DNA of 64,000 nt from Dictyostelium discoideum (taxonomy: Eukaryota): the NCBI GenBank assembly GCA_000004695.1, contig CM000155.2, positions 1,856,001-1,920,000 on the forward strand, given 5' to 3'. The translations under genes and the position numbers were made by a program. Below the pieces are notes generated by a model. That model saw only the letters and a program-made list of their open reading frames with translations. It had not been told where the DNA came from and ran no database searches. Below, one piece after another: positions 1 through 64,000 of the stretch (within the stretch, counting starts at the first letter, position 1; every line of letters begins with the position of its first letter).

Positions 1-44222: not shown

Positions 44223-44755
44223 AAATAAATTAGTTTAAGAAATATATATATATATATATTTTTTTTTTATCTCTGTCTCTCTCCTAAATAATTATAAAAA
44301 TTAAATAATTACCGAAGTGAAATATGATTATTATAGGTTTGAGGATGAATGGCAATAGATCTAGCTTTAATTGGTGGATTAAAGTTGATTGTAACAATTG
44401 AATTTCTATCTTTATTGGCATTGATTATTTCACCATTGTTATATTCAACCCAGTTTACATTATCAAGTGTGTATCTTAATTTGTATGAAGTTACCCATTG
44501 ATCATGATCACCACGACCTTGAGTTGAGATTGCAACGAAATGTTTAACAGAATCACTACCGGCAACAATGAATTGATTCTTATCCAAAACTGATGATGAC
44601 CATGATTCACTACCGTCGAATCTACTAGCATCCTTTGAATTTGAAAAATTTAAAATAGAATTCTTTACACCATGATCAGCATTATAATCAGTTGATGATC
44701 TTAAATTTAATAATGCATTAGCAAGACATGAAACAGAACCAGCTGGAACGGACAT
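43844..44755 (-). CDS. dscE: Discoidin family galactose-binding lectin, discoidin II-like (257 aa). Exons 44313..44755 and 43844..44174.
   Basis: MSVPAGSVSCLANALLNLRSSTDYN...GRGDHDQWVTSYKLRY...ARSIAIHPQTYNNHISLR | WELY...NITTKGFD... is collinear with discoidin I (DS domain then H-type lectin domain) but divergent. The 257-aa length fits discoidin II. Intron 44175..44312 (GTAATT..ATATAG, phase 2). Confidence 0.8.
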
Positions 44756-44865
44756 TTTGTTTTGTTTTGTTTTTTTTTAAAAAGAATTATATAAATAAAT
44801 TAAATACTAATAAAAGATGATTGTTTTGTTTATTGTTTCAATTGACAAAATAATTTTATTAAGTC

Positions 44866-44923
<58 letters not shown>

Positions 44924-45579
44924 AAAATAAATTAAAATAAATTAAAATCTAATTTAATTAAAAAAAAAGTTATTTGTAAACTGAGCATTATTAAAGGTGC
45001 TGTGTTTTGACTGTCTGTTTTTTAACTGATTGATGGGGTGAATTCATTTTTTTTTTTTTTTATGTTCATTGGGCAGTTTAAATTAATGTTGGGGTATAAA
45101 AATAAAAAAAAAAATGAAAAAAATTTTTTTATTTTTTGAAACCTAAAAAAGGGAAAAAAGCGGTTTTTTTTTTATTTTTTCTAAAAAAAATATCCAATGA
45201 GATTAAATTCATTTCTATCTTTTTTTTTTTATTACTTTTTTTTTTTGTTTTTTTTCAAAAATAAAAAATAAAAAATAAAAAATAAAAAATAAAATTTAAA
45301 TAATTATTATAATAATAATAAAAATATAAAACAAAGAATGGAAATAAAAATAAAATAAATAAAAATTAAAGTTTTAGATATAATATGAGTTTTTGGATTG
45401 TGGTAATTTCAATAATTAAATTGTTTTTGATTAAAATCTGGAAAAAAAAAAAAAAAAAAATTTCATTTTTTTATTTTTTATTTTTTTTTTTTTATTTTTA
45501 TTTTTATTTTTTTATTTTTTGAAAATTTTCATTCTATTCATTAATTTTAATTATCTTTTTGTAAGAAATAAAACGAGAA

Positions 45580-45820
45580 ATGAATATTGATTGGGATTCA
45601 ATTGAAAATTTAAAGAGAGCAGAATTACAAAAACTATGCAAAGATTTGAAATTAAATATAAAAGGTACATCAAAGAATACTGAATTAGTCACAGCATTAT
45701 TAGAATATAAAAATACATTAAACACCACCACTAAAGATGATGAACCACAACAACAACCACAACAACAGATTGAAAGTATAATAGATCATAATGATGATAA
45801 AAATGAAAATGAAAACACTG

Positions 45821-45884
<64 letters not shown>

Positions 45885-46678
45885 TGATGAACGAATGAAT
45901 ATAGATAATAAAGAAAATGAAGAACATGACGACAATAAAAATCAAACTGAAAAAGAAATCGAAACTGAAAAAGAAACTAAAAAAGAAAATGAAAATGAAA
46001 ATGATAAAGAAAATGAAAAAGAAAATGAAAAAGAAAATGAAAAAGAAAATGAAAAAGAAAATGAAAAAGAAAAGAAATTACTTGTACAAAATGAAAATGA
46101 AAATAAAAATAAAAATAATAATAAAATAGAAGAAGAAGAAGAAGAAAAAAATAAATTTATTGAACAACTTAAAATAAATGATGAAAAAAAAGAAATTGAA
46201 ATGGATAATGAAAATGAAAAAAATTCCCACACGTGTGTATTTTTTTAATATAAATTATTATTATGAATATATATATTTATATTTAAATAGCTAACACTTT
46301 TTTTTATTTTATAATAATTATAAATTTGGAAAAAAAAAAAATTATAATAATAGTGGACTTAAATTTAGAAATTATATACCAAAAGATCAAACATTTTTAA
46401 AATATAGAATTGAAAAAGCAGTAGTACCACCTATTGCTCAAGAATTAATGTCAAGATTAAAAGTTTTAGAAGAGAATCAAGATATTCAAATTTCTTTTGT
46501 ACCAAAAAAAGTAAATTGGGATTTAAAGAGAGATTGTTCAAAGAAATTATTAAAATTAGAAAAACAAACTGAAAAGGCAATTTATCAATTAATTAAACAA
46601 AAGTTAGGAAAAGAAGAAATTAATGAATCAAATATTTATTTATTAAATAAAAATATGGGAAAATTTAATTATCAATAA
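45580..46678 (+). CDS. SAP-domain plus Cwf18/CCDC12-like splicing-factor-family protein with an acidic K/E/N-rich linker. Exons 45580..46232 and 46354..46678 (325 aa).
   Basis: N-terminal LKRAELQKLCKDLKLNIKGTSKNTELVTALLEY (SAP motif). C-terminal LKFRNYIP...KVNWDLKRDCSKKLLKLEKQTEKAIYQLIKQKL matches the CCDC12/Cwf18 C-terminal signature (human KPDWDLKRDVAKKLEKLEKRTQRAIAELIRERL). Joined by a GTGTGT donor at 46233 and AATAATAG acceptor at 46353, phase 2; total length divisible by 3. Confidence 0.6.
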
Positions 46679-46912
46679 AATTTTTTTTTTTTTTTTTTTT
46701 TAAATTTATTTTTGGGAATTGATGAAATTCTTAAAATAAAACTTTTTTTGAATTTAATTTAAATTTATTTTATTTTATTAATTTTTAATTTTTTTTTTTT
46801 ATTTTTTTAATAATTTTTTATTTTATTAATTTTCTATTCACACCCTTTTTTTCATTTTTTTATTTTTTTTTTTTATTATTTTTATTATTTCTAAAATTTG
46901 TATTTTTATAAA

Positions 46913-47686
46913 ATGTCAACACCAACAAAATCATCAGGAGGTGGTAGAACTTATTGGTCTGATAATGAAGAAAATTATTTAAGAGAACAATATTTTCAAA
47001 TGAAAAAGAATGGAGAGAGAATTAATCATATAAAACTTTGTGACTTAATAAACAAAAAGTTTCATTCTGGTTCATCAATTCGTACTGCACAAGCAATAAA
47101 AAATAAATCACATGTTTTAGGTATTACAACACCAACATCAACACCAAATTCAACACCAACATCAACACCAAATTCAACACCAACAAAAAAAGAATATGAA
47201 AAAGGTATAGAAGTTAAAAAACCAGTTATTCAAAATATTAAAAATGTTGGTGATATTAATAATCAAGAAGATGAAGATGATGATGAAGATGAAGATGATG
47301 ATGATAATGATACCCAAACTGATGAAGAAGAAAGTGATAATGGAGAAGAGGAGGAATATTATGATGACCAAGAAGATTATGAATTTGAAATTAATGAAGA
47401 TGAGTTCAATCAAGTTAAAAATGAAAAAGAAAATGAAAAGGAGAAATCAGCTAAAAAAGTTTCACAAACAACCTCTGTTTCAATCTCAAATATGGATAAT
47501 AGAAATAGTGTACCTTTTCAAATTGAACTTCAAATCCCTTCAAAAACAAAAACAACATCAACAAAAACAAAAACAACAAAAACAACAACAAAAAGAGATG
47601 TAATATTATCAGAAATGGATTATCTAAAAAAAAGATTAGATTATTTGGATGAAAAATTGAAAAATTTAGATTTAAACTGTAAATAA
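46913..47686 (+). CDS. Myb/SANT-like domain protein with an acidic D/E tract and a conserved C-terminal YLKKRLDYLDEKLKNL motif (paralog A)
   Basis: MSTPTKSSGGGRTYWSDNEENYLREQYFQMKKNGERINHIKLCDLINKKFHSGSSIRTAQAIKNKSH is Myb-like. The track start at 46898 is a TTG. Confidence 0.6.
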   Translation: MSTPTKSSGGGRTYWSDNEENYLREQYFQMKKNGERINHIKLCDLINKKFHSGSSIRTAQAIKNKSHVLGITTPTSTPNSTPTSTPNSTPTKKEYEKGIEVKKPVIQNIKNVGDINNQEDEDDDEDEDDDDNDTQTDEEESDNGEEEEYYDDQEDYEFEINEDEFNQVKNEKENEKEKSAKKVSQTTSVSISNMDNRNSVPFQIELQIPSKTKTTSTKTKTTKTTTKRDVILSEMDYLKKRLDYLDEKLKNLDLNCK

Positions 47687-47937
47687 AATAAAATGAAATA
47701 AAAAAAAAGATATTATTTGCAATAAAATTAAATAATTTTTAAAATATAAATAAAATTAAAAAAAAAAAAAAAAAAAAAATTTACCCTTTGTTTTTATTAT
47801 TTTCCTGAATCGGAAACAAAAAACCAAAACAGGAATTTATCGATCAATCATTAAAAAGAGTAAAAATGAAAACTAAAAAAAAAAAATTAAATCAATTTGA
47901 ATTCCTTTTTTGGTTTATAATAATCTCATCCAAACCT

Positions 47938-47973
<36 letters not shown>

Positions 47974-48469
47974 GTAAAAAAGAAAAATTTTCTTTTTTAT
48001 TTTTCATTCATTAAAATTAATTCTAACAAAACAAATAATAAAAAAAATAAAAAAATAAACAATTACACAATGTATTAAAAAAAAAAAAAAACACAATTAC
48101 ATTATATTTATGAGTTAAAATAGTATTGTGAAAAAAAAAAAAAGTAAATTTTTTATAAAACATTATTTAAAATAATACTAATTGTTTTTTTTTATTTTTT
48201 TATTATTATTTATAAGAACAACTGAATTCCAAAAGTTCAAAGAAGATACACAATAATATTTGCTAATTATTCTTTATTTCAATTTAATATTATTTTTTTT
48301 TTTCAATTTCTTTTTATGTTTAATTAGAGGGTTTAAAGAGTATTACAAAGATTTTTACTCCAATGTATCATAATTGGAGGGGCATCATAGGTATAATAAT
48401 TTTTTTTCAACTTTTTAAATGATAAACAAAATAAAATCGATTAATTTCAATTTTATTTTAATCTTTTTG

Positions 48470-48683
48470 AATTGATTTAAAATTTTGTATTCTGGAGTTG
48501 TCCTTCTTTTACATTTTCATTGTACGCAGGGTGGTTTGAAGCCTTATCTTTCACATATGCAATGAAGCATCATTAGTAGGTGATCGTGCTGTAATCAGTT
48601 TAAGTGGGCAAAGTTGGGGAGTCAGACATGCCTCTCATCCTAATCGAGGAAACGACCGACCACTCCTCATTTACATTCTTTTT
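48470..48683 (+). ncRNA. Candidate small structured RNA (Pol III-type). A compositionally anomalous island of about 40% G+C, ending in a TTTTT run at 48679..48683.
   Basis: No ORF on either strand. Contains GGGTGGTTTGAAGCC and GTGCTGTAATCAGT motifs reminiscent of SRP-RNA Alu-domain elements (GGUGG, UGUAAUC), and CGAGGAAACGACC. Confidence 0.25.
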
Positions 48684-49791
48684 GAAAAAAAAAAGAAACT
48701 TCCAACATGTAGTATTAATTTATTATGTCAAGAGTTCGAAGGTAAATGTGCTAATTAGAATATTGTAATTCCTGGGTATTATCTCTTTTCAAAATCATAA
48801 AAAAAAAAAAAAAAAAAAAAAAAAATTAAAAAAAAAGAAAATTAATCAACCACCATTCTCTCTGCCTCTTATATGTAAAAAAAAAAAAACAACAACTCAA
48901 TCAATATGAAAATCAATCATTTTAAATATTGTCGTAATGAATGTTGTTTTTTAAATACTATAACACTTTTGTTTTTCACAAATTAGAATAATGTCACCTT
49001 CAAAAAAAAAGTAAGTATTTTTAATTTTTTTTTTTTTTTTTTAATAACTACGATTTACTGAAACTATAATAATTTTTAAAAATTCAAAATACCTTTTGTC
49101 ACATTAATGTTATTATATAGGCGAAGTGTGTTCTCAAACTCAAAAATAAAAAAATAAAAATCATTTCAAAGGTGTTTTTAACTATATACAGTCAATTAGT
49201 TCCTAAAACTTAGTTTCCAATAGTTTGGAATTTAAATTAAAAAATCTTTCAAAAAAAATTCTAATCAATTTTTAAATAAAAAACACTTTTAAACTGATTC
49301 ATCAAAATAATTTTTTTTCTTTTCTCTTTCTCTTTTCTCTTCTCTTTTAAAAGTATTAAAAATAATAACAGTATTAATAATAATAATAATGGTATTGCAA
49401 TAAAAAAAAAAAAAAGTTGAATATAAAAAAAGAGATATAAAATTTTTTTTTTTTTTTTTAATTTTTGGTGAAAAGCAGATAAAATCAGATTTATTTTATT
49501 TTTCTTTTCGGGCCAATATTGTAATTTGATTATTTTTTTAAAAAATTTCTTAAATTTTTACAAAATTTTTTAGAAAATTTCTTAAATTTTTAGAAATTTT
49601 TTTAAATAATATCTTGTTTGTAATTCTTTTTATAAATAATACTTTTTTTTTTTATTTTTTTTTATAAATTAAAAGAGCTCACAAATTTATTTTTCTCATT
49701 TATAATTTAACTTGGTATATAAATATTTTTTTCACATATTTTGTTTCTATTAATAATCTTATTTTTTATTTTTTATTTTTTTTTTTTGAAA

Positions 49792-50403
49792 ATGGCTAAA
49801 CCATGGTTAGATGAAGAAACCGAATATCTTAAGGAACTTTATTATCATCATTACCAAAAGAATAAAAAAGAAAAGATCAATTGTAACAAAATTACACAAT
49901 TAGTTAATGAAAGATTTGCAAATGATCGTTCACCCCAAGCAATTAAAGACAAGGCACATAGGTTAAAAATTTCCAAGAAATATGCAACTAAAACTGATAA
50001 TGATTATGATGATTATGATGATGATGATGATGATGATGATAATGATAATGATTATGATGGTAGAGATAATAATGAAGATTCTCAAAAAATAGGAAAAATT
50101 AACTTTGATGATCAAAATGTTAATGTTAAAGAAGAGATCTACCAACAACCTGTTAAAACAACAATCTCAGTATCAATCTTGGATGATAATAATAATAAAA
50201 ATAATAAAAATGAAAATTCAGTTCAAACAATAACAACAACAACAACAAAAAAACCAGAAATAGATACACCACCAATAACAAATGCAACTACAACAACAAA
50301 AAATTTAAAAAAATTAAAAAAAGATTCAATTGAAGTTGAAATTAAATATTTGAAAAAAAGGTTAGATTATTTAACAGAAAAATTGAATAATTTAGAAATT
50401 TAA
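49792..50403 (+). CDS. Myb/SANT-like domain protein, paralog B of 46913..47686 (acidic D/Y tract, C-terminal IKYLKKRLDYLTEKLNNL)
   Basis: MAKPWLDEETEYLKELYYHHYQKNKKEKINCNKITQLVNERFANDRSPQAIKDKAHRL. Same architecture and C-terminal motif as paralog A, 2.9 kb away on the same strand. Confidence 0.6.
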   Translation: MAKPWLDEETEYLKELYYHHYQKNKKEKINCNKITQLVNERFANDRSPQAIKDKAHRLKISKKYATKTDNDYDDYDDDDDDDDNDNDYDGRDNNEDSQKIGKINFDDQNVNVKEEIYQQPVKTTISVSILDDNNNKNNKNENSVQTITTTTTKKPEIDTPPITNATTTTKNLKKLKKDSIEVEIKYLKKRLDYLTEKLNNLEI

Positions 50404-50692
50404 AAATTAATCATATTAAAATATCTAAAAATAAAAATATTTGGTTTAGATATTTTTTATTTTTTATTTTTTATTTTAACATTTTTTATTTTTTAATTTT
50501 TTTTTTTTAATTTTTTTTTTATTTTTTTTTTTATTAAAACACACACCTCATAATGATTCATAGACAAAAAAAAAAAAAAACAAAAAAACAAAATTAAAAA
50601 AAAAAAAATTGTGTTTTAAAGTTCATTGTTTACATTCTTTAAAAAGAATAAAAACATACACACAATATCTCTAATAGAGATAACAACAAAAT

Positions 50693-52964
50693 ATGTTAAC
50701 TATTAAAAGATTACTTTTAAATCAAAACCTATTTAAAAGTAGTTGTAATTCCACAGGTATCATTTCAATTAATTACAATAGTAATAATAAAATTTGTTTT
50801 TTCAGTTCTTCTTCAACATTAATAAATAAAACTAATGAAATTTTAGATATTGAAGATAATAATAATAATAATAATGAAATATCATCATCACCATTATTTT
50901 TAAAAGAAACAATTAAAGAATTTAAATTAAAAAAAGAATTTATTGAAAAGTATTCAAAAAAGAAAGCACCATTTGGATTTGGAGTATTGGGTGAGATTGT
51001 ATATAGAAGAAGTTATTCGAGAGTTAAAGAGGATAATACAAATGAACAATGGTTTGAAACCGTTGAGAGAGTTGTAAATGGTACATATAATATTCAAAGG
51101 AAATGGATAGAAAGACATGGTTTAGAATGGAATCAAAATAAAGCTCAAAAATCTGCACAAGAAATGTATAATCGTATATTTGAAATGAAGTTTTTACCAC
51201 CTGGTAGAGGTTTATATTCTTGTGGTTCTTCAACTACTGAATCAAAAGGTTTATTCGCTGCTTTAAATAATTGTGCTTTCGTTAGTACATTAGATATTAA
51301 AAAGAATCCTTCAAAACCATTTATATTCTTAATGGATGCTTCAATGTTAGGTGTTGGTGTTGGGTTCGATACAAAAGGTGAAAATTCAATTATAATTAAA
51401 GGTCAATTACCACCACCACCACCACAACAACAACCACAACAACAACAACAACAACATGGTCAAAATAATAATATATTTATTGTACCAGATAGTAGAGAAG
51501 GTTGGGTAGAATCAGTTCAATTATTATTAGATTCATACTTTTTAAAAAGGAATAATCCAATATTTGATTATAGTTCAATTAGAAAAAAAGGTGAACCAAT
51601 TAAAGGATTTGGAGGAGTTTGTTGTGGTTATGAACCTTTAAAAGAATTACATGATGAAATTAGAGCTTTATTGAATAAATGTATTGGTAAACCAATTAGT
51701 TCAACAAATATTGTGGATTTAATGAATTTAATTGGAAAATGTGTTGTATCTGGTAATGTTCGACAAGCTGCAGAGATTGCATTTGGTGATCCAAATTCTC
51801 AAGAGTATATAGATTTAAAAAACTATCAAATCAATCCACAACGTGCTTCATTTGGTTGGTGTAGTAATAATAGTGTATTTGCAGAACTAGGTATGGATTA
51901 TTCAAAAGTTTGTCAAAGTATACTTCATAATGGTGAGCCTGGTTTAGCATGGTTGGATAATATGAAAGCGTATAGCAGAATGGTGCCAACCGAATTGGAT
52001 TATAAAGATCGTAGAGCAATGGGTGGCAACCCATGTTTAGAGCAAACTTTAGAATCTTATGAACTTTGCTGTCTAGTTGAAACGTTTCCCAACAATCACG
52101 AGAGTTTAGAAGACTATTTAAAAACTTTGAAATACGCATTCCTATATGCCAAAACCGTTACACTCGGTTCCACCCAATGGCCCGATACCAATAAGGTACT
52201 GCTCCGTAATAGAAGAATCGGATGCTCCATGAGTGGTATAGCACAGTTCATTCATTTCAATGGGTTGCATCAACTTAAGGATTGGTGTGTCAATGGTTTC
52301 AAGCTTTTGAATGAATTGGATGAGAAGTATTCCGAGTGGTTGGCAATACCGAAATCAATAAAGAGAACATCGATTAAACCAAGTGGCACTGTGTCGTTGT
52401 TGGCTGGTGCCACACCTGGCATGCATTATCCGATATCTGAATATTACATTAGACGTATAAGAATTCAAAAAGAGAGTAACCTAATTCCACCATTGGTAGA
52501 AGCCGGCTACCATGTTGAGCCAGCCTTTGAGAATAGTACCAATGTTGTAGTTGAAATACCCATTCATTCAGGTAAAGGTATTAGATCTGCAAATTCAATA
52601 ACAATGTGGGAACAATTATCATTAGCTTCTTTTCTTCAAAAATATTGGGCTGATAATCAAGTGAGTTGTACAGTCTCTTTTGATCCAATTAAAGAGGGTC
52701 CACAATTAAAACATGCCTTAGATTACTTTCAATATCAATTAAAAGGTGTATCATTTTTACCAAATTCTTCAACAACTACATCTGTTTATAAACAAATGCC
52801 TTATGAAGAAATTGATGAAACTCGTTACAACCAAATCATTGCTAACCTAAAACCTGTTGATTTTCAAAAGTTAAATAATTCCCCTTTAGAGCCTACTCCT
52901 GATAAATTTTGTGATTCTTCAAGTTGTACAATTGTTTCTGATAATTCTGAAACACTTAATAATT

Positions 52965-52969
<5 letters not shown>
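50693..52969 (+). CDS. rtpR: Adenosylcobalamin-dependent ribonucleoside-triphosphate reductase (class II RNR, monomeric Lactobacillus leichmannii type), single exon, 758 aa, with a presequence-like N-terminal extension
   Basis: ...FLPPGRGLYSCG...CLEQTLESYELCCLVETFPN...GCSMSGIAQF...SGTVSLLAGATPGMHYP...VSCTVSF... is collinear with RTPR. Dictyostelium is known to carry a class II RNR of bacterial origin. Confidence 0.85.
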
Positions 52970-53011
<42 letters not shown>

Positions 53012-53440
53012 TAAAAATAAAAAACTCGATAATTTCCAAAAATTATTATAATATTAGATGGAATAATAGTGATTCTTATTTTGGTAATTTACATCATCAA
53101 TTTTTTTAATTTTAATGAATTTATTTTTTTATCTTAAATAAATTTTAACTTTTATTATTAAATAATTAAGTTTTTATAAAAATTTTTATTTACATAAATC
53201 TTTAAATTATTAAATTTGATTTATATCTTATCAAATCTATTATTTATTTATTTAACTATTATTTTCATTTCTAAAAAAAAATGGATGGCGGTCCGATCAC
53301 AGTTGTAATGAAACTCTTTGGCTTTCATTACAAATTATAATATAATAATATTCAAATAAATAATTAATAATAAATAATAAATAATATTATATCTCTATAT
53401 AATATTATATGTAATAAAGTTTACTGTGTGTTCAAGGTCA

Positions 53441-53910
53441 CAAATATAAAAAAATATTGTAAGTATTTCACAGAAGTTTTTTTTTTGAATTGGATAACGC
53501 AATTATTATTTGCTTCTCCTTGAGATGCTAGATCTCATTTTATTTTATTTTTTTTTTGTTTACAGGGTCTCTAAAAGAGGGGTTGGTTTACCTTTTTTTT
53601 TTTTTTTTTTTTTTTTGTTTCGAATTTTGAATTGTATTATTACTTTTGATTAAAACATCTTTTTTGTCCAAACTTTTTTCTAAATCTTTTTTTATTTTAT
53701 CGTCTGGTTCGTGATTGATGTTTATGACGTATTTGAATTGTTTTTTTTTTAATTGAGTTTTATCCACAATTTCGCTTATTTTTTGTAGGCATTTGTGTTG
53801 CTTAATATTTATGGTGTTGTTTGTGATTTTCATCTTATTTTCTTTCTATTTTTTTTATTTTTCTTTAAAAAGTTAAAAATCTGGAAATTTTCTGATTAAC
53901 TTGGGTTCCC

Positions 53911-53970
<60 letters not shown>

Positions 53971-54340
53971 AAAAATGAAATAATCAAAAAAAGAGATTAT
54001 TTGTTTTTTTCATTTCACAGAAGTTTTTTTTTTTTTTGAATTGGATAACGCAATTATTATTTGCTTCTCCTTGAGATGCTAGATCTCATTTTATTTTTTT
54101 TTTTTTTTTTACAGGGTCTTTTTGATTAAAACATCTTTTTTGTCCAAACTTTTTTCTAAATCTTTTTTTATTTTATCGTCTGGGTCGTGATTGATGTTTA
54201 TGACGTATTTGAATTGTTTTTTTTTTAATTGAGTTTTATCCACAATTTCGCTTATTTTTTGTAGGCATTTGTGTTGCTTAATATTTGTGGGGGTGGTTGG
54301 GATTTTCCATTTATTTTCCTTCCATCCTTTTTATTTTTTG
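53441..54340 (-). mobile_element. Two truncated/rearranged TRE5-A copies. Each has the ORF1 5' end (about 170-215 bp), B-module-like sequence and a poly(T) tract, each flanked by a shared unique piece P (CACAGAAGTTTTTT..GAATTGGATAACGCAATTATTATTTGCTTCTCCTTGAGATGCTAGATCTCATTTTATTTT).
   Basis: 53621..53833 and 54121..54290 are near-identical to 55826..56038 (ORF1 N terminus MKITNNT(I/T)NIKQHKCLQK...). Poly(T) tracts at 53591..53620 and 53918..53976 mirror 56118..56166. Confidence 0.55.
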
Positions 54341-54351
54341 GAATAACCTGG

Positions 54352-54407
<56 letters not shown>

Positions 54408-54703
54408 TTATAGAAAGTACTGAGTGAATTATTGTATTTTTTGAGATGTTTAGGAAGTTCTATTGCGGGTGTTGATGATGATTTGTGACACCCCTTGTCC
54501 TGTTTTATCAATTGGTGCGTGGTGTGTTATTTTGTTTTTATATTGTTGATTTATTGAGTAAATTTTATTTGTTTTTATATTTGTTTCAGTTAGAAGTGCT
54601 GCGTCCAGCTTGTTGTTGTCTAAAACGGTGTTTATTATGCTGGCAGATTGGATGGTGTTGGATCCTTGGACGTTCCAAACACCTATTCTTATTGTGTTTT
54701 TCT

Positions 54704-64000: not shown

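Follow-up and report, generated by a model that had tools for sequence, protein, structure and literature searches.

A ~480-nt element of Dictyostelium discoideum chromosome 6 (about 48320-48798; AX4 chr6:1,904,320-1,904,798) is held by purifying selection in D. discoideum and D. citrinum, and its best explanation is a lineage-restricted, putative non-coding RNA locus on the plus strand, probably transcribed by Pol II and containing a G+C-rich core, a reading to which we assign a probability of about 0.5. All positions refer to the window, the whole 64,000-nt stretch of DNA that was analysed. The core had been picked out in a sequence-only reading as a compositionally anomalous island of ~40% G+C with an oligo(T) end. 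That description was accurate: the island at 48470-48683 (AX4 chr6:1,904,470-1,904,683) contains 38.8% G+C against 21.6% for the whole window, with values of up to 0.44 in 100-nt windows, and TTTTT at 48679-48683 closes it. It is intergenic, with a Myb-like gene (46913-47686) on one side and DDB_G0292652 (49792-50403) on the other. Dictyostelium intergenic DNA is very A/T-rich, and G+C-rich islands in it have long been used for finding RNA genes. The element is wider than this core and comprises three blocks (A, B and C), with variable A/T-rich stretches between them:

48292 to 48318, plus strand: T-rich tract, with T11 at 48293-48303 followed by CAATTTCTTTTTAT and G48318 as its last base; candidate start-site motif for Pol II, just upstream of block A.
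48320 to 48395, plus strand: block A, conserved, 32-38% G+C, holding a perfect 7-bp hairpin.
48358 to 48379, plus strand: small hairpin of block A, with CUCCAAU (48358-48364), a loop (48365-48372) and AUUGGAG (48373-48379).
48379 to 48504, plus strand: long imperfect hairpin, its base helix formed by 48380-48396 paired with 48485-48503.
48396 to 48474: A/T-rich spacer, 11-17% G+C, variable, the distal part of the long hairpin.
48475 to 48683, plus strand: block B, 36-39% G+C, corresponding to the island first noticed and ending in TTTTT at 48679-48683.
48684 to 48695, plus strand: linker G-A10-G between blocks B and C, variable.
48696 to 48798, plus strand: block C, conserved, 26-28% G+C, without indels.

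Four orthologues of the element occupy the syntenic site, three from lineages of the D. discoideum complex and one from D. citrinum; in the D. discoideum strain L001 the island is identical to the window and hence uninformative. In D. dimigraforme, D. firmibasis and D. purpureum the syntenic intergenic region lacks the element, and dictyostelids that have the same flanking genes without it exist. Judged from these syntenic sites, the element appears to have arisen or survived only in the D. discoideum/D. citrinum lineage. The order of Myb-like gene, 650-700 nt and island is common to D. discoideum and D. citrinum, and the gene 3' of the element is DDB_G0292652 in the former and ndrJ in the latter. 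A search of the published literature for substrings of the core found no paper.

Constraint was measured with a binomial test, using the four-fold sites of the neighbouring ndrJ gene as the neutral yardstick. The blocks differ from D. citrinum at 6.6-13% of sites, compared with 29% of ndrJ four-fold sites and 20% of ndrJ third codon positions, and the p values of the blocks against the four-fold rate range from 1e-6 to 4e-4. Block A differs at 9 of 74 sites (12%) and block C at 10 of 95 (10.5%; p about 1e-5 against the four-fold rate). Block B as a whole diverges by 13%, with indels of 1, 2, 8 and 2 nt when compared with D. citrinum, and of 1 and 9 nt in the lineage L003; its 5' half tolerates small indels, and its core, at about 48610-48683, is the best-conserved part (5/76 differences, 6.6%; p about 1e-6 against the ndrJ four-fold rate). 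The spacer diverges by 34% and carries large indels, including a 33-nt insertion in D. citrinum, and the linker between blocks B and C is longer by 4 nt in L002, 11 nt in L003 and 5 nt in D. citrinum. These results show that the G+C island is more than a chance fluctuation and is a selectively constrained block.

Such constraint makes it very improbable that the element is a functionless relic, whether a transposon fragment, a retroposed RNA with a genomic poly(A) end or a dead gene. A relic would agree with the A27 tract (48799-48825) directly 3' of block C, with the lineage-restricted distribution and with the deletions in L003, where the putative start site is lost as well and the element may be dispensable. 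Its divergence, however, is lower than that of four-fold sites by a factor of 2 to 4. Neutral Dictyostelium intergenic DNA has ~13% G+C (PMC5295588), but the element has kept its G+C in all four orthologues with balanced polarised substitutions (S>W 5, W>S 7), indicating that it is not decaying. The transposon fragment that the sequence-only reading had offered as an alternative gained no support, as the element resembles no protein, transposon proteins included, and is single-copy in the Dictyostelium DNA examined (the window and the 22-kb D. citrinum locus). A two-anchor pattern of the core, searched as a check on horizontal transfer and wider conservation, had no exact matches in metagenome, prokaryote-genome or viral collections, which also counts against a relic.

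The coding potential of the island was examined in the following open frames:

48543 to 48758, frame +3: stop-free stretch of 72 codons.
48604 to 48768: 54-aa ORF with a GTG start.
48568 to 48758, plus strand: frame +3 open stretch, very likely the last exon of a 318-aa gene model in GCA_054883475.1; in our judgement no genuine coding exon.

The earlier statement that the island has no ORF in any frame was too strong in view of the first two, and it holds in that no frame is conserved as coding. The 318-aa model is called at L001 7126-8967, equivalent to 46913-48758 of the window, and ends at the island stop codon at 48758. The sole canonical single-intron structure that yields 318 aa joins 47678 to 48568; 81 GT..AG structures were enumerated for the annotated protein, and none of the 11 looked up is on record. 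The extension is missing from all orthologous proteins, and L003 has an in-frame TAA within the frame +3 stretch. The changes in linker length shift every frame across the B-C junction in L002, L003 and D. citrinum, and the acceptor AG at 48566-48567 is altered in D. citrinum. No Pfam family was detected in the island at E<=10, and the concatenated open frames of both strands had no protein match at E<=10 among 5.8e9 (5.8 billion) clusters. Because the indels are not multiples of three, one lineage carries an in-frame stop and no protein homologue was found among these clusters, coding is excluded, in agreement with the initial description of the island as non-coding. From these sequence comparisons, the 318-aa model that fuses the Myb-like gene to the island is almost certainly a mis-annotation.

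Several other gene-like readings were rejected. An alpha/beta-hydrolase pseudogene, to which the string 'GQSWG' of frame +3 had pointed, has no Pfam match, no protein homologue and no conserved frame. A spliced small gene with a block A exon would need the donor AG/GTA, which is ATCTA in D. citrinum. A conserved micropeptide, MPLILIEETTDHSSFTF, shows mostly non-synonymous substitutions and a variable C-terminus, and a third Myb-like pseudogene copy has no tblastx similarity to either paralogue.

The element could also be an untranslated part of the Myb-like transcript, in an alternative 3' exon or a long 3' UTR whose blocks act as mRNA regulatory elements, although we regard this as improbable. 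The public annotation covers 46913-48758 on the same strand, D. discoideum and D. citrinum share the gene-to-island arrangement, and the pipeline behind the lncRNA catalogue considered below discards gene-contiguous transcripts, which would explain the missing catalogue model. Against these points, the coding extension is not conserved, being interrupted by the in-frame stop and frame shifts and missing from the orthologous proteins. The splice would require an 889-nt intron, very atypical for Dictyostelium, and an acceptor that is changed in D. citrinum, and AATAAA signals and A-runs lie directly after the stop codon at 47686.

The sequence-only reading had proposed a Pol III transcript with resemblance to SRP (7SL) RNA, on the basis of three motifs, all of which are present:

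48526 to 48543: GCAGGGTGGTTTGAAGCC.
48588 to 48611: GTGCTGTAATCAGTTTAAGTGGGC.
48647 to 48658: GAGGAAACGACC.

A search against Rfam 15, one of the checks suggested there, found nothing that matched an SRP RNA, snRNA, RNase P or MRP model, either at the gathering score over the whole window or at E<=10 for the D. discoideum island and its D. citrinum orthologue. The supposed 'GGUGG' and 'UGUAAUC' loops are short chance resemblances, and one lineage of the D. discoideum complex has a deletion of TAAGTGGGC, which belongs to the second motif. At GAGGAAACGACC there is no flanking stem to form the proposed GNRA-like hairpin. The same reading held that a lack of Rfam match, expression and conservation would speak against it; we found no Rfam match and no expression record, whereas conservation in D. 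citrinum is clear.

A Pol III origin of another kind, namely a small structured RNA of ~200 nt with its 3' end in the T-run at 48679-48683 and with block C as a separate element, is improbable as well. All four orthologues retain a T-run of at least T5 at the end of block B, which could be closed by an invariant long-range helix, GGGUGGUU / GACCACUC, and Dictyostelium small RNAs are typically near 40% G+C. T-runs are ubiquitous in this genome, however, and strong conservation extends ~115 nt beyond this one, through block C. Block B matches no Rfam family and, folded alone, gives no thermodynamic signal in either species, being no better than shuffles (z -0.5 to -0.1). The DUSE of Dictyostelium small ncRNA genes sits about 60 nt upstream of the start, and its consensus ([AT]CCCA[CT]AA, WCCCAYAA) has 4 matches in the 64 kb, the nearest at 34930 and none by the island. 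A-box-like and B-box-like strings are deleted or not conserved, with the B-box-like GTTCGAA at 48735-48741 reading GTTTGAA or GTTTGTA in the other three orthologues. Box C/D and H/ACA snoRNAs and Pol III A/B boxes were rejected since their motifs are incomplete, wrongly ordered or not conserved. On the minus strand, UGUCUGA-CUCCCCAAC resembles the template and boundary motif of a ciliate-type telomerase RNA, and Dictyostelium terminal repeats are A(G)1-8. The candidate template itself, however, is altered in D. citrinum (CUCUCC), which counts against a telomerase RNA and leaves it a next to negligible chance.

The island most plausibly acts as a plus-strand RNA, and the hairpins at the 5' end of the element bear on this reading. 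The segment 48379-48504 forms one single hairpin on the plus strand in 4/4 orthologues, with z = -2.70, -2.63, -2.84 and -5.54, the last in D. citrinum, where 0/300 shuffles were as stable. The minus-strand values were -2.05, -1.99, -1.00 and +0.09, and the plus strand was the stronger in every orthologue. The base helix shows 2 compensatory changes in D. citrinum (G-C>A-U and G.U>C-G) and up to four G.U pairs, and the hairpin is retained despite turnover of the spacer (34% divergence and the 33-nt D. citrinum insertion). For the D. discoideum lineages its MFE comes to -0.183, -0.184 and -0.197 kcal/mol/nt, just short of the stability criterion for miRNA precursors (below -0.2 kcal/mol/nt), and for D. 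citrinum to -0.235. Over four sequences, three of them closely related, covariation was thin and amounted to 3 compensatory pairs of 106, a figure equalled in 7/500 shuffles, and RNAalifold gave 3 compensatory pairs on the opposite strand as well. In block A, the 7-bp stem is invariant in 4/4 orthologues, with changes confined to the 8-nt loop (T>G, T>C), and the folding z was -2.1 on the D. discoideum plus strand and -3.3 on that of D. citrinum. These results show that a strand-specific hairpin is conserved across orthologues.

The core and block C in D. discoideum gave no thermodynamic structure signal. A hairpin predicted in block C has 1 compensatory change in D. citrinum and 2 broken pairs in the window sequence, and the stems drawn by hand in the core (GGGGAGU / ACUCCUC and CCUC / GAGG) are broken by D. 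citrinum substitutions and were rejected. Sequence conservation with no fold signal in the core and block C would also fit a DNA-level element, and a cis-regulatory module for a neighbouring gene (an enhancer, promoter-proximal element or insulator) is conceivable, if rather unlikely. GGAGGGG, GGGTGG, GTGGG, GTTGGGG and the palindrome CTCCAAT-N8-ATTGGAG would then be transcription factor sites, for example of the GBF-bound G-box / CAE type; Dictyostelium regulatory elements are typically G/C-containing boxes in A/T-rich DNA, the 7-bp inverted repeat of block A equally suits a dimeric protein-binding site, and no transcript model is catalogued at the locus. Yet ~200 nt of continuous 36-39% G+C, with 76 nt at 93% identity, far exceeds a cluster of short sites, and the hairpin signal differs between the strands and involves G.U pairs, which are meaningless in duplex DNA. 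The hairpin potential of the spacer survives sequence turnover, the downstream gene is not the same in D. discoideum (DDB_G0292652) and D. citrinum (ndrJ), and the element is missing in dictyostelids with the same flanking genes.

The candidate RNA is most likely read along the plus strand, which is the direction of the flanking genes. D. discoideum mRNA and pri-miRNA start sites are a G preceded by up to 26 T-rich nt (PMC6161686), a context found at 48292-48317 and G48318, although such a context carries little weight in an A/T-rich genome. The tract is similar in L002 and D. citrinum and deleted in L003. The lncRNA catalogue of Rosengarten et al. (621 lncRNAs; PMC5295588) has no model at chr6:1,904,3xx-1,904,8xx and none with DDB_G0292652 as neighbour; it comes from one rRNA-depleted developmental data set filtered on coverage, length and contiguity with neighbouring genes, and its pipeline drops transcripts contiguous with a neighbouring gene. 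Two miRNA catalogues (PMC6161686, PMC11014262) list none at these coordinates, and the hairpin-arm substrings tried occur in no listed sequence. In the Logan transcript assemblies, searched via the 54-aa ORF, no island ORF is called.

For a plus-strand RNA locus, we infer the following transcription unit and role. Pol II would start at or near G48318, after the T-rich tract, and the transcript would open with the small 7-bp hairpin, followed by the long hairpin (126-161 nt). Compensatory change would preserve the base helix of the long hairpin, while the distal part could vary freely. Downstream of this hairpin would come the G+C-rich segment of ~190 nt and then block C of ~100 nt, and the 3' end would lie close to the A-rich tract at 48799. 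Conservation of the segment and block C in primary sequence rather than fold suggests that their sequence itself is recognised, either by a protein or through base-pairing with another nucleic acid. The long hairpin may be a substrate of a Dicer-like enzyme (DrnB) giving small RNAs, or an element for stability or processing of a lncRNA. We tentatively propose a previously unrecognised RNA gene family, selectively maintained in the D. discoideum/D. citrinum lineage only, in which the 5' hairpin might be processed (e.g. by DrnB) or be stabilising and the body might base-pair or bind protein; the odds are somewhat against this fuller scheme.

To our knowledge, nearly all RNA genes found through G+C-rich islands belong to universal families or are DUSE-dependent small RNAs. 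The present island is outside those families, yet it is under purifying selection between two species, with a strand-specific hairpin kept by compensatory change, and we know of no such cross-species constraint described for catalogued D. discoideum lncRNAs. If transcribed, it would be a rare social-amoeba case of a young lineage-specific ncRNA with measurable constraint and a concrete target for knockout and small-RNA analysis. If the RNA-gene reading is true, a young lineage-specific regulatory RNA was born beside a fast-evolving Myb-like gene pair. A practical outcome is that the gene model joining the Myb-like gene and the island in a recent public assembly is exposed as an almost certain mis-annotation.

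Among known systems, the SRP (7SL) RNA Alu domain shares with the island only the short strings GGUGG and UGUAAUC, a comparable G+C content and a U-run at the end. The SRP RNA gene is universally required, hence conserved across all dictyostelids, whereas the island is absent at the syntenic sites of three other dictyostelids and has no covariance-model match, S domain or DUSE. DUSE-dependent small ncRNA genes (Class I RNAs, snRNAs and SRP RNA) are likewise G+C-rich islands in A/T-rich intergenic DNA; the element differs from them in having no DUSE ~60 nt upstream, no Class I motif and no terminal stem linking its 5' and 3' ends, and in its far longer conserved unit. The intergenic lncRNAs of D. 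discoideum (Rosengarten et al. 2017, PMC5295588) are of the same size class (median 628 nt) and are also intergenic with G+C above background, but their median G+C is 17%, against 28-39% in the island blocks, and none is modelled at the locus. From the pri-miRNA or hairpin-RNA loci of D. discoideum, for example mir-1176 and mir-1177 (Liao et al. 2018, PMC6161686), the element differs in its absence from the catalogues, in a D. discoideum hairpin slightly below the stability criterion and in having its highest conservation downstream of the hairpin instead of in the arms, which would be unusual for a miRNA gene. With these loci it shares an intergenic, single-copy location, an upstream T-rich tract and G, a long imperfect hairpin inside a unit of a few hundred nucleotides, A-rich tracts within and after it and a distribution limited to close relatives.

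The compositional anomaly reported by the sequence-only reading was confirmed: the G+C content is 38.8% in 48470-48683 against 21.6% in the whole window, with a peak of 44% in 100-nt windows, and the island core occurs only once within the window. All strings quoted in that reading, including the terminal TTTTT (48679-48683), were found in the sequence. Its statement that the island contains no ORF was nearly right, except that frame +3 runs for 72 codons before a stop, TAG 48756-48758, and that a GTG-start ORF of 54 aa is present. The island is real and of more interest than a random G+C blip. Alignments of its orthologues (A4 and A5) showed that the conserved unit is larger than first delimited and consists of three blocks.

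Features of the locus (the blocks, spacer, A-run and A27 tract as defined by alignments A4 and A5)
16495-18375, + strand: ORF of 1881 nt, matching DDB_G0292632 (chr6:1,872,495-1,874,375) in length and strand; this match sets the window at chr6:1,856,001-1,920,000 of D. discoideum AX4
46913-47686, + strand: Myb/SANT-like gene, upstream flank of the island
46913-48758 (7126-8967 in the GCA_054883475.1 locus): annotated 318-aa gene, the Myb-like ORF joined to the island frame +3 stretch
48300-48790 (chr6:1,904,300-1,904,790): finding of the sequence-only reading
~48320-48395, + strand: block A
48396-48474: variable A/T-rich spacer
48475-48683, + strand: block B
between blocks B and C: variable A-run
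48696-48798, + strand: block C
after block C: genomic A27 tract
49792-50403, + strand: DDB_G0292652, shorter paralogue of the Myb/SANT-like gene, downstream flank of the island
50693-52969, + strand: ndrJ (DDB_G0292654), class II ribonucleotide reductase gene, after DDB_G0292652

Syntenic loci of relatives (L002-L007) were fetched with the neighbouring proteins as anchors. The island was present in D. cf. discoideum, in a second D. discoideum lineage and in D. citrinum (8683-9236 of its locus, L005). A profile of these and the window sequence detected one copy in the window and one in L005, and had no match in the syntenic intergenic DNA of D. dimigraforme, D. firmibasis or D. purpureum. The second D. 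discoideum lineage lacks ~253 nt directly upstream of block A (window 48090-48342), including the putative start-site motif. Block B of this lineage has further deletions of 1 nt and 9 nt, and the copy may therefore be degenerating. On either side of the island, intergenic segments 47800-47920 and 48920-48960 (~80% identity to D. citrinum, G+C up to 30%) could be parts of its transcription unit or separate regulatory elements. An (ATT)n microsatellite of ~200 nt adjoins the Myb-like gene in D. dimigraforme (L004 10630-10830, just downstream of the gene) and D. firmibasis (L006 ~8650-8850, upstream of the gene start), both of which lack the island. One Myb-like gene was found at the locus in each of these two species and none in D. 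purpureum, and DDB_G0292652 with ~700 nt upstream (window 49085-50285) has no counterpart in D. citrinum; the tandem Myb-like pair is young and fast-evolving.

The sequences of the two species were compared separately for each class of site.

Divergence between D. discoideum and D. citrinum
ndrJ four-fold sites: 29%
ndrJ third codon positions: 20%
Block B core (48610-48685): 5/76 = 6.6%
Block C: 10/95 = 10.5%
Block A: 9/74 = 12%
Whole block B: 13%
Spacer: 34%, plus a 33-nt insertion

Tested against the four-fold rate, the blocks gave binomial p values from 1e-6 to 4e-4; the three close lineages showed a weaker effect (2-7.5% in blocks versus 7-10% at third positions). G+C content was equal in the four orthologues, and polarised substitutions were balanced (5 strong-to-weak, 7 weak-to-strong). 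Given that random intergenic DNA of D. discoideum has ~13% G+C (PMC5295588), a balance of this kind excludes a relic in decay. A functionless relic is given a very low probability.

Assembly GCA_054883475.1, which is 99.4% identical to the window, annotates a 318-aa gene running from the Myb-like ATG to TAG 48756-48758, as would follow if the Myb-like gene had its 3' exon or UTR in the island. The sole canonical single-intron structure giving that size joins 47678 to 48568 (intron of 889 nt). In D. cf. discoideum, D. dimigraforme and the second D. discoideum lineage, the orthologous proteins reach no further than exon 1. Moreover, the second lineage has an in-frame TAA brought about by a 9-nt deletion, the A-run that links block B to block C is longer by 4 nt in D. 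cf. discoideum, 11 nt in the second lineage and 5 nt in D. citrinum, and D. citrinum block B bears indels of 1, 2, 8 and 2 nt. On these grounds we rejected the coding extension. Since the orthologues lack it and the frame is not conserved, the 318-aa model is very likely mis-joined, judging from sequence comparison. Neither the 257-aa product of the plain ORF nor the 318-aa reconstructions had an entry in the protein collection, and open frames of either strand matched nothing in Pfam or among 5.8 billion protein clusters (E<=10). That the island belongs to the Myb-like gene as a 3' exon or UTR is considered unlikely.

Folded singly, blocks B and C have z scores close to zero in D. discoideum and not below -1.8 in D. 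citrinum. Folding of 48379-48504, which spans the spacer with the adjoining ends of blocks A and B, gave one long hairpin in all four orthologues, with z scores of -2.70, -2.63, -2.84 and -5.54 on the + strand and -2.05, -1.99, -1.00 and +0.09 on the - strand. Its base helix (48380-48396 paired with 48485-48503, + strand) shows double changes in D. citrinum (G-C to A-U and G.U to C-G) and contains several G.U pairs; the distal part has turned over in sequence with pairing kept. Block A contains a further hairpin of 7 bp; its stem is invariant and its loop varies. Across the alignment of only four sequences, 3 of 106 pairs covary, a count reached in 7 of 500 shuffles and equalled by RNAalifold on the opposite strand, and in block C the window sequence disrupts several of the predicted pairs. 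A DNA-level regulatory module is possible but has well under even odds.

The sequence-only reading had raised a Pol III ncRNA, perhaps of the 7SL type, as a candidate. The Rfam 15 scan that it suggested returned two tRNAs and nothing else in the whole window at the gathering score; at E<=10, the island and its D. citrinum orthologue gave scattered chance matches far under threshold, which included no family of SRP, snRNA, RNase P or MRP RNAs and had no member common to both species. The island lacks the upstream sequence element typical of Dictyostelium small-RNA genes, and one SRP-like string lacks nine bases in the second D. discoideum lineage. With neither an Rfam match nor the promoter element, the SRP-like strings are coincidental, and we rejected this identity. 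A Pol III RNA of ~200 nt ending at the T-run is also improbable. At 48612-48630, the - strand reads AUGUCUGA-CUCCCCAAC, like the boundary motif and template of ciliate telomerase RNA (+ strand, GTTGGGG); its C-run is CUCUCC in D. citrinum, and the likeness is probably a coincidence. To our knowledge, no Dictyostelium telomerase RNA has been described. Near tRNA genes elsewhere in the window, 14155-14535 (- strand) corresponds by coordinate conversion to a published lncRNA model (chr6:1,870,155-1,870,535, Rosengarten et al.) ~700 nt from tRNA gene 13424-13494. Repeated segments of 220-330 nt (~53465-53937, 54012-54338, 55828-56155; 94-100% identity in the comparison with the GCA_054883475.1 locus) lie upstream of tRNA 56886-56956, and the alignment to that locus ends past 56140; a polymorphic transposon insertion close to this tRNA gene is suggested.

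LncRNA, miRNA, transcriptome-paper and transcript-assembly sources yielded no direct transcript evidence: the catalogue of Rosengarten et al., with 621 lncRNA models, has none between chr6:1,870,535 and 2,024,458, two miRNA catalogues contain no entry at the island coordinates and lack every hairpin-arm substring tried, a paper on a de novo transcriptome makes no mention of the locus, and public transcript assemblies call no island ORF. The best-supported reading, to which we assign a probability of about one half, is a non-coding RNA locus on the + strand, restricted in lineage and probably transcribed by Pol II. Its RNA would have a hairpin conserved at the 5' end and a body constrained in sequence, and might serve as a precursor of small RNAs or as a regulatory lncRNA. 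Just upstream of the element lies a T-rich tract ending at G48318, which together resemble the Pol II start-site motif of D. discoideum, including that of pri-miRNAs.

Follow-up and report, generated by a model that had tools for sequence, protein, structure and literature searches.

How does a eukaryotic gene of foreign ancestry come to carry, within an otherwise AT-rich coding sequence, a block of about 0.6 kb that is visibly richer in G+C than its surroundings? The question is raised by an open reading frame at positions 50693..52969 of a 64,000-nucleotide stretch of the Dictyostelium discoideum genome (hereafter, the window; all features discussed below lie on its forward, +, strand). An earlier note, made from the letters alone, had taken this frame for a monomeric RTPR-type class II ribonucleotide reductase (RNR) and its G+C-rich block for a partly ameliorated relic of a horizontally acquired bacterial core, with the AT-rich parts as native extensions. 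The answer to which we incline, with confidence just short of even, is that an ancient and already known gene bears a young island produced by a local GC-biased process at the level of DNA, most likely conversion-like and unrelated to horizontal gene transfer (HGT).

The identity of the gene is straightforward. The frame (758 codons plus stop, without introns) is rtpR/nrdJ of D. discoideum AX4, its protein being an exact match to XP_629553.1 and Q54CW7, a previously published monomeric class II RNR. The curated equivalog model TIGR02505 scores 360.6 bits against a cut-off of 340.05 and aligns residues 96-747 with model positions 8-723, whereas the model of the dimeric NrdJ, TIGR02504, stays at 49 bits, far below its cut-off of 400. 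The Lactobacillus leichmannii RTPR structure (PDB 1L1L) matches residues 75-747 with E=5.8e-95, and all five catalytic/redox cysteines of that enzyme are retained. Together with the class II insertion domain, these matches confirm the enzyme class proposed in the earlier note, and the predicted activity is the adenosylcobalamin-dependent reduction of ribonucleoside triphosphates. Previous publications already cover the gene, the class to which it belongs and its foreign origin, and nothing in these respects is new. Crona et al. (2013, PMC3605638) found that D. discoideum NrdJ could be modelled on the monomeric, not the dimeric, structure, that it shares only ~33% identity with the L. leichmannii enzyme, and that the protein is undetectable in cells and the transcript low, and called its role 'enigmatic'. 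The protein is much nearer (58-63%) to a clade of ~660-residue RTPRs from phage contigs and mixed MAGs. What we add beyond Crona et al. is the island of elevated third-position G+C (GC3) and its lineage-specific origin; in a term search of PMC3605638, we found no discussion of nrdJ codon composition, of the N-terminal extension or of NrdJ localisation.

Little of the protein lies outside the shared enzyme. Only residues 1 to ~72 (50693..50908), the low-complexity Pro/Gln/Asn insert LPPPPPQQQPQQQQQQHGQNNN (residues 239-260; 51407..51472) and the last ~10 residues lack a counterpart in non-eukaryotic homologues; residues ~73-747 form the homologous core, three quarters of which is as AT3-rich as any Dictyostelium gene. 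The RNR alpha (N-terminal helical) domain (residues 79-179; 50927..51229; PF17975, E=1.1e-42) is conserved core in AT-rich codons, with GC3 of 0.10-0.20, and residues 85-238 are 0.65-0.70 identical to non-eukaryotic homologues. The insert is found only in the D. discoideum complex: outside it, 6-11 of the 22 residues align, at identities of 0.00-0.17, and even among strains the insert varies by many indels and replacements. The class II RNR insertion domain (residues 254-326; 51452..51670; PF21995, RNR-II_ins_dom, E=6.9e-14) aligns from 1L1L residue 217; in monomeric RTPRs, this domain replaces the second subunit, or dimer partner. Thus, the AT-rich coding that the earlier note ascribed to the N-terminal third and the C-terminal quarter is real, but these parts are not grafted extensions, codons ~73-420 and 617-745 being core enzyme.

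The catalytic apparatus is distributed across this core. The finger-loop motif N446-P-C448-L-E450 (52028..52042) aligns to the NPCGE loop of 1L1L and contains the thiyl-radical cysteine, C448. The redox partner C459 (52067..52069) aligns to the cysteine 11 residues downstream of that loop, and, by the same alignment, C194 and C459 make up the active-site redox pair; both are invariant, as is the finger-loop motif, in a 12-sequence alignment. So are both cysteines of the C-terminal pair C740-x4-C745 (52910..52927), which aligns to the CEGGAC tail of 1L1L; in RTPR, the C-terminal CxxxxC tail takes reducing equivalents from thioredoxin. The Dictyostelium protein thus resembles the L. leichmannii enzyme in the loop, the C194/C459 pair, the tail and the insertion domain, and differs from it by the ~72-residue N-terminal extension and the 22-residue Pro/Gln insert.

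The compositional block is equally real. Total G+C in 150-nt windows is 0.36-0.44 at ~51850-52600, against 0.27-0.32 in the coding flanks, and GC3 in 40-codon windows is 0.28-0.48 over codons ~401-620, against 0.00-0.20 over codons 1-400 and 621-758. GC1 and GC2 are flat along the gene, so that nearly all of the shift lies in the third position. In a likelihood scan, the best segment was 51953..52540 (codons 421-616), which includes both the finger loop and the second barrel half and agrees with the G+C-richer block that had been placed at about 51930..52560. GC3 is 0.37 inside this segment and 0.08 outside (0.075 and 0.098 in the two core flanks), and the log-likelihood ratio of 40.8 is the highest among the real coding frames of the window; the sliding profile is peaked, not flat. 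With Met and Trp excluded, 70 of the 188 island codons end in G or C, compared with 23.1 expected from genome-wide D. discoideum usage (z=+10.6) and 34.7 from the 1000 most expressed genes (z=+6.9), both computed from Table S3 of PMC8321536. Several codons said to be rare elsewhere are indeed confined or nearly confined to the island (GGC 4 in the island and 0 elsewhere in rtpR, CCG 2/0, GCC 4/1, CTC 2/0), but CGT, at 3/3, is not specific to it; the largest contributors are TTG (10/2), GAG (7/8) and ACC (5/1). We rejected an assembly chimera or contamination, because the block is GC3-rich in four independent assemblies, AX4 and three others of the D. discoideum clade. An overlapping antisense gene was rejected as well: the sole antisense frame of at least 60 aa over the island is a chance 102-aa frame (51831..52139) that clips its 5' edge.

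Is the island, then, what remains of the composition of a bacterial donor? Two observations favour such a relic: the eukaryotic presence of the monomeric class II RNR family has been attributed to HGT (PMC3019208, PMC3605638), and the block is rich in codons that are rare in the D. discoideum genome. We nevertheless find this origin hardly credible, because the parts that ought to be native are not. The AT-rich stretches belong to the homologous core covered by TIGR02505 and are about as RTPR-like as the block, identity to non-eukaryotic RTPRs being 0.66-0.71 in the block and 0.63-0.68 in the AT-rich 5' core.

The age of the gene weighs in the same direction. Orthologues occur in all sampled dictyostelid genera, and, in a neighbor-joining tree, Dictyostelia are monophyletic (bootstrap 90) and branch in the order of the species tree, as expected from vertical inheritance and contrary to the claim that the gene is an incompletely ameliorated newcomer. 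Spliceosomal introns have been gained in rtpR of P. violaceum and C. fasciculata. Vertical descent across Dictyostelia combined with introns in some species implies an ancient transfer, and over so long a residence any compositional relic would have been erased. Judging from these sequences, rtpR probably entered an ancestral genome well before the dictyostelids radiated and has passed down by vertical descent from then on. The gene belongs to the same family as the other eukaryotic monomeric class II RNRs, from Naegleria, Euglena, Capsaspora and stramenopiles, and our tree agrees with the conclusion of Crona et al. 2013 (PMC3605638) that an old transfer into eukaryotes was kept across Dictyostelia.

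Codon-aligned comparison of six to twelve species gave a polarity opposite to that of a fading relic. Block GC3 is 0.36-0.42 in the four assemblies of the D. discoideum clade (flanks, 0.06-0.12) and 0.17-0.21 in the sister species D. citrinum, D. firmibasis and D. dimigraforme (flanks, 0.10-0.12), where the profile is nearly flat. In D. purpureum, rtpR is flat (0.19/0.195/0.185, with 0.195 in the block), and P. violaceum, with a conserved protein, has a GC3 trough at this block. At most of the third positions where the D. discoideum clade has G or C, all four outgroups have A/T. Conversely, among synonymous third sites that are A/T in all four, the D. discoideum clade has G/C at 29% of those in the block, compared with 4.5% of those in the flanks (p=5.9e-7), an excess seen in none of the other species tested.

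The change is also directional. On the D. discoideum stem, A/T-to-G/C (W>S) changes were counted at 16 of 117 sites in the block and 5 of 280 in the flanks (p=7e-6), numbers to be read as a contrast, since parsimony over-counts W>S in AT-rich sequence and makes absolute rates unreliable, a bias that is controlled for by comparing block with flanks and by requiring unanimous outgroups. All other changes on that branch amount to 2/117 and 8/280, a difference that is not significant; in the block, the stem has 18 synonymous changes, of which 16 are W>S and 1 is S>W. The first two codon positions follow the same direction: 7 of 7 block changes there are W>S, compared with 5 of 13 flank changes (p=0.010); those of the block are N426A, I533V, K558R, I602V and two T>C changes in Leu codons. 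Most changes in the block are transitions (T>C 32, A>G 21). Further W>S gains have been made separately by AX4, by 'cf. discoideum' and by the other two strains. In amino-acid identity to the sister species, the block does not fall below the remainder of rtpR, and the ranking of block distances is the species order. The GC3 peak is derived and belongs to the D. discoideum clade, having been built by silent A/T-to-G/C changes that are directional and independent of codon position and preference.

Measured against known cases of recent transfer, to which the amelioration model applies, rtpR is alike in being a gene of foreign ancestry with a local departure from host codon usage. It differs in that no more than a quarter of the transferred core departs from that usage, in that the departure is derived and not ancestral, and in that native, vertically inherited genes of the same window have islands of the same kind. 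The atypia does not extend over the whole core, it did not start as an ancestral state and decay, and the transfer was not recent. Here, a GC3-rich stretch within a gene whose foreign origin is known had been misread as an amelioration relic, and composition alone should not serve to date or delimit transfers in Dictyostelium.

A derived block could have arrived all at once, by conversion or introgression from an unsampled source richer in GC3, either a paralogue or a near relative. The tract length of ~0.6 kb, the fairly sharp 3' edge near codon 620 and the concentration of 18 synonymous changes on a single stem branch would suit such a replacement. However, only W>S changes are in excess, and a diverged donor would have raised W<>W, S>W and amino-acid differences too; furthermore, the W>S gains continue independently within the clade. 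Searches of the window with blastn and tblastn found no second rtpR copy that might have acted as donor, the species has a single protein cluster, and high GC3 occurs in no sampled member of the complex. We therefore regard a one-off replacement as very unlikely.

Selection on synonymous sites would be a second possible cause, if a cluster of rare codons slowed translation during folding of the second barrel half and the cobalamin site. The island does overlap this barrel half and the catalytic finger loop, 57 of its 70 G/C-ending codons have a positive expression-associated preference, and the reported failure of intron GC to track GC3 genome-wide (PMC8321536) hints at coding-specific variation of GC3. 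Against this stand the absence of the peak in D. purpureum and the trough in P. violaceum despite the conserved protein, as well as the occurrence of W>S changes at replacement positions. G/C-ending codons are about as frequent at conserved (0.384) as at variable (0.355) residues, on which ground selection for translational accuracy was rejected. Expression-linked codon optimisation was rejected, too: a CAI-like index drops from 0.74 to 0.38 with the mean adaptive codon preference unchanged, among four-fold codons that end in G or C, the share ending in G is 32% where usage in highly expressed genes would give 11%, and expression of the gene is very low (PMC3605638). Nor is there excess RNA structure, a cause rejected on a folding z of -0.64 relative to shuffled sequence, with +0.57 for a control flank. 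On this evidence, we consider selection for slowed translation decidedly unlikely, and hold the same opinion of the variant in which selection favours mRNA stability or avoids AT-rich cryptic signals.

More serious is the possibility of a local mutational bias, under which a 0.6-kb stretch would have been repaired or replicated in the D. discoideum lineage with errors favouring A/T>G/C, through recurrent break repair beside the unstable, repeat-rich downstream region or through a nearby replication or transcription feature. Such a bias predicts the same pattern, a W>S excess at all codon positions that is indifferent to preference and conservation, and it fits the predominance of the transitions T>C and A>G, the break in synteny ~200 bp past the stop codon with repeats downstream, and the published lack of a genome-wide signal of GC-biased gene conversion (gBGC) (PMC8321536). 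The near-equality of third-position G and C in the island (33 versus 37) is in line with this view in showing no strand skew; for strand-asymmetric mutation, the same counts provide no support. We know of no GC-biased mutational process in D. discoideum. The mutation spectrum from rare SNPs is, on the contrary, strongly AT-biased, with an equilibrium GC of 12% (PMC8321536), and changes other than W>S are not raised on the stem, which argues against a general mutation hot spot. Overall, a mutational origin appears unlikely, although less so than selection or replacement.

A bias in fixation, of the conversion type, is the most likely cause, we infer. The course of events may have been the following. 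Once the D. discoideum clade had diverged from D. citrinum, D. firmibasis and D. dimigraforme, ~0.6 kb of rtpR (codons 421-616) would have begun to gain A/T-to-G/C substitutions at ~6-8 times the rate seen in the remainder, with other types of substitution unaccelerated. The pressure would have acted on DNA rather than on codons: it would have been blind to residue conservation, would have raised rare G-ending and C-ending codons alike while codon adaptation fell, and would have driven the few tolerated changes at positions 1 and 2. Its agent might have been gBGC or GC-biased repair at a short-lived local hot spot of recombination or repair, and the rtpR island would be one among many shifting GC3 islands of the D. 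discoideum genome. The specific form of this scenario, in which a sub-kilobase gBGC or repair hot spot was switched on in the D. discoideum lineage and left the strongest of many short-lived islands, we propose tentatively, as a possibility somewhat short of probable.

The comparison with gBGC peaks at the recombination hot spots of yeast, mammals and birds is instructive. Like these, the rtpR island is sub-kilobase and W>S-specific at all codon positions, and, together with the islands of neighbouring genes, it ignores codon preference and turns over fast between close species; W>S changes outnumber S>W changes in it whatever the codon position or preference, a mark by which gBGC is recognized. 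The decay of conversion tracts has been modelled (PMC3020949). Unlike in those systems, the link to a hot spot would have to be deduced for rtpR, and the sole dedicated D. discoideum study reported no genome-wide signal, with no correlation between GC and recombination, no link between intron GC and GC3 and, when examined in introns with the SNPs of 67 strains, no shift of the AT>GC SNP frequency spectrum (PMC8321536). These negative genome-wide tests weaken the conversion-type reading. The island, moreover, is purely coding and holds no non-coding sites by which a coding-blind process could be told from a coding-specific one. If the conversion-type reading is nonetheless true, GC-biased fixation acts locally in a genome reported to be without gBGC, silent sites have been pushed to three times the mutational equilibrium, and conservative replacements (I>V, K>R) have been driven in a catalytic core.

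The island of rtpR has weaker counterparts in vertically inherited neighbours within the window, namely, the genes for FPGS, an RBR-type E3 ligase and HIBADH. In one syntenic D. citrinum segment, islands are present where AX4 lacks them, and the reverse, a two-species comparison that is unpolarised. Clustered W>S changes private to single strains occur as well, for example at codons 301-358 in two strains. Such GC3 islands of the D. discoideum complex, which are not the same in D. discoideum as in its sister species, are not what one would expect if mutation alone leads to ~12% GC at equilibrium, nor do they fit the report that gBGC is absent.

Synteny with the other assemblies of the D. discoideum clade and with D. 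citrinum stops ~200 bp past the rtpR stop codon. The DNA downstream is rearranged and full of segmental repeats, an indirect hint only toward recombination or conversion.

There remains the N-terminal extension, the presequence-like character of which had also been pointed out and stands up to comparison. Non-eukaryotic homologues begin to align at residues 68-77, and 92 residues precede the PFGFG motif in the rtpR product, compared with 19-25 in phage and prokaryote sequences. The extension is rich in Ser, Asn and Thr, with basic residues K5, R6, K15, K33 and K46 and the first acidic residue at 49; its first 40 residues include 4 K/R and 10 S/T. All 10 eukaryotic orthologues examined have 60-177 extra residues, the first 40 holding 4-7 K/R and 0-2 D/E. 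The next in-frame Met is residue 158, within the conserved domain. By its composition, the extension is a plausible candidate for a mitochondrial presequence in all the eukaryotic orthologues examined, which suggests import into mitochondria. In animal cells, adenosylcobalamin is made in mitochondria. The retention of a presequence-like extension on a class II RNR of amoebozoans and heteroloboseans gives an idea for the 'enigmatic' role of the enzyme, which might be the supply of dNTPs inside mitochondria. A search of the literature for mitochondrial localisation of RTPR, or for RTPR in the Dictyostelium mitochondrial proteome, returned nothing relevant. The maximum hydrophobic moment of the extension (0.39, 11-residue window) is modest and unremarkable among the N-termini of the window, and those of FPGS and HIBADH are of the same style.

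In D. discoideum AX4, the strain from which the window comes, the intronless 758-codon ORF at 50693..52969 (+) is an already known gene, rtpR (nrdJ); its product matches XP_629553.1 exactly, recorded in UniProt as Q54CW7 ('ribonucleoside triphosphate reductase'). Its identification from the sequence as a monomeric class II ribonucleotide reductase (RNR) of the RTPR type is borne out by a match to the RTPR equivalog TIGR02505 over residues 96-747 (360.6 bits; curated cut-off, 340), by an RNR alpha domain with the class II insertion domain, and by an alignment with 1L1L, the Lactobacillus leichmannii enzyme, that covers residues 75-747 and shows conservation of the radical loop (N446-P-C448-x-E450), of both redox cysteines (C194, C459) and of the cysteine pair C740-x4-C745 at the C terminus. 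This gene has been studied previously (Crona et al. 2013, PMC3605638): its transcript is low, the protein undetectable and the function 'enigmatic', and nrdJ phylogeny implies transfer from bacteria to eukaryotes, followed by eukaryote-to-eukaryote transfer (see also PMC3019208). No second copy was found within the window.

The GC-rich block in the center of rtpR, which the earlier note had placed at about 51930..52560, is real, has not been described before, and is a modest curiosity of codon-composition evolution. The G+C content increases to 0.36-0.44 between ~51850 and 52600, and the increase is confined to third codon positions: the GC3 profile is far from flat, at 0.28-0.48 in codons ~401-620 versus 0.00-0.20 elsewhere in the gene, with GC1 and GC2 flat. 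A likelihood scan delimits the best segment at nt 51953..52540 (codons 421-616; GC3 0.37 vs 0.08), with an LLR of 40.8, the highest among the genuine coding ORFs in the window; an assembly artefact is ruled out, since three further D. discoideum-clade assemblies have the same block. The block contains 70 codons ending in G or C, whereas the codon frequencies tabulated for D. discoideum in PMC8321536 (Table S3) predict 23 from the genome average (z=10.6) and 35 from the 1000 most expressed genes (z=6.9). Of the codons named as rare outside the block, GGC, CCG, GCC and CTC are indeed confined to it, but CGT is not.

The block had been interpreted as the partly ameliorated core of a horizontally acquired gene, with the AT-rich N-terminal third and C-terminal quarter grafted on as native extensions. 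On this main point, the interpretation is wrong. The AT-rich parts are mostly core: identity to non-eukaryotic homologues of ~660 residues is 0.59-0.70 for residues 85-238 and 261-420 and 0.55-0.68 for residues 617-700, similar to the block (0.66-0.71), so that lineage-specific sequence is limited to residues 1 to ~72, a Pro/Gln insert (239-260) and a few residues at the C-terminal end. Furthermore, rtpR is old in the dictyostelid lineage, given that orthologues are present in every sampled dictyostelid genus as well as in Balamuthia, Naegleria and Willaertia, that a neighbor-joining (NJ) tree of RTPRs recovers Dictyostelia as a single clade (bootstrap 90) branching much like the species tree, and that the P. 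violaceum and C. fasciculata genes contain introns. This age contradicts the view of the block as a donor relic, as does the restriction of the GC3 peak to one lineage.

That the peak is lineage-specific is evident from comparison across dictyostelids. In the four D. discoideum-clade sequences, GC3 is 0.36-0.42 in the block and 0.06-0.12 in the flanks; the respective values are 0.17-0.21 and about 0.10 in D. citrinum, D. firmibasis and D. dimigraforme, and 0.195 and 0.19 in D. purpureum. P. violaceum has a trough at the same block (0.03-0.13 at AX4 codons ~434-594 and 0.10 in the block, vs 0.24-0.30 elsewhere), and C. fasciculata has one at a different place (0.05-0.18 at AX4 codons ~250-350). 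Both genes with such troughs contain introns.

Among synonymous third positions with A or T in all four outgroups, the D. discoideum clade has G or C in 29% of those in the block and in 4.5% of those in the flanks (p=5.9e-7), a contrast not matched by any of the other species compared. Parsimony assigns to the D. discoideum stem 16 changes from A/T to G/C (W>S), 1 S>W and 1 W>W among the 117 block sites, and 5, 2 and 6, respectively, among the 280 flank sites, that is, a ~8-fold higher W>S rate in the block (p=7e-6), with no elevation of other types of change. Replacement of the block from a diverged donor is argued against by this exclusive elevation of W>S, by unchanged amino-acid identity to sister species, and by block distances that rank in species order. 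Further W>S gains occurred separately in AX4, 'cf. discoideum' and two other strains; for example, two strains alone have a series of A>G changes at codons 301-358. Because the changes at codon positions 1 and 2 of the block are likewise all W>S (7/7, comprising N426A, I533V, K558R, I602V and two T>C in Leu codons, vs 5/13 in the flanks, p=0.010), the pressure appears to act on DNA.

Selection acting on silent sites is a less likely cause. G/C-ending codons are about as frequent at conserved (0.384) as at variable (0.355) residues, a CAI-like index drops from 0.74 to 0.38 in the block with mean adaptive preference unchanged, avoided G-ending codons account for 32% of G/C-ending four-fold codons where highly expressed genes predict 11%, and the block shows no excess of RNA structure (folding z=-0.64). 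Codon optimisation, in particular, is rejected on these codon data and on the weak expression of the gene. Third positions of the block show no G/C skew (33 G vs 37 C).

What the data require is a regional process at the DNA level, biased toward W>S, that switches on and off between close lineages. We favour GC-biased gene conversion (gBGC) or GC-biased repair at a transient hot spot, which would account for the tract size, the peak-shaped profile, the directionality without a general rate increase, and the rapid turnover. The main evidence against gBGC is that five published genome-wide tests in D. discoideum found none, with a mutational equilibrium GC of ~12% (PMC8321536); an earlier analysis at the chromosome level gave a nominally positive result (PMC5635611). 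The same pattern of substitutions would also arise from a local mutational process biased toward GC, and allele frequencies would tell the two apart.

The DNA directly downstream of rtpR is rich in repeats: 300-nt copies at 53626, 54102 (80%) and 55831 (95%), 81-nt copies at 53477 and 54028 (99%), and a 199-bp tandem array at 56142..56839, all within 53477..56839. The ORFs 53588..53833 (-) and 54707..56038 (-) differ at one of their first 45 residues. Synteny between assemblies stops ~200 bp past the stop codon, with alignment to the three other D. discoideum-clade assemblies and D. citrinum failing from ~53193 (L001, L002, L004, L006 and L007 examined); retrotransposon genes follow in L004 (D. 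dimigraforme) and L006, and unrelated genes in L007 and L002. The repeats and the loss of synteny are compatible with a recombination-prone neighbourhood but prove nothing. Across AX4 48693..53190, the divergence of L006 and L007, two assemblies that carry the name D. discoideum, from AX4 is 2-6% in rtpR and, as far as the alignment extends, about 4-13% in flanking non-coding DNA, which is high for conspecific strains.

The rtpR island is the strongest in the window, and weaker ones with the same codon mix (TTG, GAG, ATC, TTC, GCC, GGC) occur in folylpolyglutamate synthase (FPGS; 16858..17328 (+), GC3 0.29 vs 0.07), an RBR-type E3 ligase (37089..37919 (-), 0.24 vs 0.08) and 3-hydroxyisobutyrate dehydrogenase (HIBADH; 35542..35841 (-), 0.34 vs 0.10). 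In the one 22-kb syntenic D. citrinum segment compared with AX4, FPGS shows a weaker island, shared only in part, and the orthologue of ORF 21948..26147 carries islands of its own (0.24-0.28 vs 0.03-0.14 in AX4). Sub-kilobase GC3 islands that shift between species thus belong to these genomes in general and not to transferred genes. In ORF 4019..5926, a long poly-Asn tract at 4376..4729 (-) is encoded almost entirely by AAC (77 codons, GC3 0.80), unlike nearby runs, which use AAT, the codon for 90% of Asn genome-wide; it looks like an (AAC)n microsatellite inside coding sequence.

The closest non-eukaryotic relatives of the enzyme are 58-63% identical across residues about 70-750, are binned to taxonomically incoherent metagenome-assembled genomes (DPANN archaea, Pelagibacter, Flavobacteriales, Rickettsiales), and are found on >560 predicted viral contigs (IMG/VR). 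On one such contig, L097, the gene lies in a phage replication module, among those for a DnaB-like helicase, an exonuclease and a DNA polymerase. Ordinary bacterial RTPRs are ~45% identical and fall outside the clade with bootstrap 100 (NJ tree), so 'phage-associated type' may be a better label than the earlier 'bacterial-type', and phage-borne enzymes may be the nearest relatives of the eukaryotic clade. It has been observed previously that phage class II RNRs lie close to those of chloroviruses and microalgae (PMC6775973).

Biologically, the possible presequence of the rtpR product is the more useful lead. Ahead of the conserved PFGFG motif, all 10 eukaryotic orthologues examined have 60-177 residues, compared to 19-25 in non-eukaryotic sequences; the first 40 include 4-7 K/R, 0-2 D/E and 7-13 S/T, and the AX4 protein has no acidic residue before position 49. 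Translation must include the extension, because the next in-frame Met, residue 158, already lies within the conserved domain. Among the ORFs of the window, N-termini of this long, acid-free, basic kind are present in FPGS and HIBADH, which are mitochondrial enzymes in other eukaryotes, and in the unassigned ORF 42647..43522. Taken together, these observations make a mitochondrial location of the rtpR product plausible. Such a location would fit the mitochondrial synthesis of adenosylcobalamin in animal cells. The hydrophobic moment of the N-terminus is unremarkable, and our literature search found no localisation report for RTPR. Another candidate for organelle targeting, judging from its sequence, is the 292-aa product of that ORF, 42647..43522 (-), which has only a sub-threshold match to Sec62 and an acid-free, basic, Ser/Asn-rich N-terminus of 83 residues.
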